Notes: generated by a model not told the origin, from the letters alone. A stretch of DNA of 64,000 nucleotides from Thermoplasmatota archaeon (GCA_965234725.1 CBDDUX010000026.1:53223-117222), one strand, 5' to 3'; shown: positions 1 through 64,000, counted from the stretch's first letter. Numbers and translations: made by a program.

Positions 1-1
1 T

Positions 2-157
2 GTTCTTCAACTGGAAATGAAGAATGAGCTGAACAGATATATCAAGGCTAACAGGGTGGAGGGAGAGGACCTTAACATTCCTTTGAGCATAATATGCCAG
101 CAGGAAGGTATTGTCAGGTTGTCAAACCTGCTCGTGGTCTACTCCCTTGATGGTTGA
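2..157 (+). CDS. 3' end of a CDS entering from the left edge (VLQLEMKNELNRYIK...LLVVYSLDG*), function unknown
   Basis: Open frame from position 2 to TGA at 155-157; converges on the next gene. Confidence 0.6.
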   Translation, partial: VLQLEMKNELNRYIKANRVEGEDLNIPLSIICQQEGIVRLSNLLVVYSLDG

Positions 158-172
158 TCGGAACAGTTTATA

Positions 173-2182
173 TCATGCCAACCTGAAATGCTCTCCACAG
201 AAGGGACATTCCCCCTTCTGTGCGACCTTTTCAGTAAGGTTCCTGTTGCATCCGGGACAGAGGTAGATGGTGACCTCTTTCTCCCCTGTGCTGAACATCT
301 CTCCGCAGTGAGGACAGACGGACGATCCAAGTTCCTCTTCTGAGAGTATCCCGCTGCAGTGCGGGCAGTGATATTCAACGGATCCTTCATCTTCCATTCT
401 TGAGAGTCTTTTTTTCTCCTCTTCCAGTTCATCCTTCATCTTCTTGAGGTTCTCCTGGGCCTTCTTGATCGATGCAGACCTCTGATCCAGGTCCTTTCTC
501 TCTGACCCAAGCCCATCCTTTGTGGAATCGAGTTCGTTCTTGTATACATCGAGGTCTCTTCTATTTGCTTCAAGCTCTAGCCTGATGTTCGAGATCTCCT
601 TCCTTTCATCCTCAAGCTTGGACCTATCGTCTTCCAGCTTCAACAATTCAGCGGAGGATTCCTCGATCTCCTTTCTGGCTGCAGCGATCTCCTCCTGTTC
701 TACCGTGAGGTTCTGTTGGAACTGTTTCAGGGATTCACCGTACTGTTTCCACTTATCGGCATCCAGTTTCAACTGTTCTTCCCAGGTTTTTAACTCTACC
801 TCTTTGCTTTCAAGTGACTTCTCCATGTCTGTCGGGTCCTTGGCTTGTTCGATGGTTCCAGGAGTAGCTTCCAGTTTCGCTTTAAGGCTCACGTTCTCCT
901 CCTGAAGCTTGACGATCATGGCCTCAAGGTTCTCGGAATTGTGCCTTACTTTGCGGAGCTCTTCTTCCAGGAGGCTTGATCTGACCAGCTCTTCCTGCTT
1001 ATCGTCTTCATTTTCGGTCTTTGCGGAATTTTCCAGCTCCTTTTTAGCCGCTTCGAACTCCTGTTGGACCTTGTTGAACTCTTCTTGTTCCTTGGTCAGG
1101 TCCTGCTGGTACTGTTTGAGGGACTCTCCATACTGTCTCCATTTTTCTGCACTTTCCTCGATCTGGGCCTCCCTCTGGGTAAGTTCCATCTCACGCTCTT
1201 CAAGGGCGGCGGTGTCAACCTTTTCCTCCTCACCACCGGTTTCCTGGGCTTGTTTCAACTGTGAGTTCTGCTCCTGAAGTTTCATCACAGCCTCCTGGAG
1301 CTTCTCAAGGGTGGCATCCTTCTTGTTGATCTCCTCTCTGAGTGACTCGATCTCTATTGATGTGGATGATCCAGGTGGAACAGATGAGGATCCCTTTTCA
1401 TCGAACTCACTTCTTTGTCTTTCGAATTCTTCTTTTACCCTGTTGAACTCTTCTTGCTGTTGGGTGAGGTCCTGATGATAGTTTTTGAGGGTCTCACCGT
1501 ATTCCTTCCATCTTGTGGCCTTTTCCTCAAGCTCGGCCTCTCTGGAAGCCAGGACGGATGCCATCTCTCTGAGTGATGCATCTTCTTCATTGCTTTCCTT
1601 GGGGTTTTCCTTTTCTTTCAACTCCCTGTTCAGTTCCTGGAGCTTTACAACTGCTTCCTGGAGTTTGATGACTGTTGCCTTTGATCCCTCAAGCTCCTCC
1701 CTCAGAGCATCTATCTCTCCGCTATCCACAGAATTATCCTTCACACCTTCTGTCCCACTTTCTGGTCCCAGGGTCTTGGACCTTTCATATTCTTCTCTTT
1801 CCTTGTTGAACTCTTCCTGCTGTTGGGTGAGGTCCTGATGATAGTTCTTGAGGGTCTCACCGTATTCCTTCCATTTCTCAGCGTTTGTTTCGACCTCTCT
1901 CTCCTTTCCCAGAAGCTCCTCCTCTCTTGAGGCCAGCTCCTTGGAAGCGGTCTGATACTGGTCTCCTGTTTCCTTGAGTTTCAGATTGTATTCCTCAAGT
2001 TCCTTCCGATAGTTCTCGAGGTCGACCCTCGCCTTCTCGATCTCCTTTTCCCTCTCGGAAAGGGATGACTTCATCTCATTGATCTCCAGTAGTCTCTCCC
2101 GCAATTTCGCCTTCATCGGATCAATGTCCGCGGCTTTATCGGTCGTTTTCTCATCATTACTGCTGGCATTTGCCTCGGGCAT
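173..2182 (-). CDS. Long coiled-coil protein with four internal repeats and a C-terminal double zinc ribbon
   Basis: E/K/Q-rich heptads; repeated KW[KR][EQ]YGE[TS]LK motif; CPHC..CPHC..CPGC..CPFC at the C-terminus. ATG 2182 follows a GGAGTGA RBS (the track starts at 2212). Confidence 0.85.
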   Translation of the reverse strand: MPEANASSNDEKTTDKAADIDPMKAKLRERLLEINEMKSSLSEREKEIEKARVDLENYRKELEEYNLKLKETGDQYQTASKELASREEELLGKEREVETNAEKWKEYGETLKNYHQDLTQQQEEFNKEREEYERSKTLGPESGTEGVKDNSVDSGEIDALREELEGSKATVIKLQEAVVKLQELNRELKEKENPKESNEEDASLREMASVLASREAELEEKATRWKEYGETLKNYHQDLTQQQEEFNRVKEEFERQRSEFDEKGSSSVPPGSSTSIEIESLREEINKKDATLEKLQEAVMKLQEQNSQLKQAQETGGEEEKVDTAALEEREMELTQREAQIEESAEKWRQYGESLKQYQQDLTKEQEEFNKVQQEFEAAKKELENSAKTENEDDKQEELVRSSLLEEELRKVRHNSENLEAMIVKLQEENVSLKAKLEATPGTIEQAKDPTDMEKSLESKEVELKTWEEQLKLDADKWKQYGESLKQFQQNLTVEQEEIAAARKEIEESSAELLKLEDDRSKLEDERKEISNIRLELEANRRDLDVYKNELDSTKDGLGSERKDLDQRSASIKKAQENLKKMKDELEEEKKRLSRMEDEGSVEYHCPHCSGILSEEELGSSVCPHCGEMFSTGEKEVTIYLCPGCNRNLTEKVAQKGECPFCGEHFRLA

Positions 2183-2253
2183 ATGATTCACTCCATTCCT
2201 TAAATTGACCAAGCCTCACTGTGCAAGGTCCTATATCTTTTTCACTTCATTTT

Positions 2254-4533
2254 CTAGGTCCCTTCCTTTTGGGAGGGTCCATCGTCAAGATCTCCATTGG
2301 AAGTTATCTCCTTTGGATCTGAATGTTTTTTCATTGTTACCTTGAATTCCTTTAATTTCTTCTGGATGCGCTCCCATTTCTCCTTGAGTGAGGCTTCTCT
2401 TTCATTCAATGAGGCCTCTTTACCCTGCAGGGAACTTTCCCAGCTCTCAAGGAAACCCTTCTGACCATCCAGCTGTTCCTTTCTACCTTCAATTTCAATA
2501 TTTGAGGCCTCAAGGAGCTTCTTGTATTCCTCGAGTCTTTTGGAATAATCCTCCCAATCCTTCTTGACCTTTTCAAGCTCAGCGGCTTTTTCAACAATCT
2601 TGTTCTCTTTAAGAACAAGTTCCTCCTTGAAGGTATCCGATTCCTGTTTTTCAGAGGCTAAATTTGCCCTGGTCGAATCAAGTTTGGAACTTTGCTCAGC
2701 TAAGTCCTTCTCAGCTGATGCGATCTCTTTCTCCCTTTTGTCAAGGTTCTCTTCTTTGGGCCTGATGACATTTTCCCTCTCCTCCAGTTCCCTTCCCTTC
2801 TCCTCCAGTTCCCCTGATCTCTCCTCTGCCTTTTCCTTTATTGATGTCAATTCAGTGGAAAGTTTTTCCAAAGATGAGGTCTGCTCATTGAGCTCGATCT
2901 CCTTTTTTTCCGCATTCTCTTCTCTTTTCTTCATAACAAGGTCCAAACGGTCCAATTCTTTTTTCCGCTTGGAAAGATCCTTTTCTCTCTCGGATATTCC
3001 ATTTTCCCTCTCATCAAGTTCTGCAGAATGGTCCACAAGTGACCTTTCGGTCTCCTCGATCTCCTGGGTCCTTTTTTCAAGGTCCTCCTCTTTTTCTTTA
3101 ATGATCACCAAATTATCTCTGATACTGGACCGATCCTCTTCGAGTTTCTCTTCGATTTCCTTGATACGTTGTTCCTTCTCTGAGAATTTAACCACCCTTT
3201 TTCCAAGGTCCGCTTCCGCAGCAGCGAGATCGTTCACATTCTGCTTCTGTTTCTCATCTCTCAAATCAAGTTCGTTTGAACGGTTCTGTAATGAATCCTC
3301 TCTATTCTTGATATCATTTTGAAGTGCCTTCAACTCTTCTTCCTTTTTCTCAAGGGAAGAAAAGATCTCATCCAATTCCCTGGACCTTGTATCAAGGGCT
3401 GCGCTTCGGGAATCTACATCCTCCAGCTTCTTCCTCCATTCTCTCCTCTCTGCCACTATGTGCTCTTTTTCGATCCTTGCTGAACCGATCAATGAATCGA
3501 GTTCCTCTTCCTTTCCCTTGAGGACCGATGTCAATTCCTCATTCTGTTCGAGGTTCTTCTTCGAGATGTTGAGTTCTATTTCCTTTTCGTTCAGGGATGC
3601 CTGTCTTTCATTCAGATCATTCTCCCTCTCATCCAGGTTCCTGAACCGATCGAGTATGTCCTTTGATCCCTCTCTTTTCCTTTCGAGTTCCTCTGAATCA
3701 TGGGAGATCTCAAGAGCCTTTTCCTCAAGTTCTCCTCTGTATCTCTCAAGTTCCTCTCTGAACTTGAGATTTGATTCCCTGTCCTCTTCCATCTCTTTTT
3801 TAAGAGTGTTGACCTTTTCTCTCTCTTCATCCATTTCGGCGTTGAGCCTCCGGATCTCATCTTCCTTTTCCTCCAGAAGGTCCGCGGCCTGGTGATCGTT
3901 CATGGAAGTCCCAGAGACCATTTTCAGTTCTTTGGAAAGCTCCTGGTTCTTGGTATTGAGGTCGGAGATTATCTCTGCCTGGTTTTCGATCCTCAGTTTT
4001 AGTTCGTTCAATTCCTTGATATGCCTCTGGTGGATCTCCTCTGAGCCATCTGTTTTGCTGGTTGAAGTTGCTTCCCTTGCTTCCTTGAGGTCACTCTGGA
4101 GCTCTATCATCTTCTTTTTAAGGTTCTCGTTTTCTTCCATCAATTTATTAAATGAGGCAGGGTCGACCTCCATTTCCTTGATCTGGTTCTGTTTCTTTAT
4201 GATCGATCGAAGCTGTCTGTTTATTGATCCATAGATCTTGATCTCCTCATCCCTGTCCTTCCCATCATTTAGCTCTTTCAGGTCTTCTTCCTTGGATCGA
4301 AGGTCTTGAGATATGGCATCAAGTAGTGCAAGTGTCTCTTTGTCATCAGAACCTTTCTCAACGGAACGCTTCCTTGCATCCCCTTCCAATACGCTGGAAT
4401 CAGGCATGACAGTGAATATACCCTGGCATTTCATGCAGCTATATGCCTTGGGACCCGTGGATACTTCTGCCCAGAGCTTTGACTTGCAGAAGGGGCAGGT
4501 GAAGATCTTTCTGTTCGAACCTTTAATATCCAA
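2254..4533 (-). CDS. Long coiled-coil protein with an N-terminal zinc ribbon
   Basis: CPFC...CMKC at the N-terminus, then ~650 aa of E/K-rich heptads; no Walker motifs. Confidence 0.85.
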   Translation of the reverse strand: MDIKGSNRKIFTCPFCKSKLWAEVSTGPKAYSCMKCQGIFTVMPDSSVLEGDARKRSVEKGSDDKETLALLDAISQDLRSKEEDLKELNDGKDRDEEIKIYGSINRQLRSIIKKQNQIKEMEVDPASFNKLMEENENLKKKMIELQSDLKEAREATSTSKTDGSEEIHQRHIKELNELKLRIENQAEIISDLNTKNQELSKELKMVSGTSMNDHQAADLLEEKEDEIRRLNAEMDEEREKVNTLKKEMEEDRESNLKFREELERYRGELEEKALEISHDSEELERKREGSKDILDRFRNLDERENDLNERQASLNEKEIELNISKKNLEQNEELTSVLKGKEEELDSLIGSARIEKEHIVAERREWRKKLEDVDSRSAALDTRSRELDEIFSSLEKKEEELKALQNDIKNREDSLQNRSNELDLRDEKQKQNVNDLAAAEADLGKRVVKFSEKEQRIKEIEEKLEEDRSSIRDNLVIIKEKEEDLEKRTQEIEETERSLVDHSAELDERENGISEREKDLSKRKKELDRLDLVMKKREENAEKKEIELNEQTSSLEKLSTELTSIKEKAEERSGELEEKGRELEERENVIRPKEENLDKREKEIASAEKDLAEQSSKLDSTRANLASEKQESDTFKEELVLKENKIVEKAAELEKVKKDWEDYSKRLEEYKKLLEASNIEIEGRKEQLDGQKGFLESWESSLQGKEASLNEREASLKEKWERIQKKLKEFKVTMKKHSDPKEITSNGDLDDGPSQKEGT

Positions 4534-4926
4534 TCACATCACCACACGAACATAATGATCCAGGGACCTTTCCCCCATATGTAGGATATATTTTAATACG
4601 TTTTGTTGGATAATGCCAAATTCGATCGAACATCCATTGATTTATTGAATTAGAAGGTGACGATGATCGATGGATCGATCGTTCCTTCGGATATTTTTTT
4701 CGGGCTTTTGGTGACTTGTCTGATGATATACCAGAAACTTAATGAATGTTTACAAGTGTGGCCAATCCTAGGCATATCGAAAAGCAAGTTACTACCCATG
4801 TCCCTTCATATGATCCGGACTGGGAGTGGATCGAGACTTATAGTATAGACATGAAATGGTGGTGGGATCGTGCCGATCCCCTGGGCAGGGATCAACTCTT
4901 TCTAAAAACAGCATGAAGGCTAAAGA

Positions 4927-5253
4927 ATGATCGTGTCTAAGAAACTGAAATGGAATCCGAACAAATGGAAGGAAAAACCCAGGTATGAGCTGGACCTCTC
5001 TATAAACAAGAGACGTATTCACATTTTTTACCATCACTCAGAGATCTCCGAGGGGAGATTGATCAACGATATTGAAGAAAGGAGCGGTCAAGAGGTAGTT
5101 GTCTATATACCGGAAATGCCCAAAATTGGAGAGGATATCACCTTCTATCTATGTATAATAGGATATCTACCCAATTACTCAAAACTCTGTCCTCCGGAAT
5201 CTGGGTGCTGTCCCCATTGCGGAGAAAGAATATCGGGATACAGTGAGGCATAA
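4927..5253 (+). CDS. Hypothetical protein with a C-terminal CPHC cysteine cluster
   Basis: 108-aa ORF ending LCPPESGCCPHCGERI. Confidence 0.5.
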   Translation: MIVSKKLKWNPNKWKEKPRYELDLSINKRRIHIFYHHSEISEGRLINDIEERSGQEVVVYIPEMPKIGEDITFYLCIIGYLPNYSKLCPPESGCCPHCGERISGYSEA

Positions 5254-5371
5254 TATCTCCTTCAAGTAGATCCGGATCAATTTCCAGATCATAACCTCTT
5301 TTTAAAAATGATCGGATAATTCACAGGATTATAGTTTGTGACATAAACTTTTTAAACACATCCAGGATTAG

Positions 5372-7483
5372 ATGACTATGATCAACCAGGGAACCCTGGG
5401 CCCAACACCTCAGGCACGCCGAGCTTTCGTGGCATTGGGTTTATGCCTGGTATTCTTCCTTTCGGTCCTTTTACCAACCGGAAATGTGATGGGAATGGGA
5501 TCCCGTGCTCTGGTAACCTACATCGGATCGATCGAAGGGGACGGAGATGATGGAGAGACGGTCCTTGCAGGTTATCGATGGTATACCTGTAATTTCACAT
5601 TCATAGACTGGATCGAGGGAATTGACTCTTCCCTGGTCACAATTGAGAGGGGAGAGGGAGAGGATGAGGAGCTTTTCCATTTCGATCCGGAGGGATCCAA
5701 TCTTACATTTTTGGAGACCTCAAAGACTATCGATGTAAAGGACCCGATGATCGTACTTCAGAACGGTAGGAACCTAACCCTCACCTTCAAGATCTGGATC
5801 CACTTGAACTGGACATTTCAGACACAGGTGACATTGAAACCGCGCATATGGAGCAATGGTTCTGAGGTCGGCCTCGATTCACCCCAGTTACTGAGGTTTG
5901 ATATCTATGGATATCTTCAGCCTGTCAGAGACCTGATAAGGGTGGTAGACCACTTAGGAAATGATATCCGGACAGGAGAAGCGGTCCTTTCAAACTCCAC
6001 CATATCATTAACCGGACTCAATTTCGAATATGATGATAACTCAGAGAGATTCTCCGGGCTCAGGCCGGACCCTGAAAGGGTCCATCCGCAAGTGGAATAT
6101 GGGACCATGTCCACGAACGCTACCTTCATGACAAACGGATTTCAGGCAGAGATCATGGTTCCGGACCTTGAAAGCGGAAACCTGATGCTATCCATAGACA
6201 TTCCGGGTGTGAGGAGTGAATGGAAACTCGCCCTCTCGGCATGGTCCTTCTCTCTTGACATCGACGGGATAGGACCGAAGATAGAGATCACCAAACCAGC
6301 CCCTGGAAAGACACAATCCGATAAGGAATTCGTATGGAACATCACGGTGACCGACCGACCCGTTACAGCTGGTGTTTATGTAAACGGTTCAACTGTCAGA
6401 TATCGGGTCTGGACCATAGAATCGAACTGGTCACAGTGGTACGATATTCCTTCCTCAACTGATGCAAGGTCCATCTTCTTTTCCGGTTCTGCTACAGGTA
6501 TTCCAGGGACCGGGACCACAATGATCCAATTTATGGCCGAGGATGTTCTTGGCAATGTCAATATCACAGAACCATACCCTGTGAAGATAAACAAGGCCCC
6601 TTCCCTGAACATCTCAGAGGTCATAATAGGCCTGGAATTGCCCAATAATAGTTCATTGGAGTTAGACGGATCGGACTATGTCAGCGATCCGGACGGGGAT
6701 GCCATATTCTACAAATGGTATCTTGATGATTCCGAACCACTCTCCACCCTTGCAAATTTCAGAAAACCCCTATTTGATGTGGAACCCGGTGTCCATACCA
6801 TCAAACTGGAGATAAGTGATGGCCACGAAGAGGTCTCACAGTCCTTTACATTCAATGTCACCAAGGCTAAGGACCGAGATGAGGGAAAAACCTGGTTCGA
6901 GGAGTTGATGGAAGATGAGAACCTTTTCTGGTATCTTCTTCCCATCGCCCTTATTGCTATATTGATACCTCTCATCGTACTCATCCTTTTCATATCAAGG
7001 AAGGCCAGGGAAAGGAGGGGGGACGATTTCATCATCGATGAGGATAGGGCCATGGACATGTCCCAGGCAGAGGAGACGGCAAAGCGGATATTGGATAATA
7101 TGACCGCCAGGGAATCCGTTGATTTTCAGACATCCTCCTATGCTGTTACCATAGATGAGGGATTCGATTTCGATTATGATCTCTATGAGGTCCTTGGCCT
7201 TGAATCGAACGCAACTGAAACTGAGATCAAGAAGAAATACCGCAAATTGGCGGCATTCTATCATCCCGACATGGTCGCACAGCACGGGGAGGTGTCCGGG
7301 GAGGATTCCGCCGAGGAGATGATGAGGATAAACAAGGCAAAGGAGGTCCTTCTTAATCCAGAAAGGAGGGTTATCTATGACTCCTACATCAATGACTTGG
7401 ATTTCTCCATGGATATCGGGGACATGGGGGACATGGGGGATATGGGGGATGACGATCCCGACTTCGATGATGAATGGACTTGA
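5372..7483 (+). CDS. Type I membrane protein: signal peptide, extracellular beta-rich/Ig/PKD-like domains, TM helix, C-terminal J (DnaJ) domain
   Basis: Hydrophobic N-terminus; TM segment LFWYLLPIALIAILIPLIVLILFI followed by RKARERR; J-domain DLYEVLGL...KKKYRKLAAFYHPD...INKAKEVL..PERR..YD. Confidence 0.9.
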   Translation: MTMINQGTLGPTPQARRAFVALGLCLVFFLSVLLPTGNVMGMGSRALVTYIGSIEGDGDDGETVLAGYRWYTCNFTFIDWIEGIDSSLVTIERGEGEDEELFHFDPEGSNLTFLETSKTIDVKDPMIVLQNGRNLTLTFKIWIHLNWTFQTQVTLKPRIWSNGSEVGLDSPQLLRFDIYGYLQPVRDLIRVVDHLGNDIRTGEAVLSNSTISLTGLNFEYDDNSERFSGLRPDPERVHPQVEYGTMSTNATFMTNGFQAEIMVPDLESGNLMLSIDIPGVRSEWKLALSAWSFSLDIDGIGPKIEITKPAPGKTQSDKEFVWNITVTDRPVTAGVYVNGSTVRYRVWTIESNWSQWYDIPSSTDARSIFFSGSATGIPGTGTTMIQFMAEDVLGNVNITEPYPVKINKAPSLNISEVIIGLELPNNSSLELDGSDYVSDPDGDAIFYKWYLDDSEPLSTLANFRKPLFDVEPGVHTIKLEISDGHEEVSQSFTFNVTKAKDRDEGKTWFEELMEDENLFWYLLPIALIAILIPLIVLILFISRKARERRGDDFIIDEDRAMDMSQAEETAKRILDNMTARESVDFQTSSYAVTIDEGFDFDYDLYEVLGLESNATETEIKKKYRKLAAFYHPDMVAQHGEVSGEDSAEEMMRINKAKEVLLNPERRVIYDSYINDLDFSMDIGDMGDMGDMGDDDPDFDDEWT
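7418..7453 (+). repeat. 9-bp tandem repeat encoding (GDM)3-GDD in the acidic tail of the J-domain protein
   Basis: ggggacatg ggggacatg ggggatatg ggggatgac. Confidence 0.8.
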
Positions 7484-7559
7484 TGGTAATCTGAGGGTAA
7501 TTACCCCTTGTCCCTTTATATAAAAGATCGGAACCTAAACAGTTCAAGGAGTTGATGAT

Positions 7560-10500
7560 TTGAAGAGATTATCGTCCGTTTGGAAGAACAACGGATCGAA
7601 GGATAGGTTTTTAGCGGTATCCGAAGCCGTTGGAACGGTCCTCCTTCTTGGCATATCCATCACGCTAGCAGGCGGTATTGCGGTATGGACCTCCAATATT
7701 GAAGAAGGTGAAGAAGGTATCTATGTCGATCTTTGGGCAAATGTTCAGGGAAACGACCTGGTTATTGTCCACAGAGGTGGGGATCACCTTGACGGAGTGA
7801 ATACAAAGATAATGATCACAGATTCATCGAGATACAGTGTTATAGAAAATACTTACACTGTCATGTCAGGAACGAACGATGATACCTGGTCTCCTGGAGA
7901 GGAGTTGGTTATCGATATAACAAATCCTTCTGTTACAGATACGTTCAAAATAATAGTTACAACCACCAGAGATAATGGTGAAGCTGTTGTTATTTTCAAC
8001 AATGAATTGCAGAGGTCTAATTCCAATACCGGTCTCCCTGACCTTGCGATCACAATGATAAATCTGAGAGACTCAGAAGATAATATCGTAACCACTATTC
8101 TGGACAATGGAGCATACGTCATCCAGATAAGGGTTTCGAATTTCGGATCTGATATGACGACCGTCCATCATTCGGATCTTGGAAATGGTGCTATATCAAA
8201 TCTCAAGATATTTGACTCGAATGAACCCATAGATATGGCCTCGGTCACTTACAGTCATTATACAACCGGAGATGTAGAGGTCTTTGGTCCTGACGACCTG
8301 GGGAAAATGAAGAATGGAGATTACATGGTATTTGATTTCATTTGGCAGGTCTCCGGCAGCATTCCAAGATCACTTGGTCTCCATAGATTCAATGTGAAGG
8401 TCATTCCTGTTTATACTGGAGAGCTGAATTACAGGAACAATTACATCGAGAAGAAATTCAATGTTGATAAGGAACTGACACCTCTCGATATCCATGGTCC
8501 GGACCCAGGTATCTACGATATTCTTTTCTCGAACGAAGCTCCAAACAGTGGTGAGGAGGTTACTGTTACAGTGATCATCCAGAATTCCGGTGATGAAGGG
8601 ATCGAGATCACGCATGGAGTTAATTTGATAGTCACAACTTGGGAACCGGAAAGGTACCATGACTCTTATGATGAAAGTGAGATCCATGATTGGAAGATGG
8701 ATTATGAAGGATACTATGGCATGTGGAGGAGTGAATACAGTGAGGTGATCCCTGTAACCGAGGATGACACATTCCCTACCTGTGTCAGAACAAACATCGA
8801 ACTTCTCCCCGGAGCGTATCTATTCTTCTATTTCACCCTGGAAGCAAGGGTTGACGTCCCTGGAGGTGAACAGTGGGTTTTCGCAGCGATCGATGCCTTC
8901 AATGATAATTCTCAACCCCAGGGGATCGGATATTATCCAGGAGGAGATGATCCAGGCGACAATATGAGGCTCGGAAAGATCCAGGTCCTTCCGAGGATCC
9001 TGGTGGTCGATGATGACGGATCTCCAACAGGAACCGAGGGTGACATGACATCAACAGTTCTTGAAGCTCTCATAGGAGCTGGTGTGACAGTGGACAAGGT
9101 TTTCACTTCCCAGGAGGTAAGCGATCATTCTGATACCAGGGATGCACCGGCTTTCTCCTACAATCAAGCGGAGATATCCGCACCTGCAATGGAAGATTAT
9201 GATATTGTTATGTGGGTGACCGGATTCGAGACGGATCCTCTTACCAATGTTCCAAACGATCCTGTGAAGGATATTGGAGGAAATATCCAGGAGATAATGA
9301 AATATCTTGATTCAAACAGATATTTCCTCTTGGTTGGCACTGATCCTTTCAACGGATTGATGTCCTACTTCAATTCAAAGTCCACAACAGATCGTATTGT
9401 GGAAGACGACCCGAGCTTGGATGCCACTGCCTTCCTCTACAAATACATGGGGATACAGCAGGTTACAACAGATGTTAACATTTCTGCAGGTGATCCCCCA
9501 ACGTTACATGGAATGGACATATTCGTGGACCTTCAATTATCATCACTTGAAGGGGACCTGATAATCACACATAAGTCCGGAGATGATATCAGTGGCACTA
9601 ATACAAATATTGTGATCTACGATCAGTTTGCGACACCTGTGATATCAGGTTCATATTCAGATTTTTCAGGTACCTTTGGAGAGGATTGGTCATCAGGGAC
9701 CGAAGTAAGCATCGATCTGTCAACTTTGACACTTTCCGACACCTATGATATTGTCATCACGACCCCGAGGGACCTGGGAAGTACCATGATAGTACACAAG
9801 AACGAGTTCACAATGTCCGATGAGATCGGAGAAAATCCTTCGATAAAATATGGTGATATTTACCCGGGAGGTATATCAAGCAGGGATGAGACAATTGAAC
9901 TCCTCACCCAGACTCCAGGAAATGGATTGATGAACCTCTTTGTAATAAGGAGTAGCTATGAGGAGAATCTCTTCGAGATACCTGTGGGAACATTAACGAA
10001 CTCGGATGAAGTTGTCAAGGCAGATCCAAGTTTCAATTCGATAAGGTCCTTTGGTACACCTGATGAAGACCTATTCGATGCTGCATACCGATCGGTCGTG
10101 CTTGGCTGGGACATTACCCAGATAAAGTATCTCAACGAGAAAGTCGACCTTTTCTCTGATATACTCAAGTGGTTCGACTGGGAGGTGGAGGTTGGAAGGG
10201 ACCTTGCTGTTACAAGGATGAACCTTTATATCATCTCAGAGGATGAAGAGGGAAATTGGTTCAACGATCCTGTGGACGAGGATAATGCTCCCAAGTACCT
10301 GGACACTGTTCTTATTGAAGCATATGTGAGGAACAACGGACCCAATCTGGAAAGTTCTTCAGTAATGTTCTATGTCACAGGTCCAGATGGTTTGGAGCTT
10401 CCGATAACACCGAACATTCCAGATCCCAGAGATGACCTCGAGCCCGAATATTATGATAATCCATATGACATGAACGGTCTTTCAGGAGGGGGGGCCGAGG

Positions 10501-13500
10501 AAAGCGTTTTCAAATTATGGCTTGCGGTGGGAGTAGGGACATACACATTCAGGGTCGTTGTTGATCCATTCCACCTTATATCTGAGATAAGTGAGGAGAA
10601 TAATGATATCTCGTACTCCACATCGACAATAACATCTTTCGTAACCAAGAACAACATCCTTGTTGTCGACGATGACATGTCAACTGATAATTTCCCTGTT
10701 GGCATGGACGTTGGAACCATGGATCTGAGGAGGATCTCGTATGCTTCCCTTGGAGGAGAACCCTCACAGGTGATAGAGGATACACTTGTTTCTCTGGAAT
10801 ATGATTTCGATAACCATGTTGTGGAAAATGATAATGTAGGGGGTGTATGGGATTATGCAAGTGGACTTTCCATTCTTGATCTCAAGAGATACAACTCGAT
10901 AGTATGGGTCCTTGGAGATTCAGGGTTAAAAGATGCAACAAACAGGGAAACTCTCACCGACAAGGACATGGAAGCCATCAAGAGGTATCTGGACGGTGAT
11001 TATCAGGAGGCCAAATACCTGCCGGAAGACCATCATGAAAACCTTATGTTGATAGGGACGAACCTTACCCATGACCTTAGTGTTTCAAATGATGAGATAA
11101 CCATGCTCTCAGGGAATTATTTCCTATTTGACCTGATGGAGGAATATTTCGGCATACTTCCGAATGTTCCGGCTACTAATATCGGAACCACTCTTGTGGG
11201 GCCAACAGAAGGAGAGATCCTTGATGAGGTATATCATGGAATTGATTTCGAGTTTGGAGAGCTTGACTCAGTATATGAATATTCAACTCTGGATCTGGCA
11301 CCTCCAATGGATACCTATGCAGAGGTTACACCTGGTCTTTGGGCCGGGGCAGATCTCATATCCGCACAGTACAAATATGACAATATCGAATCTGCAATGG
11401 CGATCCAGAGGAACTTCCAGGTCATAGTGCATACATGGCAACTGACAAGGGCCTCTGTGCTTGCTAGAGAGAGCCCCCTCAGAGAATTGGTGTATCTACC
11501 GCTTCACTGGTTCGATACGCCTGAGGACGATCCGGAGCTTCTCGGTAGGTCCTCAGATATATTTCTTGATAACACGAATCCTGTGATCGGAAATTCATAT
11601 GTGATCCAGGTTGAGGTTGCAAATCTTGGAGGAGCTGCAGGCGGTGGTACAATCGGATTCATGGATGGGGCATCGCTTATCCAGTCCGAGAACCTCTATC
11701 TGAATGCAGATACCACAACAACCGTTGAAGCTATCTGGAAACCACTCTATGCTGGTGAAAGGACCTTGACCATATGGTTGGATCGTTACAACGATACTTC
11801 CGAGGTCTTCGATATTCAGAACAATGCACCATCAATTACCATCGATGTGTTCTTCTTCTGGGACGATATGGAAGCCGGAGATGACAACTGGGACCATGAT
11901 TCGACCATCCTGAGGATAAACGGTGAAGGAACACTTGATTATATGAGTGAACCAACCTCTACGAACATCGAGAACAAGTGGCTGGCAATGAATGGTTTCA
12001 ATGTGAATACCGATGTTGAGAATACAGTTGTTCAAGGTGAGTACTACAGCTCTCCCAATTCATTTTACATGTATGAACCCAGCCTTTCCGGTACCTCGAG
12101 AAAGGATATGGATCTTGTAATGATGCTCGACACATCAGAATCAATGGATGATGGTGGTTGGGATCTAGCAATTGAAGATTATCAACCAATTGGGAATATG
12201 AAATTGGCGGCAAAGAATATTATAGATCAGTTGACACCAACAGATCGAATTGCAATCTATTCTTTCAATGGACTTGGTGCTCCAGTCCAGAGGTTTTCAT
12301 TCACATATATGACACAGACCAATCGTGAGAATGCAAAGGATGAGATAGACTCCTTGACAGCAAGTGGGGACACTCCTCTTTGGGACGGGATAGGTGAGGT
12401 TATCAACTATGTTTTAACCAATCAGAGGACGTCGAATGTTTATACATCGATAATTTCTTTGACAGATGGGGATGACTTTGGAAAATTTGAAAGAGAGGAT
12501 GGAAGCACTGTTTATTGCCCAGGTTCTGAAAGATCTACATATTACGGATCTCATACTTGGGGAAATGCCCTTGGTTTGAAATGGGGAGATTCCAGTATTG
12601 ACTTCAGAAATCAGGGATCGGCCAATGGAGATGATATTCTCAGGGTTGGTGGGGAAGGAGGAGTACCTTTGACCGGGTCATGGCTTGATCTTCAAGATTC
12701 AACAAGGACCGGACTATTGTATTCACCTATCCCTGTATTTACTGTTGGATTGGGGATATCCCCTCATGAAGCTGATCCACTGAATCCAACAATTGGTACG
12801 AATTATTTCTTTACTACAGAATATGACCTTTGGCGTGTTGCTGAGACTTCCAAGGGGGAATATTATTATGCATCTGATTCCACGATCCTTGGAAAGATAT
12901 TCCAGGAGATATTCAATCAAGTGGAACAGAATGCGCAATCATCTACTCGTGGTGAACCTTCAAGAGCCGCAGGACTCTGGACAGATGGGAATGAGGTTGC
13001 CAGCAACAAATACATGCACACCAGTATAGTTGACCTGAAATATGCGGATACGGCAATACTTTCATTCAACCATAAATACAACATGAAGGTCGGTTCCAAC
13101 GGCGGAGTGATCCTTATTGGAACAGATACAGACGGTGATGGGTCCTGGGATTTCGAATATGTTCAGCCAGATCAGGCTTATACCGGAAATTTCCTCACTT
13201 CACAATGGGACAATCTAAAAGACAGTTATGGAAACAGGATGCGTTGGTGCTGGAACGGACTTTCCGGTGGAGGAAGCCTCGGATGGGATCATGTGACCGT
13301 CGATCTTGAAGAATTCCTAGGTGAAGAGGTGATCGTCGCATTCATCTATTACTATCTAGGGGGAGGAACAGGATACGGTTGGATGATAGACGATGTTGAC
13401 ATCAAGATATCCACATTTGATACCAATCTGGACAAGGGTTTATCCGTTGACAGCTGGACCCTTCAAAATGTGACCGATGTTGGGTCTACCAGGGGAGTTG

Positions 13501-14294
13501 GATCATACAGTGGATATAATTCCTGGTTCATAGGCGATCCCAACAATGGTGGGGATCTCAAACCTGGAGTTGATAACTCACTGTATACCAGGCAGATAGA
13601 CCTCACCAACACCAGGGAAGCTACTCTTGAGGCGCAGCTCAGGTTCAATATCGACACAGATCCCGGCAGACCTCCGGATGGTTTCCGGGTGGAAGTGTCT
13701 ATAGATAACAAACAGACATGGGTTCCTCTGAATCTTGGTGTACGATCATCCTGGGGAGTTTCAGGGACCGAAGCCGATGCTGATGACGGGATCCCGGATG
13801 ATCAGAAATCCTATACGGGTCTTGACCTCGAGGGGAACGGAAATAACTGGGTTCCGGCAAATACATTGACAAGGTTGAGTACCAATCTGGATTCCTTCAC
13901 CGGGAATGTTATAAACATTAGGTTCCGGGTGATAACGAACACAGACCTCACTCATTATGCAGATCCTAACGAGGACCTTGGTATCTATATCGATGATGTC
14001 TTCGTCTATGGTTCGTCGCTTCACGCAACGAGATCTGAAATTGGATCGACAGAAGAGATCTTATCCGAAGTTGATGAAATTGTAGAACCTGTTGATGTAA
14101 CGATACCCATGGAAAGTGAATGGGAAGAAGAACCTATGATCGAAACTGTAGAGGCCATTCACGAAGACAGTGAGATCGGATCTGAAGATAGAGGGATCGG
14201 ATCCTATCTCATATGGGTAATTGTTCCCTTCCTTCTGATATTGATGGCGGTACCAGTTGTATTTGTTCAGGTAGGTAGAGTGAAGAGGGATTGA
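7560..14294 (+). CDS. Giant (2244 aa) archaeal type IV pilin-like adhesin: class III signal/pilin N-terminus, CARDB-like Ig domains, vWA domain, beta-sandwich domains, C-terminal TM anchor
   Basis: LA|VSEAVGTVLLLGISITLAGGIAVW; HRGGD pilin-head motif; PDLAI...N.G and VDP...E.NN CARDB signatures; MIDAS LDTSESM, TPLWD, LTDG; C-terminal hydrophobic helix followed by RVKRD. Confidence 0.85.
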   Translation: MKRLSSVWKNNGSKDRFLAVSEAVGTVLLLGISITLAGGIAVWTSNIEEGEEGIYVDLWANVQGNDLVIVHRGGDHLDGVNTKIMITDSSRYSVIENTYTVMSGTNDDTWSPGEELVIDITNPSVTDTFKIIVTTTRDNGEAVVIFNNELQRSNSNTGLPDLAITMINLRDSEDNIVTTILDNGAYVIQIRVSNFGSDMTTVHHSDLGNGAISNLKIFDSNEPIDMASVTYSHYTTGDVEVFGPDDLGKMKNGDYMVFDFIWQVSGSIPRSLGLHRFNVKVIPVYTGELNYRNNYIEKKFNVDKELTPLDIHGPDPGIYDILFSNEAPNSGEEVTVTVIIQNSGDEGIEITHGVNLIVTTWEPERYHDSYDESEIHDWKMDYEGYYGMWRSEYSEVIPVTEDDTFPTCVRTNIELLPGAYLFFYFTLEARVDVPGGEQWVFAAIDAFNDNSQPQGIGYYPGGDDPGDNMRLGKIQVLPRILVVDDDGSPTGTEGDMTSTVLEALIGAGVTVDKVFTSQEVSDHSDTRDAPAFSYNQAEISAPAMEDYDIVMWVTGFETDPLTNVPNDPVKDIGGNIQEIMKYLDSNRYFLLVGTDPFNGLMSYFNSKSTTDRIVEDDPSLDATAFLYKYMGIQQVTTDVNISAGDPPTLHGMDIFVDLQLSSLEGDLIITHKSGDDISGTNTNIVIYDQFATPVISGSYSDFSGTFGEDWSSGTEVSIDLSTLTLSDTYDIVITTPRDLGSTMIVHKNEFTMSDEIGENPSIKYGDIYPGGISSRDETIELLTQTPGNGLMNLFVIRSSYEENLFEIPVGTLTNSDEVVKADPSFNSIRSFGTPDEDLFDAAYRSVVLGWDITQIKYLNEKVDLFSDILKWFDWEVEVGRDLAVTRMNLYIISEDEEGNWFNDPVDEDNAPKYLDTVLIEAYVRNNGPNLESSSVMFYVTGPDGLELPITPNIPDPRDDLEPEYYDNPYDMNGLSGGGAEESVFKLWLAVGVGTYTFRVVVDPFHLISEISEENNDISYSTSTITSFVTKNNILVVDDDMSTDNFPVGMDVGTMDLRRISYASLGGEPSQVIEDTLVSLEYDFDNHVVENDNVGGVWDYASGLSILDLKRYNSIVWVLGDSGLKDATNRETLTDKDMEAIKRYLDGDYQEAKYLPEDHHENLMLIGTNLTHDLSVSNDEITMLSGNYFLFDLMEEYFGILPNVPATNIGTTLVGPTEGEILDEVYHGIDFEFGELDSVYEYSTLDLAPPMDTYAEVTPGLWAGADLISAQYKYDNIESAMAIQRNFQVIVHTWQLTRASVLARESPLRELVYLPLHWFDTPEDDPELLGRSSDIFLDNTNPVIGNSYVIQVEVANLGGAAGGGTIGFMDGASLIQSENLYLNADTTTTVEAIWKPLYAGERTLTIWLDRYNDTSEVFDIQNNAPSITIDVFFFWDDMEAGDDNWDHDSTILRINGEGTLDYMSEPTSTNIENKWLAMNGFNVNTDVENTVVQGEYYSSPNSFYMYEPSLSGTSRKDMDLVMMLDTSESMDDGGWDLAIEDYQPIGNMKLAAKNIIDQLTPTDRIAIYSFNGLGAPVQRFSFTYMTQTNRENAKDEIDSLTASGDTPLWDGIGEVINYVLTNQRTSNVYTSIISLTDGDDFGKFEREDGSTVYCPGSERSTYYGSHTWGNALGLKWGDSSIDFRNQGSANGDDILRVGGEGGVPLTGSWLDLQDSTRTGLLYSPIPVFTVGLGISPHEADPLNPTIGTNYFFTTEYDLWRVAETSKGEYYYASDSTILGKIFQEIFNQVEQNAQSSTRGEPSRAAGLWTDGNEVASNKYMHTSIVDLKYADTAILSFNHKYNMKVGSNGGVILIGTDTDGDGSWDFEYVQPDQAYTGNFLTSQWDNLKDSYGNRMRWCWNGLSGGGSLGWDHVTVDLEEFLGEEVIVAFIYYYLGGGTGYGWMIDDVDIKISTFDTNLDKGLSVDSWTLQNVTDVGSTRGVGSYSGYNSWFIGDPNNGGDLKPGVDNSLYTRQIDLTNTREATLEAQLRFNIDTDPGRPPDGFRVEVSIDNKQTWVPLNLGVRSSWGVSGTEADADDGIPDDQKSYTGLDLEGNGNNWVPANTLTRLSTNLDSFTGNVINIRFRVITNTDLTHYADPNEDLGIYIDDVFVYGSSLHATRSEIGSTEEILSEVDEIVEPVDVTIPMESEWEEEPMIETVEAIHEDSEIGSEDRGIGSYLIWVIVPFLLILMAVPVVFVQVGRVKRD

Positions 14295-14306
14295 GGAGGT
14301 GAACCC

Positions 14307-17300
14307 TTGAATAGGAATTATCCAAAAATCATGAAAAAGAAAGGGAAAAGCGATCTCCTGGGTGTTTCGGAAGCCATAGGCACGGTTCTCCTTCTCGGGA
14401 TCACGGTTGCCATGACCGGTGGGATCGCATTGTACACCTCTCAGATAGATGGTATGGATGAAGGTCTTTTCGTGGACCTCTATGCATCCCTATCAGGTGA
14501 AACACTCTCAATAACACATCGCGGTGGCGATGTTCTTACCGGGACAGAAACATACATAACAATACAGAATTCTGACGGGACTGAATTTCGGAGCATAAAG
14601 TATTTTGATCCAGGACAGGGAAGGAGTGATGAATTCTGGGAATCAGGTGAATCACTTGATATTTCTCTTGTAGGAACCACGCTCGATATCACGATCTTAG
14701 TTACAACTGTTCGAAATGATGGTATTAGCATTGTAGCAATGAAGACCGAGCTTTCCAAATCATCCCTTGATCCCAACAGTCCTGACCTTGCAATAACTCG
14801 GATCTCCATCCAGCAGTCTGGAACAACAGGTATCGATGGCTATATTCTGGATCACGGTCCATTTCTGATAATTGTCAATGTGAAGAACATTGGTGGATCC
14901 ATGACAGAGAAATGGGTGGAACCATTGAGCGATTCGGAAGTCTCGAATCTGATGATATATGATGATAGTGATTCGCTTGAATTGTCTTCACTCAGTTACA
15001 CTCACAGGGATAGTTCAGGAAACGTGAAATCACCTTCAGACATGATATTGTTGAATGATGAATATCTTGAGATAGTATTCACATGGAACAGAGAGAAGGG
15101 TGATTACAGAGCTCTAGGTGACCATGTATTGACAGTCAAGGTCAATCCATACAGTTCAAGTGAACTGGATTATCGCAACAACATCATGACAAGGTCCTAC
15201 ACGGTTGACAAGGATACAACACCTGAACCTATTCCGGGACCTGACCCGGGTATCTATGATATCTATTTCTCGGATGATGCTCCAAGAAGCGGAGATACCA
15301 TAACTGTTACAGTTGTAGTTCAGAATTCTGGTTCGGAAATATTAACTCCTGATATGAACGTCCATCTGATAGTTTCCCTGTGGGCACCTGCACAGAAAAG
15401 GATCCCGATGGTCGGTTACGAGGAGGAGGTAACTGTCTATGATTGGATGATGGATGATCCGGCCCATTATCAATCATGGAGAATGGGTAATGATACCCTG
15501 GCTGTGGAGACAGACCTTATCTTCCCAACCTGCACGATAAATGATATTGAACTTCTCCCCGGAGCATATATTTTCTTCCATTTCTCACTCGAAGCGAGAG
15601 TGGATATTCCGGGAGGTCATCAGACAGTCTATGCTGTCGTCAATCCATACGATGGTTATGATCCAGTGGACCCTATGGGTCTGATGTATGACGAGGGAGA
15701 TAATCATAAGGATAATACCGGACTCGGTATCTTCCAGGTATTCCCAAAGATCCTGCTTGTTGATGACGATGGTGCATCCTCGGGGACCGCGGGTGACATG
15801 ACGACAATAGTAACAGAAGCGCTCACAGGTTCCGGTGTCAAGACGGATGCTATAGTTGTAGCACAGCAGGTGGAGGACGATCTCGGTATGAGGAATGCAC
15901 CTGCCTATCAATATGACCGGACCAATGTACCGTTCCCGGCCATGGAGGATTATGATATAGTAATTTGGATAACCGGTCAAAGAACGGATGCACTGACCAA
16001 TGATCCAATTGCTGCATATGGAGGCAACATTCAGGAATTGATGAAGTATCTCGATGATAATGGATATTTCCTCCTCGTCGGATCACATCCACTTGATGGA
16101 TTGACACATTATTTCAACGGTGCAAATAACACTCTGATGCCGGGGACAGGATGGTCAGGTAACCCTGAATATGAAGATGCACAGAACTTCATCTACAATT
16201 ATCTCGGCATACAGAGAGTCTACTCTGGTGAGGACCTGCCTCTTGGAAACGATGATAGAATGGTTGGAATTGATGGAGACGAGGGAAACATCACAGAGGT
16301 CGATGGAGGAGGAGAATACAACATTGAATTCAATGATATGGCAGAGTTCAACGCCATGTCGACCCTCTTCCTTCCAAGAAGTGTTCAGACAGAGAAGGAC
16401 CTTCAACCGTATTTCGAGATCCCTGCAGGCGTTCTTACGTATCAGGATGAGATCTCAGGCGGGACCGAGACCGATCATGTCAATACTGTCAGGTCATGGT
16501 CTGTCCCGGATCCTGTGACCGGAGCAATATACAAATCAGTGGTCATGGGGTGGGATGTCAGAGAGATCAAGTATCTCAACCAGGAGATCGATATCTTTGC
16601 ACGAACCATGAAATGGCTTGACTGGGAGATCCAGATAGGAAGGGATCTTGCAATAACCAAGATGGAGCTCAGTCTGCTTTCCCAGGATGAGAACAATGAC
16701 TGGATCAAGGTGCCTATAGATAACGATGAGGTCGTTCCAAAATATCTCGATACCATCGAGATAGAGGTGTCGGTTCGTAACAATGGACTCCTGGAGGAAT
16801 CCACTACACTGATATTCTACGTCACCGGACCCAATGGAATTGAGGTTCCGGTCACGACTGATCTTCCAGAACCAAGATCGGAGGAATTCATTCCCGAAGA
16901 GAAAATAAATGATAACAACCCGATAGATCTTGCATACATTTCAGGAGGTGGCGGAGAGGTGACAAGGTACAAATTATGGCTCGCTCTGGGTTCGGGAATT
17001 TACAATTTCAGGGTCATGGTTGACCCATATCACCTCATTGATGAGGTTAACGAGGATAACAACGACATCAGCTATTCAACAACAACACTTGCATCTTTTG
17101 TTGCAGAGAACAATATTCTGATAGTGGATGATGATGGTTCATCCGATAACTTCCTGGCCGAAGATCTTCCATTGGCTACGTGGAACGGACTTGTTATCAA
17201 TTATCCATTGGGAGAACCTTCAGAGCTTATTGCCGATTCACTTGTTGAACTCGATTTCGACCATGAAGTGTTCACCACCGAGAACTATCATGATTCCTCG

Positions 17301-20300
17301 GATTGGATAATGGGAAGCGGACCCCTGGTGGAGGAATTGAAGAGGTTCAATTCGATCATATGGGTCAGTGGGAATTCTGGAAGTGTGGTTTCTCTTGATA
17401 GAGAAACGCTGACAGATTCCGATATCATTGCCATTGAGAAATATCTCAGCGGATTATATGACGAGGCACAGTTCCTGGGTGATGATCACAATGAGAACCT
17501 GATGTTGACAGGAAGTCATGTCCTAGAGGATATTTCAGGGTCCGGTGACCATTCAATTTCGGGGGTCGGGATAGAGACATCCACCCATGAATTCCTCAGG
17601 AATTTCCTGGGAGTGCATCCTGAAACAACATCACCTCCACAGGAAACCGGAAGTATCATTTTCGGTGCAAGGTCGGGAAGTATGCTCTCGGATATCTATT
17701 TTGGATTGGAAATATTCGATGAAGATATCGAAGGAGGAGACTTCAACTATCAGGATCTCACAACGTTCAACAGACCATTCTCAACTGTCAGAAACGCTTT
17801 CATGACATTTGACGGAACTATGAACATTGATACAGCTTCGGTCCAGTTCTCTCATCATGATGATGAGGCTGGTGATTATTTCAGATCTGTATTCCATTCA
17901 TGGGACCTTGCAGAGTTGCAAAAATCGGGTGATGGTTCCATTGAACATCCTTTCCAGGAATCGATATTTCTCACTCTCAGATGGTTCGATACACCGATCA
18001 TTCAACCTGAGATACTATCGAGGAACATCATGGTGGATATCAATCATGATAATCCCTCACTTGGGAATTCCTATCTTGTTTCTTTAAAAGTTGCAAACCT
18101 CGGAGGAGCATCCGGAGGTGGGACCGTAAGGTTCATGGATGGAGATACACTTTTTTCGACCAGGTTCATTTTCCTCGATCCGGGAGATCAGGTCACAATT
18201 GAAGCCATATGGGAACCACAATATGCAGGTAACAGGATAATCAAGGTCTGGCTTGATCGGTTCGATGATTATGATGAGGTTTTCGATTCGATCAATAACA
18301 TACCTCAAAGATCGATCACTGTATACTATTTCTGGGACGACATGGAGACATATGGTTCCAACAATTTTGAACATGATGCATTAGTTGCGATGATCAACGG
18401 TGAGAATCCTCTTGATTACTACGATCCATTGGACCCTGACCCTCAGACCAATGTTATTGACTCATGGGACAGATCAATGTCATACGGGGTCAGAGAAGCG
18501 GACGACACTTCCAAGAGCGCCCCTTATTCCTATAGATTGGAGGAATCCAAAGGAGCAGTGCTAAATAGAGCTGACGTGATAATCAGCTTTGTCATAGATG
18601 ATTCAGCGTCGATGACCAAAAGGACATCAACTGCTGGAAACACATGGCTTCAAGAGGCGAAGGATGCAGCACAGATACTTCTAAATGAACTTTCCGATGC
18701 ATCAATTTGTGTTAGTATCTGGGATTTCAAGGGTAACGCTGAGAGAAGATGGTCTGGCCCGACAGATAGAGGAACATCTGAAGGTGGTATTTCTACAACA
18801 AACAGAAGAGATCCTGTTAGACTTGGAGATGATTTCGGGGGTATTGATGGACGTACTCTGGTAAGCAATGAAATAGATAGCATGTCAAATCCATCCGGAA
18901 CCACGATCATTTGGGATTCCATAGGTGAAGCCTACAAGGATATCGAATACTGGTCAGTTTACTATCCGGATCTGACCCCGGTTGTTGTCGTATTATCAGA
19001 TGGAATGGATATTCAGGCTTCAGATGGTTCATCATTGAGCCTGTTGACAGTGGACAATACTGTGGAAGGTGGAAGCACATACTGGGCACCATGGGGTTCG
19101 ATGGCAGATGGTGAACAATATTATCAGTATCATCTTGGAAAATACTCCACGGACCTTTCAGATCTGAGTGCATCTACTTACTGGATGTATGCGATGAACC
19201 TGGGTTCCATGGACCATTACAGATATGGTCTCCTTGATTCTGATATACCCATATATACGATAGGTCTTGGTCTGGAGCATCATGATCCGCCTTACCTTCC
19301 TGAAATTTCCACAAATCCTGTTACTACAATAGGAGACCACATCCTCGATTACACTAATGCTCACTGTTCTGCAACGGGAACGGGTATTGGTGAATCAGGT
19401 ACCCTGGAATATAATCTCTGGAGGATAGCTGATTCCTCGGATGCCAAGTATTTTTATGCTCCAACTGCAGATGAACTGGCAGATATTTTCCAGGAGCTTG
19501 GACAGTTGCTTGCAAAACCACAGGACCAGACAAGGAGTTCGGAACCTACCAGGCAGGATGAGGTCCCCAATGAAAACAAATGGGCGGTCACAAGTGAATT
19601 TGATGTATCTGGTGCTGAAACCGCAAGCTTGAGTTTCTGGCACAAGTACAATATCGTTGACGGTGCAAACGGTGGATACGTCATGGTTGGCTATTTGGAT
19701 GATACAGTGGATACTGATGCAGATGGTGATCCTACCAACGATTGGGATTGGAAGTACATGACCCCGGTAAATGGATTCTATTCGGGAAGCCTCTATCCTG
19801 GTCTTGAAAGGAAGGATTCTTTCGGCAATACTATAAATTGGGGTTACAACGGTAGGAGCGGTGAAGGTACATTTGATTGGGACAATGCGGATTTCAATAT
19901 CCTTGATTTTGTACCTCCTGGATACAGGGACAGGGTCAAAGTTATGTTCTACTACATACAGTATGGTGGAGGAACAGGTGATGGATGGTGGTTCGATGAT
20001 GTCAAGATAGTGATGTCAAGAGCCGAAGAATCACCTGTGGATGCTGATTCTATTGATACATGGAGGTTTCTGGAAGGAACAACAGAAAGCGGAACCGTTC
20101 ACAGCGGAACCCATTCATGGTTTGCAGGGGGCATAACAACAGCATATGATCTGCATGAGGGGATAGATAATTCACTGTATACCAGACCCATCGATCTTAC
20201 AAATGCAAGAAATGCATATTTAGAATTCTACACCAGGTTCAACATCCAGTATGAAGCCGGAAGGCCACCAGACGGATTCAGAGTGGAGATATCTAAGAAC

Positions 20301-20858
20301 AACGGATTGAGCTGGGCACCTCTGAACTTCGGAGTCAGATCCTCATGGAGGGTTAGCGGGACTGAAGCCGATCTGACAGATGGTGAGTTGGACGGAAAAT
20401 CATTCACCGGGGCATCCGAGAGATCCGATGTCCACAACTGGGTTCCTGCATCATCAATATCAAGGCTTACTCTGGATCTGGGTGGTTATACCGGTTATGT
20501 GGTAACTTTGAGATTCAGGATTGTGACCAACATTGATGGTATCCATTATGAGGATGTCAATTCGTTCAGAGGAGTATATCTCGATGATATCAAGGTGTTC
20601 GGTGAATCACTGGAATCATCACCTACAAGGTCTCAGAGTATGGAAAACCCGGATATCGATGAAATGATATTGGAAAGCTTATCAAAGGGATCTGATGATG
20701 GATCGACCTCGGAAATTATTGAGGTTCCCGAACCGCAAGAATCTGTTGAAAGGGCAAAAGTACAGAACACATTATATGGACCCACTTTACTTATCTTGTT
20801 ATTAATCATAATATCTATCATCTGGATGGTCGGAAGACGCTTGGGGGTTCATAGATGA
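14307..20858 (+). CDS. Giant (2183 aa) paralog of the upstream pilin-headed vWA adhesin
   Basis: LG|VSEAIGTVLLLGITVAMTGGIALY; collinear with the upstream gene (GPDPGIYDI, IELLPGAY, FWDDME, GRPPDGFRVE); MIDAS IDDSASM, VLSDG; C-terminal TM followed by GRRLGVHR; GGAGGTGA RBS. Confidence 0.85.
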   Translation: MNRNYPKIMKKKGKSDLLGVSEAIGTVLLLGITVAMTGGIALYTSQIDGMDEGLFVDLYASLSGETLSITHRGGDVLTGTETYITIQNSDGTEFRSIKYFDPGQGRSDEFWESGESLDISLVGTTLDITILVTTVRNDGISIVAMKTELSKSSLDPNSPDLAITRISIQQSGTTGIDGYILDHGPFLIIVNVKNIGGSMTEKWVEPLSDSEVSNLMIYDDSDSLELSSLSYTHRDSSGNVKSPSDMILLNDEYLEIVFTWNREKGDYRALGDHVLTVKVNPYSSSELDYRNNIMTRSYTVDKDTTPEPIPGPDPGIYDIYFSDDAPRSGDTITVTVVVQNSGSEILTPDMNVHLIVSLWAPAQKRIPMVGYEEEVTVYDWMMDDPAHYQSWRMGNDTLAVETDLIFPTCTINDIELLPGAYIFFHFSLEARVDIPGGHQTVYAVVNPYDGYDPVDPMGLMYDEGDNHKDNTGLGIFQVFPKILLVDDDGASSGTAGDMTTIVTEALTGSGVKTDAIVVAQQVEDDLGMRNAPAYQYDRTNVPFPAMEDYDIVIWITGQRTDALTNDPIAAYGGNIQELMKYLDDNGYFLLVGSHPLDGLTHYFNGANNTLMPGTGWSGNPEYEDAQNFIYNYLGIQRVYSGEDLPLGNDDRMVGIDGDEGNITEVDGGGEYNIEFNDMAEFNAMSTLFLPRSVQTEKDLQPYFEIPAGVLTYQDEISGGTETDHVNTVRSWSVPDPVTGAIYKSVVMGWDVREIKYLNQEIDIFARTMKWLDWEIQIGRDLAITKMELSLLSQDENNDWIKVPIDNDEVVPKYLDTIEIEVSVRNNGLLEESTTLIFYVTGPNGIEVPVTTDLPEPRSEEFIPEEKINDNNPIDLAYISGGGGEVTRYKLWLALGSGIYNFRVMVDPYHLIDEVNEDNNDISYSTTTLASFVAENNILIVDDDGSSDNFLAEDLPLATWNGLVINYPLGEPSELIADSLVELDFDHEVFTTENYHDSSDWIMGSGPLVEELKRFNSIIWVSGNSGSVVSLDRETLTDSDIIAIEKYLSGLYDEAQFLGDDHNENLMLTGSHVLEDISGSGDHSISGVGIETSTHEFLRNFLGVHPETTSPPQETGSIIFGARSGSMLSDIYFGLEIFDEDIEGGDFNYQDLTTFNRPFSTVRNAFMTFDGTMNIDTASVQFSHHDDEAGDYFRSVFHSWDLAELQKSGDGSIEHPFQESIFLTLRWFDTPIIQPEILSRNIMVDINHDNPSLGNSYLVSLKVANLGGASGGGTVRFMDGDTLFSTRFIFLDPGDQVTIEAIWEPQYAGNRIIKVWLDRFDDYDEVFDSINNIPQRSITVYYFWDDMETYGSNNFEHDALVAMINGENPLDYYDPLDPDPQTNVIDSWDRSMSYGVREADDTSKSAPYSYRLEESKGAVLNRADVIISFVIDDSASMTKRTSTAGNTWLQEAKDAAQILLNELSDASICVSIWDFKGNAERRWSGPTDRGTSEGGISTTNRRDPVRLGDDFGGIDGRTLVSNEIDSMSNPSGTTIIWDSIGEAYKDIEYWSVYYPDLTPVVVVLSDGMDIQASDGSSLSLLTVDNTVEGGSTYWAPWGSMADGEQYYQYHLGKYSTDLSDLSASTYWMYAMNLGSMDHYRYGLLDSDIPIYTIGLGLEHHDPPYLPEISTNPVTTIGDHILDYTNAHCSATGTGIGESGTLEYNLWRIADSSDAKYFYAPTADELADIFQELGQLLAKPQDQTRSSEPTRQDEVPNENKWAVTSEFDVSGAETASLSFWHKYNIVDGANGGYVMVGYLDDTVDTDADGDPTNDWDWKYMTPVNGFYSGSLYPGLERKDSFGNTINWGYNGRSGEGTFDWDNADFNILDFVPPGYRDRVKVMFYYIQYGGGTGDGWWFDDVKIVMSRAEESPVDADSIDTWRFLEGTTESGTVHSGTHSWFAGGITTAYDLHEGIDNSLYTRPIDLTNARNAYLEFYTRFNIQYEAGRPPDGFRVEISKNNGLSWAPLNFGVRSSWRVSGTEADLTDGELDGKSFTGASERSDVHNWVPASSISRLTLDLGGYTGYVVTLRFRIVTNIDGIHYEDVNSFRGVYLDDIKVFGESLESSPTRSQSMENPDIDEMILESLSKGSDDGSTSEIIEVPEPQESVERAKVQNTLYGPTLLILLLIIISIIWMVGRRLGVHR

Positions 20859-21718
20859 GAAAACTACTGAAAATGGATAACAACGGTGACGCTGTCATGG
20901 TTACCGCTGTACTTTTGATGTCGCTATTTCTCTCTGCAGGTTCACAGCTTCTGATATCATACGGGGAGGACCTTGGAAAAGACAATGACCGGGAGCATAT
21001 GACAGATGTTGAGGAATCGATGCTAAGGCTTCGGACCTCCATGAAATCCCTTCTGAAAGCAGAGGATACCGATACGTTGATGGTTAACAGATTCACACTC
21101 GGAACTATGGGTAATCCATATTTGGCGGTTGCCCGGTCATCGGGAACTCTCACACATACAAATGATCCTTCGGATTTCCATATGGAAGTAGTGATCGAAG
21201 ATGGAGGTTCGGAGGATGTCCTCAATACGGTGAGTGGTGCCCTGATCTTTGAATCAAATAATTACTACTATCATGACCAGGACCTGACAATTATTTCAGG
21301 CGGTGTTATCAAGGAACAACACGGTTTCGAGACGATGTCGTCCTATCCTGACTTATCAATATCGCATACAATCAGTGGATATTCATTGGATATGTTTCTA
21401 TTCGGTATGGCAGGAGATTACTGGAAGGTTTCCGGGATAGAATCATTGATCCTGTCGGTTTCAATGATAGGTTATTCCCAGATAGACAGGATAATGGGAC
21501 CTGGAGAGGTTCTATCAGTAAGGATAAACGGCATGGGGGAGAGATCATGGTACGAGATGATGGAAGGGACCTTCCAGACCTTCGGTCTTATCTCGGGTGT
21601 GGATTATCAGATAAACGTCCCGGTCGATTGGGACGATGCAGGTCAGGAACTTGAAGTGGAATTTCTGACACTTGAATCACTATCAGCAAGAATTTGTGAA
21701 ATGGAGGTGACATTATGA
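20855..21718 (+). CDS. Archaeal pilin-like protein (class III signal peptide-like)
   Basis: DA|VMVTAVLLMSLFLS hydrophobic N-terminus, amphipathic helix, NYYYHDQ...GGVI motif; start overlaps the upstream stop. Confidence 0.7.
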   Translation: MRKLLKMDNNGDAVMVTAVLLMSLFLSAGSQLLISYGEDLGKDNDREHMTDVEESMLRLRTSMKSLLKAEDTDTLMVNRFTLGTMGNPYLAVARSSGTLTHTNDPSDFHMEVVIEDGGSEDVLNTVSGALIFESNNYYYHDQDLTIISGGVIKEQHGFETMSSYPDLSISHTISGYSLDMFLFGMAGDYWKVSGIESLILSVSMIGYSQIDRIMGPGEVLSVRINGMGERSWYEMMEGTFQTFGLISGVDYQINVPVDWDDAGQELEVEFLTLESLSARICEMEVTL

Positions 21719-22545
21719 AACTGACAAGGTCCAGGAACGATGAAGGTGTAACAAACGTGGTTTCATTGATAATGATAGCAGCAATAATCGTCTCCTTCAT
21801 GGGAATGGTCTTCACAACATATCTACCTGCATGGGGAAAGGATATCGAGGTACAGACCCTGAACGATGTGATGGATTCCTTCATGGACCTTAAGTCTGGA
21901 ATGGATACATTATCAGTTGGTGGAGATCAGGGAACCTCCATAACAACAAAGTTTGCACTCGGGTCCGAGGGTGGACCCATGTTCGGTTTCGGAAGGATGA
22001 CAGGATCCATAACCCTTGACAATGAAGGGGGAGAAATGTCAGTCAGCGACGCAACAACGACCTATGCTCAGACAAGAGGAACCCTCAGTTACAGCTCATA
22101 TAATGTCTATGTGGAAGAACAGGACATCATACTCGAAGGTGGGGCCATCTTCAGGGACCAGGCTGTATCATCTGTTGTCAAAGGCCCACCGAACTTACTT
22201 GTCGACAGGGACTCGGCAACTGGTAGCATTAAATTGTATATTCTCCTCCAGAACCTTCAAGGAACCGAGATCGGATTTGCAGGCACGGGAAGCTACATGG
22301 TGAAGACAAGCCTCCTTACAGCTGAATTCTCAGAATATTCTCTCGGCGGAGTTGATGTGACCATAGAGATCGCAACAGAACACGATGGACTATGGCAGGA
22401 TATTGTAGATGATATGATGACAGAACAGGGAATACCGGGAACTGATTATTCCACCTCGTATGCAGGAGGAGTATTCTCATTCACGATAGATAATGTTGAT
22501 AATATGTCCATAAGAACGTCATTCTTCAAGATAGGAGTGACCTAG
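21715..22545 (+). CDS. Archaeal pilin-like protein (class III signal peptide)
   Basis: RNDEG|VTNVVSLIMIAAIIV...YLPAW...E; Q.IILEGGA motif; GGAGGTGA RBS; ATGA overlap with the previous gene. Confidence 0.75.
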   Translation: MKLTRSRNDEGVTNVVSLIMIAAIIVSFMGMVFTTYLPAWGKDIEVQTLNDVMDSFMDLKSGMDTLSVGGDQGTSITTKFALGSEGGPMFGFGRMTGSITLDNEGGEMSVSDATTTYAQTRGTLSYSSYNVYVEEQDIILEGGAIFRDQAVSSVVKGPPNLLVDRDSATGSIKLYILLQNLQGTEIGFAGTGSYMVKTSLLTAEFSEYSLGGVDVTIEIATEHDGLWQDIVDDMMTEQGIPGTDYSTSYAGGVFSFTIDNVDNMSIRTSFFKIGVT

Positions 22546-22604
22546 GCAAGATGTATCTATTCAAAATTGAATTTCATACTAAGCATTTCATTTAATATGT
22601 AATT

Positions 22605-23621
22605 TCATACTAAGTAAAGTTCTCCTTCTATCAAAGCGCCTTTGATGGTCTCACCTTCGATGGTCCTGTTCTTTAGAAGGAGCTCAACGGTCCTCATGGT
22701 GCTTGGATGGAGCACCTGAACCTCATTTCCAATGTTGGAAACCACCACGAGATCGCACTCTACCTCGTCCTTTTTCATCTTTCTCAGAGACATTGCTATT
22801 GTGGGGTCCATTGTCTCTTCCCTGTGTCCCTTCAGTGACCTTACAGTCACCCTTCTGGACATCTTTACAACCTTCAATGGTTCTCCCTCCCTGATGAGGT
22901 AATCTCCTACAAGGAAACCCGGAAGCCTGACCAGGTAGGTATGTCTGTAGATATCCCGGCCTTCCCTTCTTCCGAACAGGGAGGCTGACCATTTGTAATC
23001 ACCACCGTAGATCTCATATAGCTTCATTGACAGCTGTTTTGCGAAGGAGTTCTCACCCATGTAGAAATCATAACCCCCTCTTACCTTCTCTTCCTTGGTG
23101 ATGAACACATTCGGGTCCATGAGGGACATCTGGTCCGTTGAATCCCTAACCCTGTCCAGGAGGTCCTCGATCTCCTGGTCAGTGAGGCCTTCCAAGCCTC
23201 TCAACTGTATGATGGCTTCAAAGTAGTTACCGCTCTGTTTCGAGCAAAAAGGACATTGGGAAAGGGATATCCTCACCTCTGTGGCTATGTCTTTTTTGAT
23301 CACAATTCCCCTGTATGTGGATTCGGTGTTACCCGATATCCGGAACAGTGTATTGTCGAAATGGTCAACGGAGAGTTCGGTCTTATGGTTCTTGATATCA
23401 TCCAAGACATGGATGGAAGAAAATGCGACCTTGCAGGCTGCATTGGAGAGGTCACCCGGACATTCCTCCCAGGAATGACCCCTGAGTATACGGTTGCAGG
23501 TTGGACATACGGTCCCATGGATCACAGGGTCAAGGCTGATAGGGTTCACAGTCTCCAGAATGCACTCTTCACATAGGTTGTCAGCAAACTGCTCCCTGAT
23601 CCCACATCTTAGACAAAGCAT
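22605..23621 (-). CDS. nmd3: NMD3 family ribosome maturation protein
   Basis: CxxC zinc knuckles; CPFCSKQSGNYFEAIIQLR; GGYDFY; GREGRDIYR. Confidence 0.92.
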   Translation of the reverse strand: MLCLRCGIREQFADNLCEECILETVNPISLDPVIHGTVCPTCNRILRGHSWEECPGDLSNAACKVAFSSIHVLDDIKNHKTELSVDHFDNTLFRISGNTESTYRGIVIKKDIATEVRISLSQCPFCSKQSGNYFEAIIQLRGLEGLTDQEIEDLLDRVRDSTDQMSLMDPNVFITKEEKVRGGYDFYMGENSFAKQLSMKLYEIYGGDYKWSASLFGRREGRDIYRHTYLVRLPGFLVGDYLIREGEPLKVVKMSRRVTVRSLKGHREETMDPTIAMSLRKMKKDEVECDLVVVSNIGNEVQVLHPSTMRTVELLLKNRTIEGETIKGALIEGELYLV

Positions 23622-23656
23622 CTAGCCTGACTCTACGAAATGATACTAAAATGCTT

Positions 23657-23881
23657 TCATTCTTCCTTGTCCCTGATGAGCCCGATGGACCTGTGGTCGG
23701 TCAGGGAGGGTCTGGATAAAATGGAATCAGAGTTGAGGTCCCTCAATGGGAACATATGGCAGGCTGTGCAGGACGTCCCGTCGCATAGACCCTGGACCTT
23801 TCCGCACCAGAGGCTCTTGACCAGCCTGTCTCTTTGAAGGGGATCATCGAACTCTGGCCGGCGCTTCTTGATCTCATCCAT
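23657..23881 (-). CDS. Small cysteine-cluster protein (C-x6-C-x4-C-x2-C)
   Basis: 74-aa ORF between ahcY and nmd3; TTTTATAT-like box on the minus strand at ~23922-23929. Confidence 0.5.
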   Translation of the reverse strand: MDEIKKRRPEFDDPLQRDRLVKSLWCGKVQGLCDGTSCTACHMFPLRDLNSDSILSRPSLTDHRSIGLIRDKEE

Positions 23882-23969
23882 AGAAATAACACCCTGGAAT
23901 ATTTTAGTAAAGGACAGAACCGATATAAAATAATTAACCTGGGTAATCTGAATAATCCAAATGTGACCA

Positions 23970-25229
23970 TCAGGTCCCTTCTTCCCACGATGAGAGATAT
24001 CTTCTCTGTTCTTCCGTCAGAACATCCAGTGTGGAACCCATTGTCTTTAGCTTTATCTGGGCTATCCGTTCATCAAGCTCTCTGGGAAAAGATATGACAC
24101 CTGGTTGAAGACCACCCTTGGCGATGATCTCCGCTCCTGACATCTGGATTGCGAATGACATGTCCATGATCTCCACCGGGTGACCCTGACCGGATGCGAG
24201 GTTCACAAGTCTTCCCTCGCTGAGCAGATGTATTTTTTTCCCCGAGATAACAAAGGATTCCACATGTTCCCTAGTCCTGGTGTAGGGATAATTTCTAAGG
24301 TATTCTACATCGATCTCGTTGTCGAAATGTCCTGCGTTGGCCAGAGTACAGCCATCCTTCAATTTGCCTATCACGTCCCTATCAATGACATCCTTGCAAC
24401 CTGTCGCTGTCACTACCATGTCAGCATAGGGGGCAGCTTCCTTCATCGACCGGACCTCGAATCCATCGTGGGCGGCCTCAACTGCCTTGACCGGATCTAT
24501 CTCTGTAATCGTGACTATAGCTCCCATCCCTCTCATTCTCATGGCAATACCTCTCCCACACCACCCGTATCCTGCGACGATAACTCTCCTACCTGCAATC
24601 GTCAGGTTCGTGGCGTTCAGTATCCCATCCATTGTGGACTGTCCGGTTCCGTACCTGTTATCGAAGAAATGCTTCATCGCACAATCGTTGACATTCATTA
24701 CCGGGATCTCCAGCTTCCCCTCCTTTTCCATGGCCTTCAACCTGATCACACCGGTGGTGGTCTCCTCACAACCTCCGAGGACATCTCCGATCAATTCTCT
24801 CCTTTCCGTATGCAGGAGCTTAACGAGATCACCGCCATCGTCTATCAGGATTTCCGGCCTCATGTCAAAGGCCCAGTTCAAAGCGTGGTAGTAATCTTCT
24901 TTTGACTCTCCGTGTCTCGCTCTTACTTCGACCCCCCTCTCCATCAAGGCCAGGGAAACGCTGTCATCCGTTGAAAGAGGGTTGCAGGATGTCAACCTCA
25001 CTATAGCACCCGCATCCATCAAGGAGAGGGCAAGCACACCTGTCTTCGCTTCTGTGTGGAGGGACATCGCTATTCTTTTTCCCTTAAGCGTGGCATTCTC
25101 TTTGATCTCTTTCTTTAAGGTCGAAAGGACAGGCATGAAGGACAAGGCCCAATCCAGTCTTCTGCTTCCTTTCTCGATCAGCGATCCCCTCTCTTCAGAT
25201 GAGAGGTCCTCGAAAAGCAAAGGTTCCAT
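23970..25229 (-). CDS. ahcY: Adenosylhomocysteinase
   Basis: SCNPLST, EETTTG, KHFFDNRYGTGQS, GYGWCGRG, NAGHF, GRLVNL..GHP motifs. Confidence 0.97.
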   Translation of the reverse strand: MEPLLFEDLSSEERGSLIEKGSRRLDWALSFMPVLSTLKKEIKENATLKGKRIAMSLHTEAKTGVLALSLMDAGAIVRLTSCNPLSTDDSVSLALMERGVEVRARHGESKEDYYHALNWAFDMRPEILIDDGGDLVKLLHTERRELIGDVLGGCEETTTGVIRLKAMEKEGKLEIPVMNVNDCAMKHFFDNRYGTGQSTMDGILNATNLTIAGRRVIVAGYGWCGRGIAMRMRGMGAIVTITEIDPVKAVEAAHDGFEVRSMKEAAPYADMVVTATGCKDVIDRDVIGKLKDGCTLANAGHFDNEIDVEYLRNYPYTRTREHVESFVISGKKIHLLSEGRLVNLASGQGHPVEIMDMSFAIQMSGAEIIAKGGLQPGVISFPRELDERIAQIKLKTMGSTLDVLTEEQRRYLSSWEEGT

Positions 25230-25233
25230 GATA

Positions 25234-26397
25234 TCACAGCCCTGCCAGGTCTCTCAGCTCCCCTGCCCTGTCTGTCCTTTCCCAGCTGAAACCATCCCTT
25301 CCGAAATGGCCGTAGGCTGCAGTTTCTCTATATATGGGTCTAAGGAGGTCAAGTTCCTTGATTATCGAGATCGGTCTGAGATCGAAGTTCTCCTGGATCA
25401 AGGTTTCAATGGTCTCTTCAGGTACCACAGATGTCCCGTAAGTATCCACCATGAGTGATACAGGTTCGGCCACTCCAATGGCATAGGCTATCTGCACCTC
25501 GGCACTTTCCGAAAGACCCGCAGCAACTATGTTCTTTGCAATATATCTGGCCATATAGGACCCGGACCTGTCCACCTTGGATGGGTCCTTTCCAGAGAAC
25601 GCTCCTCCTCCATGTGATCCTACTCCGCCGTATGTATCCACTATGATCTTCCTACCCGTAAGACCGGTATCCGCTTGAGGTCCGCCTATGATGAAGGAAC
25701 CTGTTTCATTTACATGGAAATTAGTATCATCTCTCAACATCTCATCTGGTATCGAGGGACTGATGACCTTTTCAATGATATCATCTTTAATGGTCCTGTG
25801 GTCCACACCTTCCCTGTGTTGGGAGGCTACCACAACCGCTGTAACGGAGATGGGTTTCCTATTGAGATAGTCCACTGTCACCTGGGATTTACCGTCCGGC
25901 CCGATGTAATCTATAATTCCCTTCTTCCTTACCTCTGCAAGTCTTTTTGTGATCCTGTGTGCGAATAGAAGTGTGGATGGGATCATCTCCTTTGTTTCAT
26001 TGGTTGCATATCCGAACATCAAACCCTGGTCGCCAGCTCCCTGTTCATGATGGAGTCCCTCACCTGTTACACCCTGTCGAATATCATTTGATTGTTCATG
26101 GATGGATGTAAGGACCGCGCAGGATTTATAATCGAATCCCAGGGCGGGATCATCGTATCCGATCTCCTTCACGGTATCTGTAACAACTTTACGTACATCC
26201 ACATAGGCAGTTGTAGAGATCTCTCCTGCCACAAGTGCCAATGAGGAGGTGAGAAGTGTCTCGCATGCCACTTTTCCAAGAGGGTCCTGTTCCAGGACAT
26301 CATCCAGTATGGCATCCGATATCTGGTCCGCCATTTTATCAGGATGGCCCTCAGTTACCGATTCCGAGGTGAACCTGTAGGGACGGCTTCTTATCAT
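25234..26397 (-). CDS. metK: S-adenosylmethionine synthetase, bacterial/eukaryotic type
   Basis: [58 protein letters not shown] 26397 is the likely start (the track starts at 26442). Confidence 0.96.
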
Positions 26398-26419
26398 GAT
26401 ATCTATAATGGTGTCGAAA

Positions 26420-27334
26420 TCATTTATTTTTCGGTTGAACACGGACCATTTTCATGGGGATCGGGAGGTTGACATACCATATCCTCTCATCATCGAAGGC
26501 TCCGACCTGTATTCTATCCATCCCAATGTTTGCCCTTTGTGATAAGGCCTGACCATATCCGATGAGGTCCCTGAGGGTCATAGGATCATCGATCCTTCCC
26601 TGAGCATATTTGAGGCAGATCACCTTCTCTCCGTCGAACTGGAGTAGGTCCAGGAAACCGAAGGTCTTAAGCTCCTTTCCAAAATTATAGTAAAGGGGAA
26701 GGTTCCTGCAAAGAGACCTATCATCGTTGATCAGGATAGATCTTAGTGGATCCGATTCGTTGTTCTCTTCAGCTATCCTGATCATCCTGGCTTCAGGAGG
26801 CCCTTCTTTGAACTCCCTTTTCTGAAACAGTTCCAAGGACCGGTCCACTATGTTGGTTCCGATGGGTTCTCCGGTCAGGTTGGATTGCTCGATCCCCCTG
26901 TAAGCCCTGTAGATATAATCGGATAGGGATCCCAGATCCTCAGGAAGTGAGGATACTTTCGTACGATGTAAAGAGAAGATGTGTTTCAGGTATACCTTTG
27001 GCATCAACGGAAGCCTGGGTTCATTTCTCTTCCTTATCCTTAGGTATGTGAATATATCAGAATAATTGTTCTTCCAGTAGTGAATAGTGTTCCTTGGAAC
27101 CCTTTCATTGAAGGTTCGCAGGAGCATCTGGGACACTTGACCGAGTGAGTAACCCTGATTATAGAGGGACAATCCGCGAAGTACAAGAACGGACCTTGCA
27201 TTCATATGTGGAAGGGATGCCTTTGAAAAGACCCTTTGACAGTCTCTGCACAGATATATCTGGACAGGACCTTTCTTGGTCCTCCTATTGCCGTGCTTGA
27301 TAACATTTGTTCCCGTGCAGTAATTGCAATTCAA
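26420..27334 (-). CDS. IS1/InsA-like zinc ribbon + HTH + degenerate PD-(D/E)xK-like domain protein
   Basis: CNYC...IKHG.R...[23 protein letters not shown]...[10 protein letters not shown]-terminal GFLDLLQ...ICLKY. Start uncertain: TTG 27334 chosen because the track start overlaps the divergent gene. Confidence 0.65.
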
Positions 27335-27456
27335 CGGTTCGAATCCTATCTCCGATATGATAAAACCTTCTACCCTGTTATCCCAAATTGGACATTTGTT
27401 CCATTTACGATTGAAATTACTGAAATCTTTTTCTATAGGGTAAGCTTTGGATACCC

Positions 27457-27813
27457 ATGGAAGACCCGACCGAGGTCCGGCCATGGGGTTCCTTCAAGGT
27501 GATCCACGATGGCAGTAAGTTCAAAGTGAAGATAATTGAGGTCCTTCCAGGTAAAAGACTGAGTTATCAGAGGCATAGTAGAAGGGCCGAGAGGTGGACG
27601 GTAGTGTCAGGAGAGGCCAACGTTATCATTGACGGTTCGGAATCGATCCACTCCCCTGGAGATGTTGTCATGATCGGTCTTGGTCAGAAGCACCGCCTCA
27701 TCAACGACCGAACCGAAGTTCTCATACTTGTCGAGGTACAGATCGGTGATTACTTCGGAGAAGATGACATAGAAAGGTTCGAGGACGATTTTGGAAGGGT
27801 AGAACTGGGTTAA
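27457..27813 (+). CDS. Mannose-6-phosphate isomerase type II C-terminal cupin protein
   Basis: RPWG, KVK.I.V.PG.RLSYQ.H..RAE.W, EVQ.G.Y.GEDDIERFEDDFGR. Confidence 0.92.
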   Translation: MEDPTEVRPWGSFKVIHDGSKFKVKIIEVLPGKRLSYQRHSRRAERWTVVSGEANVIIDGSESIHSPGDVVMIGLGQKHRLINDRTEVLILVEVQIGDYFGEDDIERFEDDFGRVELG

Positions 27814-27937
27814 AAATATAAAAGGTTAGGATATTTTCAATCCTGATAAAAAACCTCAAACACTATTTATATTGCACCGGTCGATCGAACTTCGATATCT
27901 AATATGCCGTTTGGCTACCCAGACAGAGGAAGATGAA

Positions 27938-28789
27938 ATGTCCAGGGAGAAACCAAGGATCAAGGTCATCCTGATAGCACAGGATTACGAGATGAGGATA
28001 GCTTCAGATATCCTCCTCCTAACCTATTACATGGATAAGGAGCTTGGAATTGAACCCTGGATAACGATCTTCGATAACGGTTCCAAGGATAGGACAAGTA
28101 TAATTGCAAGGAAACTTGGAGCGACCCTTATCAGGTCCAATGAGAGAAGAATAAAGAAGGATATTGTCGAAGAGGTTATGGCCACTGGTATAAAGAACAA
28201 TATCAACACACTGATAATCATTGACGTCCAGGGTGGGAACACAGCTGATGATGCGATCAGTCTCATGGCAAGGTCCATCGCTGAGGGCGTTCGGTTCGCA
28301 TCCGCATATATAAGACCCGAAAAAGGAATGAGCGGGATCGGATGCTGGGCAATAGACAAGGGAATACTTGTCAAGATCGGGAGGGGGGAGGAGCTGGACA
28401 TTCAGAAAAGGATACTGGAACTCGCTTCCAAACAGGACCTTGAACTTTGGGCGATATCTGAAGAGATCTCTCTTCAGTCCAAGAAGAACAGACGTAAACT
28501 TTTCCAACTTTTCAAGAGGTCACCTGGTGAAGTGATGACCGGTCTTATCAAGTATCATCCGCTTTCGGTCTATGGTCTGACAGGACTGATACTATTATGC
28601 CTGGCATTGTTCAGTGGGTTCTATACAGTGGATTATTTCTACAGCCACAACGAGTTGAACTACTTCCCGGCTTTCATAACCATGGCCCTTGCAATGATTG
28701 GTGGATTTTTCATGGTGGCTGGTCTTTTCCTGAACACATTGAACATACTTGCTGAGAGATTGGAGGCAATGGCCAAGTGGAACGAGTGA
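27938..28789 (+). CDS. Degenerate GT2-fold membrane protein (no canonical DxD), two C-terminal TM helices
   Basis: FDNGSKDRT retained; IDVQGGN where active GT2s have IDGDGQH; HPL..YG followed by 2 TMs. ATG 27938 is the likely start. Confidence 0.7.
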   Translation: MSREKPRIKVILIAQDYEMRIASDILLLTYYMDKELGIEPWITIFDNGSKDRTSIIARKLGATLIRSNERRIKKDIVEEVMATGIKNNINTLIIIDVQGGNTADDAISLMARSIAEGVRFASAYIRPEKGMSGIGCWAIDKGILVKIGRGEELDIQKRILELASKQDLELWAISEEISLQSKKNRRKLFQLFKRSPGEVMTGLIKYHPLSVYGLTGLILLCLALFSGFYTVDYFYSHNELNYFPAFITMALAMIGGFFMVAGLFLNTLNILAERLEAMAKWNE

Positions 28790-29730
28790 GACTGATGGGC
28801 ATAAGGAGAAGGTTGAAGGTCGCGGTCGCGATTCCCGCAAAGAACGAGCAGAGGACAATAGGTACTATCGTTACCATCTCAAGGGAATATGCTGACAAGG
28901 TCGTTGTGATCAATGACGGATCCACGGATAAAACAGCTCTAGTCGCTCTATTGGCCGGTGCCGAAGTATTGTCTCATCGGATCAACAAAGGAAAGGGAGC
29001 TGCCATTGCCACAGCCCTTAAATGGGCCATGAAAGAAGAGATGGATATACTGGTATTCATAGATGGTGACGGTCAGCACGATCCAGGTGCTATCCCGGAT
29101 CTGGTAGGACCTATTGTGAGAGGAGAGACGGACATCACCATCGGATCAAGATGGCATCATGATCAAGGCCTCAAGGAGATGCCAATTCACCGACTCCTCG
29201 GGAATTGGATCCTCAGCACAGCCACATCCCTGTCGCTTTCAAAGATGATAAGAGATTCCCAATCCGGTTTCAGGGCCTTCCATAAAAGGACCTTCCCCGC
29301 TTTCATGCAGTCGATCGAGATGGGATTCGCAGTGGAATCCGAGATGATAGCACTGGCTGACAAGGCAGGTTTCGGATGGAAGGAATTGGGAATAAAAGCT
29401 TCCTATAATGACCTTGATGCCAATACCGAGAGCTCTTGGTATCATGGTCTATCGGTACTTGGAAAGGCACTTAAGGTCATGAGGCTCCAGAAACCAGGGA
29501 GGTTCTTTGGAGCTTTCTCCTTATTATCCTTCCTGATCGTAGTGGCCCTTGCTTTCTATGGAAGGATTTCCCATCCTGATGAGAAGCTCCTTCCCCTTTA
29601 CCTCCTTTACTTGATTTCTTTCTTTATTATTTGCGGTGGATTTTTTATGTTCTCAGCTATAATTGTTTCAGGTATGGACAGGATATCCGAGAGGATATTC
29701 AAATTGATGATATCACTCCTTAAGAGATGA
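28777..29730 (+). CDS. GT2 glycosyltransferase (polyprenyl-phosphate sugar synthase-like)
   Basis: IPAKNE, NDGSTDKT, NKGKG, DGDGQHDP, GSR, DSQSGFRA; two C-terminal TMs. Confidence 0.92.
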   Translation: MERVRLMGIRRRLKVAVAIPAKNEQRTIGTIVTISREYADKVVVINDGSTDKTALVALLAGAEVLSHRINKGKGAAIATALKWAMKEEMDILVFIDGDGQHDPGAIPDLVGPIVRGETDITIGSRWHHDQGLKEMPIHRLLGNWILSTATSLSLSKMIRDSQSGFRAFHKRTFPAFMQSIEMGFAVESEMIALADKAGFGWKELGIKASYNDLDANTESSWYHGLSVLGKALKVMRLQKPGRFFGAFSLLSFLIVVALAFYGRISHPDEKLLPLYLLYLISFFIICGGFFMFSAIIVSGMDRISERIFKLMISLLKR

Positions 29731-29791
29731 TAGTTCAAATAATGATAATGGGTCAATACGCTTTTAATATCGATGATCAGAGTCCCTTTCA

Positions 29792-29974
29792 ATGGAAATG
29801 ATGGTGGAGATCAAGGCATCCGTCCGGTCCTTGGGCTCATGTATTCTCGCTTCCTGTGACAGCTGCAGGTCCTATGGTTTCGGTGATAACGAGTATGAGG
29901 CGGTCCTCAGATTGAAATCAAATATCAATCAGATGTACGGATGTATATTCCCCATGGATAATATCAATATTTAA
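29792..29974 (+). CDS. Small HicB N-terminal-like protein
   Basis: Beta-beta-beta-alpha pattern ILASC...SYGFGDNEYEAVLRL. Confidence 0.5.
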   Translation: MEMMVEIKASVRSLGSCILASCDSCRSYGFGDNEYEAVLRLKSNINQMYGCIFPMDNINI

Positions 29975-30171
29975 TTTTATTATTTAGGGTATTAAGAGTA
30001 TTAGTAAATAATTATAATGAAGCTTTTTATAAACATGTTTTATATTGGATATATACATGTTGAACAATATTTGACCTACTAAAAAGTATATAATATAATA
30101 GTGCAAATATGTAATTTTATATGCATATTTAATCTATGAATCAGTCATTATCACTTTTGATAACAAATGAC

Positions 30172-30179
30172 TTTATATA
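30172..30179 (+). promoter_or_regulatory. Archaeal TATA box upstream of YP-peptide 1
   Basis: TTTATATA, followed by a GGGGGTTGA RBS and ATG 30226. Confidence 0.55.
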
Positions 30180-30225
30180 TGACATGTATGATATATTGAA
30201 TACCCCATCCCCCGGGGGTTGAACT

Positions 30226-30396
30226 ATGACTACAAACAATGTGATATCCCTCAAAGAGGTAGAACTGGAGGTAGACAAGAAGAGCCTCCTAAGGAATTGG
30301 GACTCGATCTCATCGATCGGTAATCCCGCCTTCGAGACCAATTCGAGGGAGATCCTTCTTTTCAGGTATCCCGATAGAAAAATGGAAAGGGCCTGA
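30226..30396 (+). CDS. YP-motif small protein 1 (56 aa, ...NSREILLFRYPDRKMERA)
   Basis: Own translation; TATA box and RBS present; full-length paralog of 33262-33429. Confidence 0.8.
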   Translation: MTTNNVISLKEVELEVDKKSLLRNWDSISSIGNPAFETNSREILLFRYPDRKMERA

Positions 30397-30554
30397 TCAC
30401 AAGAATGGATGAAATCCTCAAATTGGTCGTAGATAGAAAGGTTCAAGAGCAGTTCTATTTAGGATCATTTCAGGTTTAATACTATTAAATATTTAAATTT
30501 GGAAATGTCTTTCAATGTCAGGTTTAATATAACATGTTCAACATATTCTAATTT

Positions 30555-30863
30555 ATGGTGGGTGATAGCAAAGGCTGTAGAACCCCCGTTAAAAAGAAGG
30601 GTTCCAAGGATCCTGATTGTCTTGAGGAGGTCATCGATCGATTCAATAAAGGTATCGATGATGTCGATGAGGCTATAATGGACGAGGATAGTCTGACCAA
30701 TGGTCACGATAAGGTCTCACTCAAGGATTCCATCATCGAGAACCACTTCACCAAACCATCAGATATCGAGAAGGATATCTCTTGGAAAGAAGAGGAGACA
30801 ATACCTATTCACGAACTCGTCATCAGGAATCCGAAGGATCGGGGCCTGAAGAAGAGAAAGTGA
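30555..30863 (+). CDS. Acidic hypothetical protein
   Basis: 102-aa ORF with genome-typical codon usage inside AT-rich spacers. Confidence 0.6.
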   Translation: MVGDSKGCRTPVKKKGSKDPDCLEEVIDRFNKGIDDVDEAIMDEDSLTNGHDKVSLKDSIIENHFTKPSDIEKDISWKEEETIPIHELVIRNPKDRGLKKRK

Positions 30864-30930
30864 TCCATATTCTTATCATTATCGATAATCTGATGAACGG
30901 TATTTTAAGCAAGGTAACCGATGATTACCT

Positions 30931-31113
30931 ATGAGGGCATCTTTGGAGCTTCCTACAAGGATAAGGAAGAAGGGTGATACCTTTATTGCCGAATGTGCTG
31001 AGATGGGTTTACATGAAATTGGAAATACCGAGGAAGAGGCCAGAGAGAGATTGATGATCAAAGCTAGGAAGTTTCTTTTATCATCTATGGTGGAAAATTC
31101 CATACTGACATGA
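30931..31113 (+). CDS. Small HicB N-terminal-like protein
   Basis: IRKKGDTFIAEC.EMGL...GNTEEEARERL matches the HicB-type pattern. Confidence 0.65.
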   Translation: MRASLELPTRIRKKGDTFIAECAEMGLHEIGNTEEEARERLMIKARKFLLSSMVENSILT

Positions 31114-31256
31114 ACGTGAAAGAGATACCCTTAAATAAATCCGTTCGTTGCAACCGCCCGGAGATGAATGTGGTGGAGACTTCTACTGACTTTGACCATG
31201 ATGATGCCAACAGGAGGGAAAGGAGAATTGTCATCCTTTCCTATCCAATTTCCTGA
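31110..31256 (+). CDS. YP-motif small protein 2 (48 aa, ...RRERRIVILSYPIS)
   Basis: Own translation; ATGA overlap with the upstream HicB-like ORF. Confidence 0.7.
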   Translation: MNVKEIPLNKSVRCNRPEMNVVETSTDFDHDDANRRERRIVILSYPIS

Positions 31257-31351
31257 AATGATCTAGACAATTGGCAATTGAACAGTACATTTGGTTTGAT
31301 TTTCAATTGATGTAACTGAGATGGTCTTGTTTAAATAATTAATAGGATTAG

Positions 31352-31450
31352 ATGTTCTTGATGGATCTATTATTGGAGAGGAGGAACGATGAGGTCGAAA
31401 GACCTCTGAAGAGAGAGATCGTGATCCTCACATATCCCCTAGGAAATTGA
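31352..31450 (+). CDS. YP-motif small protein 3 (32 aa, ...PLKREIVILTYPLGN)
   Basis: Own translation; TTTAAATA box ~20 nt upstream; alternative ATG at 31361. Confidence 0.7.
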   Translation: MFLMDLLLERRNDEVERPLKREIVILTYPLGN

Positions 31451-31608
31451 ACCTGATATTCATTGAACACAGCCTAGGTTTTCCCATGTACAAATCGAAC
31501 CAAGGCCCATGCTTTCCTACCTTCATACTGATAGAAATGTTACCTAAATTGATACTGAACATAAAAGTTTTATATACCCAGAGCAACAATTATTTATTAG
31601 GTGATCAA

Positions 31609-31713
31609 ATGGATGCTTCATACAGGCTTCGACAGTTCAAGGATCAAGCCTCAAGGCTCCATTCGATCTACCTGACAAATGTCCCTTTCTCCAAGGACAA
31701 GAAAAGGACATAG
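31609..31713 (+). CDS. Small protein (34 aa, MDASYRLRQFKDQASRLHSIYLTNVPFSKDKKRT)
   Basis: TTTATATA at 31569-31576 and GGTGA RBS at 31600-31604; this is the 3' part of track ORF 31447-31713. Confidence 0.6.
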   Translation: MDASYRLRQFKDQASRLHSIYLTNVPFSKDKKRT

Positions 31714-31852
31714 ATTTTTTTTTCTGGAAAAAACCTCTATTAGGAACGAAAAGACACCCCGGAGGGGCCCTCTGAAACCCACTATGGGCTCCTTCAATTC
31801 GACCTGATCAATGTGTAACAGGTTTTAAAGATAATATTACCATTCGGATATT

Positions 31853-32074
31853 ATGAACGATAAGGAGATGTTCCTCAAGAAGATGAGGGCGATGTCCTTG
31901 ATAAAAGCCGAGCTGATGAGTTCCGGAAAGGATCCCGAGATAATACAACGGTTACTGATGGATGAATATGACCGGAAGGAGGAAAACGGGATCTCGAAGA
32001 TGATAGAGAGGATCGACCTCGACAATGGAGAGGACTTTAAAGGATTGATGAAAATGGTATTTAAAAGGATCTGA
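31853..32074 (+). CDS. Small helical hypothetical protein
   Basis: 73-aa ORF, genome-typical codon usage, TTTTAAA box upstream. Confidence 0.65.
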   Translation: MNDKEMFLKKMRAMSLIKAELMSSGKDPEIIQRLLMDEYDRKEENGISKMIERIDLDNGEDFKGLMKMVFKRI

Positions 32075-32402
32075 TCCTCTTTGGAAATCTGAACATCTAT
32101 CGAGACCTTTCGCAAATTAGTAATCTTACTATCTATCCGGAATGATCTGATTTTTGGTATGAAAATTGGGCATCATAGTATCGCCCTTTTTTCATACCCA
32201 CGCAAAGCAGTGTCTGTAATTGACGCTCTGTTTTGCTGTGTTTCGAACTTTCGATGTGATGTAGTTATGACGGGAGAAAGTTACGAAAAAACTCGCTCCA
32301 CATTTTCATAATCTTTTTTGAACAACAGTTCATGAGAGTTTTGTGATACTTTGTTCAATATTCTGATAATTGAAGACCAAAATTAAAATACCCACTTGAT
32401 CA

Positions 32403-32597
32403 ATGGATAATGTGGTAACACTGTGGGACCCTGCTCAGGACTACCACCCGGAAATCCATTTTTTTCAAGGTCCCAAAGATACCTCTATTGAAACCACGAG
32501 GGAAATAGCAAAATATGTCGCACCGGGGCCCGGATCTATGGCGGGAAACGGGCCCACTTCTTCTTCTGAGTATTCATCCTTCAGAGTTGCATCCTGA
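32403..32597 (+). CDS. Small hypothetical protein
   Basis: 64-aa GC-richer ORF within AT-rich spacers. Confidence 0.5.
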   Translation: MDNVVTLWDPAQDYHPEIHFFQGPKDTSIETTREIAKYVAPGPGSMAGNGPTSSSEYSSFRVAS

Positions 32598-33040
32598 AAG
32601 TAGAACGATATGTGCATCCGTTATTCAGTGTTCAACCGGGTTCTTGTTGAGAGAACAATAGGTATTTGAACTGTTCAATATACGATTGTTCACATCCGTT
32701 TTTTACTTTTGATAATCCAATAAACTGGTTTATATATGTTTAGACATTTATTCCATCTGGTGTGGCCTATTTATATCGTTAGGGGGAAAATGGCAAAGCT
32801 TCCATTGAACCTCTCTTTCATTATTGACCAGTGCCGATGATAAACAGAGAGTGTGAGCTCCGTGATGGAAGTTGCGGTACTATCAGCGAAAGCCTTCAGG
32901 GAAGATCCTTTCTTTAGATAAATATTGGAACAACCGTTATTTGAACACTTTTTTTGAAATTTCGTATTATTATCATTCGATGTAATCCATCGGGTTCCCT
33001 TTATATAGTTCAGCAATAGATGGTTTCCACAGTGAGAAAA

Positions 33041-33130
33041 ATGGGAACCAACGGAAACAAAGGATCAACAACGGAAGAGAGCGATCTTCACCACCAGCGA
33101 CAGATCGTGATACTCACCTATACCTTCTGA
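33041..33130 (+). CDS. YP-motif small protein 4 (29 aa, ...HHQRQIVILTYTF)
   Basis: Own translation; TTTATATA at 33000-33007; alternative in-frame ATG at 33020. Confidence 0.7.
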   Translation: MGTNGNKGSTTEESDLHHQRQIVILTYTF

Positions 33131-33261
33131 AAATATTGGTTCCTGCTGACCGATCCTTCTTTTAGGTCCATTGACAGTTTCCTTGACATTGTTGATAGTC
33201 GAATTTATATATTTGAAAGGACTGGCTTGGTTTGCATCCAATATCCCCCAAAGGTGATAGC

Positions 33262-33429
33262 ATGACCAAGAAGATCCAGCCAATGAGAGAGATCGAGATG
33301 GAGATAGGCAGAGCAGGTCTTATCTCCAACATGGATAAGATGGAATCTTCGTTCGGTGGGGACATGTTCACCCATTCAAGGGAGATCATTCTTTTCCGAT
33401 ATCCACCCAAGGCCGGAATGAAGCTTTGA
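33262..33429 (+). CDS. YP-motif small protein 5 (55 aa, ...HSREIILFRYPPKAGMKL)
   Basis: TTTATATA at 33204-33211, AAGGTGA RBS, ATG 33262; paralog of 30226-30396. Confidence 0.8.
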   Translation: MTKKIQPMREIEMEIGRAGLISNMDKMESSFGGDMFTHSREIILFRYPPKAGMKL

Positions 33430-33593
33430 TATGGGATTGACCTTCAATATAACCCCCAATTTTTTAATAATTTAGTTCAATTTCTTTGTGTACATTTGGT
33501 CGGGACTGTTTTCCTCCATGGTTACCACTCTCGATTTTTATTTTTTAAACGTTTAAGACAAGGCCTTCATATAGGTATTAATAATTGTAAAAG

Positions 33594-34577
33594 GTGTTTT
33601 ATTTGGTAGAACATAGGGATATCCTGAAACTGGATATTGAAAGGGAGATAGATAGGATAAGATCCTTTCTCAATGACCATTTCAATGAATATAGAAAAGA
33701 TGGTGCCATTATCGGTCTTAGCGGTGGAATTGATTCCGCAGTGGTTTCCGCACTCCTTGTGGATACGATAGGTAAGGAAAAGGTGAAAGGTATCATCCTT
33801 CCCGAAAAGGAATCGAACCCTATCAGCAAAGAACTTGGGATCCAACAGGCTGAGAAATTGGGTATCGAATACGAGGTATTCGATATAACCGGGGTCCTAG
33901 AGGCCTTTGGAACATACAGTATGAGAGATGAGGCGGTCAGAGAAGTATTTCCCGATCATACAGAAGAATGCAGGATGAAACTCGTTCTTCCCGGGGGCCT
34001 CATGGAAAATTACACTTACAACATCTTTTCCTTGACGGTGACCTATCCAGATGGAAGGGAGGAAACAAAAAGACTTCCAAAGAAGGTCATTAACAGGATA
34101 CTTGCCGCAACAGATACAAAGCAAAGGACCAGGATGATGGCCTTATACTATCATGGTGAGAGTCTATTTCGTTCTGTTGTGGGAACGACAAATCGTCCGG
34201 AGACCTTACAGGGTTTCTTCGTGAAATACGGTGATGGTGGAGTGGATATCGAACCCATTGCCCATCTTTACAAGAACCAGGTATACCAGCTTGCAGACCA
34301 TTACGGGGTCGTCAAAGAGATAATAGAAAGAGAACCCTCCCCTGATACGTTTTCCTTCCCTGTAAGCGATGAGGAATTCTTCTTCAGGATCCCGTACGAG
34401 ATCCTTGATCTTGTCCTCTATTGTTGGGAGAGGGGTATCGGAATTCCAGAGGCATCAAAAATTACTGATCTTAAAGAGGAGCAAGTTGAAAGGGTATACC
34501 GTGACCTTACCTCGAAATTCAAAGCTACCAAGCACTTGAGAGAAATGACTCCCTCTCTGTTGAAAATGGGATTTTAA
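33594..34577 (+). CDS. nadE: NH3-dependent NAD synthetase-like N-type ATP pyrophosphatase with a central insertion
   Basis: GLSGGIDSAV, KQRTRM, GTTNR.E, GFFVKYGDG, PIAHLYK.QV, PSPD. Confidence 0.85.
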   Translation: MFYLVEHRDILKLDIEREIDRIRSFLNDHFNEYRKDGAIIGLSGGIDSAVVSALLVDTIGKEKVKGIILPEKESNPISKELGIQQAEKLGIEYEVFDITGVLEAFGTYSMRDEAVREVFPDHTEECRMKLVLPGGLMENYTYNIFSLTVTYPDGREETKRLPKKVINRILAATDTKQRTRMMALYYHGESLFRSVVGTTNRPETLQGFFVKYGDGGVDIEPIAHLYKNQVYQLADHYGVVKEIIEREPSPDTFSFPVSDEEFFFRIPYEILDLVLYCWERGIGIPEASKITDLKEEQVERVYRDLTSKFKATKHLREMTPSLLKMGF

Positions 34578-34608
34578 CGTTCATTAGGTCAATAAGAAGG
34601 TCAGTTCA

Positions 34609-35781
34609 ATGAAGGTCCTTTTCCTTCCAAAGGAAGGTCACCCCCTTAAACGTGTTAGATTGACCGAGCTTTTCATGCGGGAATTTGTGTCATTAGGTAA
34701 TGAGATAGATTGGGTACTGACCTCATTTGAAAATGAAAGGAGTAACATTCATGTTCCCTTCGGAGGAGGTCTTCTATCCAATCTCATTCTACCTTTCTAT
34801 AGAATGAAGAAGTTAAGAATTTCAGAGAAGATCCTTAGGAAGGAGAAACCTGATATCATCATAGCAAATGATGGGATAATTGAAGGTTTGATAGCATCGA
34901 GATTATCAAGAAAGTACGACATCCCATTTTGCTACTACCTCTCATCCCTTTTCACAGATATGGAGAAGAACGAGTTTCTTGCAGGTGGAAAACCAAAAAA
35001 TCTCGTGAAATGGTTGGCAATGGTGATCAAGGAACCATTGAGGACCCGTGTTATCAAGAGATGTAATGTATTCCATCCAATTTCGGATGCCATGGGTCGA
35101 CCATTTATTAAGATATGTACTGGTATTATCCATCCTCTTCCTCTCTGTCCTTCACATATATTTTTAGAGACAGAAGTGGGGTCGACAAGTGACTTTGACA
35201 TTGGAATTGAATTGGTATATACAGGCCAGGTCACACCGAATAGAAAGATAGAGCTTCTTTTAGAGATCGTCAAGGCCCTCAAGGAAGGAACTGATAAGAA
35301 TGTTAATTTGACAATAGTAGGCAGGATCTTCTACAGTAGTTATGAGAGATTCCTTAAGAAGAAAATGGCTCAATTAGGGATAGAGGATCATGTTGAGATC
35401 ATCCCTGAGGTCCCAATCAGTAGAATACCAGCAATAATCAGGAAGTCAAACATCGGACTCTGTCTCCTACCACCGATAAGATCATTTATTGTTTCCTCCC
35501 CGACCAAGGTTGTTGAATATCTATCTCTTGGAATACCTGTTGTCGCAAATAAAGAGATAGAGGATCAAAAGGTAATAATTCAAAATTCCAAGGGTGGTTT
35601 CTCGCCTGCATATGATAAGAAAGAGATAGTTGATTCTATTCTTGCATTAGTAGGGGAGGCGGATATGGCTGTTGAGATGGGCCTTAAGGGTAGGAGATGG
35701 ATACAGGAGAACAGGAACTATCAAAAAATGGCAGTGGAACTGGATTCTCTATACAATGGGATAATAGGAGATAGACCATGA
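34609..35781 (+). CDS. GT4 glycosyltransferase
   Basis: YTGQV, SPTKVVEYLSLGIPVVAN. Confidence 0.88.
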   Translation: MKVLFLPKEGHPLKRVRLTELFMREFVSLGNEIDWVLTSFENERSNIHVPFGGGLLSNLILPFYRMKKLRISEKILRKEKPDIIIANDGIIEGLIASRLSRKYDIPFCYYLSSLFTDMEKNEFLAGGKPKNLVKWLAMVIKEPLRTRVIKRCNVFHPISDAMGRPFIKICTGIIHPLPLCPSHIFLETEVGSTSDFDIGIELVYTGQVTPNRKIELLLEIVKALKEGTDKNVNLTIVGRIFYSSYERFLKKKMAQLGIEDHVEIIPEVPISRIPAIIRKSNIGLCLLPPIRSFIVSSPTKVVEYLSLGIPVVANKEIEDQKVIIQNSKGGFSPAYDKKEIVDSILALVGEADMAVEMGLKGRRWIQENRNYQKMAVELDSLYNGIIGDRP

Positions 35782-36155
35782 GGATAATCGGTATTGGAGT
35801 CGATGTCATCGATATTGATAGGGCTCGGGAATTATTTGAAAAGGAGAGGACCCTAGAGAGGGTTTTTACTGATAATGAGATCAATGCAAGCAGTCAGAGG
35901 GCTGACAGGTTGAAGAACCTTGCCGGATGGTTCGCCCTGAAGGAAGCAGTCCTGAAATCCCTAAAGGCTCCAAGGGACACTGGCATTTTATTGCAGGATA
36001 TCGAGGTCCTCCATGGTGAGAACGGTGAACCAGTATGTGATCTGCATGGAAAGGCAAGGGATATCTTCCTGGATTCCGGAGGGGAAGAGTTGATGGTCTC
36101 CGTTTCCCATTCTGAAAAGTCAGCCGTGGGAGTCGCCATCTGTATAGGAAGCTAA
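35778..36155 (+). CDS. acpS: Holo-[acyl-carrier-protein] synthase (AcpS-type phosphopantetheinyl transferase)
   Basis: IGIGVDVI, RVFT..E, AG.FA.KEAVLKSL, G.P, VSVSH. Confidence 0.93.
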   Translation: MRIIGIGVDVIDIDRARELFEKERTLERVFTDNEINASSQRADRLKNLAGWFALKEAVLKSLKAPRDTGILLQDIEVLHGENGEPVCDLHGKARDIFLDSGGEELMVSVSHSEKSAVGVAICIGS

Positions 36156-36215
36156 CATGTCTGGCCACAGCTATAATGATACGAATTGTGTTTAGATCTT
36201 GGTGAGAAATTGGAG

Positions 36216-36356
36216 ATGAAGACAAACACCGGCAGAACAACTTTCATAGATAACAATGAAATAGAAAATTACCGGATATTCGACCTGGAAGGAAGTGATA
36301 CTAGGGATTGTTCACGTCCATGCAGGCAGATAATCATGCTCAGGTATCCCGAGTGA
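36216..36356 (+). CDS. YP-motif small protein 6 (46 aa, ...CSRPCRQIIMLRYPE)
   Basis: Own translation; GGTGA RBS at 36201-36205. Confidence 0.72.
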   Translation: MKTNTGRTTFIDNNEIENYRIFDLEGSDTRDCSRPCRQIIMLRYPE

Positions 36357-36424
36357 TTCCAAGATTAGGGTAATAATATAATTTCACTGGACCAGTTAAA
36401 TAGATAGGGTTTTACTGTAATATT

Positions 36425-36547
36425 ATGGATAATGAAGACTCCAATGAGAATAAAAGGAGAATTAACTCTAAGGAGGTCAAGATCAGTTTTCTTTCTTATC
36501 CTTTTGAAATAAAAAAGGTGAAAAAAGATAGCGTTGAGATCGAATGA
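36425..36547 (+). CDS. YP-motif small protein 7, degenerate (40 aa, ...KEVKISFLSYPFEIKK...)
   Basis: Own translation; motif spacing conserved. Confidence 0.55.
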   Translation: MDNEDSNENKRRINSKEVKISFLSYPFEIKKVKKDSVEIE

Positions 36548-36600
36548 GATGAAATTTTCTTTTTTATTAGGGTAATAAAAATTGAGGATAGGATATTTTC

Positions 36601-37653
36601 ATGATCATCGCTATTTTTCTTAACACACCTGCTCAAGTTCATTTTTACAAGAATATTTGGAGGAAATTAAGAGATGATGGTCATAAAGTATACCTTATTG
36701 CTAGGGATTACGGTGAGACCATCCCACTTTTAAAGGAGATGAATATTGACCATTTCCAGTATCTTTCTCCTCCGGAATCTAAAATTGGAAAGGTCCTGTC
36801 TCTTCCTTTTGCAGTCATTCGGGTAAATAGATATCTCAAAAATAAAAAGGTCGACCTAATCACTGGATTCGGTGTCTATGATGTATTGGTTTCCATTTTA
36901 AGAAGGAAACCAGTAATTGTGTTCTCAGATTCTGAACCTAGAATAAATAAGAAGACATTTTCTATCCAATTTGATTTACTTAAACCTTTTACAAATCTTT
37001 TCATTACTCCCTCATCCTTCGGCCAGGATATGGGGAAGAATCATAGAAAGATCAATTCTTTTAAAGAGTTAGCTTACCTCCATCCAAAGTATTATTCACC
37101 AAGTGGTGATATCTATTCACTACTTGGTATTGAAAAAGGTGAGAAATTCATCATATTGAGATTTAATGCCTTCGATGCACTGCACGATGCAGGTGTAACA
37201 GGATTTTCCGATGATATGAAGATAAAAATGGTAAGAGAGTTCTCCAAGAAGTGCCATGTTTTTATTTCATCAGAGAAAGGTATTCCAGATGAGATCAAGG
37301 ATCATGTGTTGGATATTCCAAAAAGCAGAATTCATGACGTTTTATCTTATGCTCATTTGCTGATAACTGATACACAGACGATGACAACTGAGGCTGCCCT
37401 TCTTGGAACACCTGTTGTAAGGTGCAATTCCTGGGTTGGGGATAATGATATGGGGAATTTTATTGAACTGGAGAACAAGTACAAGATGATATATAATTTC
37501 AACAATGAGAAATTGAGTTTTGAAAAAGCAAATGAACTCATTAATAAAGATGATATCAATGAAATCTATGATAGAAGGAGAGATTTGCTATTAGAAGATA
37601 AAGTTGATATTGTAGATAAGTATTGTGAGATCATCTATGAGTTCAATAATTGA
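36601..37653 (+). CDS. DUF354-family GT-B fold protein
   Basis: NTPAQVHFYKN, ARDY..T..LL, KELAYLHP, TMTTEAALLGTP. Confidence 0.85.
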   Translation: MIIAIFLNTPAQVHFYKNIWRKLRDDGHKVYLIARDYGETIPLLKEMNIDHFQYLSPPESKIGKVLSLPFAVIRVNRYLKNKKVDLITGFGVYDVLVSILRRKPVIVFSDSEPRINKKTFSIQFDLLKPFTNLFITPSSFGQDMGKNHRKINSFKELAYLHPKYYSPSGDIYSLLGIEKGEKFIILRFNAFDALHDAGVTGFSDDMKIKMVREFSKKCHVFISSEKGIPDEIKDHVLDIPKSRIHDVLSYAHLLITDTQTMTTEAALLGTPVVRCNSWVGDNDMGNFIELENKYKMIYNFNNEKLSFEKANELINKDDINEIYDRRRDLLLEDKVDIVDKYCEIIYEFNN

Positions 37654-37719
37654 GTTAGATATTTTTTTTATTAATAAAAAAAGTACATATTTAAATATCT
37701 TTTAGATATATATATTAAG

Positions 37720-37854
37720 GGGGTATCAGCTTAACTCCCAAATACACATAAAATCTTTAATATTGTTGATAAATAAAAAATGACATTATTTTATTATTAT
37801 ATGAAGTATTATCCATTTATCCGTCCAATATTTTAGGAGTTAAGCTGATACCCC
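37720..37854. mobile_element. MITE-like element with perfect 19-bp terminal inverted repeats
   Basis: GGGGTATCAGCTTAACTCC (37720-37738) and its exact reverse complement (37836-37854) around a non-coding AT-rich core. Confidence 0.75.
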
Positions 37855-38140
37855 ACTATATATTATTTATCCTAAGGAGAATCTTGAACGGATAAGATTG
37901 GATTAGTTAATAAAATTGAATTTATATTGAAATATAAATATTATATATTTTTTATACTAAGTCTAACTATCACTTGTTTATCAATTGAAGATTGTCAAAG
38001 AATTCGATGATGGAGTATTGTATAGGCTGATAAAATAAATTTTAAAAATGAATAATATTGGATATATTGTGGTAAAATGCCATACAGGAAAGATGTGAGA
38101 AATTTAATATCTCAATGAAATAAAATATTAAAGTGATATT

Positions 38141-38977
38141 ATGAAGAGAATGAAGATGGGCATCTATGTAATAGTCAAAGATAATGAGATGCTGATCTCA
38201 TCAAAACTACTTCTTTTAAAATATAAGCTCCTTCAAAAAGGGATAACCCACATAGAGATCATAGGTATCGACAATGGTTCCAATGACCGCACTGCAGAGG
38301 TCATGCATTCATCCGGATTCAGGGTCGTAAAACACAATACGACAAGAAGCCTGGAGAGGAACGTAGAAGAGATCAAGAAACAGGTGGAAAAGTACCAGCA
38401 TGAGATCATTGTTGTTCTTGACGGAAATTCATCTGTAGAGATCGATACCGTGGTGGAACTGATAGTGTCTTTCCTGGATGCCAAGAAGAAACCGGGTATG
38501 GGATATATCTCCGAGGTTTCGGATGAAGAGATCGTTAATATGAACTGTCTTATTTTCCTGGCACCTGTTTTCCAGCAAATATCGATCAAAGGTTCCAACA
38601 TCAGAAGCGAGGAACATCTTATATCGTTCGGAAGATCCATGGGTCTAAATGTTGAAGCGAGAAAACCTGTTTTCACAAGAGATAGCAAAGAAAGCCATCT
38701 TCAGAGGATCCCATTGAAATCCGCATGGGACCTGATAAACCAGTACAAGAAGACCTATCCGTTGAGGTATTACGGATTCATCTCCCTTGCATTCTTTGTT
38801 TTTGCCCTTGCCCCCGGGATATATGAGATAAATTACATGATGAAATATACCCACTTGAATTACCCTTCCTTCTTCCTAACAGTGGTCCTTGGTGGAATTG
38901 GAATGGTATCATTATCCCTGGGTTTGATAATGAATGCTTTGAAGGTCCTTTCCGATAAGGTCAGAGGTATGATGTGA
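38141..38977 (+). CDS. Degenerate GT2-fold membrane protein, paralog of 27938-28789
   Basis: IDNGSNDRT retained, VLDGNSS in place of DGDGQH; YPL.YYG followed by TMs, HLNYP.F. Confidence 0.72.
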   Translation: MKRMKMGIYVIVKDNEMLISSKLLLLKYKLLQKGITHIEIIGIDNGSNDRTAEVMHSSGFRVVKHNTTRSLERNVEEIKKQVEKYQHEIIVVLDGNSSVEIDTVVELIVSFLDAKKKPGMGYISEVSDEEIVNMNCLIFLAPVFQQISIKGSNIRSEEHLISFGRSMGLNVEARKPVFTRDSKESHLQRIPLKSAWDLINQYKKTYPLRYYGFISLAFFVFALAPGIYEINYMMKYTHLNYPSFFLTVVLGGIGMVSLSLGLIMNALKVLSDKVRGMM

Positions 38978-38997
38978 TAAAATGGAGGTGAAAAAGA

Positions 38998-39981
38998 ATG
39001 GATGAGGATATCACATTGTTCCCGGAAAAGGCGAGGATCGGAGTGGCAATATTTGCCTACAACGAGGAGAGTACCGTTCCTTCGATCGTTGTACTTACCA
39101 AGCCTTATACGAAACGGATACTGGTTGTGGATGACGGTTCCAATGACAACACCAAGGTCCTTGCCAAACAGGTTGGGGCCGAGGTAATATCTTTCCCAAG
39201 TAATCTAGGAAAGGGTTACGGTCTGAAAACCGCCTTTGAGTGGGCTATAAAGAACGATCTGGATGTTCTGGTGACCATAGACGGAGATGGTCAGCATGAC
39301 CCAGGGATAATACCATTCCTTGCGGAACCTGTCATAAAGGACAAATTCCAGATCACTATAGGATCAAAAGGTTTCACTTATCAGGGAAAGAGCAGGAAGG
39401 GGTTAAGCTGGAGATTAGGAAACTGGATGACGAAAAAGGCATCAGGGAACAAGACCAGGACGTCCATTTATGACAGAAGATCCGGATTTCGGGCCTATCA
39501 TAAGAAAACATTCGACAAGTTCAAGTTCACATCGAAAGGGTTCGAACAGGAAAGGGATATACTTCTCCAGGCAGATGTTAAAGGTTTCAAGATCGAAGAG
39601 ATCCCGATGAAGGCCATTTACGGCCAGATGAGCAAGGAGGATATCGGTCTCGGAAACTGGGTCCTATCAAAGATATACAATACGATGTCATTTCTCCATA
39701 TCACATCCCCCATCAGATTGTCCATACTGATCAGTTTGTTCTTCTTCGGACTGACCATCGCTGCGGTGGCTTATTCACGTGTGAATTATTCGAATTATGA
39801 ATTCCTTCCCCCCGGTGGGATATTCGTTGTTATGGTCCTTGTATCACTTTCGGGTTTTATATTGTTGAACGGTATAATATTCGAGGCGATCAAACATATT
39901 GGATCGAACATGACCTCATATCTTCAGAAGAACGATCAGGTCAAGCTGGAATATGATCCGCTAAAGGGATTCCAGAGATAA
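38998..39981 (+). CDS. GT2 glycosyltransferase, paralog of 28777-29730
   Basis: AYNEE, DDGSND.T, NLGKG, DGDGQHDP, SGFRAY. Confidence 0.92.
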   Translation: MDEDITLFPEKARIGVAIFAYNEESTVPSIVVLTKPYTKRILVVDDGSNDNTKVLAKQVGAEVISFPSNLGKGYGLKTAFEWAIKNDLDVLVTIDGDGQHDPGIIPFLAEPVIKDKFQITIGSKGFTYQGKSRKGLSWRLGNWMTKKASGNKTRTSIYDRRSGFRAYHKKTFDKFKFTSKGFEQERDILLQADVKGFKIEEIPMKAIYGQMSKEDIGLGNWVLSKIYNTMSFLHITSPIRLSILISLFFFGLTIAAVAYSRVNYSNYEFLPPGGIFVVMVLVSLSGFILLNGIIFEAIKHIGSNMTSYLQKNDQVKLEYDPLKGFQR

Positions 39982-39987
39982 ACACGG

Positions 39988-40944
39988 GTGGTGTCTTTGT
40001 ACAGAGGAAAGAAAGTGGCAGTGGTGGTTCCGGCCTACAATGAGGAGGTCCTTATCAGGCCCACATTGGAATCAATGCCTGCTTATCTGGACAGGGTCTA
40101 TGCTGTGGATGATTGTTCCAAAGATAGAACTGAAGATATTGTGAATTATACTATCAAGAAGAATCCCAATATCGTTTATATCAGACACAAGAAGAACCAG
40201 GGAGTTGGCGGAGCAATTGCAACTGGGTACAAGAGAGCAGTGAAAGATGGGATGGATATCGTTGCGGTGATGGCCGGTGACAATCAGATGGATCCCAAGG
40301 AACTGCCCAAGTTATTCGATCCGATCATCGATGGAAAGGCGGATTATACCAAGGGGAATAGATTGCTAGCGGATCCTCATAAATTTGGTATGTCCCCCTG
40401 GAGGCTTACCGGAAATGCAGTATTGACGTTCCTGACGAAGATGGCTTCCGGTTACTGGGACATTATGGATCCCCAGAACGGATATGCAGCCATCAGTGCA
40501 CAGGCAATAAAAGGGATCAATATCGACAAGATGTACAAACGTTACGGATACTGCAATGATCTTCTGGTAAGGTTGAACATACACAATTTCAGGGTAATGG
40601 ACGTTGACATCCCTGCAAGGTACGGAGCGGAGAAGTCCAAGATCAGGTATGGGACTTATATCAGAAAAGTATCAAAACTCCTCATCACAGATTTCCTCTA
40701 TAGAATGATAGTCAAGTACATGGTCCTCAGCCTTCACCCGCTGGTATTCTTCTACTTCTGGGGTTTCATAATGATCACATTAGGATTCCTCGGCATGATC
40801 GGAGGACCTTTCTACAAACATTTCTTCGGAGGGTCCTTGATCCTATCAGAGATCCTTTCATTATTGGTATTGATGGGAGGTTTCCAGCTAACATTCTTCG
40901 GCATGTCCTTCGACATGCAGTCCCAGAGAAAATGCAATCGGTGA
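39988..40944 (+). CDS. GT2 glycosyltransferase
   Basis: VPAYNEE, DDCSKD, NQGVG, MAGDNQMDP, KGNR, DPQNGY. Confidence 0.93.
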   Translation: MVSLYRGKKVAVVVPAYNEEVLIRPTLESMPAYLDRVYAVDDCSKDRTEDIVNYTIKKNPNIVYIRHKKNQGVGGAIATGYKRAVKDGMDIVAVMAGDNQMDPKELPKLFDPIIDGKADYTKGNRLLADPHKFGMSPWRLTGNAVLTFLTKMASGYWDIMDPQNGYAAISAQAIKGINIDKMYKRYGYCNDLLVRLNIHNFRVMDVDIPARYGAEKSKIRYGTYIRKVSKLLITDFLYRMIVKYMVLSLHPLVFFYFWGFIMITLGFLGMIGGPFYKHFFGGSLILSEILSLLVLMGGFQLTFFGMSFDMQSQRKCNR

Positions 40945-41684
40945 ATTATATGGCAGAAAGAAAGAATGCAATTATAACCGGAGCATCAGGTGCTCTGGGA
41001 GGAGAAATGGCAAAGTACCTTCATGAAAAAGGATATGATATTATTTTGCATTATAATAGCAATAATGCAAATATTGATAATATTATAGATGGATTAGATG
41101 AAGGTAAGAATATATCCATAAAATCTGATATTACAAATGAAAATGATGTTTTAAAAATGTTTGAAAGGATCAATGAAGAATATGGAAAGATCGATTGTCT
41201 AATCAATAATGTAGGAATCCACATTGATGCTCCAATTTGGAAATTATCATTGGAGAATTGGAAGAAAGTAATCGATGTCAATCTTACAGGCACATATCTT
41301 TGTTCAAAATATGCAGTACCGATGATGAAACAGAATGGCTTTGGCAGAATAGTGACCATATCTTCAGTTGTCGGTCAACGGGGAGAATTTGGAACATCCA
41401 ATTATGCTGCTTCCAAATCTGGATTGTTCGGTCTGACAAAGACAATTGCCAGAGAAGTTGCAAAATATGACATCACGTCGAATTGTGTCGTTCTGGGTTA
41501 TTTCTCCATAGGTATGATCAATGACGTACCTCCAGAAATGCAGGAAACCGTGAAACAAATGATTCCAAAGAAACGATTTGGGGAACCAAGAGAGCTTAAC
41601 TCGTTGATAAATTATCTGACATCAGAGGACGCTTCTTATTTGACAGGCCAGATAATCGGTTTGAACGGCGGATATTATATGTAG
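40932..41684 (+). CDS. Short-chain dehydrogenase/reductase, FabG (3-oxoacyl-ACP reductase)-like
   Basis: TGASGALG, NNVG, SSVVG, YAASK, RFGEP.E, NGG. Confidence 0.88.
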   Translation: MQSVNYMAERKNAIITGASGALGGEMAKYLHEKGYDIILHYNSNNANIDNIIDGLDEGKNISIKSDITNENDVLKMFERINEEYGKIDCLINNVGIHIDAPIWKLSLENWKKVIDVNLTGTYLCSKYAVPMMKQNGFGRIVTISSVVGQRGEFGTSNYAASKSGLFGLTKTIAREVAKYDITSNCVVLGYFSIGMINDVPPEMQETVKQMIPKKRFGEPRELNSLINYLTSEDASYLTGQIIGLNGGYYM

Positions 41685-41698
41685 ATAGGGGGGTTTTT

Positions 41699-42604
41699 TT
41701 GGAAGGTTCGATTTCAGTCACCGTTGATGTTGAGGATTGGTATCATATCCCATCGGTAACTGGATCTTCATTTTCGGTGTATCCGACTGTAGAGGATTTT
41801 TTTGAGAAATGGAAAGATAAATATGATTATCTAACAGAACCCACACTAAGAACTCTAAAATTATTGGATGATTTCAATGTTAAAGCGACTTTTTTCATAG
41901 TTGCGGATGTTGTGGATCATTATCCCGGCTTGGTTGAGAAAATTATCGAACATGGGCATGATATCGCCTGTCATGGTTTGAATCATGCATGCAATGTCGA
42001 TTCGGATACTAAAAAGGAAATTTATTCAACTGAAGAATTCAAACAAAGGACATTGAAAGCCAAAGGGATCCTAGAAAGAATTGCTAAGAATGAGATAATC
42101 GGGTATAGGGCTCCGGCAGCATATATTAACGGAAATATCATGGATTCATTGGAAGATATGGGTTTTCGATATGACTCTTCAGTTTATGTGAATTCATTGA
42201 TCAATAAAACCGGGATCAAACTTGAAGGTATTTCCACAACTCCATATTATCCAAAAAAGGGTAGTCTTTTACCAGGGAAAAAAAGGAATTTTGTGGAATT
42301 TCCAATGACTCATTGGAATGTCTTCGGGTTCAAATTTCCTACCTCAGGTGGCCCTATGCTTCGTTTCTTCGGAGCTAGAGTGATCCACCAAGGTATAAAA
42401 CAGAGTGTTAAACGAGGCCATGCGGTCTTTTATTTTCACCCTATCGATATCTCTTATGAAAAGTTCCCAAATATCGGTAAAAGAAGACCGATGTATTGGA
42501 TAATTAAAGGAAAAATTGTTGAAAGAAGATTAAAATATATTTTGAAAAAGATAAAAAAGTACAGAATAATGACTTTAAATGAAGCTTTGGAGAATTATTA
42601 TTAA
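41699..42604 (+). CDS. Polysaccharide deacetylase family protein
   Basis: [34 protein letters not shown]. Confidence 0.9.
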
Positions 42605-42618
42605 TCGAGGTCCTTTAT

Positions 42619-43182
42619 ATGTCCAATAGAAAATATCCTGAGAAGAAGGCTTTACCCTATACCGTAGTGAAATCCACTTCAGAAAGGATTAAAATGTCTG
42701 CAGAGGAACGTGGATATGAGGGATTATTTGGAAGAATCCATTTTTCATTAAAATATTTAAAAAGTTTTTATTTGAATTTGTTTGCTCAATGGATGCCAAC
42801 TTCAGGACCAAGGGTTTTCTTCCATAAATTACGAGGTGTTTCAATAGGAAAAAACGCATTCATAGGTCCTCAGGTTACAATAGATTATGTGTATCCTAAT
42901 TATGTCATTATTGAAGAAGGAGTATCGATTGCTGGAAATACCTTCATTCTCACCCATTCAAAACCTCTTGAATATCATAAAGATTATTTCGAATCCATGG
43001 TAGCTCCGGTAATAATCAAAAAAAATGCATGGATTACTATTGGTGTCACAATCCTTCCAGGTGTTACTATTGGTGAAGGTGCAGTGATTCTTTCTGGTTC
43101 TGTCGTTACAAAGGATATTCCACCGAATGTAATTGCAGGTGGTTCACCAGCTAAAGTAATTAAGAAATTGAAATTTGATTAA
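42619..43182 (+). CDS. Hexapeptide-repeat acyltransferase
   Basis: [22 protein letters not shown]...GGSPAK. Confidence 0.9.
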
Positions 43183-44449
43183 TAAATTTATTTATAAAAT
43201 TATGGGGACTTGTATGGCTAATATTTTGCTAATTCTTAGTTATTATGCAGAAAATTACAATGATCCAGGAAATTTTACTCGAGATCTTGCAGAAGGTATT
43301 GATAAACATGGCAACAATGTGACGATATTAGCTCCTCATAAACTAGGGACAAAATTTTATGAAGAAATGGATAAAATCAAAGTTTATCGTTTTCCATATT
43401 TTTTTCCTCTAAAATATCAAAAATTAGCATATGATTCTGGATTGGCTTACAATTCAAAAAAGTATATGATAGCAAAAATTCAAATGATTCCATTTATATT
43501 AATGGAAATCATTTTTTCAATATACATTCAAAGGAAGGAAAAAATTTCAATAATTAACACTCATTGGTTAATTCCTCAAGGTTTTGTTGGAGCGATAATT
43601 AAGAGATTATGTAATGTAAAACATGTAGCAACACTTCATTCATCAGAAATCACATTACTAAAAAAAAATATTTTTACGAGGAAAATAGCATTATTTATTG
43701 CAAATAATTCCGATGCAATATTATCAGTAAGTAAACATAGAGCCACTGAATTATTTAGTATGATACCAAAGAAAATGGTTCGAAAAATAAAAGAAAAGAC
43801 AAAATATATTTCTATGGGAGTCAAGGAAAGAAAAGGAGAAGTATCAAATGGTAAGATTTGTACTTTTTCAAATGATTGCATAAATATTTTATTTGTAGGT
43901 AGACTATTAAAAGTGAAAGGATGTGAATACCTTATTAATGGTTTTAATATGGCATTAAAGGATAATCATTTAAAAAATAAAATTAAATTACATATTATTG
44001 GATTTGGGAATGAAAAAGAAAATTTAAAGAAAATAGTTAAGGATTTGGAAATTGAAAATGATGTGATATTTTACGGGAGAATCCCAAATGATGTCATATA
44101 TAAATATTATGAATCTTCAGATATATTCATAATGTCTTCAATTGTTGATAGTCATGGTTACCAGGAAGGATTTCCAGTAGTTATTCTAGAAGCAATGTCG
44201 TATGGTCTACCAATCATTGCTACAAATATTGCTGGGGTAAGAGAAATATTGATTCACGAGTATAATGGTTTAATTGTTGAACAAAAGAATGCCTTAGACA
44301 TTTATGAAGCAATAATTAAAATGGTAAACGATCATGAATTGTTAGTTCGGATATCATCTAATTGTTTAAAAGAGAAGAACAAATATTCATGGAATACCAT
44401 AACAAATAAATATCAACAAATTTTTGATCAATTAATGGTGAAATTATGA
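43175..44449 (+). CDS. GT4 glycosyltransferase
   Basis: [25 protein letters not shown]. Confidence 0.92.
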
Positions 44450-45522
44450 ATTTACTAACTTTTAATTATGCTATGTCTAAAGGTGGATTTTATCAAAGAT
44501 ATCAACAAATGTTGAAAGTAATAATAAAGGAAAATAACGTCTATTATATCTCAACAACAAAAATTGAAGATCATGATAATTTATGTCAAGATATTATAAA
44601 GATAAAGTATAAAAATAAATTGTTTTTTTGGGGATTATTTTTTTTCAATTTAAAGAGAGAGATTACCAAGTTAGAAAGAAACAATAATATAGATAAGGTA
44701 ATTGTATTTGGACCATCCTATGCATATTTATATAATTTATTTTCACAAAAACATAATGATATAATTTTATTTATTCGATCAGATCCATTGGAAGGAAGTA
44801 TCGGAAATTTACCTGGTTTTTTAAGATTTATTGGAAAATATATTACCCGAAAGGGAATATTATACTCCAATAAAATTATTGTTCAGACACACATTATAAA
44901 ACAATTATTGATTAATAATTATAGCATTGAAGAAGATGCAATTTATGTATTACCAAATAATATCTTATTGAAAAAGAAAGTTGATAATAAAAAGATAATA
45001 AATAAAAATAAAATTAAAATATCTATGATATCTAAATTAATAGATCCAAAAAGACCTGATATTTTTATTGAAATAATAGATTCTTTGAGAAAAAGAGGAA
45101 TATATGTTGAAGGTTTGATAGTCGGTGATGGACCTAAAAGAAAAATATTGTCAAATAAAGTAAAAAAATCAAATATAACTATAACAGGTTGGGTCAATGA
45201 TACATATTCAATATTGAGCCAAGTCGATTTCAATATTTTAGCTACAGAAAATGAAGGATTTCCAAATATATTTTTAGAGACAATAAACCAAGAGATCCCT
45301 TTCTTTTGCTCAGATATTACTGTATTAAGATCTATCATTAATTATGACAGAATACTTTTTACAAATGATCAAAAAGGGATAATGAAAGTAGTTTCTGAAA
45401 TCGAAAATGCTATTCAGAATGAAGAAAGTTATAATGAGCTTGTCGATATTAGTAAAAATTTGAAATTATTATATTCATTTAATTGGGAAAAAAAAGTAAA
45501 TACAATTATTAATGAGAAATAA
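44446..45522 (+). CDS. GT4 glycosyltransferase
   Basis: IVGDGP, EGFPNIFLE. Confidence 0.85.
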   Translation: MNLLTFNYAMSKGGFYQRYQQMLKVIIKENNVYYISTTKIEDHDNLCQDIIKIKYKNKLFFWGLFFFNLKREITKLERNNNIDKVIVFGPSYAYLYNLFSQKHNDIILFIRSDPLEGSIGNLPGFLRFIGKYITRKGILYSNKIIVQTHIIKQLLINNYSIEEDAIYVLPNNILLKKKVDNKKIINKNKIKISMISKLIDPKRPDIFIEIIDSLRKRGIYVEGLIVGDGPKRKILSNKVKKSNITITGWVNDTYSILSQVDFNILATENEGFPNIFLETINQEIPFFCSDITVLRSIINYDRILFTNDQKGIMKVVSEIENAIQNEESYNELVDISKNLKLLYSFNWEKKVNTIINEK

Positions 45523-45581
45523 GAAATAAAATAATTTTGATTGGGGTAATGAAATATATTTAATATTAAGGAAGTAATATT

Positions 45582-46916
45582 ATGTCTTATATTAATAAAT
45601 TATTTAATTACTGTTATTATTGTACTAAAGGTCCAGTTTTAAAAACTCTAAAATTTTATAATAAAAGTCAATATTGGGATATTGATAAAATAGAAGAATT
45701 TCAAACAAATAAAATGAGAAATTTATTAATTTATGCTGACAAATATGTGCCTTATTATAATATTTTGTTTAAAAGTATAGAGTTAAATGTGGAAAAATGT
45801 ACAATTGATGAGATTAAAAAAATACCACCCTTAACAAAAGATATAATAAATAATAATCGAGAACAGTTAATCTCTAAAATATATAAAAAATATCAATATA
45901 GATCAAACTCTACAGGAGGATCATCAGGAAAAATATTACAATTTTTAAATGATAAAAAAAATTTGTATCAATCAGAATCTATATATTTAAGGAACAATGC
46001 TTGGGCAAATTTCAAATTAGGTGATAAATATTGCCAATTATGGGGTAGTAAAATTGATGAGACAAATATGAAAAATATTTTATATAAGTTTATTAATATA
46101 TTACATGGAAGGGAATTTTTTTCTTCATATAATTTAACAAATAATAATATGAGAAATTATATGAATAGTATGAATATGTTTAAACCAAAAATTTTAGTAG
46201 GATATCCATCTTCGTTAAAGATATTTTCTATATTTTTAAAAAAAAATAATTTTAAAAATATATCAATAAAAAGCATAATAACTTCTGGAGAAACTTTAGA
46301 ACAAGAAGATCGTCACTATATTGAAAATATATTTCATTGTAAAGTGTTTAATAGATATGGAAGTAGAGAAATCAGTTCAATCTCTCATGAATGTGAAATG
46401 CATGATGGTTTGCACATCAACTCTGAGCACATATATCTTGAAATAATTAAGGATAAATTAGATCAATATCAAGATAATGAGAAATATGGAAAAATTATTA
46501 TTACCGATTTAGATAATTTTGCGATGCCTTTTATAAGATATGAAATAGGTGATTTGGGTAAGTATCATGATTGTAAATGTGAATGTGGAAGAAATCTTCC
46601 CTTAATGAAAATACTTGGTAGAACTTATGATATTATAATTGATAAAAATGGAAATTATATCGATGGTCATTTTTTCTCTAGAATAATACCTTCTGGTAAT
46701 TATGGGATAAAGGAATTTCAAATAATTCAAGAAGAAAAAGGAAGAATAATTCTTAAAGTTGTATCTGAACAAGATAATCTAGAAAAAATTTTAGTTACAA
46801 AAATTAATAAGAAATTACATAATTTAATTGTTGATATTGAACATGTAGATTCTATTCAGAAACCCATTTCAGGTAAGAGAAAAATTGTTATTTCAAAAAT
46901 TAATGGAAATGATTGA
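45582..46916 (+). CDS. Phenylacetate-CoA ligase/CapK-like adenylate-forming enzyme
   Basis: STGGSSG, GYPS, YGSRE, MPFIRYEIGD, C.CGR.LP, SGKRK. Confidence 0.88.
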   Translation: MSYINKLFNYCYYCTKGPVLKTLKFYNKSQYWDIDKIEEFQTNKMRNLLIYADKYVPYYNILFKSIELNVEKCTIDEIKKIPPLTKDIINNNREQLISKIYKKYQYRSNSTGGSSGKILQFLNDKKNLYQSESIYLRNNAWANFKLGDKYCQLWGSKIDETNMKNILYKFINILHGREFFSSYNLTNNNMRNYMNSMNMFKPKILVGYPSSLKIFSIFLKKNNFKNISIKSIITSGETLEQEDRHYIENIFHCKVFNRYGSREISSISHECEMHDGLHINSEHIYLEIIKDKLDQYQDNEKYGKIIITDLDNFAMPFIRYEIGDLGKYHDCKCECGRNLPLMKILGRTYDIIIDKNGNYIDGHFFSRIIPSGNYGIKEFQIIQEEKGRIILKVVSEQDNLEKILVTKINKKLHNLIVDIEHVDSIQKPISGKRKIVISKINGND

Positions 46917-47985
46917 TATGATAATTTTCTTAATTCCCCAAATGTATCCAGAATATATTGGTGGTGCAGAGATATTTAATTTTTACTTACTAAAAAATTT
47001 AAAAATAAATGAATCAGTTATTATATCAAATACTAAAGAAAAAATAGCTGATGTTAAAAATTTTCATTTAATTGGTAATAAATATATACAATATATGTCA
47101 ATTATATTATATTTGTTATTAATATGCACTACTAATTATAAAAGAAAAAAAATTATTTATTTACCATATGGTAGTAATACATCATTGATTTATCCTGTAT
47201 TATTAGTTAATTTTCTATTTAATGTTAAATATGTATTTACTATACATGGAGGAGGTTTATACAAATGGAGAAGAATATTTTTTCACGAACGTTTTTTTAA
47301 AAAATCAAGTAGAATAATTGCTGTATCAGAAGAAATAAAAATTGAATATGAAAAAAGGACTAATAAAAAAATTGAAGTAATTCCACCATTAATTCCCTTT
47401 GATTCAGTATCTAAAAATATACTAATAGAAGAAAAATATTTTTTAAAAGATAAGAAAATTATTTTATATGTGGGGTCCTTAAAAATAATTAAAAGGCCTA
47501 TGTTATTATTAAAATCTTTCAATAAATTAGGTATTGATTATATAATTAAAAATAATTTACTTTTAATAATTGTTGGTGATGGTCCAAATAAAATTGATTG
47601 TATGAACTTTGTTGAAAATAATAATCTCAAGGAACATGTGATAATTGAAGGTATTGTTGATAGAAAAAATATTAGCAAATATTATGCTTGTGCTGATATC
47701 TATGTCATTACATCGAAATTTGAGGGAACACCATTATCATTATTAGAAGCTATGTATAATGAATTAGCTATTATTGGGTCCGATGTAAGAGGTATAAACA
47801 ACATACTTGTTAATAATAAAAATGGATTATTATTTCATAATGATAATGATCTGATAAGTTGTATAAGGAAAATTGTAGATAAACCTGAATTTGGTTATAA
47901 ATTAGGTAAGAATGCAAAAAAGTATATGTACCTAAATTATTCTTATATTGATGTAGTTAATAAATATAGTAATATATTAAAATAG
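46885..47985 (+). CDS. GT4 glycosyltransferase
   Basis: GGAE, YVGSL...K, VGDGP, EGTPLSLLEAM. Confidence 0.9.
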   Translation: MLFQKLMEMIDMIIFLIPQMYPEYIGGAEIFNFYLLKNLKINESVIISNTKEKIADVKNFHLIGNKYIQYMSIILYLLLICTTNYKRKKIIYLPYGSNTSLIYPVLLVNFLFNVKYVFTIHGGGLYKWRRIFFHERFFKKSSRIIAVSEEIKIEYEKRTNKKIEVIPPLIPFDSVSKNILIEEKYFLKDKKIILYVGSLKIIKRPMLLLKSFNKLGIDYIIKNNLLLIIVGDGPNKIDCMNFVENNNLKEHVIIEGIVDRKNISKYYACADIYVITSKFEGTPLSLLEAMYNELAIIGSDVRGINNILVNNKNGLLFHNDNDLISCIRKIVDKPEFGYKLGKNAKKYMYLNYSYIDVVNKYSNILK

Positions 47986-47993
47986 GTGATGTT

Positions 47994-49115
47994 TTGAAAA
48001 TTCCCATTATTATGTACCATAGTATAGGAAAGCCAAATAAAAAATGGATATGGTCTTATTTATCTTGCCCAATTGAGGTTTTTGAAAAACAAATTAAATA
48101 TCTAATAAAAAAAAAATATACATTTGTGACATTAGACGAATATTATAAATGGAAAATTAATAAAATTAAGATAAAAGGAAAACCAATTATTTTTACATTT
48201 GATGATGGGTTTGCTGATAATTTTTCTAATATTTATCCATTATTAAAAAAATATAATTTTAAAATTACTATATTTATCAATCCAGAATTTGTTAACAAAG
48301 ATAATGATGTTAGATACAATAATTCAACTAATGGTGGTTATTTATCTTGGAAGGAAATAGAAATATTAAAAAATACTGGGAATGTTGATTTTCAGTCACA
48401 CACTATGACACATACCTGGTATTTTTCAAATGATAAAATTGTTGATTTTAGACATCCAAGTGATAAATATATTTGGCAAACATGGAATAATCATATTGAA
48501 ATGAAACCATATCTACAAATAGATAATTTGAAATATGTAAGTTTTGGAGAACCAATTTATGAAAACCATAGAGCAATTGAGAAGAGAAAGTTCATTCCTG
48601 ATCCAATATTATCTAAATCTCTAAATGAGTATATATTGAGTAATGGATATGTATCTTTTTTTAACAATATTAATTGGAAAAAATTATTGTTTAAAGAATA
48701 TAATAAAATAATGATATCTAATGATATAAGCAATAAATATGAAACAGAAGAGGAATATAAAATACGATTAAAATATGAAATATTTAAGTCGAAAGAGATA
48801 ATTGAAAAGAAATTAAAAAAGGAAGTGAAATTTTTATGTTGGCCTGGGGGAATATCTTCAAATGAAGCTATGGAAATAATGTTAAAAGCAAAATATTTGA
48901 TGTCAACCAAACCAAGAAATGTTATTAGTAATAGAACAACTGATAGTCGAATAACACCTATTTTGAAGCATTACAAAGATTCTAGTAAAGTTATATATAA
49001 TTCACCAAAAGGTTTCGATAGACAATTGAAGTCTTTTTTATCTCCTTTTCCATTAAATATATATTATAAATATTTTCATTATATCAAGAAAGGATATTAT
49101 ATCTACTTGAGATGA
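47994..49115 (+). CDS. Polysaccharide deacetylase family protein
   Basis: MYHS, TFDDG, SHTMTH, WPGG. Confidence 0.9.
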   Translation: MKIPIIMYHSIGKPNKKWIWSYLSCPIEVFEKQIKYLIKKKYTFVTLDEYYKWKINKIKIKGKPIIFTFDDGFADNFSNIYPLLKKYNFKITIFINPEFVNKDNDVRYNNSTNGGYLSWKEIEILKNTGNVDFQSHTMTHTWYFSNDKIVDFRHPSDKYIWQTWNNHIEMKPYLQIDNLKYVSFGEPIYENHRAIEKRKFIPDPILSKSLNEYILSNGYVSFFNNINWKKLLFKEYNKIMISNDISNKYETEEEYKIRLKYEIFKSKEIIEKKLKKEVKFLCWPGGISSNEAMEIMLKAKYLMSTKPRNVISNRTTDSRITPILKHYKDSSKVIYNSPKGFDRQLKSFLSPFPLNIYYKYFHYIKKGYYIYLR

Positions 49116-49118
49116 TTA

Positions 49119-50197
49119 TAGTCACGCATCTAACAATTGGGACTAATGAGTGATGGGACGAATTTCTTAATCCATGACCTTGCATACCTCAATTTCTCGG
49201 AAAACTCAAGAAATGACTTCGAAATTATCCGCTTCAATTTCCCTAGATTTTTAATGAACTACTTTGAAATCATTCGTTTAATTTCCTTCTAGATGTACTT
49301 AATAGGATTCAAATCTGGAGAATAAGGTGGAAGGAAAACCAGGAAAATATTCAATCTTTCAGCAAGAGCCACTACTGTACGTGCATGATGGGATCTGAAG
49401 TTATCCAGGATGAGGATTATTCTGTCTTTTGGATTCATTTTCCTGATTCTTTTCAGGAAACTACGAACACTTTCTTGTTTTGAATTCTCTCTGAATCCTA
49501 TGACTGGATTCCCGTTTAATGGATAGAATCCAAAAGCATTCGCTTTCATTTTTGTTGTGTTCTTGGATTGAACTGGTTTGCCAAAAGACCAGAATTTCTG
49601 TGTGTTTGATGTGGTTTGCGGAGATGATTGGTCAAGGAAGCCAATAATGTCATCATCTTCAGTTTCAGGAAGGTTTTTTTAAAATGTCTTTAGCATTTTT
49701 TGGTTTTCTATAATCATGGTGATATGGTTTGGCATAGTTCATTCCGAATCCCTTCAATATAACACGTATCTGTTTTAAGGTGTAGTTCACACTAAACTTT
49801 TTGAAAATTAGTTCTTGTACGTCTTTGGTTGTCCAATTATCCTGTTTCTCGAGCAGGGATCGTAGATCTTCCTTTTGTTTTTCTGCAAGGTTTGATGGTC
49901 TGCCACCCGCGAATTGAGGTGTCAATCCATCATATCCTTGTTCGTTCCATCGTTCTTGCCAGAGATATCCAGTATTTTTACTGGCCCCCACTAGTTTTGC
50001 AGCTTCTTCAACACTTCTTCCATCGTATCTGTGTTTGATGAAGAAGAGTCTCTGAAGTACCATTGTGTCTTTTTCAAGTCTTTTTATCTTTTTGGTTAGA
50101 TCTTGGGCATTCATATGCTTGACAATTTGGATATGTTCAGATTTCGACATATCATGGTAATGGCATTATTATGTCTAAAAGGTAAGGTTCGTGACTA
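49119..50197 (-). mobile_element. IS630-family insertion sequence, inactivated
   Basis: Ends TA|TAGTCACG (49117-49126) and CGTGACTA|TA (50190-50199) give terminal inverted repeats with a TA duplication; contains HTH orfA and DDE orfB. Confidence 0.9.
49130..50150 (-). pseudogene. IS630 transposase (HTH orfA 50150-49665; DDE orfB in another frame after an A7 run)
   Basis: orfB has LDNFRSH and LPPYSPDLNPI followed by K-Y-I-TAG where E-x-x-W is expected; the frame continues KEIKRMISK to TAG at 49130. Confidence 0.85.
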
Positions 50198-50200
50198 TAA

Positions 50201-51874
50201 ATGAAAAACAAGATTTTTATTATTTTCATTCTCTTATTCTTACATATATTAAGTATAATGTTTCTAATAATCAATGAAGATTATACTTATTATGCAAATT
50301 TTTATAAAAGTATTCCATTAATCTTCATTATAGTTTTTTTATTGACCGATATTAGTTCAATATATCTTATATTAAGAAGTGGAAGAAATATTATTTTATA
50401 TTATATTGTGATAATTTCTAATATTATTTTTGTAAACTTACCTATTTTTTTAAAAATGTATTTCTGGTTGGGAAATGGAGATCCAGCTAGTCATGTTGGA
50501 ATCATTAATGAAATTAATAATACTAAAACATTAAATGATAATATTGTATATCCTCTAATACATATAAAGACTCTAAACCTTATATATGTTACAAATATCT
50601 CTACTATTATTAATATGAATATTGTAATAATAGTTTTTTCAATCATATACTTCATATTCATATCTTTAATAATGAGAAAGATTTTTAAGACAAAATATAT
50701 GATATTTTCAATCTTTTTATTTGTACCTATTCATATTTGGTTTACAAATTTTACAGCCAATCATATGGCAAATCTTTTTTTTCCTATAGTTGTATTTTTA
50801 TTTATATTATCATACAATGATAAATCAAAAAATAATTTAATTTTATTTTCCATTATATTGATGATATATTCAATATTTCATCCAAATCCAACAATAATAG
50901 TATTGATATTTTTAGTAACAGCATATTTCATTTCTAAAGACAGAAGATATTTATTTCTTTTTACTATGGTAGCGATTATCTTTATACTTTGGATATCAAA
51001 AATATATGTGTGGAATCTTACTATCAATCAACTATATCAATCAATGTTAGGAAATACAGAAAATAATATTACTCAAGTAAGTAATAGAATAAATTATGCT
51101 ACTGGAAAAAACATTGATATTGTTGCATATTTCATTAAAATTTATTTATTAAAACTATTTTTAGCAATATTATTTTTATATGTTCTTATAAAACAACTAA
51201 TTATTAAAAGAAATAGAAATAGATTGGTATTAGTTTTCTTTGTATTTAATATTATAATTTATTCTTTGATATTGATTCTTTACTTCATTAATGCTGGCTC
51301 AGATCCCTTAAGATTGCTAATTTATCCTACAATAATTTCTTCGATATTAATTGTTACGTTTTTCAAAAAAATAATATTAAATAAAAATAAAATAATTATT
51401 TTTTCGATAATATTAATTCTATTTACTTTTAGTTATTCATCTTTATTTCCTTCCCCTTACATATATAAAATAAATTATTATACACCTCAGAAGGAATTTA
51501 ATATGATGGACTATTATTTATCGCATAAAGCAGATAATTATTATATTTCTACAATATCAATTCAACCACAACGATTTGAGGATTTCTTTATTAATGATAC
51601 AAATCATATCGAAGATTCAGAATTGTATGATAAAATCATTCCTGTTCCATTGCATTTTAACTACAATGTTTCTAATACGATAAATACGAATATCACTGAA
51701 AATACATATTTAATATTATGCCAAAGGGATGAAATGATATATAGGGATCTTTATCCCGAACTTTCAAAAATTAGATTTACTGAAAATGATTTTATATTAT
51801 TATCAAGCGATATTTCAATAAATAAAATTTATACTAATCAATATGGATATATCTATATTACAGAGAGTGTATGA
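50201..51874 (+). CDS. Polytopic membrane protein of the glycan locus (polymerase/GT-C-like)
   Basis: More than 10 hydrophobic segments; GD..SH and YP..H loop motifs; soluble C-terminal domain. Confidence 0.65.
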   Translation: MKNKIFIIFILLFLHILSIMFLIINEDYTYYANFYKSIPLIFIIVFLLTDISSIYLILRSGRNIILYYIVIISNIIFVNLPIFLKMYFWLGNGDPASHVGIINEINNTKTLNDNIVYPLIHIKTLNLIYVTNISTIINMNIVIIVFSIIYFIFISLIMRKIFKTKYMIFSIFLFVPIHIWFTNFTANHMANLFFPIVVFLFILSYNDKSKNNLILFSIILMIYSIFHPNPTIIVLIFLVTAYFISKDRRYLFLFTMVAIIFILWISKIYVWNLTINQLYQSMLGNTENNITQVSNRINYATGKNIDIVAYFIKIYLLKLFLAILFLYVLIKQLIIKRNRNRLVLVFFVFNIIIYSLILILYFINAGSDPLRLLIYPTIISSILIVTFFKKIILNKNKIIIFSIILILFTFSYSSLFPSPYIYKINYYTPQKEFNMMDYYLSHKADNYYISTISIQPQRFEDFFINDTNHIEDSELYDKIIPVPLHFNYNVSNTINTNITENTYLILCQRDEMIYRDLYPELSKIRFTENDFILLSSDISINKIYTNQYGYIYITESV

Positions 51875-53102
51875 TATGAAAAAAATCCTAATCATTTCAT
51901 TTTATTATCCTCCAAATAATTCGATTGGAGGAAAGCGTATGTATTATTTAATAAAAAATTTAAAAAATGATCAAAATTATAAACTTACATTAATCACTAG
52001 TGAACCAAATGTTAATGATTCTAGTATTGAAGTAAAATGTTTAAAATTTTTTGATATATTCAATGAAAATATTAAAAAAAATATAAAAAATACTAAAGGT
52101 AAAATAAGAAGTGATAAGAATAAAAGTGTTAAAAAATTTTTAAATAAAATTCAATTTTTAATATTTTTTCCGGAACATTATTTATTATTATGGTATATAC
52201 CTAACATTATTAAAATTAATAAAATCAGAAAAAATAATAATTTTGATTACATTATTTCTTCTTCACCGCCAAATGTTGTCCATTTTATCGGAAAATTTTT
52301 TAAAAATAGGAATAATATTTGGATAGCTGATTTTCGTGATCCATGGGAAAAAAGGTATAGTAATAAACACTCATTGATGAATTTTATTGATGGGAAAATT
52401 AAATTGAAAACAATATTAAAAGCAAATATTATAACATGTATATCTGATTACTATCTCAATGGATTAAAAAATAAAAATAATAATACTAAATATTATAAAA
52501 TTATGAATTCTTATGATTCAAATGAATATAAATGTAAGGTAAAATTACTAGAGAAATTCACAATTACTTATACGGGATCACTATATGGTGGAAAAAGGAA
52601 TCCAGAGATTCTATTCAAAGCTATAAGATCATTGTTGGATAAAAAAATAATGGAAATAAATAACATTCAAATTCGATTTTATGGTAATGATAGTTATACA
52701 ATACTTGACAAAATTCAATATTATAAATTATCAGATATTGTTGAATTACATAGAAATATTGATCACAAAGATATTATTAATAAACAAAAAGAATCACATT
52801 TGTTATTATTATTATTAGTAGATCAAGAAGATGAATATGGTGTCTTCACTGGTAAATTTTTTGAATATATAGGAGCTAAAAGGCCAATATTATCCATAGG
52901 TCCCAAATCTGAAATTCAGAAATTTATTATAAATAAAAAAATTGGAATTCATACCAATAACCAAAAGAATTTAGAAAAATATTTGTTGTTTCAATATAAT
53001 AATTATATAAATAATGCTGAAATATATTATAATAATAAATTTGATAATGAAAAATATTCAGATAAAAAGATGTCTGAAAATTTTAAAAAGTTATTAAAAT
53101 GA
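51843..53102 (+). CDS. GT4-like glycosyltransferase
   Basis: YYPP, SSSPP, ADFRDPW, YTGSLY, GKFFEY. Confidence 0.85.
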   Translation: MDISILQRVYDMKKILIISFYYPPNNSIGGKRMYYLIKNLKNDQNYKLTLITSEPNVNDSSIEVKCLKFFDIFNENIKKNIKNTKGKIRSDKNKSVKKFLNKIQFLIFFPEHYLLLWYIPNIIKINKIRKNNNFDYIISSSPPNVVHFIGKFFKNRNNIWIADFRDPWEKRYSNKHSLMNFIDGKIKLKTILKANIITCISDYYLNGLKNKNNNTKYYKIMNSYDSNEYKCKVKLLEKFTITYTGSLYGGKRNPEILFKAIRSLLDKKIMEINNIQIRFYGNDSYTILDKIQYYKLSDIVELHRNIDHKDIINKQKESHLLLLLLVDQEDEYGVFTGKFFEYIGAKRPILSIGPKSEIQKFIINKKIGIHTNNQKNLEKYLLFQYNNYINNAEIYYNNKFDNEKYSDKKMSENFKKLLK

Positions 53103-54370
53103 GAGATTTTTTATTAGGAGATTTGTTGATGAAAGTTAATTCAGAAATTTTTAGTTATTTAAAAAAATCAATATTTTATTTGCCATCACAAGTCATACCA
53201 GCTATTGCAGGTACAATTATTATCTATTTATATTCCTCTACGTTCACTCCTGATAAATATGGAACATATTCTATATACCTCATTTCATTAAATTTTATTA
53301 ATTTAATATTATTTATGTGGATAAATCAATCTATACTTCGATATTATAATGAATACAAATTAAAAAAGAAGATTAATACAATTATCACTACTTCTTTGAC
53401 ATATATGGGAATTGTAAATTTATTATTATTGTCTATTACAATTATTTGGATAATAATTATGGATATTTCTTGGGAATTAATTGTAATTTGCTTATATTTC
53501 ATATTTTTATCATATTTTAATTATATTAACAATTTACTTAGAATAGAACAAAAAATATTTAGGAGATCAATAAATATTATATTATTTAGCATTGGGCATT
53601 TAATTTTATTCATTGTTTTAACTAATGTAATTGAAAAAATATCATATATGTATATTTTCATAAGTTATTCTATCAATCTTTTTATCATAATAATATTAAA
53701 TTATAGGATTCTTATTAACAAGTATGAATATAAATCAATAAATATTAAGCTTTTAAAAGAAATATTTTATTATGGTTTTCCTTTAATTTTTGTAGCTTTT
53801 TTCATGTCAATATTATCTATGTCTGATAGGTATATGATTTTATTTTATATTGGTAAGGAAGGAGTAGGTATTTATACACCATTTTATGATATGTTTAATA
53901 AAGGATTCTCATTTATTTACCTATTTTTTATTTTAGCAGGTTATCCAATAATTTTGGATAAATGGGAAAATACCAAATCTAAAAAAGTAATCTCTCAAAT
54001 TGTAAAAAAAATGATGTTTGTGTATATAATATTTATAATTCCTGTAGTTATTGCAATTATATTATTTGATGATATATTAGTACAATTTTTTAATGAATCC
54101 TATAGGAGTGGAGGAAAAATTATAATTTGGATATCATTAGGATTTGCTTTGTATGGCTTAACCGTGTTTATTAACAAAGGTATTGAACTTAATAAAGATA
54201 CGAAAAAATTAGCATTGATGGTAATAGCATCTGGATTAATAAATATCATATTAAATATCTGTTTGATACCAAGGTATGGAATAGAAGGAGCTGCGATTGC
54301 AACTTTCTTATCTTATTTGTTTTATTTTATTATTTCATCAATAACTTCAAGATATTATTTAAAGTGGTAA
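53099..54370 (+). CDS. Wzx-type oligosaccharide flippase
   Basis: ~12 TMs; YG.P, SDRYMI..Y.G...VGIY, NIILN..LIP.YGIEGAAIAT. Confidence 0.9.
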   Translation: MRDFLLGDLLMKVNSEIFSYLKKSIFYLPSQVIPAIAGTIIIYLYSSTFTPDKYGTYSIYLISLNFINLILFMWINQSILRYYNEYKLKKKINTIITTSLTYMGIVNLLLLSITIIWIIIMDISWELIVICLYFIFLSYFNYINNLLRIEQKIFRRSINIILFSIGHLILFIVLTNVIEKISYMYIFISYSINLFIIIILNYRILINKYEYKSINIKLLKEIFYYGFPLIFVAFFMSILSMSDRYMILFYIGKEGVGIYTPFYDMFNKGFSFIYLFFILAGYPIILDKWENTKSKKVISQIVKKMMFVYIIFIIPVVIAIILFDDILVQFFNESYRSGGKIIIWISLGFALYGLTVFINKGIELNKDTKKLALMVIASGLINIILNICLIPRYGIEGAAIATFLSYLFYFIISSITSRYYLKW

Positions 54371-54933
54371 ATACCGGTGATATTATGATTGAAATTATTA
54401 ATATTATTAAAAGAATAAAGTCATTAAAAAATATATTATTTAGTATCTTATTAGGATCAAAATACAAGATTAAAGTCTTAAGAAAAAAAGGAGCTATAAT
54501 TGGCAATAATGTTAATTATCTTACAATATATCTTCCTGATTATAATGAATCTTCATTATTAACTATAGGAAATTATGTAACAATATCGAATAATGTAATG
54601 TTTATATTTCATGATGGAGCTATAGGAATAATTAATAGGCATCCTTATTTTTTAAAAAGAAATATTCATGTTTACAAAATTGGAAGTATTTGTATAGGAA
54701 ACAACTCATTTTTAGGTGCAGGATCAATTATACTACCAAATATTAAAATTGGTAATTTTTCAATAATAGCAGCAGGGTCAGTTGTTACAAAAAACATTCC
54801 ATCTAATCAAGTTTGGGCAGGATGTCCAGCAAGATTTATTAAAACAACAGAACAATATATTGAAGAAGTAATTAAAGACAATAATTATAAAATATCAAAA
54901 GAAGAAATAGATAACATAATTAGGGAAAATTAA
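54364..54933 (+). CDS. Hexapeptide-repeat acyltransferase
   Basis: IILPNIKIG..SIIAAGSVVTK.IP....AG.PAR. Confidence 0.88.
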   Translation: MVNTGDIMIEIINIIKRIKSLKNILFSILLGSKYKIKVLRKKGAIIGNNVNYLTIYLPDYNESSLLTIGNYVTISNNVMFIFHDGAIGIINRHPYFLKRNIHVYKIGSICIGNNSFLGAGSIILPNIKIGNFSIIAAGSVVTKNIPSNQVWAGCPARFIKTTEQYIEEVIKDNNYKISKEEIDNIIREN

Positions 54934-55176
54934 TGAGTGATAAATCAGGAAAATATTGTTTGAAAAAAAAACATTGAATCATATTTAGATTCTTTAATAT
55001 ATTATGATAATATTAAAGGTCCTTTTTAAAATAATCTTTGGGAAGTATCTTTTTATTCAACCATGTGAAGAGAATATCAGCTTTATTGACTTAAAATTAA
55101 TCAAAAATAATATCAAAAATAATATCGGACTTTTATGTAATAAAAATATATTTAATAATTAAGATTGTGATATAAT

Positions 55177-57606
55177 ATGAAATGTAATATAATGGATCAA
55201 CAGATGAAGATAATATTTGGATTAATATCCGTAATCATTGGAGTTTTGTTAAGAACAATAATTTCGAAGATCATATTCCTTCAACCAGATGAGGAGATCT
55301 TTGGATACATTGCTTATATCTTTGGGAAAGGTCCTTCTATCGAATATCTGATCACAAGAGGTTTTCATTGGTTAGGATTCCCTCTCTTTCTCTCGATATG
55401 GTTGAAGATTTTCGGAGTATCAATGTTCTCTGCCAGGATGTTCTCGGTCCTGTGCTCTGCATTGATGATTATTTTTCTGTATATTACGCTTTTAAAGATT
55501 ACAAAACAGGTAAAATATGCTTTCATAGGATCCATAGTTCTATCTGTAATTCCATTTTCTTTGAGATACGGCTTCATGATCCTTACCGAACCTCTCGTAT
55601 GGGTGTTCTTATCTCTTTCCATTCTAACACTGGTATATGCTTTCGAGAAAGAGAAATGGTATATGTTTGCCCTTTCAGGGTTCCTGGCAGTATCCGGAGC
55701 TTTCATCCGGAGATCGGCCCTGATCATGTTTTTTATAATCATCCCTACTCTTGTCTGGACAAATAGGGATTCTTTCAAGAAAATGGGGAAAGAAACACTT
55801 TCATGGGCAGGAGGATATCTTCTTCCACTCATCCTTGGTCTGGGATCACTTTTCCTTTACTATGGGTATGATAAACTCAAAGAGATGAACTTCACCAAGG
55901 TCCCTCATCTCACAGAGAACCTCTCCGTGAGTGTTTCGGGAATTCTTACCCAGGAATCATTCATCTATGCCGCTCAACCGATCTCGTGGAAGGCCCTTAC
56001 ACTTGTGATCTTGACCGTGGTTGCAAGTGGAGTTCTGTTGACGGCCCTTTTCAAGAATAAATGGAAAGTGGTCTATCTTGGAGCCCTATTGTGGCCCGCT
56101 CTCGCTGCAGTAATATTTTATGATAAGTTATCCGATTTCACTCTGGCAAGAGTGATGGTCCTCCCCATCGTTGTTCTGTTCATAGAAACAGGGATGAAGA
56201 GATCTTTCCAATTTTATATTGCATTATCCATTCTTATCGGATCTGCCGTTGCTTTCTCAACAATAACTCTTGCCGGAAATCTTTGGAATGTTGTTATTTA
56301 CATGTCAATTGGAGCCATTGTTCTGGTGTACCTAGAGGATAAAATGGATTCCAAAGTTATATCTCCATTTCTCTTGTTCGGAGGAATTCTATTTTTATTG
56401 CTCCTGATGAATAGAGAACCGGGTCTGAAGGATCTTTTCCTGGTTCTACTTCCAATCGCCGGGATGACATACTGTATTGGTGTCCCATTGACGAGAAAAC
56501 CCGATAATGGAATGATATTTGCCCTTTTCGGTTTTCTTATACCAATTGTATTCTTCTCATCTTTTGATCCTTTGATGATCCTTACGATCCTATTTCTTTC
56601 AGTAATAGGTGCCTTCTTGATATATTCAATAAGATCAAAGAAAGGATGGAAACTTGTTTCACTACTTTTCCCAATTGGTGCAGTATTCTTTGCCCTTCAG
56701 ATTCCACAGAATGTTCCTTTCTGGGGTATATACCTTCCAATTCTTGGAACCATCATCTACATGGGTTCTGCATTCACCGGTTTACCTTTCATTAAAAAAT
56801 TAGACCATATTATACCACTAACCGGAGCAATAATTGGATTTATTATCGTTTATATGGATACATCATCGATATTCTATTCAGCTATCGCTCTTGTTCTGGT
56901 GGGTTCATTCTCAACCATGATGAGACAGCTGGATAATCTTTCGATCATATGGAAAAAACTGGTCAAGGAAAGAATTTCCATTTTATTCATAATGATGATA
57001 TTTGGTTATTTACTGTTCTATGATTATTATCTGTGGAGGGAGGTATACTTCACAGAATTCTTATTCCAGGCAGCTATTTTATCGGGCCTTCTTATATGGA
57101 TTCTGAGATCGAAGATAAATATCATTAGGGTGGAAAAAACGGAAAATAATACCATTAGAAGGATACTGAAACCGATCAAGATCCGAAGACGGATATCCGT
57201 TCTGTTCATGTTATTCCTAATGATATCAATTCCTATCAGTGTTCAGGCATTTATACAGACTGATTGGTTCCAGGAGGAGCCCATGGACCAGAGACCTTAC
57301 ATGAGGACAATGGAGGAGATCGGTAATTGGATACAAGATAATTCTGGTAAAAATGAAAAGGTCCTGGCCTGGCATTCATTTGCTCTGGAAGCTAATAGAG
57401 AAACCATCCTGGAGATATCCAATGCGAAGGTGTACAATGGGAAAGAGATAATAGAAACGATGGAAACCGAACATGTGAATATTTTCGTCAGATGCTATTA
57501 TACAACCCATGGACTTTGGAATCAGAAAATATTTCAAGATTATATTCTGTATAATTTTGTTATTGAGAAAATAATTGATGGAAATGAGTGCTGGATAAGA
57601 TACTAA
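55177..57606 (+). CDS. ArnT/PMT-like (GT-C) membrane glycosyltransferase
   Basis: QPDEE after TM1, FGVSMFSAR, ILTEP; many TMs. Confidence 0.75.
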   Translation: MKCNIMDQQMKIIFGLISVIIGVLLRTIISKIIFLQPDEEIFGYIAYIFGKGPSIEYLITRGFHWLGFPLFLSIWLKIFGVSMFSARMFSVLCSALMIIFLYITLLKITKQVKYAFIGSIVLSVIPFSLRYGFMILTEPLVWVFLSLSILTLVYAFEKEKWYMFALSGFLAVSGAFIRRSALIMFFIIIPTLVWTNRDSFKKMGKETLSWAGGYLLPLILGLGSLFLYYGYDKLKEMNFTKVPHLTENLSVSVSGILTQESFIYAAQPISWKALTLVILTVVASGVLLTALFKNKWKVVYLGALLWPALAAVIFYDKLSDFTLARVMVLPIVVLFIETGMKRSFQFYIALSILIGSAVAFSTITLAGNLWNVVIYMSIGAIVLVYLEDKMDSKVISPFLLFGGILFLLLLMNREPGLKDLFLVLLPIAGMTYCIGVPLTRKPDNGMIFALFGFLIPIVFFSSFDPLMILTILFLSVIGAFLIYSIRSKKGWKLVSLLFPIGAVFFALQIPQNVPFWGIYLPILGTIIYMGSAFTGLPFIKKLDHIIPLTGAIIGFIIVYMDTSSIFYSAIALVLVGSFSTMMRQLDNLSIIWKKLVKERISILFIMMIFGYLLFYDYYLWREVYFTEFLFQAAILSGLLIWILRSKINIIRVEKTENNTIRRILKPIKIRRRISVLFMLFLMISIPISVQAFIQTDWFQEEPMDQRPYMRTMEEIGNWIQDNSGKNEKVLAWHSFALEANRETILEISNAKVYNGKEIIETMETEHVNIFVRCYYTTHGLWNQKIFQDYILYNFVIEKIIDGNECWIRY

Positions 57607-57659
57607 AGATAATCGAAAGGGTCCTGTGATTCGGAATATTTTTGCCACACCAAGCAATG

Positions 57660-57685
57660 ACCCGGACCGCAGGACCCTTTGAGTA
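57660..57685 (+). repeat. 26-bp exact direct repeat, copy 1
   Basis: ACCCGGACCGCAGGACCCTTTGAGTA, also at 60216-60241. Confidence 0.9.
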
Positions 57686-57726
57686 GTTAATGATCAATTA
57701 AAATCTTTTTTAAATACAAGAATAAA

Positions 57727-58818
57727 GTGGTGATCATGAGAATATTAACGGTTATCGGTGCAAGACCACAATTCGTGAAAGCTGCTCCAGTATCCAGACA
57801 ACTGAGAAAAATTAATGAGGAGATCCTCCTTCACACTGGCCAGCACTATGATGAGAATATGTCTGCATCATTCTTCAGAGATCTCAACATTCCCACACCG
57901 GATTATAATTTAGGTGTAGGTTCAGGTAATCACGGACAACAAACAGGGGAGATGTTGAAAGGAATAGAAGATGTGATTCTGAAAGAAAAACCGAACCTGG
58001 TCCTGCTCTATGGCGATACAAACTCAACTATAGCGGGGTCCCTTGCTGCGGTGAAGCTCCACATACCGGTAGCTCATATAGAATCAGGTCTCAGATCATT
58101 CAACAGGTATATGCCTGAAGAGATCAACAGGGTTACAACGGATCATCTTTCCTCAATACTGTTCGCACCCACGGATGAAGCAGTGAAAAACCTTGAAAAA
58201 GAAGGGATTTCAAGAGATAGAATATTTCGAACCGGAGATGTAATGTTTGATGCATTCCTCTTTGCAAAGGAGAACCTCGATCTTGATATGATCCTGAATA
58301 AGTACAATTTAAAGGAAAACGAATACGTTCTTTCCACTGTCCATAGACCGGAAAATACGGATAAGAAAGAAGACCTGAAGAGTTTATTTGATGGTCTCAA
58401 CGGTTCTCCGAAAACAGTCATTCTTCCTCTTCATCCAAGAACAAGGTCTTTCATTGAAAAACATTCATTTAATAAGGAAATGTGGGATAATATTCGATTC
58501 ATTGATCCGGTCGGGTATCTGGATTTCATTGGTTTGGAGATAGGAGCCTGGAAGATAGCAACAGATTCAGGTGGTATTCAGAAAGAAGCATACCTTGCAT
58601 CAAAACCCTGCATCACGATGAGGAAACAGACTGAATGGGTTGAAACAGTTGGAGCAGGATGGAATGTGATCACTTCAAATAATACGAGAAAAATAATCGA
58701 TTCACTCAATAATTTCAATCCAACCAATGTTCAAACTCCACTTTATGGTGATGGCAAGGCTTCAGAAGAGATTTCAGAGGTCATTAATCAATACAGTGAC
58801 AAAAAGATACTCCTCTAA
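57727..58818 (+). CDS. wecB: UDP-N-acetylglucosamine 2-epimerase (non-hydrolysing)
   Basis: GARPQFVK, HTGQHYD, GDTNST, HIESGLRS, MPEEINR, TDSGGIQKEA, YGDG.AS. Confidence 0.95.
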   Translation: MVIMRILTVIGARPQFVKAAPVSRQLRKINEEILLHTGQHYDENMSASFFRDLNIPTPDYNLGVGSGNHGQQTGEMLKGIEDVILKEKPNLVLLYGDTNSTIAGSLAAVKLHIPVAHIESGLRSFNRYMPEEINRVTTDHLSSILFAPTDEAVKNLEKEGISRDRIFRTGDVMFDAFLFAKENLDLDMILNKYNLKENEYVLSTVHRPENTDKKEDLKSLFDGLNGSPKTVILPLHPRTRSFIEKHSFNKEMWDNIRFIDPVGYLDFIGLEIGAWKIATDSGGIQKEAYLASKPCITMRKQTEWVETVGAGWNVITSNNTRKIIDSLNNFNPTNVQTPLYGDGKASEEISEVINQYSDKKILL

Positions 58819-59389
58819 TAAGTGAAGCAAATGATTGGCAAGATGTTATTAAACACTCAACAACAGATATCAATTCTAATGCTGACATTGGAGAGGGAAC
58901 GAAGATATGGAACCTGGCTCAGGTTAGAGAGAAATCGATAATCGGGAACAATTGTCGTATCGGCAAGAACGTCTATATCGACTATGATGTTGAGATAGGT
59001 GACCAGGTTAAGATCCAGAATAATGTCTCAGTCTACCATGGAGTAAGAATAGGAAACGATGTCTTCCTGGGTCCTCACTGCTGTTTCACTAATGACATCT
59101 ATCCGAGAGCTCCCATGGGCATATTCGAGATAGGAAAGACCTTCATAGAGGACGGGGCCTCGATCGGAGCCAATGCAACTATCATCTGCGGACATCTAAT
59201 CAGAAGATATGCCATGATCAGGCCGGGTACGTTGTCACGAAAGATATTCCATCATACGCTCTCGCTTACGGAAATCCCGCAAAGATCAGGGGATATGTAT
59301 GTGAGATGGGGCACAAGCTGGAAAAGAAGGATGATGGAACTTATTATTGTATAGAATGTAAAAAAGAAGTTGATATTCAAAGTGGATAA
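58818..59389 (+). pseudogene. WbpD-like sugar N-acetyltransferase pseudogene
   Basis: IGEGTKIW...VKIQNNVSVY.GV...FTND..PRA is in frame from an ATA at 58818 (TAATA overlap, likely formerly TAATG); 1-nt frameshift near 59220 before VVTKDIPSYALAYGNPAK...CIECKK. Confidence 0.85.
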
Positions 59390-59576
59390 TTTCAATACTT
59401 CAAGAATAAGACCAGTTAAAAGGAATTGGAAAGAAGAAATTGAAAATATGATGATGATTATTTCTCATCAGGTGGTATACATGATTTATAATTTGTTATT
59501 AGAAGATAAAAGCAAAATATTGAAGAATCCAATTTTCAAGAATAAATAGAATAGGAAGTGAATTAAAAGAGGTAAT

Positions 59577-60173
59577 TTGATGATAAAATCAAAAAAGGAT
59601 TATTTATATTATTTAGAAATGGATCGTTTAGCTTTATCAAAAACATATAAAAAACCGAAATTATTTTTAGACGAAATTTGGAAATATCAAAGAATATTAA
59701 GAAAAGTTGAATATTTAAAGAATTGTAAAAAAGGGGTATTTTGGAAATATATTTATTATTACTACACTTTGAAATTAAATAGTAAAGGATTGAAACTAGG
59801 GTTTAGTATCCAACCCAATTGTTTTGGACCGGGATTATCTATTAGTCATCCTGGAACTATTGTTGTTAATGGCGCTGCAAGAATTGGAAATAATTGTAGA
59901 ATTCATGATTGTGTTGTAATTGGAACAAAAGCAGGACACTCCAGTGTAACTGCAAAAATTGGTAATAATGCATATATTGGGCCAGGTGTGAAATTGTTTG
60001 GTGATATTGAGATCGGAAATAATATTGCCATCGGAGCAAATTCTGTTGTAAATAAGTCATTCCTTGAGGATAATATTACCATTGCTGGAATCCCAGCAAA
60101 GAAAGTAAGTAATAAAGGATCAAAGGGATTAATTATTGATGCTACGGGAATAATTGAAAGGAATACAAAATAA
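59577..60173 (+). CDS. Serine acetyltransferase-like hexapeptide protein of polysaccharide loci
   Basis: FGPGLSI.H.GTIVVN, IG.NAYIGPG.K.FG, GANSVVNKSF, AGIPA. Confidence 0.88.
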   Translation: MMIKSKKDYLYYLEMDRLALSKTYKKPKLFLDEIWKYQRILRKVEYLKNCKKGVFWKYIYYYYTLKLNSKGLKLGFSIQPNCFGPGLSISHPGTIVVNGAARIGNNCRIHDCVVIGTKAGHSSVTAKIGNNAYIGPGVKLFGDIEIGNNIAIGANSVVNKSFLEDNITIAGIPAKKVSNKGSKGLIIDATGIIERNTK

Positions 60174-60215
60174 TAATTCCTTCTGAATTAAACGTTCGAT
60201 AGGAATCAATTCACA

Positions 60216-60241
60216 ACCCGGACCGCAGGACCCTTTGAGTA
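60216..60241 (+). repeat. 26-bp exact direct repeat, copy 2
   Basis: Identical to 57660-57685. Confidence 0.9.
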
Positions 60242-60286
60242 ACTATTGGGATGATTTATTCCTTTTGATGGATAGTAACGGTCCTA

Positions 60287-60561
60287 AAGGGAAAACCAAT
60301 CTATCGATCGATCACCGGTCCTAATCCGGAGAAATGAATGTTTGGGGCACCAGTTTTAAGAATACAACATATCCAACTTTACTCGGTATCAGTTAACGTC
60401 ACATTTATCACCATCCAGATCCCAAAAAAACATAACCCCAACGCCTCCATCAACACTTTTCACCTTATCCCGAGCAAAGTTCTAGAATATATAAACCGAT
60501 CCCGAGATACGTCATACGACCGTTTAACGAGCAAAGTTGTTTTAGAACATTACTCGTGATC
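60287..60561 (+). repeat. ~275-bp imperfect direct repeat, copy 1
   Basis: Alignable to 61805-62084; contains several AACTTTRCTCG boxes. Confidence 0.88.
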
Positions 60562-60931
60562 CTTATGCAACTTTACTCGTGATAGATCATGGTCTATCAT
60601 CTCTACTCTATTCTTCGAATATAGCATCAAATATCGCTCACCGGTTTGTATCAAGATAGAGGTTCAGTCCAGATATCCTCAATATATCATCCATTCCTCT
60701 TTCTCTGGGAAGAGGGTATGCCTTCAAACAATGATCATCAATTTTCTTGATCATATACGGATTCATACAGGTTTAAAGTGAGATTTCGGATTCTGGAAAA
60801 AATATGATTTCGATAATTTCTTTCAATGGCACTGGTTGGTCCAATTTCTCAAACCCTCGGATCAATACAATTACTTGAACCATCATTTTATTAAATAGCT
60901 GGAACATTACAAAACAACGAGGTGCACATGG

Positions 60932-61225
60932 ATGATTTATTCCCTTGGTGATGTCCGGAAAAAAATAGGCTCTCATCGTTCTGTTCTGAAAAAAATGTTC
61001 AATGTAAAGCGCTTAGGAGTATTCGGATCATACGTTCATGATTCTCAAACAGATAGTTCCGACATCGATATCCTGGTGGAGTTCGATAAACCCATCGGGT
61101 GGGAGATAGTGGACCTTCAATTATATCTTGAAGAAATACTTGGAAAGAAGGTGGATCTTGTTACGATAAAATCTCTCAGACCGGAACTGAGGGAAATCAT
61201 TCTCCGGGATGTGGTTTATACTTGA
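60932..61225 (+). CDS. Minimal nucleotidyltransferase (MNT) antitoxin
   Basis: GVFGSY......SDIDILVEF, LGKKVDLV. Confidence 0.92.
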   Translation: MIYSLGDVRKKIGSHRSVLKKMFNVKRLGVFGSYVHDSQTDSSDIDILVEFDKPIGWEIVDLQLYLEEILGKKVDLVTIKSLRPELREIILRDVVYT

Positions 61226-61602
61226 AAAAGAAGGATCGGTCCGAACTCTATCTGAAGGACCTCATGGATTCAATGGACCAGGTTATGACCTATGTGGACG
61301 GCATGACATTTAATGAATTCGAAAAGGATAAAATGAGAATAGATGCTGTTTTAAGGAATATTCAGATAATAGGTGAGGCTGCGAGGAACATATCCGAGGA
61401 GATCAAGGAAAAGTATCCTGATATTCCCTGGAGAAGAATGATTGGATTGAGGAATATCGTTGTTCACGCCTATTTCGGAGTGGATCTGGAGATGATATGG
61501 AGAATCTCGACAGTTAATATTCCAGAAACACAACCTCAACTGGAAATGATTGTTGAAAATTTTAAAGAAGGAAATGAAGAGGAAGATCCCGAGGATCAAT
61601 AG
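61222..61602 (+). CDS. HEPN/DUF86 (HepT-like) RNase toxin
   Basis: DAV.RN..IIGEA, IPW..M.GLRNIVVHAYFG; Rx4H motif intact. Confidence 0.93.
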   Translation: MKKKDRSELYLKDLMDSMDQVMTYVDGMTFNEFEKDKMRIDAVLRNIQIIGEAARNISEEIKEKYPDIPWRRMIGLRNIVVHAYFGVDLEMIWRISTVNIPETQPQLEMIVENFKEGNEEEDPEDQ

Positions 61603-61804
61603 CAGTTCATAATTCTGTTAAAATAAAAAGTTGCATTGAGGTGCCTCCATATGAGAGGGGTATTGTGGAGATAAAGGGGAAAGTATTCTGAGTCCTGTTG
61701 ATGAGAAGATTTTTTTCAGAGTGGTGAAAGAATATATTTCAAGATGATCGAAAGGGTCCTACAAGGAAGAATTTGAAAGTTTGATGCTGTTAAATTATAT
61801 ACCC

Positions 61805-62084
61805 AAGGGGAAAACTAATCGATTGATCAATAAACGGTCCTCATCCGAAGGGATGACTGTTGTGTTACAAAATCAGTTTTAAAAATACATCATATCCAAC
61901 TTTACTTGGTATCAGTTAACGTCACATTATCAGTCATCCAGATACCAAAAAAACATAACCCTAACACCTCCATCATCAAAATAATCACAATCCCGAGCAA
62001 AGTTCTAGACTATATAAACCAATCCCGAGATACGTCACATCACCATGTAACGAGCAAAGTTGTTTTAGAACTTTACTCGTGATC
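61805..62084 (+). repeat. ~275-bp imperfect direct repeat, copy 2
   Basis: Alignable to 60287-60561. Confidence 0.88.
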
Positions 62085-62258
62085 AAGATTAATTGCATCG
62101 GTCCTAATTTCCGATTGATTTTTCAGGGTCCTGAATTCTTCAAGAATTGGAAGATTATCCAAAGGGTCCTGAAATTTAGATCGATTGGAGGACTTCTTTG
62201 TTACAAGCATTTATACTGATGGATTCTCATATGGATAAATGTCCGTGTGTGGATTGGA

Positions 62259-62372
62259 ATGAGTGAAAGTGACAATAAGAAATGCAAGATCTGCGGGAAA
62301 GAGTTCATCGGCGGTACTGGTTGGTATTTGAATATGTGTCCAAAGTGCTATCAGAATAGATTATTATTTTGA
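62259..62372 (+). CDS. 37-aa zinc-finger microprotein (MSESDNKKCKICGKEFIGGTGWYLNMCPKCYQNRLLF)
   Basis: Own translation; CxxCG...CPxC. Confidence 0.6.
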   Translation: MSESDNKKCKICGKEFIGGTGWYLNMCPKCYQNRLLF

Positions 62373-62434
62373 TAAAGATAAAGATGAGATAATCTTTCTC
62401 CGTAAGATTATTTGTATTGGAAGGATAGAAAACC

Positions 62435-62525
62435 TATACAACTTTATTCGTGATCAAATATCATACCTTGGGTCCTCGCTTTCAGCTCCTTTTCGGGGGT
62501 CCTGATCGGAACTGTGTTTATGGAG
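62435..62525 (+). repeat. ~90-bp imperfect direct repeat, copy 1
   Basis: Exact 23-bp core CGGGGGTCCTGATCGGAACTGTG at 62494-62516 and 63875-63897. Confidence 0.85.
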
Positions 62526-62593
62526 AATATCTAATTCCATGTATTACAAAGAAACAAAAAGATTTAATATTCGATGCATCAATAATGATACAT

Positions 62594-63445
62594 ATGTATC
62601 AAAAAAGATACACATTGAATCCTATAGGATCGACCGTTGCGATAGATGTCCTGAGGACCCTATACGATAATTTACATCGATATATCTCCCCTTCTGAGAT
62701 ATCAAAGGACCTCAATACTTCAAGAGCAAATGTTCACAGGGGCCTGAAGAGAATAGATGAGATTGGATTATTGAGAAGGTCCGCGGAGAGAAGAAGATCC
62801 CTGGTGAGGGTCGACACATCTTCGAGAGACGCCTATCCCCTTTTCCAGGTTTTCAACAACGAGAGAATTAAAAATATAGATGAAGCTGTTGTACAGAACA
62901 TCTTCAATATCATAGACAAAGAGGAAATTAGATCAGCTATTCTTTTCGGGAGTCATAGTAGAGGTCAAGCAACTGATAGAAGTGATATCGATCTACTTAT
63001 CATAACAAACAAAACCAATACTGAAAGGGAAATCAGGGACAAAGCAATATCGATGCTTCCGGAAATCCATTTTGACATCCATTTTTATACGGAAGAAGAC
63101 CTGCAAAAGAAAAGCGAATTGATAATCATTGATGGGATCTTGTTCGGTATATCTTTCATTGGGGACCGGTTACTTTACGAAAGAAGAAAATCTCTGGAGA
63201 GTATAGATACATCTTATATTCACTGGAGACTCGATTCATGTAATAAGAATCTTATAAGATCCGAGAAAACAGAAGGAGATGCAAGAAAATATTTTATCAA
63301 TGTGGCTAGGAGAACCTTGGAAGAAATACTCTCAGTAATGAGGATGGATCATAATATCGATCAGACTGAGAGATCAATTGAGGAAGGGATTATCCTGGTG
63401 AAGAACGATCTGAAACGTAGGGGGGAAAAGATATGGCTGAATTAG
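62594..63445 (+). CDS. HTH-nucleotidyltransferase fusion (antitoxin-like)
   Basis: SPSEISKDLNTSRANVHRGL HTH; LFGS.SRG.....SDIDLL. The track start 62450 runs through a repeat, so ATG 62585 or 62594 is more likely. Confidence 0.85.
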   Translation: MYQKRYTLNPIGSTVAIDVLRTLYDNLHRYISPSEISKDLNTSRANVHRGLKRIDEIGLLRRSAERRRSLVRVDTSSRDAYPLFQVFNNERIKNIDEAVVQNIFNIIDKEEIRSAILFGSHSRGQATDRSDIDLLIITNKTNTEREIRDKAISMLPEIHFDIHFYTEEDLQKKSELIIIDGILFGISFIGDRLLYERRKSLESIDTSYIHWRLDSCNKNLIRSEKTEGDARKYFINVARRTLEEILSVMRMDHNIDQTERSIEEGIILVKNDLKRRGEKIWLN

Positions 63446-63807
63446 AGGACCTGGAGAGAGCAAAAGGTTTGATCAGATCAGCCAGGGACCTGTTCAAGAT
63501 GAAGGACTTTGTTGGAGTAGCTGGTCTGGCATATCAGGCTTTCGAATCAGCAACGATGGGTCTCCTTGAGAAGAAAAATGGTAAGGATAAGAAATCTCAT
63601 TTCGAAAGGAGAAAAAGGGTTAAAGAAATACTATCCGGGCATGCTTCTAAAATTGATGAACTATGAGATCTGAGAAATATTGATTTCTATGGGAATTCCA
63701 GGATTGGTGAAAGGAAAAGGGATCTCACAGAAGAGGAGATCGAAGACCGTTTGAGTGATGTGGAAAGTATTATTGAGGAAATTGAGACACTACTTGATGA
63801 AGAATGA
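63433..63807 (+). pseudogene. HEPN-domain protein interrupted by an in-frame TGA
   Basis: AYQAFE..., SH motif; TGA at 63664-63666, then the frame continues DLRNIDFYGN...LLDEE to TGA 63807. Confidence 0.78.
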
Positions 63808-63815
63808 TCTATTTT

Positions 63816-63905
63816 TATACAACTTATTTCGTGATTGATCATCTCTGCATCGGTCCTCATTTATAGCTCCCTTCCGGGGGTCCTGATCGGAACTGTGATG
63901 TGGAG
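63816..63905 (+). repeat. ~90-bp imperfect direct repeat, copy 2
   Basis: Alignable to 62435-62525. Confidence 0.85.
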
Positions 63906-64000
63906 TTTAAGATCTTTAGATTCAGGGAACTCTCTATATCGTTCCTTTAACACCGATTTTCGCGAGCCTTATCATAACGATAATAGACCCTTATTCTGAA

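Follow-up and report, generated by a model that had tools for sequence, protein, structure and literature searches.

Small proteins that bind larger enzymes and modulate them have been described in archaea. Those reported include sP26 of Methanosarcina mazei, with glutamine synthetase as its partner (bioRxiv 10.1101/2020.05.06.080432), and MtrR, with the Mtr complex (PMC13370731). The microproteins analysed here resemble both in being separately encoded, a few dozen residues long, devoid of an enzymatic fold and thought to bind a larger enzyme; they differ in having no sequence relation to either, in occurring in nine copies with one C-terminal motif, in their location in glycan clusters and in a partner that is only a candidate. 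DltX of teichoic-acid D-alanylation is a membrane microprotein with an FXYXXF motif, whose invariant C-terminal Tyr receives D-Ala from a carrier protein and whose partner proteins are of the MBOAT and SGNH types (PMC12148441). It likewise belongs to a cell-surface polymer pathway and has a short C-terminal motif around an invariant Tyr, and in some relatives a carrier protein and a PP-loop NAD-synthase-family protein are encoded nearby; our peptides, by contrast, carry another motif and lack a membrane helix, and Pfam found no MBOAT or SGNH gene in the scanned ORFs. Precursors of RiPPs also come as several paralogous short genes per cluster, with one conserved sequence beside variable remainders. 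Here, however, the conserved part is C-terminal, the N-terminus of the longer peptides (type A, below) is conserved as well, and Pfam matched no RiPP enzyme, recognition domain, protease or exporter in the locus. The HicB–HicA pair offers a fourth comparison, in which a small HicB-fold gene is followed by a small second gene, and our 60-aa neighbours have the same predicted strand-strand-strand-helix core. Their second gene is not HicA, the 60-aa protein lacks the last strand and the DNA-binding domain, and the microproteins also occur alone.

The window, that is, the whole stretch of DNA analysed, comprises 64,000 nucleotides of a Thermoplasmatota archaeon (GCA_965234725.1, CBDDUX010000026.1:53223-117222), whose 3.54-Mb genome is called G000 here. 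An earlier note made from this sequence had reported seven short plus-strand ORFs with a common R-x-I-h-h-h-x-Y-P motif, and all seven were found where it had placed them (w1 to w7, Table 1). The common motif held exactly, as R.I[ILVMF]{3}.YP, for w1, w2, w3, w5 and w6; w4 ends in Y-T, with T at the P position that is kept as P in its ortholog from the same-genus genome G003, and w7 has V for R and S at the first hydrophobic position. Six-frame translation of G000 gave nine occurrences of the strict pattern, compared with 0-2 (mean 1.0) in 10 first-order Markov genomes, a ninefold excess of the kind that the note had suggested looking for. Five of the nine lie in 6.3 kb of the window and two belong to real paralogs elsewhere in the genome (C22 and C40), while the other two are the number that chance predicts: one falls inside a frame of 878 aa (C14), the other on the strand opposite a 1839-aa ORF (C54). 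The family has nine members in G000.

Table 1. Features of the microprotein locus (positions counted from the first letter of the window)
Feature	Position	Strand	Description
GT2a	27938..28789	+	GT2-like membrane protein without DGD motif, first of the conserved pair; clusters with GT2b-type proteins
GT2b	28795..29730	+	GT2 glycosyltransferase; contains DGDGQHD, and hydrophobic segments at the C-terminus; PF00535 E 6.2e-22
60-aa HicB-like, copy 1	29792..29974	+	between GT2b and w1; family alignments and HMM matches
w1	30226..30396	+	type A, 56 aa, predicted helix then REILLFRYP; profile E 2.4e-20
102-aa ORF	30555..30863	+	kept in G003; C-terminus HELVIRNPKD; sequence cluster "fam 9"
60-aa HicB-like, copy 2	30931..31113	+	translationally coupled to w2
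w2	31110..31256	+	type B, 48 aa, RRIVILSYP; profile E 9.8e-16
w3	31352..31450	+	type B, 32 aa, REIVILTYP; profile E 2.0e-5
w4	33041..33130	+	type B, 29 aa, RQIVILTYT; profile E 8.1e-5
w5	33262..33429	+	type A, 55 aa, REIILFRYP; profile E 9.3e-20; immediately 5' of NadE-like gene
NadE-like PP-loop enzyme	33594..34577	+	PF02540 (NAD_synthase) E 2e-51
AcpS-type phosphopantetheinyl transferase	35778..36155	+	PF01648 (ACPS) E 2.7e-12
w6	36216..36356	+	type C, 46 aa, C-x-R-P-C then RQIIMLRYP; profile E 1.2e-13; immediately 3' of AcpS
w7	36425..36547	+	40 aa, VKISFLSYP, without Arg; profile E 1.0e-3

Judged by its sequence, the functional unit is a C-terminal strand with the consensus [ST]-R-x-I-h-h-h-x-Y-P, usually followed by basic residues, and the stop codon comes 1 to 20 residues after the motif across copies and relatives. 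The microproteins are about 26-60 residues long. Type A (about 55 aa) consists of a helix and the motif, type B (about 26-36 aa) has little beyond the motif and a disordered polar N-terminus, and type C has two Cys ahead of the motif (relatives of w6 are G003 C2, G014 and G012 C5). In the short forms the motif alone is conserved, and the copies, several of which stand in tandem (w2-w3, w4-w5, w6-w7), combine one conserved motif with hypervariable remainders. Copies 1 and 5, described before as full-length paralogs, share 35% identity from end to end. The peptides showed neither a signal peptide nor a membrane helix, and their longest hydrophobic run is of at most 6 residues.

The organisms concerned are uncultured Thermoplasmatota of one family-level clade, represented by 24 genomes. 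Twelve of these, covering all seven genera of the clade, had matches to the family, and none of 13 other genomes of the same class had any. No internal stop occurred among the relatives' matches at E<=1e-5, and the motif was kept in frame across the seven genera, a check that the earlier note had proposed. Two same-genus genomes, G001 (95% complete) and G004, had no family match, indicating that the family is dispensable. Among 1.84 billion database sequences, 31 representatives matched at E<=1e-3, 30 of them 46-90 aa long and all annotated as short "hypothetical proteins"; a search of 5.8 billion proteins with the type B profile yielded, apart from itself, a single protein of 36 aa, and collections of phages, plasmids and viral contigs gave no match. 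In the alignment of 38 type A sequences two Arg and the Tyr are invariant, the Pro is nearly invariant and the N-terminal helix is conserved too. Profile searches with the window peptides and the 38 type A members matched no named family, in keeping with the note, which had recognised none.

We then compared six ortholog pairs between G000 and G003. Of 54 motif codons, 21 differed synonymously and 4 non-synonymously (w2, 4 and 1; w3, 4 and 0; w4, 3 and 1; w5, 4 and 1, respectively), which shows that the peptide itself is under selection, and not a DNA site, as had been argued from codon variation in the window. The w1 ortholog is 80% identical, with 20 of 32 base differences at third codon positions; the N-terminus of w2 could not be aligned with that of its ortholog, in which the motif is kept, and the G003 copy of w3, which lacks an ATG, would have to start at a TTG. 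The note had also described TATA boxes and ribosome-binding sites. Direct reading of the DNA shows boxes of TATA-like type and G-rich ribosome-binding sites, and G003 retains these signals for w1 (in the form of a TATA-like box and a run of G ahead of the ATG), w4 and w5; G-rich sites precede the ATG in several genera. Together with the selection on the peptide, these start signals bear out the proposal of separate genes. Chance ORFs or decaying gene fragments without function would also be short, mostly uncalled and, like the type B profile, nearly alone in the databases, and w7 is weak; but the ninefold excess, the codon differences and the conservation with start signals over seven genera make this explanation barely credible in general, and for w1 to w6 it is close to refuted. 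The sequence comparison shows w1 to w6 and the paralogs to be a real, separately encoded, lineage-restricted and previously unnamed microprotein family. The weakest member is w7, for which no ortholog was found; it probably belongs to the family.

AlphaFold2 prediction of type A from the 38 sequences gave a pTM of 0.18, with a single helix at residues 9-29, no sheet and no globular fold. The motif was extended and yet the most confident block of the model (pLDDT 84), which fits a docking element; the retention of the motif in a 17-aa ORF 3' of AcpS in G003 was also counted in favour of this. The best reading of the sequences is that the microproteins act in trans, not in cis, and our leading, still tentative, explanation is that they are separately expressed docking peptides for a partner of the glycan cluster. 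The C-terminal motif would be unstructured alone and would bind the partner as an added beta-strand or as a ligand in a groove, anchored by its invariant Arg and Tyr. Type B would then be a docking motif behind a disordered polar N-terminus, and the conserved amphipathic helix of type A could hold a second partner, making an adaptor. Most probably the gene for this partner belongs to the same surface-glycan cluster. The first-choice candidate is the GT2a (without DGD) and GT2b pair, and the second is the 60-aa HicB-like protein that is often encoded just upstream; the expected effect would be the assembly or tuning of glycan enzymes. We infer the binding, the partner and the effect. The earlier proposal of docking agrees with the extended motif of the model; no common target was found, and neither candidate partner co-occurs strictly with the family.

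To define the surroundings of the family, we analysed gene neighbourhoods across the genomes. The nadE-GT4-acpS neighbours named before were recovered in the Pfam scan (Glycos_transf_1 E 4.4e-17 for GT4, the other two in Table 1), whereas GT2a had no Pfam match. Type A adjoins the GT2a/GT2b pair, 47-1600 bases from its end, in eight genomes of six genera (G000, G003, G010, G006, G023, G008, G013 and G012). GT2a occurs in 11 of the 12 microprotein-bearing genomes and also in 7 of the 12 without a microprotein match, one of which, G009 (95% complete), has GT2a, GT2b and a 60-aa gene and no microprotein. In one genus (G008 and G013) type A and GT2b converge and no gene follows type A, a layout that speaks against a leader peptide acting in cis. 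Such a leader, whose C-terminal residues stall the ribosome and control the downstream gene, has to be considered because conservation of C-terminal residues close to the stop, a Pro among them, is the usual shape of arrest peptides, and in the short forms here only the final 10-12 residues, including a Pro, are conserved ahead of the stop. Moreover, the NadE-like gene comes directly after w5, and a DUF354-type gene comes after w6 and w7; a position upstream of, and in the same direction as, a regulated gene was found for w5 and w6 only. Besides the convergent arrangement, the variable distance from motif to stop, the copies that follow one another and the conservation of the N-terminal helix in type A leave ribosome arrest a very improbable explanation.

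The small genes at 29.7-33.6 kb, among them the two 60-aa genes, make up a 3.9-kb island of low GC content (0.33-0.41). Thirteen 60-aa HicB-like genes were found in the genomes, and in 8 of them the next gene downstream encodes a motif microprotein; the ATG of w2 overlaps the stop of copy 2 (ATGA). AlphaFold2 modelled copy 2 (pLDDT 78) with strands at 10-14, 17-22 and 27-31 and a helix at 34-56, the order of the HicB N-domain core, and the best fold matches were HicB N-terminal domains (3k6q_A, TM 0.77; 6g1c_V, Z 7.0, rmsd 1.2 over 53; 2dsy_A, Z 7.5), with the reservation that Z under 8 is not decisive alone and that dsRBDs score close behind. Alignment of the 60-aa family with the canonical HicB of G000 by hhalign gave a probability of 76% (E 2.3e-5, 40 columns); none of six members matched a Pfam family at E<=1, and the PDB gave no match by sequence. 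Past the aligned helix the 60-aa proteins continue for 8 residues and then stop, 19 residues short of the end of canonical HicB. They have neither the fourth strand after the helix nor the DNA-binding domain of full antitoxins; all 10 database relatives are 51-68 aa long. From the best fold matches, the 60-aa neighbours are predicted to be C-terminally truncated HicB-like proteins.

These neighbours raise the possibility of a HicB-derived two-gene cassette, in which the 60-aa protein and the microprotein form a cognate pair replacing hicB-hicA. The microprotein would take the place of the toxin partner or supply the missing last HicB strand in trans. Such a cassette would not be a glycan factor but would ride in a variable glycan island as a passenger, addiction-like or defence-like. 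In its favour are a gene order like that of the canonical pair in G000, hicB (75 aa) then hicA (76 aa), the frequent adjacency with one ATGA overlap, the alignment with HicB 19 residues short of its end, the low-GC island of small genes and the finding that in S. pneumoniae HicB strand beta4 belongs to the N-domain dimer interface (PMC6159526). Nevertheless, the microproteins occur without the 60-aa family, which was not found in genera g5 and g7, where type A is present (with type B too in g7), and G000 has nine microproteins to two 60-aa genes. The site after the GT2 pair is constant over six genera, unlike that of a mobile cassette, and the phage, plasmid and viral-contig collections were empty of matches. 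HicA proteins have a catalytic His after Gly-Ser, a C-terminal helix and a dsRBD-like fold, and G-S-H is present in the HicA of G000. In type A the strand is preceded by Ser/Thr-Arg, and no His stands at the catalytic site; the protein ends 4-20 residues past the motif and is modelled with one helix and no sheet. Its hhalign probability against the genome's own HicA was 0.08%, and HicA (PF07927) matched none of the seven window peptides at E<=1 and none of the 38 type A members at E<=10. Taken together, we consider the cassette unlikely.

The genes that come after type A in G010, G006 and G023 are NadE-like genes and one for an ACP-like protein, whose match to PF00550 (E 6.8e-4) is just under the cut-off; in g5 neither adjoins type A. 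Type A itself is not an ACP-like homologue, as hhalign against the ACP-like alignment gave a probability of 0.17%. From its family, the PP-loop NadE-like protein would be ATP-dependent and could activate a carboxylate. With AcpS in the window, this setting suggests that the peptides might be modification substrates or covalent carriers: either precursors that locus enzymes modify on the polar Ser/Thr/Asn-rich N-termini, with the C-terminal motif serving as a "follower" for recognition, or carriers whose invariant Tyr is a covalent acyl or glycosyl acceptor. The multiple copies with a single conserved motif, the invariance of the Tyr and the precedent of the Tyr shuttle of DltX are in accord with this. 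We searched 29 large and two 60-aa ORFs at 22.6-54.9 kb with Pfam and found no match to an MBOAT, SGNH, radical-SAM, YcaO or lanthionine-type enzyme, a peptidase or an ABC exporter; ORFs 45582-46916, 50201-51874 and 51843-53102 had no match at all, and the negatives hold as far as Pfam sees. The locus accordingly gives no support to the precursor peptides that the earlier note had offered as its alternative, with no RiPP-type enzyme, protease or exporter among the 31 ORFs. Since the peptides also lack signal peptides and membrane helices, the conserved helix of type A is unlike a variable core, and g5 has no adjacent ACP or NadE-like gene, we regard modification or carriage as rather improbable. 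Slightly more doubtful still is a combination in which the motif is a tag read by the HicB-derived module without its last strand and the nine tagged peptides are acylated or glycosylated, on the Tyr or the polar N-termini, by the ACP, NadE-like and glycosyltransferase enzymes of the cluster; if true, it would be an archaeal modified-peptide or Tyr-shuttle system with a new kind of recognition domain.

Returning to the docking peptides, if they tune or assemble the GT2 enzymes, they would be new small-protein regulators of archaeal glycan synthesis, of which we know no earlier example, and if they pair with the HicB-like protein, a toxin-antitoxin fold would be in new use. Small proteins are the least charted portion of archaeal genomes; here comparative genomics revealed purifying selection on a multi-copy family mostly missed by gene callers, and a new short linear motif, in which Arg and Tyr do not vary, tied to two uncharacterised candidate partners of archaeal surface-glycan synthesis. 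Its reach is one family-level clade of uncultured organisms, within a genus of which it is dispensable. The earlier note had not mentioned that 60-aa HicB-like genes are linked to the family, that its position behind the GT2 pair is fixed and that two paralogs lie elsewhere in the genome. Those paralogs, C22 and C40 of type A, lie beside an AsnC-type regulator and a 190-aa putative PRC-barrel-like protein and not beside glycan genes, which weighs against the docking reading. In the window, the 102-aa ORF between w1 and copy 2 may be a divergent relative, its C-terminus being similar to the motif with Asn replacing Tyr.

We confirmed the seven plus-strand microprotein ORFs (w1-w7) claimed in the earlier note, in both position and C-terminus. 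The motif R-x-I-h-h-h-x-Y-P, claimed there for all seven, was strict in w1, w2, w3, w5, and w6 and relaxed in the other two: w4 ends in Y-T (Y-P in its same-genus ortholog), and w7, the weakest member (profile E 1.0e-3), has no Arg. Through six-frame translation of the whole genome (G000; 3.54 Mb in 114 contigs, the window lying on contig C26), we found nine occurrences of the strict pattern, compared to 0-2 (mean 1.0) in ten simulated first-order Markov genomes. Five of the nine fall inside 6.3 kb of the window, and two more, one on contig C22 and one on C40, are paralogous to w1 and w5 over their full length; the remaining two, one embedded in an 878-aa frame and the other on the strand opposite a 1839-aa ORF, are background expected by chance. 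The 1839-aa ORF itself appears, by eye, to carry several tandem carrier-protein-like repeats.

Positions of the microproteins and neighbouring features (window coordinates unless another contig of the genome is named)
Feature	Position	Length (aa)	Sequence features
Type A microproteins (w1, w5, C22 and C40 paralogs)	30226-30396 (w1); 33262-33429 (w5)	~50-60	L-E-[VI]-[ED]-[RK]-x-S-L-L-S-N-x-D conserved; variable linker; [ST]-R-x-I-L-L-[FL]-R-Y-P, then basic residues
Type B microproteins (w2, w3, w4)	31110-31256 (w2); 31352-31450 (w3); 33041-33130 (w4)	26-48	N-terminus polar, unconserved; then R-[EQ]-I-V-I-L-[ST]-Y-P
Type C microprotein (w6)	36216-36356		C-x-[RK]-P-C ahead of motif
w7	36425-36547
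60-aa HicB-like family, two window copies	29792-29974; 30931-31113
First GT2 pair (GT2a / GT2b)	27938-28789 / 28795-29730
Second GT2 pair	38141-38977 / 38998-39981
AcpS	35778-36155
ACP-like and NadE-like pair (L029)	C3:2184-3466
Long ORF	30555-30863	102	C-terminal HELVIRNPKD, then basic residues
Small ORF	31610-31714	34	TATA-like box; GGTGAT ribosome-binding site
Small ORF	31853-32074	73
Non-coding blocks	31700-31830; 32440-32570
CRISPR-DR47 match	33608-33643
ORF with apparent carrier-protein-like repeats	C54:21028-26547	1839

The 24.1-34.5 kb segment of the window has a collinear copy with about 71% DNA identity in the same-genus genome G003, where orthologs of w1-w5 are present and a relative of w6 lies elsewhere in the genome. 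Over 54 motif codons in six ortholog pairs, we counted 21 synonymous versus 4 non-synonymous differences. Third codon positions hold 20 of the 32 base differences in w1, wobble positions that are also common to an antisense frame, and no ORF of at least 80 aa on the antisense strand of w1 is kept in G003. Between the two species the motif of w2 is intact next to an N-terminus that cannot be aligned. TATA-like boxes upstream of w1, w4, and w5 are kept in G003, and in several genera the ATG has a G-rich ribosome-binding site ahead of it. As judged from these sequence comparisons, selection acts on the peptide, and the view that the ORFs have no function is barely credible.

Using a profile built from nine members of the genome, we found in-frame matches in 12 of 24 genomes and in all seven genera of the family-level clade (E<=0.01), so the motif ORFs do recur in frame among relatives. 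No profile match was found at E<=0.001 in 13 genomes of the other families of the class, and among the 41 relatives the best match outside the family-level clade had E 0.0145 and lay inside a 715-aa frame. Two same-genus genomes, G001 (95% complete) and G004, had no match. The type A profile found 20 proteins among 5.8 billion; all source-given names were 'hypothetical protein', and the four with an organism were from Thermoplasmatota MAGs. Among 1.84 billion cluster representatives it gave 31 matches, 30 of them 46-90 aa long; the lone long one, a 1393-aa coiled-coil repeat protein, matched the helix part only and was taken as spurious. The type B profile found only itself and one 36-aa protein, so annotation pipelines do not call these genes. 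There was no microprotein match in phage, plasmid, and viral-contig collections, no named family in Pfam and NCBIfam, no relative among PDB sequences (best E 0.43), and in the ESM Atlas a best value of 0.76 to unnamed clusters; in the literature searched, nothing in print was found on the motif family or its strings. The family is real, clean, and unnamed, belonging to no named family, with a narrow range; it is dispensable within the genus, and its function is putative.

In type A, the two Arg residues and the Tyr are invariant across 38 sequences. An AlphaFold2 model from these sequences (pTM 0.18) showed a single helix at residues 9-29 and no globular fold, and the motif was extended and yet its most confident block (pLDDT 84), as would be expected for a peptide that becomes ordered on a partner. 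A 17-aa ORF that follows AcpS in G003 likewise retains the family motif. The best-supported reading, which we hold tentatively, is that the microproteins are trans-acting docking peptides: the C-terminal strand would be the binding element, and the extra helix of type A could hold a second partner. Closest in the proposed way of working are the enzyme-binding small proteins of Methanosarcina, sP26 (glutamine synthetase) and MtrR (Mtr complex). Small docking proteins are already known; new here would be their occurrence as a family of many copies, and the motif itself. Against HicA, ACP, DltX-type proteins, RiPP precursors, and leader peptides, the microproteins fail at least one defining feature of each.

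The likeliest partners of the putative docking peptides would be encoded next door, and gene adjacency points to the 60-aa proteins as one of them. Across the clade, 8 of the 13 genes for 60-aa proteins have a motif microprotein as their immediate downstream neighbour, and the start of w2 overlaps the stop of such a gene. The 60-aa fold was predicted as strand-strand-strand-helix (pLDDT 78), with HicB N-terminal domains as the best structural matches; the family aligns with the HicB encoded in this genome (probability 76%, E 2.3e-5) and ends 19 residues before the HicB C-terminus. The label 'HicB-like' in the earlier note is supported by the predicted fold and by this profile alignment, for a protein that is truncated: the family has the predicted core of the HicB N-domain and lacks the last strand. 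It is lineage-restricted, with 10 database relatives of 51-68 aa, all 'hypothetical'. A HicB-derived two-gene cassette, in which the peptide replaces HicA or supplies the missing strand, would fit this arrangement, and we regard the cassette as unlikely; no member of the 60-aa family was found in g5 and g7, two genera with microproteins. The C22 and C40 paralogs adjoin an AsnC-type regulator rather than a GT2 pair or a 60-aa gene. By profile comparison, derivation of type A from HicA was rejected, as was a relation of type A to the 60-aa family (probability 0.15%). At the paralogous loci L001 (C22) and L002 (C40), the type A gene is divergent from the gene for an AsnC-type HTH regulator, whose C22 copy is shortened to 90 aa, and adjoins a 190-aa putative PRC-barrel-like protein. 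A shared regulator was rejected, since a BLASTP comparison of the 353-aa protein encoded upstream of the GT2 operon with the AsnC-type regulator showed no relation (E 5.3).

For docking peptides, neighbourhood and co-occurrence point to the GT2a/GT2b pair as the other candidate partner. The window genes form a glycan cluster with two GT2 pairs, GT4 enzymes, a DUF354-type protein, deacetylases, hexapeptide transferases, a Wzx-type flippase, a NadE-like enzyme, and AcpS. GT2a, a GT2-like membrane protein, has no Pfam match; read by eye, its sequence is without the DGD motif kept in the enzyme GT2b. Type A lies 47-1600 bases beyond this pair in eight genomes of six genera (G000, G003, G010, G006, G023, G008, G013, and G012). 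The microprotein gene and GT2b converge in G008 and G013, which rules out a leader for a downstream gene there, and cis-acting arrest peptides are a highly improbable explanation. Of the 12 genomes with the microprotein family, 11 contain GT2a, as do 7 of the 12 without the family, and G009 combines GT2a, GT2b, and the 60-aa gene with no microprotein; neither the association with the GT2 pair nor that with the 60-aa family is strict. One co-folding run of GT2a, GT2b, and w1 gave a complex score of 0.54, and 0.41 with GT2b replaced, an outcome that weighs neither for nor against docking. The idea that the motif copies or mimics the GT2a segment ILLLTYY of G000 was rejected (hhalign E 0.087; the motif matrix ranks the segment 780th of 6880 frames). 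Both tandem pairs in the window consist of a GT2-like membrane protein without DGD (no or marginal Pfam match) followed by a normal GT2, and the first of them is conserved throughout the clade; this suggests a pseudoenzyme-enzyme heteromer.

A carrier-protein step is unusual for archaeal glycan synthesis. Behind type A in G010, G006, and G023 come an ACP-like gene and NadE-like genes. That the peptides are substrates for modification or carriers of a group on Tyr, as suggested by analogy with DltX, a Tyr acyl-shuttle microprotein of teichoic-acid D-alanylation (PMC12148441), seems improbable, more so than the HicB-derived cassette. ACP-like proteins (~90-100 aa, with an I-D-S-T-G site) were found paired with NadE-like PP-loop enzymes in glycan clusters at L029, L024, L014, and L028. 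Derivation of type A from the ACP-like gene was rejected (hhalign probability 0.17%). A weak CRISPR-DR47 match (29.2 bits, gathering score 39, E 0.042) that falls within the beginning of the NadE-like gene in the window was taken as chance.

Other small elements lie between the microproteins. Two non-coding blocks with GC-rich hairpins share 92% and 89% identity with G003, versus about 71% for the syntenic stretch as a whole; of the 24 family genomes, G000 and G003 alone have them. Neither block matches Rfam, and they are candidates for small RNAs or for sites of protein binding. The 34-aa and 73-aa ORFs are kept in frame in G003 and match no family, the latter giving only a weak DUF5617 match (E 0.14). 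The 102-aa ORF is kept in G003, and its C-terminus resembles the motif with Asn replacing Tyr; the ORF could encode a long, divergent relative.
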